Shown here in pieces: positions 1 to 6,166 of a DNA stretch of 6,166 nucleotides. The translations under genes and the position numbers were made by a program. How positions within the stretch are numbered: the stretch's first letter is position 1; the number at the start of each line of letters is the position of its first letter. The stretch is from a virus (lineage: Duplodnaviria; Heunggongvirae; Uroviricota; Caudoviricetes). Under the pieces are notes generated by a model. That model worked only from the letters and a program-made list of their open reading frames with translations. It did not search any database and was not told the DNA's origin. The stretch is from the IMG/VR virus record IMGVR_UViG_2675903536_000005. The stretch is one strand, 5' to 3'.

Positions 1-130
1 CAGGCTTCACTTTAAAGTACGGCGGGTCCGTGACTATCAGGTCAACAGAATTTTCGGGTAACGACCGGATAAATTCCAGGCAGTCGGCGTTGATTAATTC
101 ACGACTGGATATTTTTACAGTATTAAACAT
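1..130 (-). CDS. DNA methyltransferase, beta-class amino-MTase (N6-adenine or N4-cytosine), N-terminal 43 codons only; gene continues beyond window start
   Basis: Minus-strand ATG at 130-128, first in-frame start after upstream stops. Translation MFNTVKISSRELINADCLEFIRSLPENSVDLIVTDPPYFKVKP carries the DPPY catalytic motif near the N-terminus, the order typical of beta-class MTases (CcrM/M.HinfI-like N-terminus by recall). Absent from the ORF track because it is truncated at the window edge. Weak SD. Confidence 0.8.
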   Translation of the reverse strand, partial: MFNTVKISSRELINADCLEFIRSLPENSVDLIVTDPPYFKVKP

Positions 131-267
131 GGATCATTAAGCCTGTCTCTGATAGGCTCATACCGCTTTTGCGCAAAGCAGATGGGCCTGAGGTTTGCTT
201 GTGATCCGGACGCATGAGCAGATGGCTGGTGAGTGCCCCTAACACCCACCAGCCGCCCATTTACCAC

Positions 268-295
268 AAATAAAAAAGCCTTCAGGACTGAAGGC
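268..295 (-). terminator. Rho-independent terminator downstream of the small wHTH gene
   Basis: 7-bp stem gccttca(278-284)/tgaaggc(289-295) with 4-nt loop; on the minus strand it is followed by TTTTTTATTT (277->268). The stop codon of the 282..479 gene lies within the stem. Confidence 0.6.
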
Positions 296-479
296 GTCTG
301 TAACAACCGAACTGATAGTCTGCCAGACCCGCCATAACAAGCTGGGTCAGTATTAACTGGCAGCGTTCACGTGAAAGATAAGTATTCTGCGCAATCTCCC
401 CGACTGTCGCCGGTTCGGTGGCACTTAATTCATTAAACACCACTCTGGCGGTTTCGGTCATATCCTGCTGTTTCAGCAT
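282..479 (-). CDS. Small winged-helix/HTH DNA-binding protein (about 65 aa), function unknown; possible regulator paired with the downstream MTase
   Basis: ORF-track ORF 282..515 begins at TTG; the internal ATG at 479 is preferred because GGGA lies 7 nt upstream (aaaaGGGAaaaagacATG). Product MLKQQDMTETARVVFNELSATEPATVGEIAQNTYLSRERCQLILTQLVMAGLADYQFGCYRRLQS has a wHTH-like pattern (TVGEIAQ...LSRERCQLILTQLVMAGL). Exact family not recognised. Confidence 0.5.
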   Translation of the reverse strand: MLKQQDMTETARVVFNELSATEPATVGEIAQNTYLSRERCQLILTQLVMAGLADYQFGCYRRLQS

Positions 480-601
480 GTCTTTTTCCCTTTTCCGGTT
501 AACGTGACACACCAATAACTCTTGTCAAAAAAGCCAGCAAGCTGAAAGACCGGTATTCACCGCCGCCAGCGCGTTTACTGTACTGGACCGATTTCAGCCA
601 T

Positions 602-626
602 AAAAAAACCCGCTCGCGGCGGGTTT
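602..626 (-). terminator. Rho-independent terminator (minus-strand orientation) at the left boundary of the low-GC cargo
   Basis: GC-rich stem cccgc(609-613)/gcggg(619-623), 5-nt loop, extendable by 3 A-T pairs; on the minus strand it is followed by a run of 7 T (complement of A602-A608). On the plus strand only TTT follows, so it is mainly unidirectional. Confidence 0.55.
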
Positions 627-671
627 AAGCTGTGTGGCGAAGTAACCACTCTTAACACGATACAATAGTTT

Positions 672-700
672 TTGCGTACGCGTTAGTGGTTATGTAAACT
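672..700 (+). promoter_or_regulatory. Candidate sigma70 promoter for the cargo operon
   Basis: TTGCGT (672-677), 17-bp spacer, TG-n-TAAACT (693-700, extended -10-like), about 40 bp upstream of the ATG at 740. Sequence inspection only. Confidence 0.25.
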
Positions 701-739
701 TTCTCCATATAAAAACAGCAAAGAAGCGGATATTTTGAA

Positions 740-1768
740 ATGGCTACACTGGACGCATTCAGTAGAGTAATAACTCATCATACTATTACGATCGATACAC
801 AATACCGTACACAGAAAATTGATGATAGCATCAGATCGAACTGTGTTTGCCCGGTACCAACAATGCGTGAACTTGCTTCTAAAATAGTACGTTGTAAAGC
901 AATGATGCACAGTTATGAAAAAGGAGACTTAGTTTTAACTTTACAAGATGTAATATTCTTATCAAACAGAGCCGATAAAAAACCCAGCCATCTTGGTCTT
1001 TTAATTAATGCTGTAGATAAAAATGGAAGCACTACTGTATTAAAAAACATTAATACAGATGTTCGCACCGAAATATCACCAAAACATGAGGAAGGTGAAG
1101 GTTACGAAGTTTCTTCTCATATGATTATTTCTCTAGACGGAAATATGCGAACGTATGACATGAGTTTTATGCCAATACCAGGAGTTTCCACAGCAAAAAT
1201 AAATGGTTTCCTGAATAAAGTTCTCTTTAACGTAGCCAAAGATAATGAAGATATCTTTTCATGTCACACTTTAACAAATGAAGTGTCAAGTTTAACAAAG
1301 AAAAAAATAAAAGTATTATACAAGCCAGTCTTTGATATATCTGGAAAGTTAGATGAAGATTTGTTCAATAAAATAAATAAAGAAGGACTTTCTGATGTCG
1401 TTTTGGTAAAGAATGAATACAGAACTATTAATGCGCCAGATGTTAACGCGGCTATTATTCCTAAAGAAAGTACTTTACGCTTAGTACCAAACCATGGCCC
1501 CAACAATGTCCTTGGATGGATAAAATCTGTCTCAAACTTCTTTAAAGAAGATAAAAATGGAGGTTATGACTTAATAAAAATAAAATTCAAAGAGCCAGAG
1601 ACAGGATTCACAAGACAAGTTGACCTTCAAACTTCAAATGTAAGGCTGGATGGGCTGGAAAAAACATTTATCAAAAAGAGTGTAATAAATGGTTTTTCTT
1701 CGCGCTTAAAGGATTCTTATGATAGTATTAACATGGAGTTTGTGAATAAGATTATCGAGGTCATGTGA
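740..1768 (+). CDS. Cargo gene 1: 342-aa soluble hypothetical protein, candidate sensor/partner of the membrane protein (possible distant RexA-like)
   Basis: Long ORF in a markedly AT-rich block. No transmembrane segment, no signal peptide, no Walker A, no convincing nucleotidyltransferase or nuclease motif seen. Weak SD at the ATG at 740. Tightly linked to gene 2 (stop 1766-1768, next ATG at 1776). Confidence 0.7.
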   Translation: MATLDAFSRVITHHTITIDTQYRTQKIDDSIRSNCVCPVPTMRELASKIVRCKAMMHSYEKGDLVLTLQDVIFLSNRADKKPSHLGLLINAVDKNGSTTVLKNINTDVRTEISPKHEEGEGYEVSSHMIISLDGNMRTYDMSFMPIPGVSTAKINGFLNKVLFNVAKDNEDIFSCHTLTNEVSSLTKKKIKVLYKPVFDISGKLDEDLFNKINKEGLSDVVLVKNEYRTINAPDVNAAIIPKESTLRLVPNHGPNNVLGWIKSVSNFFKEDKNGGYDLIKIKFKEPETGFTRQVDLQTSNVRLDGLEKTFIKKSVINGFSSRLKDSYDSINMEFVNKIIEVM

Positions 1769-1775
1769 GGCTAAT

Positions 1776-2351
1776 ATGATTAGTATATTTTCACATTTAT
1801 TTAGACCGTTTGGTTACCTTTTCATTAAGGGAATTAGTGGTAAGTGCGCATACGATTTTTATGCACCTGCCGGGCTTGCTGTGATTTCTTTTTTTTACTT
1901 TTATTTATTTAAAATACCTACATCAGACCTACTAAAAGATGGCGGCTTTATTAAGTCTATATCTGGATTTGTATCAAATCTGCCAGGTTTTTATATAGCA
2001 GCTCTTGCAGCAATAGCCACTTTCAACAGAGAACAAATTGACTACCCTCTGATAGGAACTAATGGCACTCCTTTTATTAAAATTACACGAACAAAAGAAA
2101 ATGGTAGAATTGTTGACACTCAAGAGAAACTTACCAGAAGATTATTTCTGTGCATGTTATTTTCATTTTTAACTGCCCTCAGCATATGCATAGTGATTTT
2201 CAACGCTTTTATCACACCACTAATAAACATACTGAATAATGATATAGCAAACTGGTGCTATATCATTATCTTTTTATTCCTTACATGGCAAATGCTTGTT
2301 TCAACATTTTTTGGACTATACTATCTTGGTGATAGGATTCACATTAATTAA
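1776..2351 (+). CDS. Cargo gene 2: 191-aa integral membrane protein with four predicted TM helices (RexB-like topology), candidate effector/channel
   Basis: SD GAGG at 1767-1770 overlapping the gene 1 stop, 5 nt before ATG 1776. Hydrophobic segments YAPAGLAVISFFYFYLF, FVSNLPGFYIAALAAIATF, LFLCMLFSFLTALSICIVIFNAFI and WCYIIIFLFLTWQMLVSTFFGLYYL, with a charged loop between TM2 and TM3. Local pattern (LFxxIP...DG...IAALAAIATF) resembles lambda RexB (IAILIAALTF) from memory. Confidence 0.75.
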   Translation: MISIFSHLFRPFGYLFIKGISGKCAYDFYAPAGLAVISFFYFYLFKIPTSDLLKDGGFIKSISGFVSNLPGFYIAALAAIATFNREQIDYPLIGTNGTPFIKITRTKENGRIVDTQEKLTRRLFLCMLFSFLTALSICIVIFNAFITPLINILNNDIANWCYIIIFLFLTWQMLVSTFFGLYYLGDRIHIN

Positions 2352-2706
2352 CTACCATAATGGGGTTTATAGTTATTATTACACCGCTGATAAACCCCAT
2401 GGCAGTCTGCAATTCCTTCCTAATTGTGCCATCTGAACATCTTCTCTTCTTGGCAATAGTGCGTAATGAGATACCAATAACAAAGTGAGCTATGATCAGC
2501 TCATATTCCTCTGGTTTATACTTTCGCAACCGAGCCACACAACCGTCTATCATGATGCCTTCATCATCATCACACTGGAGACATGACTTTTTACCGTGTG
2601 GTAAAAGTCCCTTGAAACCAGCCGCTATCGGCTGCCAGTCCACACCACTATTTTCTGCTGCAGCCCATGCTCCCCAGCGGTCCAATACTTCATACATATC
2701 ACGCAT
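2344..2706 (-). CDS. Q: Late-gene antitermination protein Q (QuuD/phage-82-type short Q family)
   Basis: Translation from ATG 2706 (SD GGAG 7 nt upstream): MRDMYEVLDRWGAWAAAENSGVDWQPIAAGFKGL...CLQCDDDEGIMIDGCVARLRKY...CSDGTIRKELQTAMGFISGV...MVVN. The pattern matches the DLP12 QuuD-type Q protein as recalled (RWGAWAA, IAAGFKGL, CxDDxG, GCxARL, CSDG). The track ORF starts 5 codons earlier at TTG. Confidence 0.85.
   Translation of the reverse strand: MRDMYEVLDRWGAWAAAENSGVDWQPIAAGFKGLLPHGKKSCLQCDDDEGIMIDGCVARLRKYKPEEYELIIAHFVIGISLRTIAKKRRCSDGTIRKELQTAMGFISGVIITINPIMVVN
2360..2400. repeat. Perfect 11-bp inverted repeat with 19-nt spacer at the Q/cargo junction
   Basis: ATGGGGTTTAT (2360-2370) and ATAAACCCCAT (2390-2400) are exact reverse complements; it lies within the last codons of Q, immediately next to the convergent 3' end of cargo gene 2. 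Confidence 0.9.
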
Positions 2707-2723
2707 CAACTTTCTCCACAAAA

Positions 2724-3713
2724 TCAGGACAGCACACCAATCGCCAGCGCGCGATCGATAAAACGAAATATCAGCTCCAGTTGGGAACCATACTTCTCTT
2801 CAAATGCCACGGTATCCGCATGCAGTTCGTCATGGTGTTTTCTGCACAAAGGCAACACAAAAAGGTCATGCGCTTTAGTACCCATTCCACCCTGACCATG
2901 GCCAATCAGGTGATGCGGATCGTCGGCTGGCTTACCACAACATGCACACGGCTGCGTCTTAACCCAGCGCGTGTACTTTTCATTAACCCAGCGACGACGT
3001 TTGGGGCGTAACATAAAAGACTCCGGCGACTCCGGATCCACTTTCAGCGCCAGCACCTTTTTCGCTTTATCCTGGATAATGCTGGTGGCAGGAACCGAAG
3101 GCACAAGGTCACTCTCCCGGGTGACAGACGGCAAAACAGGCTTCGGTAATCTCAGGGCCTTACGGGCTGCACTTTCCGGTAAGGCATCCGCCAGGTCATT
3201 ACGAACCAGCCACCAGCACAGTTCCGGCATTGTCACAACGTGACTGTCATCAAAACCAAGATCACGGCGCACAACAGACAACACCCAGCGGGCACAGTTA
3301 TCCGTTGCCATTGATTCCAGCCGTTCCGTGAACTGGTCACGGAGAAGATTGTCACAGTGCCAGCACAGACGGATTGCGCCCGGAGCGTGTCGCATTGTGG
3401 TCATGTTCTCGCTGTGCCAGTCGGAATGAGGCCACTGGCAGCCTTTTTCACGAAGTAACCAGCTTTCAAGACATTCCACGCCACCAGCACGACGGATCAC
3501 TGCCTCATTGCGGAACACGGCCCGAACGGCAAGATCATCCGCCAGCGGTTGTGATGCCGCCGGAACGGCACCACTGGCGAAAGATGAATAACGTTCCGGC
3601 TCAGGCTCCAGCAGGACACGCCCCTGCATAAACAAGGGCATCAGCTCTGAACCTGGTCTGAACAATACGATCCCCATACGCGGGGCAATTTCAGGGGTCA
3701 GTAGTGCTCTCAC
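2724..3713 (-). CDS. DUF968-like prophage protein with C-terminal HNH-like Cys/His zinc motif (YdfU-like)
   Basis: C-terminus CACCGKPADDPHHLIGHGQGGMGTKAHDLFVLPLCRKHHDELH shows CxxC...HH...PLCxxHH...H, typical of HNH-type/DUF968 proteins found next to Q in lambdoid prophages. Start ambiguous: GTG 3719 (track), GTG 3713 (preferred, SD GAGG 5 nt upstream) or ATG 3677. Confidence 0.7.
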   Translation of the reverse strand: MRALLTPEIAPRMGIVLFRPGSELMPLFMQGRVLLEPEPERYSSFASGAVPAASQPLADDLAVRAVFRNEAVIRRAGGVECLESWLLREKGCQWPHSDWHSENMTTMRHAPGAIRLCWHCDNLLRDQFTERLESMATDNCARWVLSVVRRDLGFDDSHVVTMPELCWWLVRNDLADALPESAARKALRLPKPVLPSVTRESDLVPSVPATSIIQDKAKKVLALKVDPESPESFMLRPKRRRWVNEKYTRWVKTQPCACCGKPADDPHHLIGHGQGGMGTKAHDLFVLPLCRKHHDELHADTVAFEEKYGSQLELIFRFIDRALAIGVLS

Positions 3714-3720
3714 GGTCACC

Positions 3721-4536
3721 TCAATGAACGGTATCGAGCAGCTTTAACAGCTCAGGGAATCGGGATTCGAAGAAATGCGGCTGCGTCTCGCGCGGATTTG
3801 CAGGACTGGTGATGTTCTTGCCGAACATGCAGCCTTTCGCGGTCAGCGACCAGAATTTTTTGATGTTGTTAATCGCGGTACGACTGTATCGTTCGCGTTG
3901 TTCAACGATCCCCAGCTTCGCCATCTGGTGATATGCCTGATTAGCCGTCAGGCGGATACCATACTGCTTCAGCAGTGCACTCAGCGACAGCGTAGGGCGG
4001 CTTGAACCATCTGGCGCATCAGCAGGTGCATCAATGGCATAGATCGGCATAAGTTCAGGAAGACCAGCTACCTTTGATAATTTCTGGTATGCACCAAGTT
4101 TCGAGGAGTTTGACAGATTTAGAGTCTTTGCTGCTGATTCAAGCAGAATGACCCCGGATTTAATTTTGTCGGATGTGGTTTCTTCTGGTGATGAATTATG
4201 AAGCGCATCAAAAGTACGTATCACTTTTAAGCTGAATGCCGGGCTGATCCACATTGCATATGCATAGACCAGCTCTTTACAGACATACGTCCCACCATTG
4301 CGCCCCTGAATGGTGATGACAGGAATACTACGGGAATCTCCCGTAGTTTCTTCTTCCAATAATTCCACAAGAGCCTTCGTTTCAGGACGACGCATAAACT
4401 CGTGAACTTCCAGCGAACGGGAGGAGCGATTCTCACCAGCGGCAAGAAGAGCAGCTTTCTGAAGGTCGTTAAGACAGTAGTTAGATTCGAAGTACTGGCG
4501 CACAGAAACGCCATCAATTACAAGCAACTGATTCAT
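3721..4536 (-). CDS. KilA-N domain protein with KilAC-like C-terminal domain (putative phage antirepressor)
   Basis: ATG 4536 with SD GGAG 6 nt upstream (track ORF starts 4 codons earlier at GTG). N-terminal region has the KilA-N signature (ITIQGRNGGTYVCKELVYAYAMWISPAFSLKVIRTFDAL); C-terminal part (LSALLKQYGIRLT...KKFWSLTAKG) resembles Ant/KilAC C-domains by recall. Confidence 0.75.
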   Translation of the reverse strand: MNQLLVIDGVSVRQYFESNYCLNDLQKAALLAAGENRSSRSLEVHEFMRRPETKALVELLEEETTGDSRSIPVITIQGRNGGTYVCKELVYAYAMWISPAFSLKVIRTFDALHNSSPEETTSDKIKSGVILLESAAKTLNLSNSSKLGAYQKLSKVAGLPELMPIYAIDAPADAPDGSSRPTLSLSALLKQYGIRLTANQAYHQMAKLGIVEQRERYSRTAINNIKKFWSLTAKGCMFGKNITSPANPRETQPHFFESRFPELLKLLDTVH

Positions 4537-4633
4537 TGGTTTCTCCACAAATTTTTATCCACGAGCGGGACTGCACTCCCTTTTCGTTGATGCAGGATGA
4601 ACTTACTGCGATTTTTAATAGTTATCAAGGATA

Positions 4634-4653
4634 CACTGTTCATAAATACAGTA
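4634..4653. promoter_or_regulatory. LexA (SOS) box, CTGT-N8-ACAG, in the intergenic region upstream of the KilA-N antirepressor gene
   Basis: caCTGTtcataaatACAGta at 4634-4653 matches the E. coli SOS-box consensus taCTGT(at)4ACAGta in both half-sites with an AT-rich spacer. It lies about 100 bp upstream of ATG 4536, adjacent to candidate minus-strand promoter elements (TTGATA 4628-4623, TAAGTT 4605-4600). Confidence 0.6.
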
Positions 4654-4698
4654 TCTTTAACGAGGTAATACCCAAATTTAGGGTGTTGCTCAATTCCG

Positions 4699-5094
4699 TT
4701 ACCGAGTTGCTAATTTGCAACTCGCTTTTTCGTACTTACTGATAGTGATCTCGACCTTCCCCTCCGGGATAACCGGTCCCCACTCCACCAGCATTCTTTT
4801 CACCTGACTGTCGTCTTCCCACACACCCGCGTGGGTCAGGGCGTCAAACAGCGCCTTGTTATAGTTGTCCAGATCACGGATCCGGTTATCCGGAGGAAAC
4901 AACACGATCTCCACTGAAGCAGGTGCCGACGTTGGTTTTGGCAGACGACGTAACTGCTCAACTATTGCTGCACACGCCGCGCTCTGGAATTTTCGCCCCG
5001 CCGCGCTTATCAGGCTCTTACCAGCAAACGCCCCTTTGTTGGGGTGTCGCCAGTACGTGTTCACGCTGGGCGGAAAAGGCAGGATCAGCTTCAT
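4699..5094 (-). CDS. rusA: RusA-family Holliday junction resolvase (crossover junction endodeoxyribonuclease)
   Basis: 131-aa product aligns by eye to E. coli RusA: PFPPSVNTYWRH (RusA LPWPPSNNRYYRH), RDLDNYNKALFDALTHAGVWEDDSQV (RusA [26 protein letters not shown]). Start ATG overlaps the upstream stop (ATGA). About 7 residues longer at the C-terminus than canonical RusA. Confidence 0.9.
   Translation of the reverse strand: MKLILPFPPSVNTYWRHPNKGAFAGKSLISAAGRKFQSAACAAIVEQLRRLPKPTSAPASVEIVLFPPDNRIRDLDNYNKALFDALTHAGVWEDDSQVKRMLVEWGPVIPEGKVEITISKYEKASCKLATR
4703..4730 (+). terminator. Terminator-like hairpin plus T5 in plus-strand orientation, embedded in the 3' end of rusA
   Basis: 8-bp stem cgagttgc(4703-4710)/gcaactcg(4717-4724), 6-nt loop, followed on the plus strand by cTTTTTcg (4725-4732). 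It overlaps the last 8 codons of the minus-strand rusA ORF. No plus-strand gene is evident, so function is uncertain. Confidence 0.3.
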
Positions 5095-5417
5095 ACTTTC
5101 AGGCCTCTCTCATGTAACCAATGGGCTGCACGCAGCCTGGCGTTTTCCTCACCGGCAAGCAGTGAGCGGATAATCCCGACCGCCTCGCTGTCGTCGTCCT
5201 TCACCACGGTATGAAGCGTGATCCCCCGGGCCACACCACGCTTTATCGTGATGACGCCTTTTTTCTCCAGTGCGCGAAGATGCTCCACCGCTGCATTCAC
5301 TGAACGGTATCCCAGCATGGTTGCCACCTCCTGATTGGTTGGCGGGAAGCCACGTTCTTTCTGATAAGAAATCAGCATATCCAGCACCTGCTGCTGGCAT
5401 TGAGTTAACGTCGTCAT
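5091..5417 (-). CDS. LexA N-terminal DNA-binding-domain-like protein (108 aa), lacking the S24 peptidase domain
   Basis: QQQVLDMLISYQKERGFPPTNQEVATMLGYRSVNAAVEHLRALEKKGVITIKRGVARGITL parallels LexA residues about 5-70 ([62 protein letters not shown]), including the recognition helix S-x-NAA-x-EHL. The ORF ends after 108 aa with no Ser/Lys protease domain. ATGA start/stop overlaps on both sides. Confidence 0.8.
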   Translation of the reverse strand: MTTLTQCQQQVLDMLISYQKERGFPPTNQEVATMLGYRSVNAAVEHLRALEKKGVITIKRGVARGITLHTVVKDDDSEAVGIIRSLLAGEENARLRAAHWLHERGLKV

Positions 5418-6067
5418 GCCGCCATCTCCCTGACCAGTTTTTCCGCCTGCTGGCGAACCTGCGCCAGAAACGCCTCACCACATGCCTCAAGTTCATCGCG
5501 CCCGATGTAGCTGATTGCCGGTCCCTTCCAGGTCTTGTCGAAAACAGCAATAGCACCAGCGAAGAAAGCGCCTGTCGGCACCTGCTTCTCATCTTTCGGG
5601 ATAAACCAGGCAGGCAGTTCAAAACCAATACGCCCGCGAATAAAAGCAATATGATCTGCATCTTCCGGCCACCACACTTCGCTGGTGGCAGCTTTGATCA
5701 GGAAAACATAGCGCCCGCCTTTATCACGCATGGCACTGGCATGTTTCATGATGTAACGCATGCCGGTGATGTATTGCCCCTCATGCTGACTGGCGCGGCT
5801 GTATGGGGGATTACCAAAGGCAGCACCTTTAAGCTCCGCAAGACGTTCTGACCAGTCATGCGCCAGCGCGTTGTCTTCCGCCGTGTAATACGCGGCACAT
5901 TTGGCGTTATCACCGTCAGTGAACAGATCCAGAACAAACGGGCCAAACAGGGTGTTAATTCCCCAGAAAATGTTGTCCGGCGTGCGCCACTGATCGCCCA
6001 CTTCCTTCAGTTCATGGGCTGGTTTGTTCCGCAGTTCCACCAGCGCCTGGCAATATTTATTACTCAT
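5414..6067 (-). CDS. Phage Dam-family DNA N6-adenine methyltransferase
   Basis: Translation from ATG 6067 (MSNKYCQ..., GGGGG upstream) contains WRTPDNIF, NAKCAAYYTAEDNAL and the catalytic FGNPPY motif followed by WWPED and FIRGRIGF, matching the phage N6-adenine MTase family (T1 Dam-like) as recalled. The track ORF extends to a GTG at 6100. Confidence 0.85.
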   Translation of the reverse strand: MSNKYCQALVELRNKPAHELKEVGDQWRTPDNIFWGINTLFGPFVLDLFTDGDNAKCAAYYTAEDNALAHDWSERLAELKGAAFGNPPYSRASQHEGQYITGMRYIMKHASAMRDKGGRYVFLIKAATSEVWWPEDADHIAFIRGRIGFELPAWFIPKDEKQVPTGAFFAGAIAVFDKTWKGPAISYIGRDELEACGEAFLAQVRQQAEKLVREMAA

Positions 6068-6147
6068 TAAGCCCCCACGTAATTCCCTGACAGATACCAC
6101 TCTTCACCCGATGCAGCGCGCTTGCTGCTTTTCCGTAAGCACCGCTC

Positions 6148-6166
6148 CTGTCTCTTTATACACATC
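6148..6166. other. Tn5 mosaic-end / Nextera adapter-like sequence at the window terminus (probable library artefact or contig end)
   Basis: ctgtctctttatacacatc equals the 19-bp Tn5 ME CTGTCTCTTATACACATCT except for one inserted T and the missing final T, and it abuts the window end exactly. Confidence 0.6.

Follow-up and report, generated by a model that had tools for sequence, protein, structure and literature searches.

The low-GC cassette beside Q

The 6,166-nucleotide stretch of DNA analysed here (the window), from a lambdoid E. coli prophage, carries, at the 3' end of the antiterminator gene Q, two plus-strand genes that follow one another within an exchanged segment of low GC content (Table 1). 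The 342-aa start of gene 1 is backed by an N-terminus conserved in 27 homologues; a shorter start is annotated in one RefSeq record, and Q in RefSeq is the equivalent of 2344-2706. The TGA of gene 1 (1766-1768) is overlapped by the Shine-Dalgarno sequence of gene 2, whose ATG is at 1776, the two genes being 7 nt apart, an arrangement that bears out the translational linkage described in an earlier note on this DNA. Gene 2 and Q converge in an 8-nt tail-to-tail overlap that includes the stop codons and, with Q identified by its Pfam match, the convergent insertion that had been read from the sequence is confirmed. The inverted repeat in gene 2 is kept in the Enterobacter soli homologue and missing in SfII and Salmonella. 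There is no tRNA in the window, and Rfam matches including isrK (20 bits against a threshold of 50) were sub-threshold, caused by the terminator hairpin, and rejected.

Table 1. Coordinates of the cassette, its signals and the two anchors of the slot
Feature	Position	Strand	Basis
Intrinsic terminator, late-gene strand	606..626	-	Terminator scan: 8-bp stem, 5 GC pairs, then TTTTTTT
Conserved phage-backbone block, left anchor of slot	603..689	.	Seven-locus alignment; upstream of every cassette type compared
Candidate sigma-70 promoter of cassette (TTGCGT, 17 nt, TAAACT)	672..700	+	Multi-locus comparison
Exchanged low-GC segment	690..2385 (about)	.	Limits of homology on either side in multi-locus alignments; GC
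Gene 1, PDC-M53A family, 342 aa, soluble	740..1768	+	ORF; predicted two-domain RdgC/RexA-type fold
Gene 2 Shine-Dalgarno sequence GAGG	1767..1770	+	Overlaps gene 1 TGA stop; read directly
Gene 2, PDC-M53B family, 191-aa inner-membrane protein	1776..2351	+	ORF; PADLOC; phrog_8257; AlphaFold; hydropathy; invariant columns
Inverted repeat, 14-bp stem	2236..2269	.	Inside 3' part of gene 2
Antiterminator Q, right anchor of slot	2344..2721	-	Pfam PF06530 8e-44; phrog_79

The cargo differs from its surroundings in composition. GC content is 33.4% across 690-2343 (33.7% across 630-2400, the extent first reported) compared with 48.6% in the left flank and 51.5% in the right, where the minimum of any 1654-bp window is 50.2%, and GC3 is 27% in both genes against 43-63% in seven flanking genes. 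The early estimate of a cargo of about 32% GC in a backbone of about 55% is therefore sound for the cargo, whereas the backbone is ~50% GC overall and reaches 55-58% only locally. The low-GC block itself runs from ~690 to ~2385, and positions 630-689, which had been counted with it, are conserved phage backbone. Since comparison with sibling prophages shows the segment reaching ~2385, the last ~13 codons of Q lie inside it. We found the cassette in 15 of 5426 complete E. coli genomes (657 genomes match part of the 630-2400 query, mostly just its backbone ends); the deviating composition and this sparse presence support the earlier view that the two-gene cassette is foreign and was acquired horizontally.

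To the left, we aligned seven loci: the window, SfII, Stx2a_1447, the DS-1 locus, the O104:H4 locus, E. coli 04-00955 and Salmonella Newport. The backbone block is invariant or nearly so, including TTTTTGCGTACGCGTTA, and homology stops after ~689; over 630-697 the match to SfII and Stx2a phages is 94%. The -35-like TTGCGT is invariant across the compared loci, and 17 nt past it every locus has TAnnnT (TAAACT, TAAGAT, TATATT, TAGAAT, TAAACT, TAGTAT), with the sequence around this hexamer differing by cassette. We infer that this is the promoter of the cassette, one that a generic scan missed because its -35 element matches at only three of six positions; the orientation of the genes and this conserved promoter-like site suggest that the cassette would be expressed in the lysogen. 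The terminator on the late-gene strand is kept in all compared loci and may be of the tR' type; polymerases coming out of Q would reach it after traversing the cassette antisense. A sigma-70 pR' sought by scan and by eye on the minus strand of the conserved block gave nothing convincing. As the terminator scan detected no plus-strand terminator after gene 2, a read-through transcript of the cassette would be antisense to Q.

The PDC-M53 pair

Both proteins match the PADLOC models for PDC-M53 over their full length, in A-then-B order on one strand: gene 1 matches PDC-M53A with an E-value of 7.8e-32 (residues 8-340 of 342) and gene 2 matches PDC-M53B at 1.7e-54 (residues 4-190 of 191). All 69 of 69 diverse gene 1 relatives likewise match PDC-M53A. 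By these profile matches the module is a member of the PADLOC candidate system PDC-M53, where PDC stands for phage defence candidate, a family of 308 clusters at 50% identity. The earlier note had allowed for a new module; because PDC-M53 already exists as an unvalidated candidate family, the module is not new in the cataloguing sense. We found no literature that names these proteins or validates PDC-M53, the sole mention being a bare listing.

DefensePredictor lists the identical RefSeq protein of gene 1 as a predicted defence gene, with a log-odds of 5.75 (cutoff 4), and 45% of its picks overall were validated (Science 2026). In the same entry, HHblits connects gene 1 with a protein labelled RexA (probability 88.9, coverage 37%). 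These predictions, together with the PDC-M53 matches and a validated defence system in the same slot of sibling prophages, support reading the module as a defence candidate; anti-phage defence by PDC-M53 is a prediction.

The pairing of the two genes is strongly conserved. Among 80 loci compared at species level, gene 1 directly precedes gene 2 in 74 (76 of 78 when only informative ones are counted), the paired loci cover alpha-, beta- and gamma-proteobacteria and beyond, and no third conserved gene emerged among 139 neighbours. The dN/dS ratios are 0.087 for gene 1 and 0.073 for gene 2 between SfII and Salmonella, the sole usable comparison, synonymous sites being saturated in the others. The genomic settings are diverse: in a P2-like Halomonas prophage the pair adjoins the portal gene and a methylase accompanied by an Eco29kI restriction system, in a PM2-like Vibrio prophage it sits at the end of the element, and in Shewanella it occupies a chromosomal islet outside any recognisable prophage. 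Elsewhere it is directly flanked by, among others, MADS, SoFic and restriction systems of types I, IIG and III.

Gene 1 contains no hydrophobic segment and has no Pfam or NCBIfam match, in keeping with the soluble 342-aa protein first described. With either protein or its family profile as query, sequence searches of Pfam, NCBIfam and PDB gave no usable match. The structural model predicts a two-domain RdgC/RexA fold, also common to IML3 and CHL4, with a structure score slightly higher for RdgC than for RexA. Foldseek against viral models gave four uncharacterised phage proteins followed by a phage RdgC. A set of residues is conserved across the family (R9, D70, N90, D93, R109, E120, G121, S125, H127 and D234), of which the invariant polar R9, S125, H127 and D234 hint at a ligand or catalytic site that is not known from RexA or RdgC, a point against a Rex-like mode of action.

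The four transmembrane helices that had been predicted for the 191-aa gene 2 product are borne out. Hydrophobic peaks at ~29-45, 65-81, 121-153 and 157-181, the first two weaker, coincide with the four long helices of the AlphaFold model (pLDDT 85). Helix 2 bears the invariant motif LPGFxxAALAA, and helices 2 and 3 are joined by a basic, ~40-aa loop that contains a beta-hairpin. No viral model matched that of gene 2 in Foldseek with an E-value below 0.6. We rejected the idea of a phage lysis cassette (holin/antiholin), there being no holin family match and most loci lying far from lysis genes; the one match, to DUF2721, was sub-threshold (E 0.07).

Comparison with Rex and other systems

Rex was the first abortive-infection system described and, to our knowledge, its mechanism is still unresolved; we also know of no solved structure of RexB. 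Like lambda RexAB, the module consists of a gene for a soluble protein followed by one for a 4-TM partner, the two-domain fold of RexA is predicted for gene 1, and the predicted topology of gene 2 resembles that of RexB. The two systems differ in length: gene 1 exceeds RexA by 63 aa, and gene 2, which is extended at its N-terminus and has an inserted hairpin, exceeds RexB by 47 aa. Moreover, the module sits beside Q with its own candidate promoter, whereas RexAB lies beside cI in the immunity region, and PDC-M53 is widespread in non-phage contexts.

The PADLOC models recognise lambda RexA (9e-110) and lambda RexB (8.6e-61) as controls, and PF15969 also recognises its lambda protein; gene 1 has no PF15969 match and no PADLOC RexA match at E ≤1, and 0 of its 69 relatives match at E ≤0.1. 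Comparison by hhalign of the gene 1 family with RexA, as a single sequence or as a 25-sequence alignment, was not significant (probability 1.6%), and a custom RexA profile scored the family at no more than 8.6 bits, within the range of shuffled sequences. For gene 2 there is no PADLOC RexB match, and hhalign against RexB, alone or as a 14-sequence alignment, was again not significant (probability 2%). A custom RexB profile gave a marginal signal: a minority of the gene 2 family scores up to 16.1 bits, collinear over TM1-loop-TM2, while the median member scores below 0, and 8 bits or more are reached by 4.3% of the family compared with 0.04% of shuffled and 0% of reversed sequences, or ~100-fold over the shuffles. 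The suggestion that the module is a distant RexAB relative is thus supported in architecture and predicted fold only; in sequence, membership of the RexA family is not supported, and for RexB there is at most the marginal profile signal.

For RdgC, the Pfam model (PF04381) found no match in the 69 gene 1 relatives, no Pfam family being common to more than one of them at E ≤0.1. RdgC itself acts alone in housekeeping, with no membrane protein as its partner. In Kiwa, the 4-TM KwaA (~190 aa) works with the soluble KwaB (~310-320 aa), and the module shares with it the pairing of a small 4-TM protein with a soluble one. Unlike Kiwa, the module has no KwaA or KwaB (DUF4868) match in PADLOC or Pfam, has the opposite gene order, and shows no structural match.

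Proposed function, alternatives and the exchangeable slot

We propose that the two genes form a self-contained, horizontally acquired anti-phage module of the PDC-M53 type, a moron in the slot between Q and the late-operon leader, that most likely works in the manner of lambda RexAB, a proposal to which we give about an even chance of being right. A Rex-like abortive-infection or exclusion module is the best reading of this candidate, its function being predicted. In the lysogen, a promoter of its own (~672-700) would drive transcription of the pair, which lies on the other strand from the phage late genes, and translational coupling, visible in the sequence arrangement, should ensure that both proteins are produced together. 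The gene 1 product, with its predicted cytoplasmic RdgC/RexA fold, would by analogy be a dimeric DNA-binding sensor that responds to an intermediate of the infecting phage, made of DNA or of DNA and protein. Once triggered, it may activate the four-helix inner-membrane protein encoded by gene 2, with its cytoplasmic basic hairpin loop, which would then dissipate the membrane potential and abort the infection. During lytic growth of the prophage, transcription through Q, antisense to the cassette, should damp its expression. The assignment of sensor and effector to the two partners is made here purely by analogy, and the roles may be distributed differently.

One such arrangement, which we regard as unlikely, has the roles reversed in the manner of Kiwa: gene 2 would sense the perturbation of the envelope at attachment or DNA entry and free or activate gene 1, which would bind phage DNA and block its replication or recombination, cell death not being required. 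The combination of a 4-TM protein of ~190 aa and a soluble one of ~320 aa is found in Kiwa too, and the slightly closer structural score of gene 1 to RdgC than to RexA points the same way. Proteins of the RdgC fold are non-specific DNA binders, and RecA is inhibited by RdgC (PMC11077077).

We give equally little weight to a module that mainly benefits the prophage rather than providing immunity. Gene 1 would then act on RecA, on recombination or on the choice between lysogeny and lysis; or else the two proteins would exclude superinfecting phages as their DNA enters, or set the timing of lysis next to the holin. RexA does act on the bistable switch of lambda independently of RexB (PMC11077077), several prophages carry the cassette between Q and the holin, and its read-through transcript would run antisense to Q. 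The pair also occurs outside lambdoid phages and prophages, however, as in the Shewanella islet and beside restriction systems, and in P2-like and PM2-like elements that have neither Q nor lambda-type lysis genes; no holin or lysis family was matched, and because the coupling of A and B is tight, the membrane partner is probably integral to the function. Less probable still is an addiction-type (toxin-antitoxin-like) selfish cassette in which the soluble protein restrains a toxic membrane protein and there is no dedicated anti-phage role: that the two genes are mobile, strictly paired and patchily distributed, and that one encodes a small membrane protein, would suit it, but the cassette is found in known defence hot spots, beside restriction systems, and is called by two independent defence predictors, and toxin-antitoxin behaviour and abortive infection can in any case coexist.

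Unlike rexAB, the cassette is ~6 kb away from the repressor; its place between Q and the late leader/holin supports the moron-slot context described in the earlier note. The context of the pair also favours the proposed module. A Salmonella prophage and Shigella phage SfII carry the pair in the same Q-holin slot, and in sibling E. coli prophages this slot is taken by different pairs of a soluble and a membrane protein, one of them DS-1 (NF053868, NF053869), which has been validated by experiment. DS-1 shares the slot, the orientation and the backbone promoter block, and it too combines a DNA-associated soluble protein (YejK/NA37 domain) with a partner containing a hydrophobic segment, whereas its two proteins, of 391 and 404 aa, are larger and have no sequence relationship to those of the module. 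By hhalign, the gene 1 family is unrelated to the large proteins of the three other cassettes, namely DS-1A, orf24 of Stx2a_1447 and the 308-aa protein of O104. At least two further occupants of the slot, in O104:H4 and Stx2a phages, are uncharacterised.

A broader and more doubtful proposal, which we offer tentatively and as a whole, is that PDC-M53 is a widespread bacterial counterpart of Rex, in which an RdgC/RexA-fold protein reads phage DNA or a recombination intermediate through a polar pocket (R9, D70, N90, D93, S125, H127, D234) and gates a RexB-like four-helix effector, and that the Q-proximal slot of this lambdoid lineage is a promoter-equipped docking site into which unrelated pairs of a DNA binder and a membrane protein, all acting in defence, are swapped by recombination between the Q core and the 87-bp leader block. 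The gene family has already been flagged as a candidate in two public resources and is not the discovery of an unknown family; what is new here is the failure of the RexA and RexB sequence models, the marginal RexB-like signal, the conservation and contexts of the pair, and the pairs in sibling slots. Should PDC-M53 be a true relative or analogue of Rex, comparative and structural studies would have a large, diverse family to draw on, one with many hosts, highly conserved residues as targets for mutation and, in SfII, a viable phage that carries the pair. The analysis also points to a slot beside Q, in lambdoid prophages of the Stx and SfII types, whose content is exchangeable and which appears to give a promoter to any resident two-gene cassette; one of its occupants, DS-1, is a proven defence system.

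Composition and family of the cassette

The segment from 690 to 2343, which abuts the 3' end of the antiterminator gene Q, has a GC content of 33.4%, against 48.6% in the left flank and 51.5% in the right flank, where the minimum for any equally long window is 50.2%. Third-position GC is 27% in the cassette genes and 43-63% in their neighbours. The GAGG of gene 2 overlaps the TGA of gene 1, and the stop codons of gene 2 and Q overlap (8 nt). No hydrophobic segment was found in the gene 1 product, and the four hydrophobic segments of the gene 2 product correspond to the four long helices of a confident AlphaFold model. Composition, ORFs, hydropathy and AlphaFold thus confirm the low-GC insert described in the earlier note, with two plus-strand genes, an SD overlapping the first stop codon, and soluble and four-helix products; the backbone, however, is nearer 50% GC than the 55% given there, and 630-689 of the proposed 630-2400 cargo belongs to the backbone. 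The window is the part of a lambdoid prophage near Q; from right to left, its minus-strand genes encode a phage N6-adenine methyltransferase, a small LexA-like protein, RusA, KilA-N, DUF968/HNH and antiterminator Q. Within the gene 2 coding region, 2236-2269 form an inverted repeat, AT-rich and with a 14-bp stem; it is terminator-like on both strands, and it is present in a flank-altered version in the Enterobacter soli homologue and absent from SfII and Salmonella.

Features of the window and of the pairs found at the same place in sibling prophages
Feature	Coordinates	Strand	Remarks
Small conserved ORF	282-515		phrog_331, winged-helix-like
Left anchor of slot	603-689		~87 bp conserved block; holds terminator 626-606 and invariant TTTTTGCGTACGCGTTA
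Intrinsic terminator, conserved	626-606	-	Late strand; just before conserved small ORF
Gene 1 ORF	740..1768	+	342 aa
Gene 2 ORF	1776..2351	+	191 aa
Antiterminator Q	2344..2721	-	PF06530, 8e-44
Right anchor of slot	near 2385		Q core, where homology returns
LexA-family protein	5091-5417	-	108 aa, DNA-binding part only; nin region, between methyltransferase and RusA
Slot occupant, DS-1		+	YejK/NA37 protein + partner; NCBIfam NF053868, NF053869
Slot occupant, O104:H4	L003:2248-3709	+	308 + 182 aa
Slot occupant, Stx2a phages (Stx2a_1447)	L052:2605-4168	+	343 + 179 aa; upstream of methylase-tRNA-stx2 segment

Neither product matched Pfam or NCBIfam; both fall in PHROGs families of unknown function and are labelled hypothetical in RefSeq. 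Full-length matches came from PADLOC-DB, to PDC-M53A for gene 1 (7.8e-32) and PDC-M53B for gene 2 (1.7e-54), PDC being the PADLOC label for a phage defence candidate, and a literature search for validation of PDC-M53 found none. DefensePredictor, applied to 3,000 E. coli genomes (Science 2026, PMC13092281), predicts a RefSeq protein identical to the gene 1 product, WP_001433853.1, with a log-odds of 5.75 (cutoff 4); it was classed as 'uncharacterised', lay outside the 94 units tested, and carried an HHblits annotation (probability 88.9, 37% coverage) linking it to a protein with the DefenseFinder label RexA. PDC-M53 does not count as newly discovered, since a catalogue already lists it as a candidate and a published classifier had already predicted it. 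What the earlier note described is real, and its reading was largely sound; the family is an existing candidate whose defence role is predicted. New here are the structural link to RexA/RdgC, with explicit tests of membership, the finding of how widely and how strictly the two genes are paired, the SfII carrier, and an exchange slot beside Q that has a candidate promoter and also accommodates the validated DS-1.

Predicted fold and relationship to RexAB

Gene 1 is predicted to adopt the RexA/RdgC fold. E. coli RdgC ranked first in the fold comparison (8.1) and lambda RexA second (7.4, 148 residues), with CHL4 in row 4 (6.5), CENP-N in rows 5, 6 and 8 (6.4 to 6.0), IML3 in row 11 (5.4) and CENP-L in row 42 (4.7). 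The PADLOC RexA and RexB models, which do detect lambda's proteins (9e-110 and 8.6e-61), matched neither window protein and none of 69 gene 1 relatives, and comparing profiles with profiles, on RexA and RexB alignments made for this analysis, gave nothing significant. Against the gene 1 family, a custom RexA profile matched collinearly but weakly, peaking at 8.6 bits, which did not exceed the best shuffles. The corresponding RexB profile reached 16.1 bits over TM1-loop-TM2 in a minority of gene 2 relatives, most members scoring below zero; at least 8 bits was attained by 4.3% of the relatives, compared with 0.04% of shuffled and 0 of reversed sequences. The Rex-like reading is supported by the predicted fold of gene 1 and by the Rex architecture that the module shares with lambda RexAB, but the PDC-M53 proteins lie outside the RexA and RexB sequence families. 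Common ancestry with RexAB is plausible.

Pairing, distribution and proposed mode of action

The full cassette occurs in 15 of 5426 complete E. coli genomes, and Shigella phage SfII (orf50/orf49, 57.6% identity) is the sole carrier among 50,697 phage records. An exhaustive profile search yielded 308 clusters of gene 1 at 50% identity, and for gene 2 the search brought up 609 relatives. A one-genome-per-species scan gave 80 loci in alpha-, beta- and gamma-proteobacteria and in Nitrospira, Desulfovibrionaceae and Victivallales bins. At 74 of these loci gene 2 is immediately preceded, on the same strand, by a gene 1 relative; the remaining six comprise two with a gene 1 fragment or contig-end cut, two that are uninformative and two with gene 2 but without gene 1. 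The 139 immediate neighbours represent 131 Pfam families and include no third conserved gene, so the module is autonomous. Purifying selection acts strongly on both genes (dN/dS 0.087 for gene 1 and 0.073 for gene 2).

The best-supported reading is that the module is a predicted Rex-like abortive-infection or exclusion pair, in which a cytoplasmic, DNA-binding sensor of the RdgC/RexA fold (gene 1) would be coupled to a four-helix membrane effector (gene 2). The analysis shows the order of the two genes, their translational coupling and obligate pairing, the purifying selection on them, a predicted fold and membrane topology, and the hot-spot context; DNA binding, the trigger, depolarisation, the identity of the sensing partner and expression in the lysogen are parts that we infer. 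The conserved polar residues of gene 1 (R9, D70, N90, D93, R109, E120, G121, S125, H127 and D234) suggest a specific pocket, beyond non-specific DNA binding, and are ready targets for mutagenesis. An arrangement like that of Kiwa, in which the membrane protein would sense and the DNA-binding protein would be the effector, appears unlikely.

The genomic contexts of the pair bear on a second alternative, a benefit to the prophage itself through a part in recombination, in lysis or in the lysogeny switch. A complete-looking prophage of E. coli 04-00955 has the cassette between Q and a lambda-type holin, and diverged copies occupy the same Q slot in Salmonella Newport prophages and SfII. The pair also occurs at a distance from all lambdoid genes for lysis or immunity, which argues against such a role and leaves it unlikely: in a P2-like Halomonas prophage it adjoins the portal, a methylase and an Eco29kI restriction system, in a PM2-like Vibrio prophage it stands at one end, and in Shewanella it lies within a small chromosomal islet. 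Across species, the immediate neighbours include type I, IIG and III restriction-modification genes and MADS and SoFic components, as well as phage repressors, Q, portal, integrase and resolvase. That the pair is a selfish toxin-antitoxin-like cassette seems more doubtful still.

A terminator scan found no plus-strand terminator after gene 2, so cassette transcripts should extend into Q in antisense. In the other direction, lytic transcription that passes through Q should cross the cassette antisense, up to the terminator at 626-606; the module could in this way be silenced while the prophage itself grows lytically.

Other modules may occasionally recruit the gene 2-type membrane partner. In a Marinobacterium bin (L065:3712-6537) a gene 2 relative ends a different operon, with 287-, 87-, 140- and 211-aa products, two of them hydrophobic, and in Pinirhizobacter (L113:5926-6537) it is an orphan without gene 1. 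A 2.2-kb contig of an Erysipelotrichaceae MAG bin (JBJFHC010000248.1) carries full-length gene 1, gene 2 and then Q, its gene 2 product being 100% identical to that of the window; most likely this is E. coli prophage contamination of the bin.

The Q-proximal exchange slot

Other plus-strand pairs stand at precisely the cassette's position in sibling prophages that share the nin-Q backbone. The four pairs (PDC-M53, DS-1, O104:H4 and Stx2a) are mutually unrelated in sequence, and each consists of a soluble protein followed by one with hydrophobic segments, of which the small partners of the O104:H4 and Stx2a_1447 pairs have three to four. The Q-proximal slot is a cassette-exchange site; a literature search found no paper describing it as a defence hot spot. 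Each of the six distinct loci has, at a spacing of exactly 17 nt after an invariant TTGCGT, a TAnnnT hexamer directed into the cassette; on sequence grounds we read the two elements as a candidate promoter supplied by the backbone. The late promoter pR' was not located by sigma-70 scanning, and a match to Rfam isrK (a Gifsy-1 sRNA) near 603-681 was sub-threshold (20 bits; threshold 50).

The DS-1 proteins in the slot have the RefSeq accessions of the DefensePredictor-validated DS-1. The O104:H4 pair had no match in PADLOC, Pfam or NCBIfam; its position and that of the Stx2a_1447 pair make both of them additional defence candidates, carried by Stx phages of outbreak lineages.

Follow-up and report, generated by a model that had tools for sequence, protein, structure and literature searches.

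Results

A two-gene cassette convergent with Q in a lambdoid prophage

The window, by which we mean the whole 6,166-nucleotide stretch of DNA that was analyzed (IMG/VR virus record IMGVR_UViG_2675903536_000005; Caudoviricetes), derives from a lambdoid prophage and matches the chromosome of Escherichia coli strain SMBL at 99.9% identity. Two genes on its plus strand form the cassette considered here. Gene A (740..1768, +) begins with ATG and encodes a soluble protein of 342 amino acids that belongs to the PDC-M53A family; this is exactly the open reading frame described in the original prediction. Gene B (1776..2351, +) encodes a membrane protein of 191 amino acids, a member of the PDC-M53B family and a putative RexB-type effector. 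The intergenic gap is 7 nt. Read directly from the sequence, the GAGG Shine-Dalgarno element of gene B (1767..1770, +) shares bases with the TGA stop of gene A (1766-1768) and stands 5 nt ahead of the start codon of B, an arrangement consistent with translational coupling and a constant ratio of A to B. The stoichiometry of components has been reported to be important for Rex systems.

The remaining genes are carried on the minus strand and encode a Dam-type methyltransferase, a LexA-like protein, RusA, a KilA-N protein, a DUF968/HNH protein, and the antiterminator Q. The Q gene (2344..2721, −; PF06530, E = 8e-44) is convergent with the cassette, its stop overlapping the 3′ end of B by 8 nt, and constitutes backbone context outside the defense system. 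The DUF968/HNH-type gene upstream of Q (2724-3719, −; 331 amino acids) has counterparts at 4577-5285 of locus L054 and 3094-4083 of locus L055. In LR595868.1 and KF030445.1 this gene is labeled "antitermination protein Q"; it matches DUF968/HNHc_6 and no Q family, and the label is probably a propagated annotation error.

The reading frame of gene A

RefSeq entry WP_001208501.1 is a 301-amino-acid form of A that starts at M42 (window position 863). Three observations bear on the choice of start. Among 28 homologs with identities as low as 45%, residues 1-41 show strong conservation, with M1, A6, R9, T12, H13, H14, D19, R23, C35, and P40 invariant among these close relatives. In addition, a GGA(T) ribosome-binding-like element lies 8-11 nt 5′ of the ATG at 740 in five of six aligned cassette-bearing loci. 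Finally, the homolog in Shigella phage SfII is annotated at 340 amino acids. Judged from these observations, the 342-residue reading of A is correct and the RefSeq start falls 41 codons too late. The stretch that is absent from the RefSeq form (740-862) encodes R9, the most conserved arginine of the family.

An A7 homopolymer occurs within the gene (1301..1307, +; codons ~188-190). Two related loci (L038:6541-6585 and L039:2204-2248) have A6 at this place, and A is frameshifted near residue 188 in both; the two differ from each other at a single-nucleotide polymorphism near the tract. The A6 form could reflect real inactivation, slippage, or a homopolymer sequencing error.

The product of gene A lacks hydrophobic segments, its highest Kyte-Doolittle mean over 19 residues being 0.70. 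Neither A nor B was matched in scans of Pfam and NCBIfam, and a Pfam scan of 93 relatives of A and 14 relatives of B returned only single chance-level matches, none of them recurring. Likewise, a profile search of PDB sequences with A found no match. These results are consistent with the earlier description of A as a protein with no recognizable enzymatic motif and no transmembrane segment.

Gene B is a conserved four-segment membrane protein

Hydropathy, the only basis on which the four-transmembrane topology of B was read, places four hydrophobic segments at about residues 28-49, 64-82, 119-145, and 157-182, and four such segments were found in all 13 homologs analyzed as well. An alignment of the B family reveals three invariant motifs, namely, LPGFYIAALAAIATF (69-83), LTRR (119-122), and GLYYLG (180-185). 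Searching PDB sequences with the B profile yielded only insignificant matches, for example to Rip1 (9oox_L, E = 0.44). At residue 28, the window protein has Phe; Trp occupies this position in at least 90% of homologs (the equivalent of W25 in the Pseudomonas putida homolog RexBpp, described below).

A widespread family in which A and B are strictly linked

The original prediction regarded A as an orphan, a view that did not survive database searches. In PADLOC-DB v2, A matches PDC-M53A model PDLC04696 (E = 7.8e-32, residues 8-340 of 342) along with three further M53A models, and B matches PDC-M53B model PDLC04699 (E = 1.7e-54, residues 4-190 of 191); each protein also falls in a PHROGs family of unknown function. 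A word-indexed search with A recovered 34 clusters at 90% identity, all from Enterobacterales, while an exhaustive profile search recovered 308 representatives (50% identity) at E ≤ 1e-3, mostly of 315-335 amino acids, and 102 at E ≤ 1e-10. Among the distant members is one from Endozoicomonas, which lies in the chromosome between housekeeping genes. Of 5,426 complete E. coli genomes, 15 carry the pair; it also occurs in Shigella phage SfII, which has been cultured, and in prophages from several further genera of enterobacteria. One further locus, L002 (JBJFHC010000248.1, 2,198 bp), comes from an Erysipelotrichaceae metagenome-assembled genome. Its A and B proteins share 100% identity, and its Q protein 99%, with the window proteins; the contig is almost certainly a prophage fragment from Enterobacteriaceae that was binned wrongly.

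The linkage between the two genes holds across the family. A homolog of B lies downstream of A on the same strand in all 40 loci with a close A relative (46-100% identity), separated by 10-64 nt in 38 of them; the exceptions are the frameshifted L038 and L039. For distant members of about 20-25% identity, the next gene begins at −23 to +13 nt in each of six sampled. Five of these partners are full-length (188-203 amino acids) homologs of B (E = 1e-26 to 3e-37) with four hydrophobic segments, and the sixth is cut off at a contig end. Across the 46 loci examined, A was never found without B. Furthermore, B is the better conserved of the two: its identity exceeds that of A in 13 of 15 comparisons. 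Within A, the N-terminal 80 residues diverge most. Taken together, profile matches and gene order assign A to the soluble, putative sensor half of PDC-M53, a PADLOC candidate for a two-gene prophage anti-phage module.

Conserved residues and predicted fold of A

Two Rx4H strings, noted earlier as the minimal motif of HEPN proteins, are indeed present in A (R9-VITH-H14 and R247-LVPN-H252). The accompanying caution that such strings occur easily by chance can be made quantitative: two appear in about 3% of shuffled sequences of the same composition, so their number is weakly unusual, and conservation provides the better test. All 28 close homologs keep both R9 and H14. Among 93 family members, R9 is kept in 95%, but position 14 is His in only 8 and most often Tyr or Phe; R247 and H252 vary throughout. 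The residues conserved across these 93 members are instead R9, L88, G121, S125, H127 (100%), and D234, along with D70 and D93, and the conserved acidic residues comprise D70, D93, E120, and D234. Some features distinguish the clade to which the window belongs. Position 144, which is Glu in 90% of the family, is Met in the window clade, and only the enterobacterial clade has invariant H13, H14, and C35 and a nearly invariant C37.

Two structure models of A predict a beta-rich alpha/beta protein with 15-16 beta-strands of at least three residues and 7 helices, in which R9-H14 sit in the first long strand. No HEPN proteins were among the structural matches of these models. Because the predicted fold is beta-rich and not an all-alpha bundle, and because the Rx4-6H motif is not conserved, we reject membership of A in the HEPN group.

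Comparison with lambda RexA and with RdgC

Structure prediction and fold search, two of the checks that had been proposed for A, pointed to a two-domain fold of the RexA/RdgC type. RexA is among the top two structural matches of the models, and the match to RdgC is equally good. The corresponding entries are PF15969, PF15968, and PDB 8TWQ for lambda RexA/RexB and PDB 2OWL for E. coli RdgC. At the level of sequence the picture is different. PF15969 (RexA) matched neither A nor any of its 93 relatives, A had no match to the PADLOC RexA models, and B matched neither PF15968 nor PADLOC RexB. Conversely, lambda RexA and RexB match only the PADLOC RexA and RexB models and not those of PDC-M53. Comparison by hhalign of the A family with a 24-sequence RexA profile gave probabilities of 0.7-1.7% under all settings and was never significant with shallow or 121-sequence alignments in local, global, or low-mact modes; the corresponding probability for B against RexB was 0.15%. 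The RexA alignment used here was limited to close homologs (identity of 41% or more, Neff ~3.3), which is probably why a published HHpred link between RexA and PP_5643, a P. putida relative of A, was not reproduced. The likeness to lambda Rex is thus one of predicted fold, architecture, and presumed logic, and membership in the lambda Rex family was not found. A hunch that A resembles RexA is therefore supported at the level of fold and system, but the particular pattern on which it leaned (RTxF.P ... S....FL) was not substantiated by profile comparison.

We also considered RdgC itself. No RdgC Pfam match was obtained for A or its 93 relatives, and A has no sequence similarity to E. coli RdgC. 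Moreover, RdgC is a stand-alone host recombination modulator without a membrane partner, whereas A is always paired with B, and A is not placed in the RdgC family. The kinetochore proteins CHL4/CENP-N-IML3, also among the closest known proteins, are eukaryotic and have no sequence similarity to A.

The P. putida RexABpp system belongs to the same family

A characterized relative exists in prophage P1 of P. putida KT2440/PaW85, where PP_5643 and PP_5644 (RexABpp) are both needed for defense against certain phages (Rosendahl et al., Sci Rep 2026, PMC12894663). According to that study, RexApp self-associates and binds DNA non-specifically, while RexBpp is a protein with four transmembrane segments. 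A clamp that encloses DNA and a pentameric pore have been published for RexABpp. Overproduction of RexApp leads to growth arrest and permeability to SYTOX and PI that are caused by RexBpp, with no depolarization; without RexBpp, overexpression of RexApp is harmless, and suppressor mutations are located in rexBpp. Two-hybrid assays did not detect an interaction between RexApp and RexBpp. The authors reported an HHpred value of 98.2% for PP_5643 against RexA, obtained no BLAST relatives other than hypothetical proteins of pseudomonads, and put the total of Rex-like systems at five; PADLOC and PDC-M53 are not mentioned in their paper (PMC12894663).

We rebuilt the ends of PP_5643 and PP_5644 from the published primers. 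The native start codon is GTG, for which the cloning primer substitutes ATG; the locus (L051 in IMG/VR) was found via the genomic-context sequence of a deletion primer. As reconstructed, PP_5644 is an open reading frame for 188 amino acids that agrees with six of the seven published RexBpp mutation positions; none of five sampled distant B homologs agrees with more than three of the seven. PP_5643 matches PDC-M53A at E = 8.4e-157 (9e-57 for PDLC04696, the best model for window A), and PP_5644 matches PDC-M53B at E = 2.8e-72. The profiles that we built from the A and B families score the two proteins at 1e-79 and 7e-59, respectively. In pairwise comparison, window B shares 38% identity with RexBpp (E = 2e-29), and window A aligns with RexApp across 278 residues at 22% identity (E = 8e-4). 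Given these shared profile matches and pairwise identities, sequence comparison identifies RexABpp as a PDC-M53 system and places the window pair in the same family. The suggestion that A, if not RexA-like, would represent an uncharacterized sensor family is accordingly out of date. The loss-of-function mutation Y181H of RexBpp falls in the invariant GLYYLG motif, and the equivalent residue in window B is Y183.

The two systems also differ. Relative to RexApp, the N-terminal ~80 residues of window A are divergent, with the clade-specific H13/H14/C35 cluster, and Glu144 has been lost. RexABpp lies just downstream of a Cro/CI-type repressor gene, whereas the window cassette is flanked by Q and the late leader and is encoded on the strand opposite to theirs. 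Hosts and target phages are different as well.

A cargo site between Q and the probable late leader

The cassette resides in a low-GC cargo module (697..2401) that was delimited by blastn junctions and composition and that carries A and B together with the last ~15-19 codons of Q. Its boundaries are approximate (left, 697-701; right, 2390-2401), as they derive from blastn comparison with phages that have an empty site or other cargo. The GC content of the module is 33.5% (segment values of 32-35%), and that of its flanks is about 50%. Related lambdoid phages have exchanged the module as a block, carrying its own Q end. In 39 of 40 loci, B is followed directly by a convergent Q, and the cassette falls between Q and the late leader.

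A conserved backbone block (606..697, −) forms the left border of the site and contains a strong intrinsic terminator (606-626, −). Some 75 nt of it (~621-697) are nearly invariant in seven loci, including a phage with unrelated cargo, and the block is common to Stx2 and SfII phages. Within it lies an 8-bp palindrome, GCGTACGC, at 674-681. An Rfam scan of the whole window returned no family at E values up to 0.1. The block is probably the Q-dependent late-promoter leader, equivalent to pR′/qut/tR′. Overlapping its end is a candidate promoter for the cassette (672..700, +), a weak consensus match made up of TTGCGT (672-677), a 17-nt spacer, and TAAACT (695-700). A consensus promoter scan upstream of A called no promoter; a TAnnnT hexamer occurs at the same spacing in all seven aligned loci, and this conservation across loci is the basis for the candidate at 672-700.

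Sister phages differ in what they carry at this position. The site is empty in 1720a-02 and PhiR5_1, where Q abuts the conserved block, and in mEp460_4F5 it is occupied by a different gene for a product of 308 amino acids with no PADLOC match; loci L054, L055, and L056 served for these three phages. In SfII it holds PDC-M53 (SfII_50/SfII_49). In Stx2a_1447 it holds an unrelated pair (L053:2635-4198; AP012536.1 genes _24 and _23) that encodes a soluble protein of 343 amino acids and a protein of 179 amino acids with four hydrophobic segments. This pair had no PADLOC match and one sub-threshold Pfam match (LPG_synthase_TM, E = 0.0011), and its proteins showed no relationship to the A, B, RexA, or RexB profiles. 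Possibly, it is an unrecognized analogous exclusion system.

Discussion

Our results identify the window pair as a new enterobacterial member of a recently characterized family; it represents neither a new family nor a new kind of mechanism. We consider it likely that A and B make up a two-gene, prophage-borne anti-phage module of the PDC-M53 type that works like lambda RexAB, in which a DNA-binding sensor, A, triggers a membrane-damaging protein, B. The DNA binding, the need for both genes, and the role of B as an effector triggered by A are carried over from the RexABpp literature. By this analogy, A would be a cytoplasmic and probably dimeric protein that binds DNA non-specifically through its predicted RexA/RdgC-type two-domain fold. 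It would sense an infection-specific DNA or DNA-protein intermediate, and either this event or a raised A:B ratio would lead A to activate B. As an oligomeric inner-membrane effector, B would then compromise membrane integrity and arrest growth, so that the cycle of the superinfecting phage would not be completed and the infection would be aborted. In the lysogen, the cassette would be transcribed from its own promoter, antisense to late transcription.

This reading follows the outlines of lambda Rex. Both pairs comprise a soluble protein of the DNA-binding type followed by a small membrane protein with four predicted transmembrane segments, and both are encoded by temperate coliphages; like the lambda pair, that of the window would be expressed from the prophage with the same logic. 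The proteins of the window are larger than their lambda counterparts (342 versus 279 amino acids for A and RexA; 191 versus 144 for B and RexB). The lambda rexAB genes lie in the immunity region and are co-transcribed with cI. Unlike them, the window cassette stands several kilobases from the XRE/Cro-type repressor genes. The reported consequences at the membrane differ too, in that lambda RexB is said to depolarize the membrane whereas RexBpp, the homolog within PDC-M53, permeabilizes without depolarization. Two-gene prophage exclusion modules that combine a RexA-like DNA-binding dimer with a membrane protein have also been described in actinobacteriophages, including Sbash gp30/31, CarolAnn gp44/43, and Butters gp30/31. 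These pairs come from other hosts and families than PDC-M53, to which they are likened by description. Most of them adjoin the immunity repressor, unlike the window cassette, and in Butters the effector logic is reversed.

An argument can be made that A is mainly a housekeeping DNA-binding protein of the RdgC/RexA type, concerned with recombination or the lysis-lysogeny decision, and that defense in this clade is secondary or absent. RdgC is as good a structural match as RexA, and the cassette adjoins the Q/late-promoter control region. In addition, one report (PMC11077077) describes lambda RexA as biasing the bistable switch independently of RexB. Yet A never occurs without B in 46 loci, and some members lie outside prophages, such as that in the Endozoicomonas chromosome, where a phage switch would make no sense. 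Likewise, viable sister phages whose site is empty or filled with unrelated cargo argue against a core phage function, and the homolog RexABpp is a demonstrated defense system. On balance, we regard a housekeeping role as unlikely.

Alternatively, the logic of the pair could be reversed, with A as a toxic antiviral effector that B sequesters until infection. A Rex-like system of this kind has been described for gp30/gp31 of mycobacteriophage Butters, the invariant His127 together with D70, D93, E120, and D234 could form a catalytic or metal site, and two-hybrid analysis of RexABpp gave no sign of the A-B interaction. Against this, overexpression of A in the P. putida homolog is harmless without B, suppressors arise in B, and both genes are needed for defense. 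Furthermore, B is the more conserved partner and has invariant intramembrane motifs, while A matches no nuclease or other enzyme family. A reversed logic thus seems highly unlikely.

We would be very surprised if the cassette proved to be a lysis-timing module, that is, a holin- or antiholin-like membrane protein with its regulator. It is true that B is small with multiple transmembrane segments, that the holin gene is no more than about 300-1,000 bp from the cassette in SfII and in loci L003 and L004, and that 1 of 14 B homologs has a marginal holin match in Pfam (E = 0.016). That single match is at chance level, however, and each phage already has a holin and an endolysin of its own. Moreover, Q-dependent late transcription would not express the cassette, which runs opposite to the late operon, and the family also occurs in non-phage contexts. 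Finally, the idea that A is an HEPN-type RNase toxin with B as its membrane anchor or partner, for which the two Rx4H strings and the invariance of R9 and H14 in close homologs could be invoked, is effectively refuted already by the fold and motif conservation of A.

The interpretation of the pair as a PDC-M53 module that triggers membrane damage therefore bears out part of the original prediction, namely, its RexA-like element, and leaves behind the HEPN motif and the uncharacterized family. The cargo site itself invites a broader view. We raise, as a tentative possibility, that in this group of lambdoid phages the place where Q meets the late leader serves as a dedicated hotspot for interchangeable exclusion cassettes, each combining a soluble sensor with a small four-transmembrane effector, that the Stx2a_1447 pair represents an unrecognized Rex-type family, and that antisense placement allows silencing upon induction. 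If so, Shiga-toxin phages would be carriers of that family. In addition, early-operon read-through via Q would shut off the cassette upon induction, and the prophage would not abort its own lytic growth by self-triggering.

Rex-type exclusion is a problem that has stood for 70 years, its trigger included. In the literature that we searched, where PDC-M53 is named by one paper, PDC-M53, RexABpp, and the family of at least 308 clusters are not connected to one another. What is new here is the link between PDC-M53 and RexABpp, along with the Q-proximal cargo site in lambdoid and Stx phages. As a consequence, two "hypothetical proteins" become a named and testable defense module, and Rex-type exclusion gains a far larger comparative data set, with at least 308 sequence clusters. 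The E. coli member is amenable to standard coliphage collections and genetics.

Follow-up and report, generated by a model that had tools for sequence, protein, structure and literature searches.

A two-gene RexABpp/PDC-M53-family module beside antiterminator Q of an Escherichia coli lambdoid prophage, with gene 2 as its probable inner-membrane effector

Gene 2, the second gene of a two-gene module in an Escherichia coli prophage, probably encodes the inner-membrane effector of an anti-phage system of the RexAB type that falls within the RexABpp/PDC-M53 family—a reading to which we assign a probability of roughly 0.75. The window, i.e., the whole 6.2-kb stretch of DNA analyzed (6,166 nt), spans the late-regulatory region of a lambdoid prophage of E. 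coli, and the locus would represent a new E. coli member of a RexAB-type family that has only recently been validated. No abortive-infection system has been known for longer than Rex, which still has no settled mechanism. The evidence presented below comprises the open reading frame itself, the four-helix topology of its product, its strict pairing with gene 1 and its family membership, together with the RexA/RdgC-like fold of the gene 1 model and the placement of both genes in a variable cassette hotspot. The original prediction had proposed, from the DNA alone, a small membrane effector acting with gene 1 in a two-gene Rex-like system. This proposal holds, on grounds supplied by PDC-M53, RexABpp and the gene 1 fold; the argument from RexB sequence motifs that accompanied it does not.

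The module resides in a cassette (moron) with a GC content of 31–35%, against about 50–57% in the flanks, situated between the antiterminator gene Q and a conserved block with a terminator downstream of Q (Table 1). The cassette is oriented antisense to the late operon, on the plus strand beside Q, and the same arrangement was found in 15 of 5,426 complete E. coli genomes—where its genes are annotated merely as 'hypothetical protein'. The GAGG sequence preceding gene 2 overlaps the TGA stop codon of gene 1 (1766–1768) and leaves 5 nt to the ATG, an overlap that suggests translational coupling of the two genes. No sigma-70 promoter above the scan threshold was detected upstream of gene 1.

Table 1. 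Coordinates of the genes, cassette limits and gene 2 segments in the 6,166-nt window
Feature	Position (nt)	Strand	Basis or remark
Inserted low-GC cassette (moron), approximate limits	687-2390	+	GC profile and related prophages
Gene 1, 342 aa, soluble	740-1768	+	PADLOC PDC-M53A, PHROG 9879
GAGG Shine-Dalgarno of gene 2	1767-1770	+	Direct sequence reading
Gene 2, 191 aa, four-TM inner-membrane protein	1776-2351	+	PADLOC PDC-M53B, PHROG 8257
TM1, residues 23-44	1842-1907	+	AF2 helix; hydropathy peak 1.41
TM2, residues 58-82	1947-2021	+	AF2 helices 58-67 and 69-82; hydropathy peak 1.57
Cytoplasmic loop, residues 84-122	2025-2141	+	AF2; family K+R mean 5.7
TM3, residues 121-153	2136-2234	+	AF2 helix; hydropathy peak 2.71
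TM4, residues 156-189	2241-2342	+	AF2 helix; hydropathy peak 2.05
Antiterminator Q, 125 aa	2344-2721	-	Pfam Phage_antitermQ 8e-44; context, outside the two-gene system
DUF968/HNH protein	2724-3719	-	
KilA-N protein	3721-4548	-	
RusA	4699-5094	-	
LexA-DBD protein	5091-5417	-	
Dam-type methyltransferase	5414-6100	-	

The product of gene 2, which starts with ATG, was modeled with AlphaFold2 (AF2) on an alignment of 41 sequences, yielding a confident structure (pLDDT 87.7, pTM 0.83) whose four long helices form two pairs (2+2). The arrangement originally proposed is thus reproduced by the model, and the 39-residue polar loop quoted between the two helix pairs corresponds exactly to residues 84–122. 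By hydropathy alone (Kyte-Doolittle), TM3 and TM4 are strongly hydrophobic, and TM1 and TM2 are weaker, with peaks under the usual 1.6 cut-off. TM2 is kinked at L69-P70-G71 in the model and carries the invariant motif of the family, LPGFYIAALAAIATF; the invariant columns in this region are L69, P70, G71, F72, I74, A75, A76, L77, A78, A79 and F83. The loop that follows contains a predicted β-hairpin (residues 100–118, with strands 100–106 and 112–118; pLDDT 72–80) and ends in an invariant basic pair, R121-R122, at the start of the conserved TM3 motif LTRRxFLCMLFSFLTA(E/L)S. TM4 ends in an invariant WQ...GLYYLG motif, with Q172, G180, L181, Y183 and G185 as invariant residues. Across 69 family members, the mean number of K+R residues was 2.4 at the N-terminus, 5.7 in loop 2 and 1.4 at the C-terminus, as compared to 1.25 in loop 1 and 0.9 in loop 3. 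This enrichment of basic residues in the N-terminus, loop 2 and the C-terminus indicates an N-in/C-in topology with a cytoplasmic TM2–TM3 loop. Two database labels proved uninformative, namely a Pfam DUF2721 match to gene 2 (E 0.07, under the cut-off) and the name 'DUF4013' attached in UniRef to one gene 2 homologue.

Both genes match the components of PADLOC PDC-M53 over their full length—gene 1 matching PDC-M53A at 7.8e-32, with three other A models matching more weakly, and gene 2 matching PDC-M53B at 1.7e-54 over residues 4–190 of 191—which makes PDC-M53 the database class of the locus. The corresponding PHROG families (9879 and 8257) are function-unassigned. Homologues of gene 2 form 609 clusters at 90% identity, distributed over Enterobacterales, Vibrio, Shewanella, Aeromonas, Halomonas and others. 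A word-based search with gene 1 retrieved 34 close clusters, and a full profile search retrieved 308 clusters at 50% identity, nearly all of them 310–340 aa in length and devoid of Pfam domains. We then considered 80 loci, each from a species-representative genome with a gene 2 homologue, that cover α-, β- and γ-proteobacteria as well as Nitrospira, Desulfovibrionaceae and Victivallales. A gene 1-family reading frame lay immediately upstream, on the same strand, and adjacent to or overlapping the gene 2 homologue in 73 of the 80 loci; three of the seven unpaired loci were located at contig ends. The membrane component (B) was more conserved than the soluble component (A) in 98.9% of the locus pairs, with a mean identity of 37% versus 23%, and the divergences of A and B were correlated (Spearman rho 0.56). 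Pairing and conservation together indicate that the two genes are inherited as one module in which the membrane component is constrained and the soluble component evolves fast—a sequence pattern that fits a fixed effector combined with a diversifying sensor. In the literature searched, PDC-M53 surfaced in a single incidental mention, with no paper discussing the candidate, and a connection between PDC-M53 and RexABpp was absent.

An experimentally characterized pair offers a functional reference for this family. In Pseudomonas putida KT2440, PP_5643/PP_5644 of prophage P1 constitute a RexAB-type defence (Rosendahl et al., Sci Rep 2026; PMC12894663). Defence requires both the RexApp and RexBpp genes; RexApp binds DNA, and RexBpp is a four-TM protein for which AlphaFold 3 favours a pentamer (PMC12894663). 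When RexApp was overexpressed in the presence of RexBpp, growth stopped and membranes became permeable, with uptake of dye and leakage of enzyme, whereas the same overexpression was harmless without RexBpp; suppressor mutations of this toxicity mapped to rexBpp, with Y181H abolishing it (PMC12894663). The authors of that study found no homologue of RexBpp, and count five Rex-like systems (PMC12894663).

The placement of RexABpp in the two families described here draws on its primer-encoded termini, the protein sizes and the numbering of the mutated residues. Translation of the primers in Supplementary Table 2 gave MLIGQLANP...LYYLGYKLQE followed by a stop for RexBpp, and MHRTATFV...RLMV followed by a stop for RexApp (PMC12894663). 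Closely similar termini occur in a pair from Pseudomonas sp. 286, which we used as a proxy (L043; B component, 188 aa, MLISQLTKP...GLYYLGYKLQE; A component, 330 aa, MHRTATFVDIK...ALMV). The reported features of the P. putida proteins are a mass of 37.5 kDa with tag for RexApp and a length of at least 181 aa for RexBpp, with Y181 inside LYYLGYKLQE (PMC12894663). Five of the seven mutated RexBpp residues (W25, F35, L55, G153 and Y181) are identical, with the same numbering, in L043B. The proxy proteins score 6e-75 (L043A) and 9e-58 (L043B) against the family HMMs, such that PP_5643/PP_5644 fall in the families of gene 1 and gene 2 by these features. The gene 2 product shares 40% identity with L043B (E 6e-30) and displays the family motifs LPGFYIAALAAIATF, LTRR and GLYYLG; the RexBpp loss-of-toxicity positions F35 and Y181 have their counterparts in F40 (conserved) and Y183 (invariant) of gene 2. 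Based on the primer termini, the L043 match and the 40% identity, the two window genes appear to belong to the same two families as RexApp and RexBpp, with a full-length B profile match in gene 2 and a full-length A profile match directly upstream. The A proteins are very divergent (gene 1 product versus L043A, 20% identity, pairwise E 0.016), which means that trigger specificity, and possibly regulation, may differ from those of RexApp.

The P. putida results also bear on how the two roles are distributed. In mycobacteriophage Butters, the roles of gp30/gp31 are reversed; applied to the present pair, gene 1 would encode the effector, toxic or defensive, and the gene 2 product would sequester or neutralize it until infection. 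We consider such a reversal, the principal alternative as to mechanism, highly improbable, as RexApp overexpression is harmless in the absence of RexBpp, defence in P. putida requires both genes (PMC12894663), and the toxicity suppressors lie in rexBpp—among them one at a position equivalent to the invariant Y183 of gene 2.

The predicted model of gene 1 adopts an RdgC-like two-domain fold, and its best structural matches are RdgC and lambda RexA. On the basis of this model, the gene 1 product is presumed to be a partner with a RexA/RdgC fold that acts as a sensor or activator. The sequence searches were negative: gene 1 matched neither the Pfam RexA family (PF15969) nor the PADLOC RexA model, and BLASTP against lambda RexA gave no match. 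Among 139 gene 1-family members, none had a RexA/RdgC Pfam match and nothing consistent emerged member by member; a deep gene 1 profile searched against PDB sequences did not recover 8TWQ (the best hit being a spurious decoration-protein, E 0.94), and hhalign of the gene 1 family against a shallow alignment of six RexA sequences—drawn from RexB-homologue neighbours and viral contigs—gave E 0.31. Published HHpred results, on the other hand, identify RexA at 98.2% probability for PP_5643, a member of the gene 1 family (PMC12894663). Lambda RexA and actinophage homologues have been shown to dimerize and to bind DNA non-specifically, as has RexApp (PMC12894663).

A side observation concerns the start of gene 1. 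The RefSeq entry begins at window position 863 and encodes 301 aa (WP_001208501.1; L002:9264-10169), as opposed to the start at 740 adopted here. Homologues of gene 1 are 340–342 aa long, alignments to the PHROG and PADLOC profiles start at residue 1–8, and residues 8–22, encoded within 740–862, form a confidently modelled β-strand. The deposited annotation is probably truncated at its N-terminus.

On the relationship to lambda RexB, the original prediction quoted a RexB string and listed three motifs shared in the same order. The string is genuine RexB sequence (residues 24–68). The first motif, 'LFxxxIP', is not common to both proteins, since gene 2 has LFKIP and RexB has LFRHYIP; nor are the motifs equally spaced in the two proteins. 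The TM2 match, G-x2-IA-x-L-x-A-x2-TF, does exist, and it coincides with the segment that is most strongly conserved in each family (LPGFYIAALAAIATF in the gene 2 family, YAGTMIAILIAAxTF in RexB). Profile–profile alignment with hhalign selects precisely this TM2 segment, over 22–23 columns (RexB 41–63), with E 0.33 for alignments of 41 versus 15 sequences and E 0.21 (score 13.8) for 190 versus 23 sequences; the RexB probability was 0.2–0.3% with both alignments. In null comparisons, a reversed RexB profile scored 13.0 and 30 column-shuffled profiles scored 9.1–20.1, with 9 of the 30 reaching 13.8. The resemblance to lambda RexB in sequence is no better than chance, and the caution that it could be compositional was well placed. 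The profile search that had been recommended gave the same answer: Pfam RexB (PF15968) did not match gene 2 at E<=0.1, nor did the PADLOC RexB model at E<=1, and hhalign remained inside its nulls. As a positive control, the PADLOC models scored lambda RexB at 8.6e-61 and lambda RexA at 9e-110. BLASTP of gene 2 against lambda RexB gave no match, and Foldseek against viral models (BFVD) returned nothing at E<=0.001. Judged by these searches, membership of the gene 2 product in the lambda RexB sequence family cannot be demonstrated. Four predicted TM helices with both termini in the cytoplasm are found in both proteins—generic features that are insufficient for membership—and gene 2 lies directly downstream of a RexA-type partner.

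Could gene 2 nonetheless be a true, highly diverged homologue of lambda RexB, with the cassette and rexA–rexB sharing an ancestor? Several features are consistent with common descent: the gene order is alike (soluble A, then four-TM B) with a short gap (7 nt here, 15 nt in lambda), both membrane proteins are predicted to be N-in/C-in with a basic cytoplasmic TM2–TM3 loop, and the A proteins have an RdgC/RexA fold in common. Moreover, the sole local match found by hhalign pairs TM2 with TM2 over G, IA, L, A and TF positions that are (near-)invariant in both families, and relaxed settings produce an alignment that is colinear over 123 columns. Against descent stand the scores within reversed and shuffled nulls (E 0.21–0.33), the negative Pfam and PADLOC searches despite the strength of the latter model on RexB itself, the negative BLASTP and Foldseek results, and the lengths of the proteins (191 versus 144 aa), with the 39-residue hairpin loop missing from RexB. 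Published HHpred analysis likewise gave no homologue for RexBpp (PMC12894663). Taken together, we regard shared ancestry as a tentative proposal that is somewhat doubtful at present. This alternative concerns descent, and it is compatible with a RexAB-type module; the gene 2 product qualifies as a Rex-type effector by virtue of its architecture, the fold of its partner and its homology to RexBpp.

Two further observations pertain to RexB homologues proper. NCBI records label several of them (P0123, P0128, P0130 and P0141) 'biopolymer transporter ExbB', a name that may be an annotation artefact or may hint at a MotA/ExbB-like relationship. The most divergent one (46% identity; L104:2501-2944) is found in Sodalis sp. 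TME1, with no RexA gene called upstream in the 2.5-kb flank; it may be an orphan, or its rexA may have decayed.

The genomic setting is typical of mobile defence cargo. Comparison of related prophages places the insert at roughly the limits given in Table 1: in L110, which has an empty site, homology stops at window position 679 and the Q end lies about 16 nt away, and homology resumes at 2402 and 2390 in L111 and L112, respectively. Prophages with the same Q hold different plus-strand cassettes at this position (L109:3227-5076, L111:4239-5700 and L112:3750-5477). The alternative cargo comprises a DUF262 protein with a HEPN-like nuclease, matching PADLOC NsnA and PD-T4-2_A; an unrelated pair of a 308-aa soluble protein and a 182-aa multi-TM protein, which has no PADLOC match and could be another sensor-plus-membrane-effector system; and a three-gene set beginning with a TIGR04255 protein. 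In prophages of this Q type, the region immediately following Q is a hotspot at which the cassettes vary. Beyond E. coli, the temperate Shigella phage SfII carries the same PDC-M53-type cassette (SfII_50, SfII_49) at the equivalent site, between holin S and Q; homologues of the pair adjoin the integrase of a Vibrio Vinavirales prophage and occur on a few plasmids. Neighbours elsewhere include a phage holin, Q, CI-like repressors, an integrase and Vsr, as well as type I and MmeI restriction-modification components, AbiEii-like ATPases and ArdC.

This setting also allows for weighing a role of the cassette outside defence, e.g., in the prophage's own life cycle, where it might act on the lysis–lysogeny decision as a RexA-like modulator with a membrane partner, in superinfection exclusion or an injection block, or in lysis timing through a holin-like activity. 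Three points would agree with such a role: in lambda, RexA exerts a bias on the CI/Cro switch without requiring RexB; the cassette has Q on one side and the lysis genes on the other; and three CI-like repressors were present among the scanned neighbour proteins. The wider distribution argues otherwise: the pair is also found beside integrases, restriction-modification and Abi-like genes and on plasmids, to which a function in the prophage's own life cycle is a poor fit, and a recognised defence system occupies the same insertion site in another strain. In addition, transcription runs opposite to the late operon, no holin family match was obtained for gene 2 with Pfam or PHROG profiles, and P. 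putida RexABpp protects against heterologous phages (PMC12894663). A chiefly non-defence function is quite unlikely in our assessment, and defence is the role that we favour. Gene 2 was separately considered as a holin or lysis protein, a candidate that we rejected because of its location on the opposite strand, its obligatory partner gene and its non-phage contexts.

Several features at the borders of the cassette and within it were noted in passing. A 42-nt block at 645–686 (+), ACCACTCTTAACACGATACAATAGTTTTTGCGTACGCGTTAG, contains the palindrome GCGTACGC and shows no variation between the window, SfII, an Enterobacter prophage and a prophage that carries another cassette; a different-Q prophage matches its left 13 nt (ACCACTCTTAACA) and then diverges. 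The block lies just upstream, in the minus-strand sense, of a strong intrinsic terminator (626–606, -). It may represent the late promoter region (pR'/qut) that goes with this Q type—which would mean that the cassette separates Q from its target site—or a shared promoter/operator of the cassettes. At the other border, gene 2 and Q converge, and their 3' ends share 8 nt (2344–2351) inside the palindromic TTAATTAA. The last ~15 codons of Q (2344–2390) lie outside the homology common to same-Q prophages with other cassettes, so the C-terminus of Q appears to have been remodelled by the insertion. Finally, a 14-bp hairpin without a mismatch, together with the U-run that comes after it, occupies 2236–2269, inside the coding region of gene 2 (codons about 154–165), with a folding energy of -16.4 kcal/mol (z -4.9 versus shuffles). 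The hairpin is terminator-like on both strands, is kept in an Enterobacter homologue with one apparently compensatory change and is not conserved in SfII; it may attenuate convergent cassette/Q transcription.

By analogy with the characterized Rex systems, a working model can be outlined. The lysogen would transcribe the cassette against the direction of the late operon, and the RdgC/RexA-fold protein encoded by gene 1, probably a DNA-binding dimer, would sense an infection cue—probably phage DNA or a DNA–protein intermediate. It would then activate the four-TM gene 2 protein, probably oligomeric, which would compromise the integrity or potential of the inner membrane, leading to growth arrest and an aborted infection. 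The defence activity in E. coli, the trigger, oligomerization and a pore or permeabilization mechanism are inferred by homology. In the RexABpp study, most cells kept their integrity and two-hybrid assays gave no A–B interaction (PMC12894663), such that the pore model itself is unproven.

These results carry several implications for the study of Rex-like defence. With 609 membrane-protein clusters (90%) and 308 partner clusters (50%), the P. putida-validated family turns out to be a large one; it spans α-, β- and γ-proteobacteria and was already present in PADLOC, unrecognised, as PDC-M53. Lambdoid phages of E. coli and Shigella, such as SfII, offer a tractable native model of an RdgC-fold sensor gating a four-TM effector, with the invariant LPGFYIAALAAIATF, R121-R122 and GLYYLG as obvious mutagenesis targets. 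For specialists, the result is incremental and not surprising; its main value lies in the breadth of the family, its existing entry as PDC-M53 and the availability of tractable phages. A bolder extension would unite lambda RexAB, RexABpp/PDC-M53 and the actinophage pairs in one ancient superfamily, characterized by a conserved four-TM oligomeric effector with a TM2-motif core (G-x2-IA-x-L-x-A-x2-TF) and a diversifying RdgC-fold DNA sensor. This notion is speculative, and we lean against it for now. If true, Rex-type abortive infection would be a widespread proteobacterial prophage module (hundreds of clusters) instead of five isolated cases, and the Q-adjacent lambdoid site would be a dedicated exchange hotspot for such cassettes.

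Among known systems, the Rex-like pairs of actinobacteriophages (Sbash gp30/31, CarolAnn gp44/43 and Butters gp30/31) belong to the same class, a likeness drawn by description: they too are prophage-encoded, combine a cytosolic DNA-binding RexA-like protein with a multi-TM partner and confer heterotypic defence, whereas their hosts are Gram-positive and, in Butters, the roles are reversed. Lambda RexAB has the same order of a soluble A and a four-TM B component, separated by 15 nt as compared to 7 nt here. However, RexB is shorter than the gene 2 product (144 versus 191 aa) and lacks its hairpin loop, RexA is shorter than the gene 1 product (279 versus 342 aa), and the rex genes lie in the immunity region and are co-transcribed with cI—neither of which applies to the cassette; neither window protein is significantly similar to its lambda counterpart by sequence or profile. 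PDC-M53 (PADLOC-DB v2.0.0), a computational candidate without assigned mechanism, matches both window genes by HMM over their full length. RexABpp differs from the window system in that it was assayed in P. putida (PMC12894663), while the latter is known from its genes alone; it is located downstream of a CI-like repressor rather than beside Q in an E. coli lambdoid late region, and its A protein shares ~20% identity with that of the window, the B proteins reaching ~40% to the closest RexBpp proxy. The two systems have the same gene order and sizes (~330 aa, then ~190 aa), a four-TM B protein with both termini predicted on one side, an A protein with a RexA-like fold and a prophage location.

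Follow-up and report, generated by a model that had tools for sequence, protein, structure and literature searches.

A cassette slot reaching into the antiterminator gene Q of lambdoid Escherichia coli prophages, with a probable transcript-end hairpin at its junction

The DNA between the antiterminator gene Q and a late-promoter-like block in lambdoid Escherichia coli prophages is probably best explained as a slot for swappable cassettes that carry the end of Q with them, in which a perfect inverted repeat at the Q/cargo junction (H1) has been selected as a transcript-end or insulator element. This explanation was reached for a stretch of 6,166 nucleotides (the window; IMG/VR record IMGVR_UViG_2675903536_000005) from a lambdoid E. 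coli prophage, which was compared with a set of about 40 related loci. The repeat alone would be a small regulatory detail, and the slot around it is the more useful finding.

At the junction, the second cargo gene, PDC-M53B (1776-2351, + strand), ends with the stop codon TAA at 2349-2351, and Q (2706-2344, - strand) ends with the complement of TAA at 2344-2346. Running toward each other in this way, the two genes have positions 2344-2351 in common. This 8-bp overlap was read directly from the sequence, as was the perfect 11-bp repeat, in which ATGGGGTTTAT at 2360-2370 is followed after a 19-nt spacer (2371-2389) by its exact reverse complement, ATAAACCCCAT, at 2390-2400; both agree with a sequence-only reading of the window. 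On the Q strand, the left arm, ATA AAC CCC AT, specifies Ile-Asn-Pro-Ile in the Q tail that comes with the cassette, while the right arm reads ATGGGGTTTAT and is native Q sequence, covering the codons for Met103-Gly-Phe-Ile. The repeat had been described as lying across the last 14 codons of Q. It does lie within the end of the gene, but it spans codons 103 to 116 of 120 and is not literally the last 14, because four further codons and the stop come after it. That no terminator separates the two genes holds in a narrow sense, since there is no intergenic space at all and a pattern scan does not call the repeat, its loop being 19 nt long with no T run behind it.

Alignment with relatives placed the left boundary of the variable cassette at about 687 to 690 and the right boundary at about 2390, inside Q. 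The cassette unit thus delimited (689-2389, each boundary uncertain by about 3 nt) comprises a candidate cargo promoter region, the genes PDC-M53A and PDC-M53B, a second hairpin (H2), the Q tail codons, and the left arm of H1. Between Q and the conserved block of about 90 bp, at least 10 different convergent cassettes were found. These include PDC-M53 of class A and class B, DS-1 (recognized by NCBIfam NF053868/NF053869) and two distant variants of it, cassettes of unknown type in an O104:H4 Stx2a phage and in a Stx1a phage, three further types, and the nmpC porin; a DUF262/NsnA-like gene paired with a HEPN gene is among the contents. PADLOC and Pfam searches gave no matches for the Stx1a, O104:H4, L065, and L067 cassettes. 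Experimental validation has been published for the DS series and for a YejK nucleoid-associated domain (PMC13092281). The slot was empty in 17 genomes; at one such site (L012), only about 39 nt lie where the cassette would be. In relatives, the order is Q, a cassette or nothing, the block with its terminator, and then holin/endolysin genes or tRNA and toxin genes. The locus thus shows the conserved flanks, the many cargos with recognized defense systems among them, and the empty sites by which a prophage defense hotspot is known. Judged by Q similarity, about one in four complete E. coli genomes has the slot; roughly 1,400 E. coli genomes carry its Q family.

The convergent genes meet in different ways in the other cassettes at the slot: at one extreme they overlap by 21 bp, and at the other a gap of 30 nt separates them. 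In an exact-stem search, 8 of 10 cassette types had a perfect-stem hairpin where Q meets the cargo, and none of the empty sites had one. Canonical terminators with T runs stand at this point in L016, L054, L065, and L007, and in the O104:H4 cassette the T run of the junction terminator lies on the Q strand. Two DS-1 variants in which the cargo likewise overlaps Q lack an obvious junction hairpin, which shows that one is not obligatory at the slot.

The Q gene of the window (2344-2706, - strand; 120 amino acids) belongs to Pfam PF06530 (E value 6.9e-44; 149 bits against a cutoff of 26), with residues 1 to 113 aligned to profile positions 1 to 113 of 118. Its ATG at 2706 matches the annotated start of RefSeq relatives (antiterminator Q family), and weak similarity to Q21 (PDB 6P18; E value 0.04) was also detected. 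Codons 1 to about 105 are common to Q genes adjoining other cassettes, while codons from about 106 to 120 and the stop (2344-2389) travel with the PDC-M53 cassette. Alignment with other E. coli Q genes holds only upward of about 2390 to 2392, and identity falls sharply below this point, which bears out the earlier suggestion of a recombination junction. After the conserved ...LQTA[M/L]GF, the Q tail differs for every cassette type and also at cargo-free sites. The cassette-borne end amounts to the last 8 to 18 codons and the stop; Gly-Phe-Ile is kept in nearly all Q alleles, and Ile-Asn/Lys-Pro follows in the PDC-M53-type tails. Natural Q proteins range from 113 (in L007) to 122 amino acids, so the tail tolerates change. 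The identity of the Q body is independent of cassette type: the window Q has 91% identity to the Q beside a DS-1 variant, rising to 99.3% in its first 150 nt, and only 78% identity to the Qs beside other PDC-M53 cassettes. The idea that an insertion had remodeled the C terminus of Q was therefore right in one respect, the tail being cassette specific, but it was overstated, as all tails share a short hydrophobic stretch after GF-x-G and empty sites have tails of their own.

The slot between Q and the late-promoter-like block houses interchangeable anti-phage cassettes, all transcribed toward Q. Their exchange would proceed by homologous recombination, with the conserved Q body on one side and the block of about 90 bp on the other, so that the right breakpoint would fall within Q, just past the Gly-Phe-Ile codons (about 2390). 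Each cassette brings the last Q codons, the Q stop, and usually a small junction hairpin of its own. In the class A PDC-M53 lineage, the genes would have been squeezed together into the 8-bp overlap, and H1 is formed by a cassette-borne arm (the Ile-Asn-Pro codons) paired with the native Met-Gly-Phe-Ile codons of Q 19 nt away.

The cargo in the window consists of PDC-M53A (740-1768, + strand; PADLOC PDLC04696, E value 7.8e-32) and the membrane-protein gene PDC-M53B (PADLOC PDLC04699, E value 1.7e-54). The two genes are co-oriented and 7 nt apart, which agrees with the gene composition of PDC-M53. This is a PADLOC candidate defense family that is merely listed in the literature, in one paper. 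PDC-M53 loci outside prophages end with ordinary terminators and have no H1-type repeat. In class B of the slot, an ordinary short-loop terminator straddles both stop codons, and its stem, ATTAAGCCC, encodes Ile-Lys-Pro of the Q tail at the same tail positions as the class A Ile-Asn-Pro, ATAAACCCC. The left arm of H1 is cassette sequence and aligns in position with the ATT AAG CCC stem arm of this class B terminator; judged from that alignment, the class A arm has evidently switched its pairing partner.

The origin of the right arm is different. An identical 11-mer is present in the L069 Q, a gene with unrelated neighbors, and the Q beside DS-1 (L003) matches it at 10 of 11 bases. Enterobacter soli and four alleles from IMG/VR or metagenomes also have H1, with its 19-nt spacing unchanged, and the stem of L037 is extended to a perfect 13 bp. 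Across PDC-M53 alleles down to 65% protein identity, the repeat is retained with compensatory changes. When the Enterobacter soli sequence was compared in 15-nt blocks, 13 of 15 positions matched at the right arm (2406-2392) and 13 of 15 at the left arm (2376-2362), against 8 of 15 in the block that is mostly spacer (2391-2377); among class A alleles in general, the spacer is constant in length and poorly conserved in sequence. In the alignment, 90.8% of the H1 cells were paired, compared with 28 to 55% when the partner columns were slid. Two pairs are altered on both sides: a G:C to A:T exchange, which consists of two synonymous changes (GGG to GGA and AAC to AAT, as in L035), and an A:T to T:A exchange. 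The covariation score of 0.262, against 0.152 in shuffles, was matched by 9 of 500 shuffles, in a sample of five distinct sequences that probably hold only two evolutionary events.

A second hairpin of the same alleles lies about 90 nt from H1. This element, H2 (2236-2269), is inside PDC-M53B; its 14-bp stem is perfect, its loop is 6 nt long, and CTTTTTATT follows on the + strand. H2 fits the intrinsic terminator pattern and is restricted to class A alleles. Of its cells, 95.7% were paired, four pairs carry compensatory changes, and the observed covariation was reached in none of 500 shuffles. Both hairpins are thus conserved and kept by compensatory changes, H1 in the small sample described. 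H1 is most likely under selection, as suggested by the pairing kept at 19-nt spacing with compensatory changes, the dependence on rare codons described below, and the position matching the class B terminator arm. A constraint at the protein level on Ile-Asn/Lys-Pro may also act, both arms being coding sequence.

The most likely job of H1, by analogy with the other cassettes, concerns the convergent transcripts, and above all the cargo mRNA, which it would end, stabilize, or insulate. It begins 9 nt past the cargo stop codon, and canonical terminators play this part at the same place in other cassettes. H1 itself does not have the features of an intrinsic terminator on either strand, that is, a G+C stem with a loop of about 3 to 8 nt and a U tract directly after it; the tails behind the stem are GGCAGTCTGC on the + strand and TATGGTAGTT on the - strand, neither of which is a canonical U tract.

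An alternative that we consider rather unlikely is that H1 is selected but acts on the Q-strand RNA, through stability of the Q message, 3' processing, or pausing of early transcription, with H2 as the matching element for the other transcript, so that two interdigitated terminators would each lie within the opposite gene. The predicted fold is more stable on the - strand (-24.1 kcal/mol, z = -3.35, with an extra outer stem, ACUGCCAU/AUGGUAGU) than on the + strand (-18.4 kcal/mol, z = -2.6), and the tail behind the stem is moderately U-rich on the Q strand. The O104:H4 junction terminator with its T run on the Q strand and the independent covariation support for H2 point the same way. On that strand, however, ribosomes translating Q would run through H1 and melt it, whereas on the cargo strand it is untranslated RNA beyond the stop codon. 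A canonical U tract is absent from both strands, and the G:U counts (four pairs on the + strand and two on the - strand) slightly favor the + strand. Strand assignment of H1 and H2 by G:U versus A:C asymmetry was tried and was not decisive.

The repeat could instead be a functionless by-product of coding, with Gly-Phe-Ile and Ile-Asn-Pro happening to fall on complementary codons. In line with this explanation, each arm is in frame in Q, both peptide motifs are conserved, and the covariation sample is small. We nevertheless regard it as improbable, since the repeat relies on the rare synonymous codons GGG, ATA, and CCC: when the Q protein was held fixed and recoded synonymously, such a repeat appeared in only 1.1% of recodings with uniform codons and in 0.06% with approximate E. 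coli usage. Nothing at the protein level explains the G:C to A:T exchange, in which both changes are synonymous, and the covarying H2 in the same alleles also argues against a coding accident. Perfect inverted repeats of 11 bp or more whose loop did not exceed 30 nt turned up in 3.7% of shuffles when the whole window was dinucleotide-shuffled (mean, 0.05 per shuffle) and in 22 of 20,000 shuffles (about 0.1%) of the local 201 nt.

It is very improbable that the repeat is an insertion scar or a recombination site, whether a mobile-element terminal repeat or the sequence at which a site-specific recombinase brought in the cargo. The homology breakpoint does coincide with the inner edge of the right arm, and neither of the cargo-free relatives L012 and L013 has the C terminus of the window Q or the repeat, so the finding that would have spoken for a native Q-region element, the same tail and repeat without cargo, was not made. 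The insertion scar proposed in the sequence-only reading nonetheless fails on the right arm, which is native Q sequence in alleles with unrelated neighbors, and on the persistence of the repeat, with compensatory change, through 35% divergence of the cargo protein. The H1 repeat is missing from nine other cassette types at the slot and also from PDC-M53 outside prophages. In the alignment of the left boundary (about 687 to 690) with relatives and an empty site, no match to either arm and no target-site duplication were seen, and no recombinase or transposase was found among the open reading frames of the window. Nor is there much to recommend a DNA site for a dimeric regulator of Q or the cargo, a most improbable reading in which the 11-bp half-sites would lie about three helical turns apart: the centers are a constant 30 bp apart and the arms are conserved while the spacer is not, but the compensatory changes keep complementarity rather than a fixed half-site sequence, ordinary short-loop hairpins take the same place in other cassettes, and no candidate binding protein was identified.

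On the far side of the cargo, every locus has the conserved block (599-690, - strand; about 90 bp). It follows Q immediately where the slot is empty, and the lysis genes, or else tRNA and toxin genes, come immediately downstream of it. Its features on the - strand are a conserved stretch (CTAACGCGTACGCAAAAA), a -10-like TAnnnT at 667-662, a conserved leader (GTTAAGAGTGG...), and a hairpin at 626-606 with a T run at 605-599, a strong terminator that fits the intrinsic pattern. The TAnnnT hexamer varies at its inner positions only, and the -35 region is poor. From position and pattern only, we infer that the block combines a late promoter, a Q-utilization site, and an early terminator (pR'/qut/tR'-like). 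A phage 82-type pR' was considered and rejected, as the published features of 82 (a TATAAT-like hexamer with extended -10 and GCC at +15 to +17) do not fit. A literature search with GTTAAGAGTGG returned nothing relevant. Rfam searches of positions 1 to 2800 and 540 to 760 at relaxed thresholds gave weak, terminator-driven matches (Trp leader, isrK, and ErsA), which fell far below the gathering scores and were put down to chance.

A candidate cargo promoter (672-700, + strand) straddles the left boundary, with TTGCGT at 672-677 in the block and, after 17 nt, TAAACT at 695-700 in the cassette. A -10-like hexamer occurs at the same spacing in three of four other aligned cassette types; the promoter is a candidate because it scores below the threshold of the consensus scan. 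The position of the block also bears on the antisense interference that had been expected between the late operon and the cargo. This clash was misplaced, as the late-promoter-like block lies beyond the cargo (601-690) and is directed away from it, and by inference only early transcription reading through Q can converge on the cargo.

Defense hotspots have been described in P2-like prophages and P4-like satellites (Rousset et al. 2022, PMC9122126; later P2/P4 work, PMC13586616). Like these, the Q slot has conserved phage flanks and a short space in which many alternative anti-phage cassettes, often uncharacterized, are exchanged. It differs in belonging to a lambdoid family with a PF06530 Q, in its position between Q and the late promoter, and in having one boundary within the coding sequence of an essential regulator. 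As this boundary is inside Q, each cassette supplies the C-terminal codons, and the end of the regulator is inherited along with the cargo. No description of the Q slot as a defense hotspot was found in the literature searched, which is not proof of absence.

The slot adjoins the stx-proximal late promoter in Stx1a phages and O104:H4 Stx2a phages, and among its at least 10 cassettes are one validated defense system, one PADLOC candidate, and several without a family match. Guilt by position at the slot thus offers a simple route to new defense candidates. A bolder proposal, to which we give only tentative credence as a whole, is that the Q-to-late-promoter slot, that of the Stx1a and Stx2a phages included, is an uncharted anti-phage hotspot, made up mostly of unknown systems, whose convergent layout is functional as a self-immunity switch. 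In the lysogen, the cassette-supplied Q end and the junction hairpin would allow expression without antisense transcription into Q; upon induction, early transcription through Q would enter the cassette and turn defense off. If junction hairpins control read-through between cargo and Q, defense expression would be coupled to the lysis-lysogeny state and perhaps also to expression of the toxin.

Some features of the slot have older parallels. The nmpC gene (DLP12/qsr') and lc (phage PA-2) are classic porin morons between Q and the lysis genes. In a 434B recombinant with the DLP12 region, nmpC occupies the same slot in convergent orientation with the conserved block downstream; there the cargo is a porin rather than a defense system. 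Intrinsic or bidirectional terminators between convergent genes also place a hairpin at the meeting point, as class B and most other cassettes do, but H1 differs from them in its 19-nt loop, the missing U tract, its position wholly within one gene, and the origin of one arm from conserved codons. Integron attC sites and transposon terminal repeats likewise give an inverted repeat at the 3' end of a cassette. Both were rejected for H1: an integrase or transposase is absent, the far end has no repeat, the cassettes have no motif in common, and one arm is host-gene sequence. In phage lambda, the paQ antisense RNA acts against Q, and sib mediates retroregulation of int. By analogy, convergent cargo transcription into Q could affect the regulator from its 3' end; unlike in lambda, no sign of RNase III-type processing or of a dedicated antisense promoter was seen here. 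The published Pas small RNAs of prophages concern other Q families.

The window derives from a lambdoid Escherichia coli prophage and has close relatives among E. coli prophages at 95 to 98% identity. The minus strand encodes a Dam-type methylase (5414-6067), a LexA-like protein (5091-5417), RusA (4699-5094), a KilA-N protein (3721-4536), a DUF968/HNH protein (2724-3719), and the antiterminator Q (2344-2706; Pfam PF06530, E 6.9e-44). Converging on Q from the plus strand are gene A (740-1768) and gene B (1776-2351, a membrane protein), which match the PADLOC candidate defense system PDC-M53 and have a G+C content of about 33%, versus about 50% in the flanks. To the left of this AT-rich pair, again on the minus strand, a strong terminator-like hairpin (626-606) is followed by a T run, and the left end of the window holds a 65-amino-acid open reading frame (ORF) and then the start of a DNA methyltransferase gene.

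All fetched relatives of this Q shared one layout: Q, a two- or three-gene cassette aimed back at Q, a conserved block (601-690), and the late genes. The late genes began in one of two ways: with holin and endolysin right beside the block, or with the 65-amino-acid ORF and methylase and then tRNAs. The Stx1a phage has stx1A downstream of the block. The PDC-M53 cassette of the window was found in 15 complete genomes at an identity of at least 99.6%, and an allele at 65% identity was found in 9 genomes. The same slot held the DS-1 cassette, comprising a YejK-like nucleoid-associated protein and its partner (NCBIfam NF053868/NF053869), and two distant DS-1 variants. Experimental validation of the DS series and a YejK domain is given in the DefensePredictor paper (PMC13092281). 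The O104:H4 Stx2a prophage (L007, 1990-3451) had a cassette of two genes in the slot, and the Stx1a phage (L064, 1332-3439) one of three. Further occupants were three genes including one for a TIGR04255 protein, a different gene pair, three genes including one for an MBL hydrolase, a DUF262/NsnA-like and HEPN pair beyond a C5-methylase, and, in the part of phage 434B that derives from DLP12, the nmpC porin. The cassettes of L007, L064, L065, L067, and L068 had no Pfam or PADLOC match, one MBL-fold protein excepted; they are candidate new defense systems because they lie in the slot that separates Q from the late-promoter-like block. The slot behaves like the P2/P4 defense hotspots and occupies the same place as the classic porin morons.

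Cargo-free sites were searched for with an artificial query in which the conserved block was joined to the 3' part of Q, and the two were adjacent in 17 genomes. In one such empty site (L012), the Q stop codon lay only about 17 nt from the block. Directly past the block, this locus (1087-2373) encodes a scabin-related ADP-ribosyltransferase and a subtilase-family AB5 toxin B subunit, placed like stx in Stx phages. In E. coli strain WAT (L070, 421-3407), Q is split in two by an IS21-family element, with the O104:H4-type cassette downstream.

The boundaries of the cassette were located by alignment. On the left, conservation stopped at about 687-690; on the right, the window aligned with other Q genes only from about 2390-2392 upward, and identity to the DS-1-linked Q fell across this boundary from 14/15 to 6/15 to 4/15 in 15-nt steps. 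Past the conserved ...LQTA[M/L]GF, each cassette was accompanied by its own Q tail: ISGVIITINPIMVVN in the window, IEGILLIIKPL with class B PDC-M53 alleles, VDGCLAMLAYSMA with DS-1, IDAVIYIIHG and INGVMYMLK with the DS-1 variants, LDGVLSML with the O104:H4 cassette, and IDGCICLILS at the empty site. The tails shared solely a short hydrophobic run, and Q length ranged from 113 to 122 amino acids. Identity in the Q body was independent of cassette type: the window Q shared 91% identity with a Q beside a DS-1 variant (99.3% within the initial 150 nt), versus only 78% with the Qs beside other PDC-M53 cassettes. Therefore, cassettes have been exchanged through recombination events that end, on the right, in the 3' part of Q, and the final codons of Q are inherited together with the cargo. 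The simplest mechanism would be homologous recombination within the conserved flanking sequences. To the left of the block (about 595-605; window compared with L002, L004, and L005), two continuations were seen, namely, holin/endolysin or the 65-amino-acid winged-helix-like ORF and DNA methyltransferase, the latter with added tRNAs in Stx phages; a second mosaic breakpoint thus lies at the T run of the terminator.

The sequence-only reading had described an 8-bp overlap of Q with the cargo and a perfect 11-bp inverted repeat (H1; arms at 2360-2370 and 2390-2400, 19-nt spacer), and both were found exactly so. The repeat does lie within the Q C terminus, where it spans codons 103 to 116 of 120 and not literally the last 14. 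Perfect inverted repeats at least this large arose in 3.7% of whole-window shuffles, 0.1% of local shuffles, and 1.1% (uniform codon choice) or 0.06% (usage weighted) of synonymous recodings of the Q protein, the low recoding frequency being due to the rare codons GGG, ATA, and CCC that H1 needs. H1 is not a chance feature. The 11-mer of its right arm also occurs in a Q allele with unrelated neighbors (L069), and 10 of its 11 bases are identical in the DS-1-linked Q. The right arm is native Q sequence, and the left arm lies in the cassette-borne tail.

When PDC-M53B was used as a query against genome, viral, and metagenome collections, more Q-adjacent alleles were recovered, falling into two classes. 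Class A is made up of the window, a metagenome allele (86%), Enterobacter soli (82%), IMG/VR alleles (78 to 79%), and one allele at 65% identity. Every class A allele carried the inverted repeat with an arm spacing of exactly 19 nt, as GGGGTTTAT/ATAAACCCC or GGGATTTAT/ATAAATCCC, and in one (L037) the perfect stem reached 13 bp. Two synonymous Q substitutions (Gly GGG to GGA and Asn AAC to AAT) produce a G:C-to-A:T exchange in the stem, and an outer pair changes from A:T to T:A. Across five distinct sequences, pairing was found in 90.8% of cells, versus 28 to 55% with the partner columns slid, and the covariation score was matched in 9 of 500 shuffles. Between the window and E. soli, the arm blocks were identical at 13/15 positions and a block that is mostly spacer at 8/15. 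Class B alleles have, in place of H1, a short-loop hairpin across both stop codons (TTAAGCCC-loop-GGGCTTAA); in Limnobaculum and one viral contig, this hairpin has a T run and is a canonical terminator. The class B stem, ATT AAG CCC, codes the tail residues Ile-Lys-Pro, and the class A Ile-Asn-Pro (ATA AAC CCC) occupies the same tail positions; therefore, the class A arm is the counterpart of an arm in the cassette's own terminator. The class A arm now pairs with the upstream Gly-Phe-Ile codons and no longer with the decayed downstream arm. H1 is probably a hairpin under selection.

As to its specific function, a transcript-end or insulator element is our best guess, a tentative one, since 8 of 10 cassette types had a perfect-stem hairpin where Q meets the cargo and no empty site had one, several of these hairpins are textbook terminators, PDC-M53 loci outside prophages end in ordinary terminators, and H1 starts 9 nt past the cargo stop codon, in the untranslated part of the cargo mRNA. 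Against a transcript-end role, H1 fails the intrinsic-terminator pattern (19-nt loop, no U tract), its wobble-pair counts do not distinguish the plus and minus strands, and two DS-1 variants that also overlap Q have no junction hairpin.

A second hairpin, H2 (2236-2269; perfect 14-bp inverted repeat, 6-nt loop), lies inside PDC-M53B, 90 nt from H1, and was restricted to class A alleles. It was flagged as terminator-like on both strands, with a tail to about 2280; the U-rich tract downstream on the plus strand, CTTTTTATT, also codes a Phe/Leu-rich membrane segment. Four compensatory base-pair changes were found, and the observed covariation was reached in 0 of 500 shuffles. H2 may be an intragenic terminator active only on untranslated (antisense) RNA or a membrane-protein attenuator.

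The block at 599-690 was common to all loci, whatever its neighbors on either side. In minus-strand order, it contains a half-conserved -35 position (nnnACT), a conserved 18-nt stretch holding the palindrome GCGTACGC (674-681), a TAnnnT hexamer (667-662) that varies at its inner positions only (TATTGT, TACAGT, TATCGT, TATCAT, TATTAT, and TATCTT), a short variable stretch, a fully conserved leader (GTTAAGAGTGG...), and the strong terminator (626-606). It is likely a putative late promoter with a Q-loading site and early terminator, because it directly follows Q in empty sites and directly precedes the late genes; no match to the published features of phage 82 pR' was found. A short RNA of about 55 nt would probably be made from this promoter. 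Under this assignment, the late operon would begin on the far side of the cargo and run away from it; therefore, the clash between late-operon and cargo transcription proposed from the sequence would not occur, and a collision would be possible only for early transcription continuing through Q.

Junction hairpins in most cassettes of the slot are ordinary terminators. In the literature searched, no description was found of a boundary inside Q with cassette-borne Q tails or of a junction hairpin that draws half of its stem from conserved Q codons and is maintained through compensatory synonymous changes; both are refinements of known kinds and not a new kind.

Residue 42 of Q (2581-2583), just before the conserved CDDD motif, is Cys in the window (KKSCLQ) and Arg in the closely related E. 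coli alleles fetched (KKSRLQ or KKSRIQ); more distant alleles have other residues ahead of that Arg. A 2,198-bp contig labeled as an Erysipelotrichaceae MAG (L014) has PDC-M53B and a junction identical to those of the window, with Q differing solely at residue 42, and is most likely a misbinned E. coli prophage fragment. A perfect 15-nt inverted repeat (GAAGCAGGTGCCGAC/GTCGGCACCTGCTTC) has one arm inside the RusA gene (4916-4930) and the other inside the Dam methylase gene (5574-5588), 643 nt apart. The window end is probably an adapter remnant from short-read assembly, because its final 19 bases (6148-6166; CTGTCTCTTTATACACATC) are similar to the Nextera transposase adapter end and all genome matches end at 6147.

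Follow-up and report, generated by a model that had tools for sequence, protein, structure and literature searches.

A predicted LexA operator and candidate promoter upstream of a kilA-N gene in the nin region of lambdoid prophages

Genes of the locus and their products

The window, the whole stretch of 6,166 nucleotides analysed here, is an IMG/VR record of a virus of the class Caudoviricetes. Positions 3721-5417 match Escherichia phage PhiR49_1 at 99.6% identity and Shigella phage SfIV at 98.9%, and positions 4400-4850 are identical in prophages of E. coli O104:H4. The relevant genes all lie on the minus strand and represent the nin/late-control region of a lambdoid prophage:

6100-5414, minus strand, phage Dam-type methyltransferase gene
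5091-5417, minus strand, protein of 108 aa with a LexA DNA-binding domain (PF01726, E = 2.9e-19) and no protease domain
4699-5094, minus strand, rusA (stop codon 4701-4699)
162 nt, gap between the rusA stop codon and ATG 4536 of kilA-N
4543-4546, minus strand, Shine-Dalgarno sequence GGAG of kilA-N ('gtGGAG' kept in orthologues)
3721-4536, minus strand, kilA-N gene encoding 271 aa, with an N-terminal KilA-N/APSES-like DNA-binding domain and a C-terminal domain
2724-3719, minus strand, DUF968/HNH-like gene, beginning 1 nt past the kilA-N stop codon
2344-2721, minus strand, Q antiterminator gene, beginning 2 nt past the DUF968 stop codon

The order rusA-kilA-N-DUF968-Q is conserved across the Enterobacterales, and the DUF968 gene accompanies kilA-N in nearly all Enterobacterales loci. 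A terminator scan of the minus strand from 4600 to 2344 revealed no convincing candidate. Since the genes are spaced by 1-2 nt and no terminator precedes Q, a promoter ahead of kilA-N would probably also feed DUF968 and Q.

The kilA-N gene starts at ATG 4536, preceded by GGAG at 4546-4543, rather than at GTG 4548 as the original prediction had it, and the gap is consequently 162 nt instead of 150 bp. The further supposition that this gap must hold the kilA-N promoter was not borne out by the relatives, most of which have 16-45 nt between rusA and kilA-N and no LexA box; examples are Stx2a_1447, SfII, ST64B and prophages of Proteus and Morganella. Since these short-gap relatives are boxless, kilA-N is there simply a member of the PR operon and the gap need not hold a promoter. 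The mosaic breakpoint relative to the short-gap alleles is at the 3' end of rusA, the alleles being identical to the last rusA codons and divergent beyond. Since they part ways only after these codons, the long gap travels with a particular kilA-N allele. The left part of the window is best matched by E. coli SMBL, which carries a short-gap kilA-N allele. The last codons of rusA form a palindrome (4724-4703), and the sole terminator-like site in a scan of 4400-4800 lies on the plus strand at the rusA 3' end.

The N-terminal 110 residues of the kilA-N product match PF04383 (E = 1.3e-15) with 37% identity to residues 4-109 of P1 KilA, and the predicted N-terminal fold resembles those of Mbp1, Bqt4 and a baculovirus KilA-N domain, placing the protein in the KilA-N family by both profile and APSES-like DNA-binding fold. 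A KilAC domain had also been ascribed to the product; Pfam found the KilA-N domain only, and a search with residues 113-271 (the C-terminal 159) returned nothing even at E = 10, neither KilAC nor ANT. A sequence search of the PDB with the KilA-N protein gave no match, and a structure search matched only the KilA-N/APSES part, the C-terminal domain resembling nothing solved.

The 108-aa protein matches PF01726 over residues 1-65 and has no S24 match, as expected of a truncated LexA. It aligns to residues 2-86 of E. coli LexA, ends 18 residues later, and is approximately 50% identical to LexA over residues 2-69. The A-G-E motif at the LexA A84-G85 cleavage site is kept and the catalytic domain is absent. 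The recognition-helix stretch reads RSVNAAVEHL in the phage protein, as against RSPNAAEEHL in LexA, and the ARGI wing motif is retained; both stretches presumably correspond to DNA contacts. The recognition helix is nearly the same, so the phage protein could bind the same boxes as LexA. Its gene, which belongs to phrog_362, adjoins rusA where present.

LexA box, promoter motif and 5'-UTR hairpin

The gap between rusA and kilA-N contains the sequence caCTGTtcataaatACAGta at 4634-4653, as originally predicted, with the only perfect CTGT-N8-ACAG of the window at 4636-4651. With eight fixed bases, the bare pattern was expected 0.06 times and occurred at least once in 11 of 200 shuffles, so that by itself it is only borderline unusual for the window. 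The heterology index (HI) calculation proposed with the original prediction was based on the full 20-mer, using a Lewis-type index that was rebuilt from the table of 18 E. coli LexA boxes in PMC3009722 and is not the original Lewis matrix. The features of the gap are as follows, with the second box of the window:

4648-4675, minus strand, alternative promoter candidate TTGGGT(4675-4670)-16-TACTGT(4653-4648), the -10 being the left half of the box
4634-4653, minus strand, LexA (SOS) box, TACTGTATTTATGAACAGTG on the minus strand and CACTGTTCATAAATACAGTA on the plus strand, HI 5.6
4623-4628, minus strand, candidate -35 TTGATA of a putative internal promoter, 'P_kil', beginning 5 nt downstream of the box
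4600-4605, minus strand, candidate -10 TAAGTT, with a 17-nt spacer from TTGATA
4562-4586, minus strand, hairpin CGA..GGGA (GTGCAG) TCCC..TCG, between the promoter motif and the Shine-Dalgarno sequence
103-122, minus strand, second LexA box TACTGTAAAAATATCCAGTC, HI 5.7, at codons 3-9 of a phage N6/N4 DNA methyltransferase gene running off the window

On the rebuilt 18-site matrix the 20-mer scored 5.6, within the range of known LexA-binding boxes (0.3-9.3, n = 18; leave-one-out up to 12.8) and close to recA (5.2) and uvrD (5.7). Dinucleotide shuffling of the window gave this score in approximately 1 of 1000 cases, corresponding to an expectation of about 0.001 such sites for each shuffled window, and none of 5000 shuffles of the intergenic stretch reached HI 8. 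The box TACTGTATTTATGAACAGTG has the features of an E. coli-type LexA box (CTG...CAG, 10-bp spacing, A/T-rich centre) and differs from the 20-mer consensus TACTG(TA)5CAGTA by four mismatches, all at weakly conserved positions; a search with the consensus TACTGTATATATATACAGTA allowing three mismatches found no match because the box has four. A G-to-A variant of the box, TACTGTATTTATGAACAGTA, with HI 4.5, is found in SfIV and in another E. coli. These scores suggest that 4634-4653 is a genuine predicted LexA operator of recA-like quality and good predicted affinity that is probably functional.

The promoter motif downstream of the box was recognized by comparison across lineages anchored on the 5'-UTR hairpin, which revealed, 24-28 nt ahead of the hairpin loop, the motif TTGnnn-17-TAnnnT in many lineages with differing spacers. 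The P_kil hexamers are weak (8 of 12 consensus matches), and a simple sigma-70 scanner with a threshold of 9/12 reported no promoter in 4400-4800; P_kil is proposed because the motif is conserved across lineages and does not derive from scanner output. Transcription would start near 4593, placing the box at about -60 to -41. The sequence TTGGGT-16-TACTGT, conserved only within the E. coli/Shigella allele, could be an upstream promoter. The position of the box relative to the motif varies with lineage. It lies 4-5 nt upstream of the -35 in Escherichia and Klebsiella-like sequences and across the -10 in Erwinia and Serratia, where the -10 of TTGCCC-17-TATATT (Erwinia) and TTGCCT-17-TAGTTT (Serratia and a related group, L213) is inside the box. 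Overlap with the -10 is the classical geometry of LexA repression, and a position upstream of the -35 is less usual. The occurrence of two box geometries at one promoter argues for selection of LexA control there.

An equivalent hairpin with an NTGCAG loop was found in nearly all kilA-N orthologues, the TGCAG of the loop being invariant. Over 21 distinct sequences 91% of cells were paired, a percentage inflated by choosing the set for at least four flanking pairs, which leaves the diversity of pair types unaffected. All five pairs have changed on both sides, with 34 double-change cells; none of 500 shuffles equalled the hairpin and slid controls paired at 29-52%. In the short-gap Stx/SfII alleles the hairpin encodes the RusA C-terminus (ggcggGTGCAGccgcc), and in Proteus, Morganella and Providencia the hairpin carries another loop (TGTACGG, TATACGG, ATGCGG). 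As the G:U pairs are on the sense strand, the hairpin is more likely an RNA element within the kilA-N mRNA. Rfam gave no match to the hairpin or the whole window, and single-sequence folding of the 5' UTR was unremarkable (z = -1.2). An intrinsic terminator was rejected, as there is no T-run on the sense strand and an antisense T-run in some lineages only. A palindromic DNA operator is less likely, given that the arms vary around an invariant asymmetric centre and that G:U pairs occur only on the sense strand.

Distribution of the box and further LexA boxes

The intergenic 150-nt stretch was found in 186 of 5426 complete E. coli genomes (approximately 3%), including outbreak O104:H4 strains, and is at least 99% identical in 178 of the 186; owing to this near-identity, phylogenetic footprinting within E. 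coli is uninformative. The box is present in all 45 viral contigs carrying a 99-100% identical kilA-N allele. Orthologues of kilA-N were drawn from viral contigs and from a set of genomes in which each species was represented once, and their upstream regions scanned by HI. LexA-type boxes were found in Klebsiella-like contigs, Erwinia, Edwardsiella, Serratia, Rahnella and Gilliamella, always beside or on the TTGnnn-17-TAnnnT promoter-like motif. The boxes and scores were:

L216/L221 group, box AACTGT(T/A)(C/T)AAACATACAGGT (AACTGT..ACAGGT), HI 6.5-9.9
L236, box AGCTGTATAGATGCACAGTA, HI 8.4
L237/L249 group, HI 8.3-9.4
Erwinia, box GATTGTATATTTATACAGTC, HI 7.1-9.1
Edwardsiella, box GGCTGTTTTAATATCCAGTA, HI 5.7
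Serratia/L213, HI 9.7-11.1
Gilliamella (L044), box TAATGTATATATTAACAGTG, HI 7.1

The KilA-N proteins of the box-bearing lineages are only 49-66% identical and the upstream DNA cannot otherwise be aligned. Good boxes are found independently in at least five lineages, against a shuffle-derived expectation of approximately 0.0005 such sites per 200-nt upstream region. Within the Escherichia/Klebsiella group the position of the box is homologous and recurrence there is partly shared ancestry; in several lineages of this group the homologous bases are the last rusA codons and the box is degenerate (HI 11-17). Together with the recA-like HI and the tie to a sigma-70-like motif, this recurrence across lineages supports well, in silico, the LexA control of kilA-N advanced in the original prediction. 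Most relatives, including Stx and SfII phages, are without box and promoter, indicating that LexA control is dispensable.

A third LexA-like site, at 1033-1052 (HI 7.0), brings the sites with HI of 7 or less in the window to three, against 0.004 expected. The box in the N6/N4 methyltransferase gene occupies the same codon positions across E. coli alleles, Kluyvera, Rosenbergiella and Providencia, and the residues that it encodes differ (NTVKISS, NTVKINS, STVNLNS). In the O104:H4 and SMBL prophages, the cI gene contains TACTGTATGTAAAAACAGTA (HI 2.1) in the linker that joins the HTH domain to the S24 domain, in an allele present in 678 of the 5426 genomes. The boxes in the cI and methyltransferase genes raise the possibility of a phage LexA-box regulon.

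Proposed regulation and comparison with known systems

The reading that best accommodates these results, with a probability of roughly 0.6, is that the box is a host LexA operator at an internal sigma-70 promoter between rusA and kilA-N in the nin region of a subset of lambdoid prophages. The kilA-N promoter would be repressed by LexA in a healthy lysogen, the box at about -60 to -41 blocking the contacts of the RNA polymerase alpha-CTD with the UP element of a weak core promoter or, alternatively, overlapping the -10 of the second, upstream promoter candidate. On DNA damage LexA would cleave itself and the promoter would fire independently of the prophage PR. The transcript would carry first the conserved stem-loop and then KilA-N, and would very probably extend to the DUF968/HNH protein and the Q antiterminator. 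Thus, the kilA-N-DUF968-Q genes are probably switched on by DNA damage. The box with its quality and recurrence, the promoter-like motif, the covariation of the hairpin and the gene order are observed; LexA binding, the transcription start, repression, read-through to Q and the role of KilA-N are inferred. Expression of Q driven by the SOS response would endanger the host if the prophage is not induced, and read-through to Q may for this reason be limited.

It may be asked which LexA binds. The box could wholly or also be an operator of the phage-encoded truncated LexA (5417-5091), an early PR product that would replace cleaved LexA at the prophage boxes, either as an uncleavable repressor or as an activator resembling GIL01 gp6, and would time kilA-N and Q. 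The recognition-helix stretch and the wing motif close to those of LexA accord with this proposal, as do the strong boxes in the cI and methyltransferase genes of the same prophage type. A box centred at about -50 beside a weak promoter would suit an activator; GIL01 gp6 activates from a site overlapping the -35 (PMC6182141). The N-terminal domains of LexA form a dimer interface on the operator (PMC3159453), although no dimerisation domain is evident in the 108-aa protein itself. The proposal is nevertheless unlikely. Gene and box do not co-vary: the LexA-like gene occurs without the box in phages of the Stx2a_1447 and SfII types, and the box occurs without the gene in its flank in Erwinia and Edwardsiella. 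Moreover, a literature search on truncated LexA proteins encoded by coliphages yielded, apart from GIL01, only unrelated work, and no experimental work on the 108-aa protein was found. Since Erwinia and Edwardsiella keep the box without the LexA-like gene, host LexA is the simplest binder; binding of host LexA at 4634-4653 is the most economical prediction, with the phage LexA-like protein a live alternative as an additional, non-exclusive binder. A broader scheme, possible but doubtful, is that this widespread E. coli/Shigella lambdoid family, including Stx-converting and O104:H4 prophages, runs its own LexA-box regulon comprising the kilA-N-DUF968-Q promoter, the cI linker and codons 3-9 of the late-region methyltransferase gene, with host LexA bound before induction and the uncleavable phage protein after, the hand-over timing Q, late genes and toxin, and cI shut-off.

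The original prediction had gone on to propose that the LexA-controlled product is an antirepressor, inactivating the repressor of its own or a co-resident prophage in the manner of Tum, AntC and GfoA/GftA. The location of the gene fits, since a box at a promoter of its own away from the immunity region, here in the nin region between rusA and Q, is the layout of Tum, AntC and Gifsy (PMC3121763). At the level of annotation, some Bro-N and Rha phage proteins have a counterpart of the C-terminal part of the protein (residues ~93-267), as does a Ruminococcus phage protein annotated 'antirepressor'; P1/P7 KilA is likewise annotated as an anti-repressor in some records, although only its KilA-N part matches. 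This function is nonetheless quite improbable, and that part of the prediction was not upheld. The protein has a predicted APSES-like DNA-binding fold, and Pfam, PDB sequence and structure searches revealed no kinship to a characterised antirepressor or to ANT/KilAC, AntA/B or Tum/DinI-like domains. At 271 aa it is well above the characterised LexA-controlled antirepressors, which are small (Tum 146 aa, GfoA/GftA about half that; PMC3121763). The window itself excludes the immunity region; the cI repressor of the O104:H4 prophage with the identical module consists of an HTH and a Peptidase_S24 domain, which indicates the self-cleaving type of lambda CI that needs no antirepressor. The gene is part of the conserved rusA-kilA-N-DUF968-Q block, most members of which are without a LexA box, and a literature search for KilA-N proteins of this family with antirepression or LexA found no paper linking them. 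KilA-N is most likely a DNA-binding regulator rather than an antirepressor.

Two further explanations dispense with regulation of a kilA-N promoter by LexA. The first holds that there is no promoter of its own that matters and that LexA is a roadblock to PR transcription toward Q, delaying the late genes on infection of healthy, but not damaged, cells. The site is indeed inside the PR operon upstream of Q, and the other boxes are within coding regions (the cI linker and methyltransferase codons 3-9) where a promoter is less obvious; however, the conserved TTGnnn-17-TAnnnT beside the box argues for a promoter, the Erwinia and Serratia boxes overlap the -10 in the classical repression geometry, and no precedent for a LexA roadblock was found in the literature, making this explanation very unlikely. 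The second, that the match is a chance or decaying sequence without function, is extremely improbable: the frequency of the bare pattern in shuffles and the degenerate homologous position in several relatives would allow it, but the rarity of the full 20-mer score and the independent recurrence of good boxes speak against it.

If host LexA does control the kilA-N promoter, the prophages would sense DNA damage twice, through CI self-cleavage and through a direct LexA route toward the late-gene antiterminator, which in related Stx phages controls toxin release. The boxes in the repressor and methyltransferase genes, the protease-less LexA paralogue and the covarying hairpin could together define a so far undescribed regulatory layer of lambdoid phages. 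A LexA box in a prophage is, as a bare fact, ordinary (PSOSP, PMC12527982). The closest known class is the LexA-controlled dinI-antirepressor (gfoA/gftA/gfhA) locus of Gifsy-1, -2 and -3 of Salmonella, in which a palindrome precedes a LexA box that has its own promoter and lies 1.3 kb beyond the replication genes, on their downstream side (PMC3121763). The locus described here likewise combines a box and its own candidate promoter in the early region of the right arm, downstream of the genes for replication and away from the immunity region, with a palindrome before the box and a predicted SOS input through LexA and not only through repressor cleavage. The Gifsy products, however, are a DinI homologue and a small antirepressor, whereas the present locus encodes a 271-aa KilA-N protein ahead of DUF968 and Q; the cognate Gifsy repressors are uncleaved (PMC3121763), whereas the prophage repressor here has an S24 domain, and the present locus is known from sequence. 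Coliphage 186 Tum and N15 AntC are likewise encoded by prophage genes that have a promoter of their own with a LexA operator, as predicted here, but differ in size and domain make-up, with no homology detected (by Pfam, KilA-N only). P1 KilA shares the KilA-N part, and the C-terminal half of the protein described here is unrelated to the KilAC/ANT domain of P1 KilA.

The tectivirus GIL01 offers the nearest likeness for the phage LexA-like protein, as its gp6 is a truncated LexA homologue that activates the late promoter P3 (Fornelos et al. 2018, PMC6182141). Both phages encode a LexA DNA-binding domain without a cleavage/dimerisation domain and have LexA-type boxes at a promoter governing progression to the late genes, with host LexA acting on the same promoter, as predicted here. 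They differ in that GIL01 is a virus of Gram-positive hosts without a CI-type repressor, and in that the gp6 site overlaps the -35 and is unlike LexA boxes, while in the present prophages binding by the phage protein is hypothetical and its gene does not co-vary with the box. If the hand-over from host LexA to the phage protein across a LexA-box regulon were true, it would constitute a Gram-negative, CI-containing counterpart of the LexA/gp6 switch of GIL01.

LexA-type boxes within genes and a phage LexA-like protein

LexA-type sites were found in the window and in related loci (numbered with L). They are given below with the heterology index (HI), for which low values denote better boxes.

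103-122, minus strand: near-consensus LexA box TACTGTAAAAATATCCAGTC (HI 5.7)
L166:6176, L009:6156, L017:5951, L036:5460, L138:6561 and L006:7696: the methyltransferase-gene box in other loci
L006:17305-17324, also L167:29704: very strong LexA box TACTGTATGTAAAAACAGTA (HI 2.1)
1033-1052, plus strand: LexA-like site TACTGTATTAAAAAACATTA (HI 7.0)
701-720: weak LexA-like match (HI 10.2), just upstream of the terminator at 606-626
5091-5417, minus strand: 108-aa protein consisting of a LexA DNA-binding domain only

The box at 103-122 spans codons 3-9 of a gene encoding an N6/N4 DNA methyltransferase that continues past the left end of the window. The codon position of the box is constant in the E. 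coli alleles and in Kluyvera, Rosenbergiella and Providencia whereas the encoded amino acids vary, a pattern suggesting that the DNA element, rather than the protein, is under selection.

The box at 17305-17324 of L006 is inside the cI-type repressor gene (17096-17788) of the O104:H4 prophage, where it falls within the linker codons joining the HTH and Peptidase_S24 domains. The sequence TTTACC-17-TACTGT upstream could be an internal promoter. The box-bearing cI allele was present in 678 of the 5426 complete E. coli genomes. The site at 1033-1052, also found in L091, L095 and L167, lies within an A+T-rich plus-strand ORF (740-1768); the left half-site is perfect and the invariant CAG is replaced by CAT, and the site is probably weak or non-functional.

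The 108-aa LexA-like protein is about 50% identical to residues 2-69 of E. coli LexA with a near-identical recognition-helix stretch. The protein has no catalytic domain and retains an 'LAGE' motif that aligns with the A84-G85 cleavage site of LexA. A literature search on this LexA-domain phage protein found no published work.

The rusA-kilA-N gap, the kilA-N leader and the adjoining gene

The following features are located at the end of rusA and in the gap before kilA-N.

4703-4724: palindrome GCGAGTTGC-aaatta-GCAACTCG, making up the final codons of rusA in the window allele
About 4742-4728 and 4607-4581, minus strand: direct repeat
4562-4586, minus strand: conserved hairpin in the kilA-N 5' UTR

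The palindrome is followed by a T-run solely on the plus strand and thus resembles a terminator of transcription arriving from the opposite direction. The direct repeat, of which one copy (cAGTAAGTaCGAAAA) is at the end of rusA and the other (cAGTAAGTtC...CGAAAA) precedes the hairpin, flanks the extra ~135 nt separating the window allele from the short-gap allele, in which kilA-N closely follows rusA; therefore, the box-plus-promoter segment between rusA and kilA-N may have originated by duplication or insertion.

The loop core of the hairpin, TGCAG, is invariant and the stem covaries. Even the short-gap alleles carry the hairpin, in their case overlapping the stop codon of rusA. It matched none of the families in a search of Rfam. 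An intergenic variant in L087, L123, L126 and related viral contigs has an 11-nt deletion directly after the hairpin (tcccgaaatttgtggag) with loss of the outer stem, leaving the box and promoter unaltered.

Across Enterobacterales (loci among L007-L259), the gene directly after kilA-N almost always encodes the DUF968/HNH-like protein, with Q usually next. The nearly constant adjacency suggests that the KilA-N and DUF968/HNH-like proteins act together.

The region downstream of Q

740-2351, plus strand: two opposite-strand ORFs of 342 aa and 191 aa
606-626 and 278-295, minus (gene) strand: two strong intrinsic terminators

The two ORFs occupy an island of 33% G+C with Q on one side and the late promoter region on the other. 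A Pfam search of both returned zero matches, and the only PHROGs families matched, phrog_9879 and phrog_8257, have no assigned function. The 191-aa product looks membrane-associated, and the pair has the appearance of a moron or defence-like cassette. The same site holds different alleles in O104:H4, Stx2a_1447 and SfII. The terminator at 606-626, comprised of AAACCCGCCGCGAGCGGGTTT and a T-run, is located at the place expected for a lambdoid tR' after PR'.

Follow-up and report, generated by a model that had tools for sequence, protein, structure and literature searches.

The only characterised truncated phage homologue of LexA is gp6 of the Bacillus thuringiensis tectivirus GIL01, which has 44% identity with the host LexA's DNA-binding domain (PMC6182141). 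It recognises a distinct site overlapping the P3 -35 element and is an activator of late transcription (Fornelos et al. 2018, PMC6182141). In LexA itself, the DNA contacts of helix III are made by Ser39, Asn41, Ala42, Glu44 and Glu45 (PMC3091678), and in the operator-bound protein the interface between the two N-terminal domains is synergistic with DNA binding (PMC3159453). Among phages of enterobacteria, the nin region of lambda encodes NinH, a mimic of Fis (PMC7166090), and the Gifsy prophages carry LexA-controlled dinI-antirepressor operons (Lemire et al. 2011, PMC3121763); an uncleavable LexA (lexA3) blocks induction in those prophages that rely for it on an antirepressor under LexA control (PMC3121763). 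In this report, we establish the fold, domain content, conservation, synteny and operon position of a LexA-like gene in a 6,166-nucleotide stretch of Caudoviricetes DNA (IMG/VR record IMGVR_UViG_2675903536_000005; the whole stretch is called the window below), and we propose, with a probability that we put at roughly 40%, that its product is a DNA-binding regulator of LexA descent, insensitive to RecA and produced in the early lytic phase, that substitutes for LexA at a partly overlapping set of targets.

As an object, this gene is already known: it is routinely annotated and belongs to PHROG 362, whose profile (phrog_362) it matches over the full length (residues 1-108 against 1-106 of 106, E=2.4e-59), and proteins 95-100% identical to its product carry the NCBI name given in Table 1. 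Full-text literature searches yielded no functional study of the family, and the mentions of 'LexA family' in Stx-phage papers refer to CI-type repressors or merely list the gene as a pham. The traits of hairpin and length and of position relative to rusA, by which we describe the PHROG 362 family, are defined here from alignment and synteny.

Table 1. Positions in the window of the LexA-like gene, its parts and the neighbouring features
Feature	Position	Strand	Remarks
LexA-like protein gene	5091..5417	-	108 aa, ATG start; PHROG 362, 'LexA family transcriptional regulator'
LexA-type winged helix-turn-helix, residues 1-70	5208..5417	-	AF2 model, pLDDT ~80-90
Recognition helix RSVNAAVEHL, residues 38-47	5277..5306	-	from alignments; S39, N41, A42 and E45 kept, E44 replaced by Val
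Two-helix hairpin, residues 75-103 (helices 75-88 and 93-103)	5109..5195	-	family-specific; AF2 pLDDT ~90
ATGA overlap, dam stop (TGA) and LexA-like gene start (ATG)	5414..5417	-	read from sequence
ATGA overlap, LexA-like gene stop and rusA start	5091..5094	-	read from sequence
rusA, Holliday-junction resolvase	4699..5094	-	Pfam RusA E=6.4e-15; constant downstream partner of the LexA-like gene
Dam-type N6-adenine methyltransferase gene	5414..6100	-	Pfam Dam E=1.1e-45; variable upstream neighbour
KilA-N domain gene	3721..4548	-	Pfam KilA-N E=1.3e-15; downstream of the SOS box
Near-consensus SOS (LexA) box CACTGTTCATAAATACAGTA	4634..4653		in the 150-bp spacer (4549-4698) between rusA and the KilA-N gene

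The open reading frame lies exactly where a first-pass annotation of this DNA had placed it, with the strand and length claimed there, and the view that it encodes a LexA DNA-binding-domain-only phage protein, for which a profile search had been proposed, is borne out by that search: Pfam LexA_DNA_bind (PF01726) matches residues 1-65 over the entire profile (positions 1-65 of 65) with E=2.9e-19 and a score of 69 bits, the cut-off being 23.7. In accordance with this, phmmer found the LexA DNA-binding domain 1lea in the PDB (E=7.5e-16), BLASTP aligned the protein with residues 1-86 of E. coli LexA at 39/90 identities (43%, E=9e-22), and Foldseek superimposed 68 of its residues on the DNA-bound LexA 3jso with an rmsd of 1.0 A and 50% identity. 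The AF2 model of the winged helix contains helices at residues 6-22, 28-35 and 40-52 and a beta wing formed by residues 56-58 and 66-68. A Pfam search detected no S24 peptidase domain in the protein, whose chain stops at residue 108; both the Ser119-Lys156 dyad and the C-terminal S24 dimerisation domain of LexA are missing, and the score on the lexA equivalog model TIGR00498 is 71 bits, below the cut-off of 110.95 and confined to profile positions 1-91. Because there is no S24 domain, LexA-style autocleavage is impossible, as had been proposed, and the protein is predicted to be insensitive to RecA*. A marginal, winged-helix-type match to PADLOC CARF3 (E=3e-4) was disregarded.

Behind the winged helix, a flexible linker (residues 71-75, AF2 pLDDT <50) leads into a C-terminal hairpin that has no likeness to LexA, and the same architecture of linker and hairpin recurs in the AF2 model of a 44%-identical member from Enterobacter (P0130). 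The family as a whole, which comprises at least 11 lineages at 50% clustering and is found in several genera, consists of proteins of about 105-135 aa with a winged helix and a C-terminal two-helix hairpin, and both the hairpin and the protein length are conserved across at least 11 lineages; in the hairpin, A97 and L101 do not vary, and the close family conserves I82, L86, L87 and W100. The hairpin is probably a dimerisation module. One string within it, LLAGEEN, had been likened to the cleavage-site context of LexA. LLAGE does align with VAAGE of LexA, with A88-G89 opposite A84-G85; this motif is not conserved among distant family members. In the AF2 model, A88-G89 are placed at a helix end and in a turn, with no catalytic domain in cis.

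The recognition helix had been described as matching that of LexA almost residue for residue. The strings on which this description was based are correct, and 8 of the 10 residues are identical, so that the helix (80%) is closer to LexA than the whole domain (about 50%); however, one of the two mismatches falls on a contact residue, Glu44. The other, P40V, is neutral, because Val is found at position 40 in bona fide LexAs. The first-pass annotation had also reasoned that substitutions at base-contacting residues could rule out a LexA-like specificity: Glu44 has indeed changed, but Ser39, Asn41, Ala42, Glu45 and the wing have been kept, which leaves the E. coli-type protein with four of the five helix-III contacts and short of the full set. 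Across the family, position 44 is occupied by V, A, F, T, L or Y and by Glu in none of 11 lineages; Glu is present there in 16 of 18 sampled LexA-type proteins, full-length or truncated, that have the S.NA helix motif. Helix positions 44-46 vary from lineage to lineage. Most lineages retain the LexA signature S-x-N-A-A-x-E-H-L, and among 22 members, down to 39% identity, S39 and R64-G65-I66 of the wing never change and N41 hardly does. Since the contact residue Glu44 is replaced, the base preference of the protein may be altered or relaxed, and it may bind DNA sites other than those of LexA. Binding to SOS boxes is possible, given that the protein retains Ser39, Asn41, Ala42, Glu45 and the wing and that such boxes abound in these phages.

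The likeliest alternative takes this divergence further and supposes a regulator of the GIL01 gp6 type, in which a LexA domain captured from a host would recognise a phage-specific site as an activator or a repressor and leave the SOS regulon unaffected. We regard such a private operator as possible, though doubtful. It has a precedent in gp6, which binds a distinct site and activates (PMC6182141) at the same level of identity to LexA (44% against 43%), and it accords with the family-wide loss of Glu44, with the diversification of positions 44-46, which resembles that of immunity-type specificities, and with the lack of a consistent linkage between the gene and SOS boxes. The retention of S-x-N-A-A-x-E-H-L in most lineages, however, goes beyond what would be expected of a fully rewritten specificity, and, since Q drives the late transcription of lambdoid phages, an activator is not obviously needed. 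In addition, a screen for over-represented inverted repeats, which counted every 4-mer repeat with a spacer of 4-12 across 190 kb of de-duplicated locus sequence, found no family-specific operator linked to the LexA-like gene; terminator hairpins, tRNA stems and operators of the immunity region ranked highest, and the p-values of the screen are inflated because the de-duplication is imperfect. The nin operon also has almost no intergenic DNA near the gene, which tells against a private operator there.

The SOS box downstream of the gene is genuine, as had been claimed: its CTGT-N8-ACAG core (4636-4651) is the sole exact match in the window, and the 20-mer box lies 438 bp past the stop codon of the LexA-like gene and scores 21.7 bits on the SOS-box matrix. 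SOS-type boxes are more frequent around the gene than expected: the sites of the window score 21.7, 21.3 and 17.9 bits, whereas a shuffle would yield 0.32 sites of 10 bits or more. A further box of the window is at 103-122. The box at 4634-4653 is probably an operator for host LexA, and it is only a candidate as a target of the LexA-like protein. The functional tie between the two that the first-pass annotation had drawn is not supported: the 150-bp spacer with the box lies beside 9 of 80 near-identical gene copies in IMG/VR, is present in 5 of 50 phage records with the gene, and accompanies 203 of the 2,855 gene copies in E. coli genomes. A specific link was rejected on these counts, which amount to about 7-11% of gene copies overall; the spacer co-travels with one particular KilA-N allele and not with the LexA-like gene. 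That the KilA-N gene encodes an antirepressor, a further element of the same proposal, is an assumption.

In two divergent lineages (L008 and L013), the transcription unit of orf80, the LexA-like gene and rusA is preceded by terminator, promoter and SOS box, an arrangement that, by analogy, resembles lexA autoregulation. In three of seven divergent loci (L004, L010 and L012), the available sequence contains no SOS-like site of at least 10 bits. An SOS box in the cI linker goes together with the LexA-like gene in 13 of 13 phage records; this co-occurrence is not independent evidence, because those phages share the whole early region. Every SOS box seen is explained by host LexA alone.

These data bear on the idea of a faithful non-cleavable LexA mimic, which would bind canonical SOS boxes, including that at 4634-4653, and re-impose SOS repression during lytic growth. 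We consider it unlikely. It is consistent with the conservation of S39, N41, A42, E45 and the wing, with the neutrality of P40V and with near-consensus SOS boxes in the window, in the cI linker (13/13) and upstream of the unit in L008 and L013, and it would bring a clear pay-off, because lexA3 blocks the induction of antirepressor-dependent prophages (PMC3121763). Against these points, the 4634-4653 box accompanies only 7-11% of copies, three lineages have no SOS-like site nearby, and the cI box and the gene occur together because the early region as a whole is inherited in common. In addition, E44 is lost in all lineages, and the helix varies although the Enterobacteriaceae that host them have a single SOS box in common. 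Of the non-cleavable mimic put forward earlier, the missing S24 domain stands, whereas the loss of Glu44, the variation at positions 44-46 and the gp6 precedent (PMC6182141) weaken the part that concerns binding to SOS boxes.

The proposed translational coupling of the gene to dam and rusA is supported: both ATGA overlaps are present in the sequence, and the 4-nt overlap with rusA is found in 79 of 80 IMG/VR loci as well as in the distant lineages L004-L007 and L010. The gene order is cI | cro cII O/P ... dam - LexA-like - rusA - KilA-N - DUF968 - Q, with overlaps between genes. In other lineages the dam slot is filled by PerC-like, Dcm-like or replication genes, and the KilA-N slot is filled by antirepressor-type genes (pRha/ANT) or is empty. 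In contrast to these variable slots, rusA lies near-adjacent downstream, in the nin region, in every examined lineage, seven of them divergent, down to 39% identity: the LexA-like gene overlaps or abuts it in the lineage of the window and in L004-L007, L010 and L013, and one small gene lies between the two in L008 and L012. Pfam gave no match for the small open reading frames that neighbour the LexA-like gene of L008 and L013, which in particular are not DinI. Three apparent Dam/LexA-like fusions (P0021, P0092 and P0098) appear to be frameshift or truncation artefacts; they are not true fusions because, at about 180 aa, they are too short.

This constancy raises the alternative that the protein is not a transcription factor but a recombination accessory or architectural DNA-binding protein, NinH-like, that works with RusA. 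Its position just upstream of rusA is the sole invariant genomic feature of the family, the two alleles occur in E. coli genomes at nearly equal numbers of places (2,974 for rusA, 2,855 for the LexA-like gene), and NinH is a precedent for nin-encoded mimics of host DNA-binding proteins (PMC7166090). We nevertheless give this alternative little credence. The ATGA coupling is weak evidence, because such coupling is the norm for nin genes; fusions of LexA-like protein and RusA are absent among homologues of the LexA-like protein; and within the same loci RusA is much more conserved (67-77% identity against 43-49%), so that there is no obvious co-evolution of the two. Moreover, RusA of the K-12 prophage DLP12 resolves junctions alone, and its gene lies in a nin region that is not known to carry the LexA-like gene.

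Of 5,426 complete E. coli genomes, 2,233 (about 41%) carry the LexA-like gene, and Stx phages (Stx2a, Stx2c and Stx2k) as well as serotype-converting phages of Shigella (SfII, SfIV and SfV) are among its carriers; a scan of species-representative genomes with the single protein returned only Shigella and ordinary LexAs. Over 38 alleles, pN/pS is 0.06, which indicates strong purifying selection, and because of this value and of its presence in so many complete genomes the gene appears to be functional. That the gene is a captured lexA in decay, without any role of its own, might be read from the LexA alignment that runs through the cleavage-site string, as in a truncation product, and from the frameshifted database alleles P0024 and P0030; this reading is effectively refuted by the pN/pS value, by thousands of intact copies and by the conservation of length and of the non-LexA hairpin across at least 11 lineages and several genera.

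Our data thus suggest a RecA-insensitive LexA surrogate with partly overlapping targets as the best explanation. The protein would be a functional regulator that originated as the N-terminal domain of a LexA from enterobacteria and in which the hairpin most likely stands in for the LexA C-terminal domain as the dimerisation element, and, lacking an S24 domain, it would have no switch-off by RecA*-stimulated autocleavage. Because the gene lies in the delayed-early, pR-driven nin operon and is coupled to rusA, the protein would be made after lytic development has set in; following SOS induction, this would be just the time when host LexA has already been destroyed. Its most likely targets would be inverted repeats of the LexA-box type, and candidates in the window are the box upstream of the KilA-N, DUF968 and Q genes and a box at the start of the methylase gene. 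It would share some targets with LexA, presumably as a repressor, and would not be a perfect mimic. We have counted against this explanation the loss of Glu44, the variation at positions 44-46, the presence of the box with only 7-11% of copies and the three loci without an SOS-like site; the ability of host LexA to explain all SOS boxes and the precedent of GIL01 gp6 (PMC6182141) were counted likewise.

If the LexA-like protein binds SOS-type operators, induced prophages bring with them their own RecA-proof LexA substitute, which would give a new view of how the SOS response of lysogens is timed and brought to an end and would cast the induction of Shiga-toxin phages and the competition among prophages of pathogenic E. 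coli in a different light. We further speculate, as an improbable extension, that an uncleavable surrogate carried by prophages of about 41% of E. coli strains might re-repress SOS-box promoters during lytic growth, shut the host SOS regulon and block co-resident antirepressor-dependent prophages as lexA3 blocks Gifsy, thereby serving as an inter-prophage weapon, with RusA supplying the junction resolution that would be lost with the re-repressed, LexA-regulated ruvAB. Should the target be private instead, the family would be a second, independent phage re-purposing of LexA's DNA-binding domain after GIL01 gp6. Found in roughly two fifths of sequenced E. coli strains, the gene is ordinary as an object, and its interest lies in its function.

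Several known systems share parts of this arrangement. The Gifsy dinI operons have a terminator, a promoter and a LexA box after the replication genes. L008 and L013 show this arrangement upstream of their LexA-like genes, and the SOS box that precedes KilA-N in the window can be compared with it; however, the Gifsy operons are targets of host LexA that encode DinI and small antirepressors, and no LexA-like protein is encoded in them. NinH of lambda is similar in that both are small nin proteins that copy the DNA-binding part of a global DNA-binding protein of the host and share an operon with a phage junction-resolving nuclease. NinH corresponds to the C-terminal helix-turn-helix of Fis and has been characterised as a homodimer able to bind and bend DNA, whereas the LexA-like protein has another fold and corresponds to the winged helix of LexA; the two are linked by analogy and not by homology. 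With E. coli LexA, or LexA(1-84), the protein shares the fold, 43% identity up to residue 86, four of five helix-III contacts and the wing, and, judged from its domain content, it would resemble lexA3 (Ind-) LexA in that it cannot be inactivated by autocleavage. It differs from LexA in the lack of S24, the replacement of Glu44, its own hairpin and a sub-cut-off TIGR00498 score, and in that lexA is an autoregulated chromosomal gene whereas the LexA-like gene belongs to a phage lytic operon. A further counterpart is GIL01 gp6, and matches of the LexA-like protein in BFVD include 'LexA DNA binding domain' proteins of Tectiviridae at 23-28% identity. The comparison is one of domain content; the non-LexA site and the activation of P3 are demonstrated for gp6 and the LexA-like protein is known from sequence. 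The former, with about 66 aa, has no C-terminal extension and comes from a tectivirus of a Gram-positive host, whereas the LexA-like family, resident in lambdoid prophages of Enterobacteriaceae, is extended by a linker and the conserved two-helix hairpin. Both are phage-encoded LexA DNA-binding domains without S24, similarly distant from LexA (44% and 43% identity), and gp6 is made, as the LexA-like protein would be, in lytic development as the control by host LexA lifts.

The gene overlapped by dam on one side and rusA on the other encodes a phage protein with a LexA DNA-binding domain, as the first-pass annotation had supposed. The HMM search advised there matched Pfam LexA_DNA_bind over its entire profile (residues 1-65, E=2.9e-19, 69 bits with a cut-off of 23.7), the solved domain 1lea was matched with E=7.5e-16, and identity to E. 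coli LexA is 43% across residues 1-86 (E=9e-22). In addition, an AlphaFold2 model from 22 family members, confident in the winged helix, was aligned by Foldseek with DNA-bound LexA 3jso over 68 residues, at 1.0 A rmsd and 50% identity. The absence of an autocleavage domain also held: no S24 peptidase domain was found with Pfam or the NCBI lexA equivalog model, and the latter scored the protein at 71 bits, below its cut-off of 110.95. The amino-acid strings quoted earlier were correct, the ATGA overlaps with dam and with rusA can both be read in the window sequence, and an exact CTGT-N8-ACAG box is present at 4636-4651, the sole exact match within the window. Because the S24 domain and Glu44 (LexA numbering) are missing, the protein should not be filed as LexA; it belongs to PHROG 362, matched over its full length (E=2.4e-59), and is, more loosely, a truncated phage LexA homologue.

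Positions of the features in the window, in related loci (L-numbers) and in the LexA-like protein
Feature	Position	Strand	Details
LexA-like gene	5091..5417	minus	108-aa ORF
SOS box CACTGTTCATAAATACAGTA	4634-4653		in 150-bp spacer; 21.7 bits
Second strong SOS-like box GACTGGATATTTTTACAGTA	103-122		codons 3-9 of N6/N4 methylase gene; 21.3 bits
Third, weaker SOS-like site TACTGTATTAAAAAACATTA	1033-1052		inside PDC-M53A-like gene; 17.9 bits; ACAT for ACAG
PDC-M53A match (PADLOC candidate defence)	740-1768	+	342 aa; E=7.8e-32
PDC-M53B match (PADLOC candidate defence)	1776-2351	+	191 aa; hydrophobic, membrane-like; E=1.7e-54
cI-linker SOS box	L015 1546-1565; L002 13627-13646; L003 12144-12163; L007 836-855
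Terminator-promoter-SOS box region	L008 5470-5600; L013 5470-5600
Winged helix	residues 1-70		AlphaFold2 model
Linker	residues 71-75		low confidence, pLDDT <50
Two tail helices	residues 75-88 and 93-103		confident in model

Beyond the winged helix, the model places a short linker and two tail helices, and a 44%-identical Enterobacter member, when modelled, has the same architecture. The string LLAGE in the first tail helix, thought to resemble the LexA cleavage-site context, does align with VAAGE of the LexA hinge, but the motif is lost in distant family members; the tail-helix positions conserved in the family are hydrophobic ones together with Ala97 and Leu101. A two-helix hairpin of this size is unlikely to be stable alone. 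We infer that it probably pairs with that of a second copy in a four-helix bundle, which would stand in for the C-terminal dimerisation domain of LexA. Some database proteins (P0132, P0133, P0149, P0153 and others) carry a tandem pair of LexA-type winged helices per chain without S24, which is another route to a 'dimeric' uncleavable LexA-like binder.

LexA contacts DNA through Ser39, Asn41, Ala42, Glu44 and Glu45 of helix III (PMC3091678). Four of these five contacts are kept in the window protein, the wing Arg64-Gly65-Ile66 is invariant family-wide, and P40V is harmless, since bona fide LexAs also have Val at 40; all of these points speak for SOS-box binding. The near-identity of the recognition helix to that of LexA likewise stands at 8 of 10 residues, compared with about 50% for the domain, but it does not include the contact Glu44, which is Val here. 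Against SOS-box binding, residue 44 is A, F, T, L or Y elsewhere in the family and never Glu. Among the LexAs sampled, Glu44 is found in 16 of the 18 having the S.NA helix motif, whereas residues 40 and 45 are variable, and therefore the one systematic change of the family strikes the most conserved contact. Positions 44-46 read VEH, TDM, FEH, AEH, LLH, YEH, FIH or ATV according to lineage; because the Enterobacteriaceae hosts of these lineages have one SOS box in common, this drift speaks against a pure mimic. Moreover, no SOS-like site of at least 10 bits was found with the SOS-box matrix described below in the available sequence of three of the seven divergent loci (L004, L010 and L012). 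Among the database proteins, P0187 is a full-length, S24-containing LexA of 209 aa whose recognition helix (RSINAAVTHL) has Val44/Thr45; a protein of bona fide LexA architecture can thus have Val at 44, and the operator of P0187 presumably differs from the canonical one.

Our preferred reading, at a probability of about 0.42, is that of a RecA-insensitive, probably dimeric LexA-derived regulator, made early in the lytic programme together with RusA and acting on LexA-box-like operators with an altered preference. A regulator with a private operator, comparable to gp6 of GIL01, is a tentative alternative, with which the drift at positions 44-46 would agree and the retained contacts less so. The faithful SOS-box mimic first proposed, with the box at 4634-4653 among its targets, is unlikely: it has the kept contacts and wing in its favour and the consistent loss of Glu44 against it.

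The distribution of that box also fails to tie it functionally to the LexA-like gene. Its spacer is present in only 9 of the 80 loci whose protein is at least 97% identical, in each case with the 100%-identical KilA-N allele, in 5 of 50 phage records bearing the gene, and at 203 places in E. coli genomes versus 2,855 copies of the gene; in the remaining loci, a KilA-N allele 66-70% identical abuts rusA without a box. Scores were taken from a matrix of E. coli SOS boxes, on which shuffled windows gave 0.32 sites of at least 10 bits. The box is probably a genuine host-LexA operator controlling KilA-N, and its control possibly extends to DUF968 and Q. Just downstream of it, a weak promoter-like sequence, TTGATA-17-TAAGTT, was read by eye; a consensus promoter scan returned none at this position. 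Box and promoter-like sequence (4590-4653) precede KilA-N, DUF968 and Q (window 2344-4653, minus strand), and because no terminator is visible from the box to Q, LexA cleavage could, judging from the sequence, switch on Q and hence the late genes, bypassing cI.

Further SOS boxes are found in these phages. The N6/N4 DNA methylase gene (start 130, minus strand, DPPY motif, beginning MFNTVKISS), which runs off the left end, contains one that has a homologue at the same place in relatives, among them the distant Salmonella locus L013 (8739-8758), which suggests LexA control of this methylase downstream of Q. A near-perfect box (TACTGTAT[G/A]TAAAAACAGTA; TACTGTTTATAAATACAGTA in L007) lies inside the cI-type repressor gene, in the linker that joins its HTH and S24 domains (...NTVCKNS... 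/ ...STVFINS...), both in E. coli-type loci and in the 48%-identity lineage L007, where the spacer sequence of the box differs; it is kept in two lineages though the surrounding linker diverges. The LexA-like gene is present in all 13 of the phage records that have this cI allele, a co-occurrence that shared descent may explain. About 438 bp ahead of the LexA-like gene, L008 (Cedecea/Enterobacter type) and L013 have a terminator hairpin, a sigma-70-like promoter and an SOS box; next come a leader, about 140 nt long, and an ORF of 75-82 aa that is conserved between both loci and has no Pfam match. This arrangement is that of the LexA-controlled dinI-antirepressor operons of Gifsy (PMC3121763). 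The unit runs on through rusA, DUF968 and Q, and Q would therefore be under direct LexA control. The abundance of boxes fits a protein acting on SOS-type operators, its own included; we take it as no more than suggestive, because host LexA alone accounts for all of them.

In annotated relatives, the genes are tightly packed on one strand in the order cI, cro, cII, (ant), O/P, perC-like, dam, LexA-like, rusA, KilA-N, DUF968 and Q, and the locus is the nin region of a lambdoid phage. In lambda, this region belongs to the delayed-early unit transcribed from pR, and the protein is thus expected to be absent from a quiescent lysogen and would be made once the lytic programme is on. Across loci, only the downstream neighbour rusA is invariant. 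The LexA-like gene overlaps it by 4 nt in 79 of 80 IMG/VR loci and also in lineages at 43-48% identity (L004-L007 and L010); in L013, rusA starts 2 nt past the stop codon, and in L008 and L012 one small gene intervenes. Copy numbers in E. coli are near equal (2,974 places for the window's rusA allele, 2,855 for the LexA-like gene). On the upstream side, the neighbour is variously Dam, PerC-like, a large cytosine-methylase-like gene or a replication protein, and the slot between rusA and DUF968 also varies, holding KilA-N alleles or pRha/ANT genes and being empty in L008, L012 and L013. A RusA accessory or architectural protein would agree with this constant pairing; we consider it quite improbable.

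As an object, the gene is an ordinary, widely annotated prophage gene, given its PHROG 362 membership, routine naming and wide spread. Proteins 95-100% identical bear the names 'LexA family transcriptional regulator', 'LexA DNA binding domain protein' or 'LexA-like protein' in NCBI and in phage records, and their carriers include Stx2a, Stx2c and Stx2k converting phages, Shigella phages SfII, SfIV and SfV, mEp460, cdtI and the PhiR series. The gene is found in 2,233 of 5,426 complete E. coli genomes, with at most four copies per genome. Nearer relatives are named from Citrobacter, Hafnia and Salmonella, and an exhaustive HMMER search added about ten clusters (50% identity; 105-165 aa), with matches reaching through the C-terminal tail and named sources in Cronobacter, Kosakonia, Enterobacter, Cedecea, Klebsiella and Salmonella. 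Across 38 distinct alleles, pN/pS is 0.06, and the gene is therefore under strong purifying selection, which contradicts a decaying remnant, an explanation that is hardly credible. A protein so common and never characterised is of moderate interest.

Two other features of the window deserve mention. The PDC-M53A/B-like pair, whose genes have no match in Pfam or NCBIfam, is convergent with Q in the moron slot downstream of it, and SfII and Stx2a_1447 carry 58-64%-identical versions. The last 19 bases (6148-6166, ctgtctctttatacacatc) match the Tn5/Nextera mosaic end CTGTCTCTTATACACATCT apart from one extra T, and all phage matches to the window end at 6147; this stretch seems to be left over from an adapter at the contig end and not to be biological.

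Foldseek against BFVD returned many small phage proteins consisting of a LexA domain alone, and among the named entries none is labelled as functionally characterised. Phage GIL01 encodes a truncated LexA homologue, gp6, that shares 44% identity with the LexA domain of the host; it binds a site distinct from LexA boxes and activates the late promoter P3 (PMC6182141), and a captured LexA domain is thus able to drift in both target and activity. In lambda, the nin region encodes NinH, a mimic of host Fis (PMC7166090). Gifsy prophages are blocked in their induction by uncleavable LexA (lexA3; PMC3121763), an example of what rival prophages could suffer from a true mimic.
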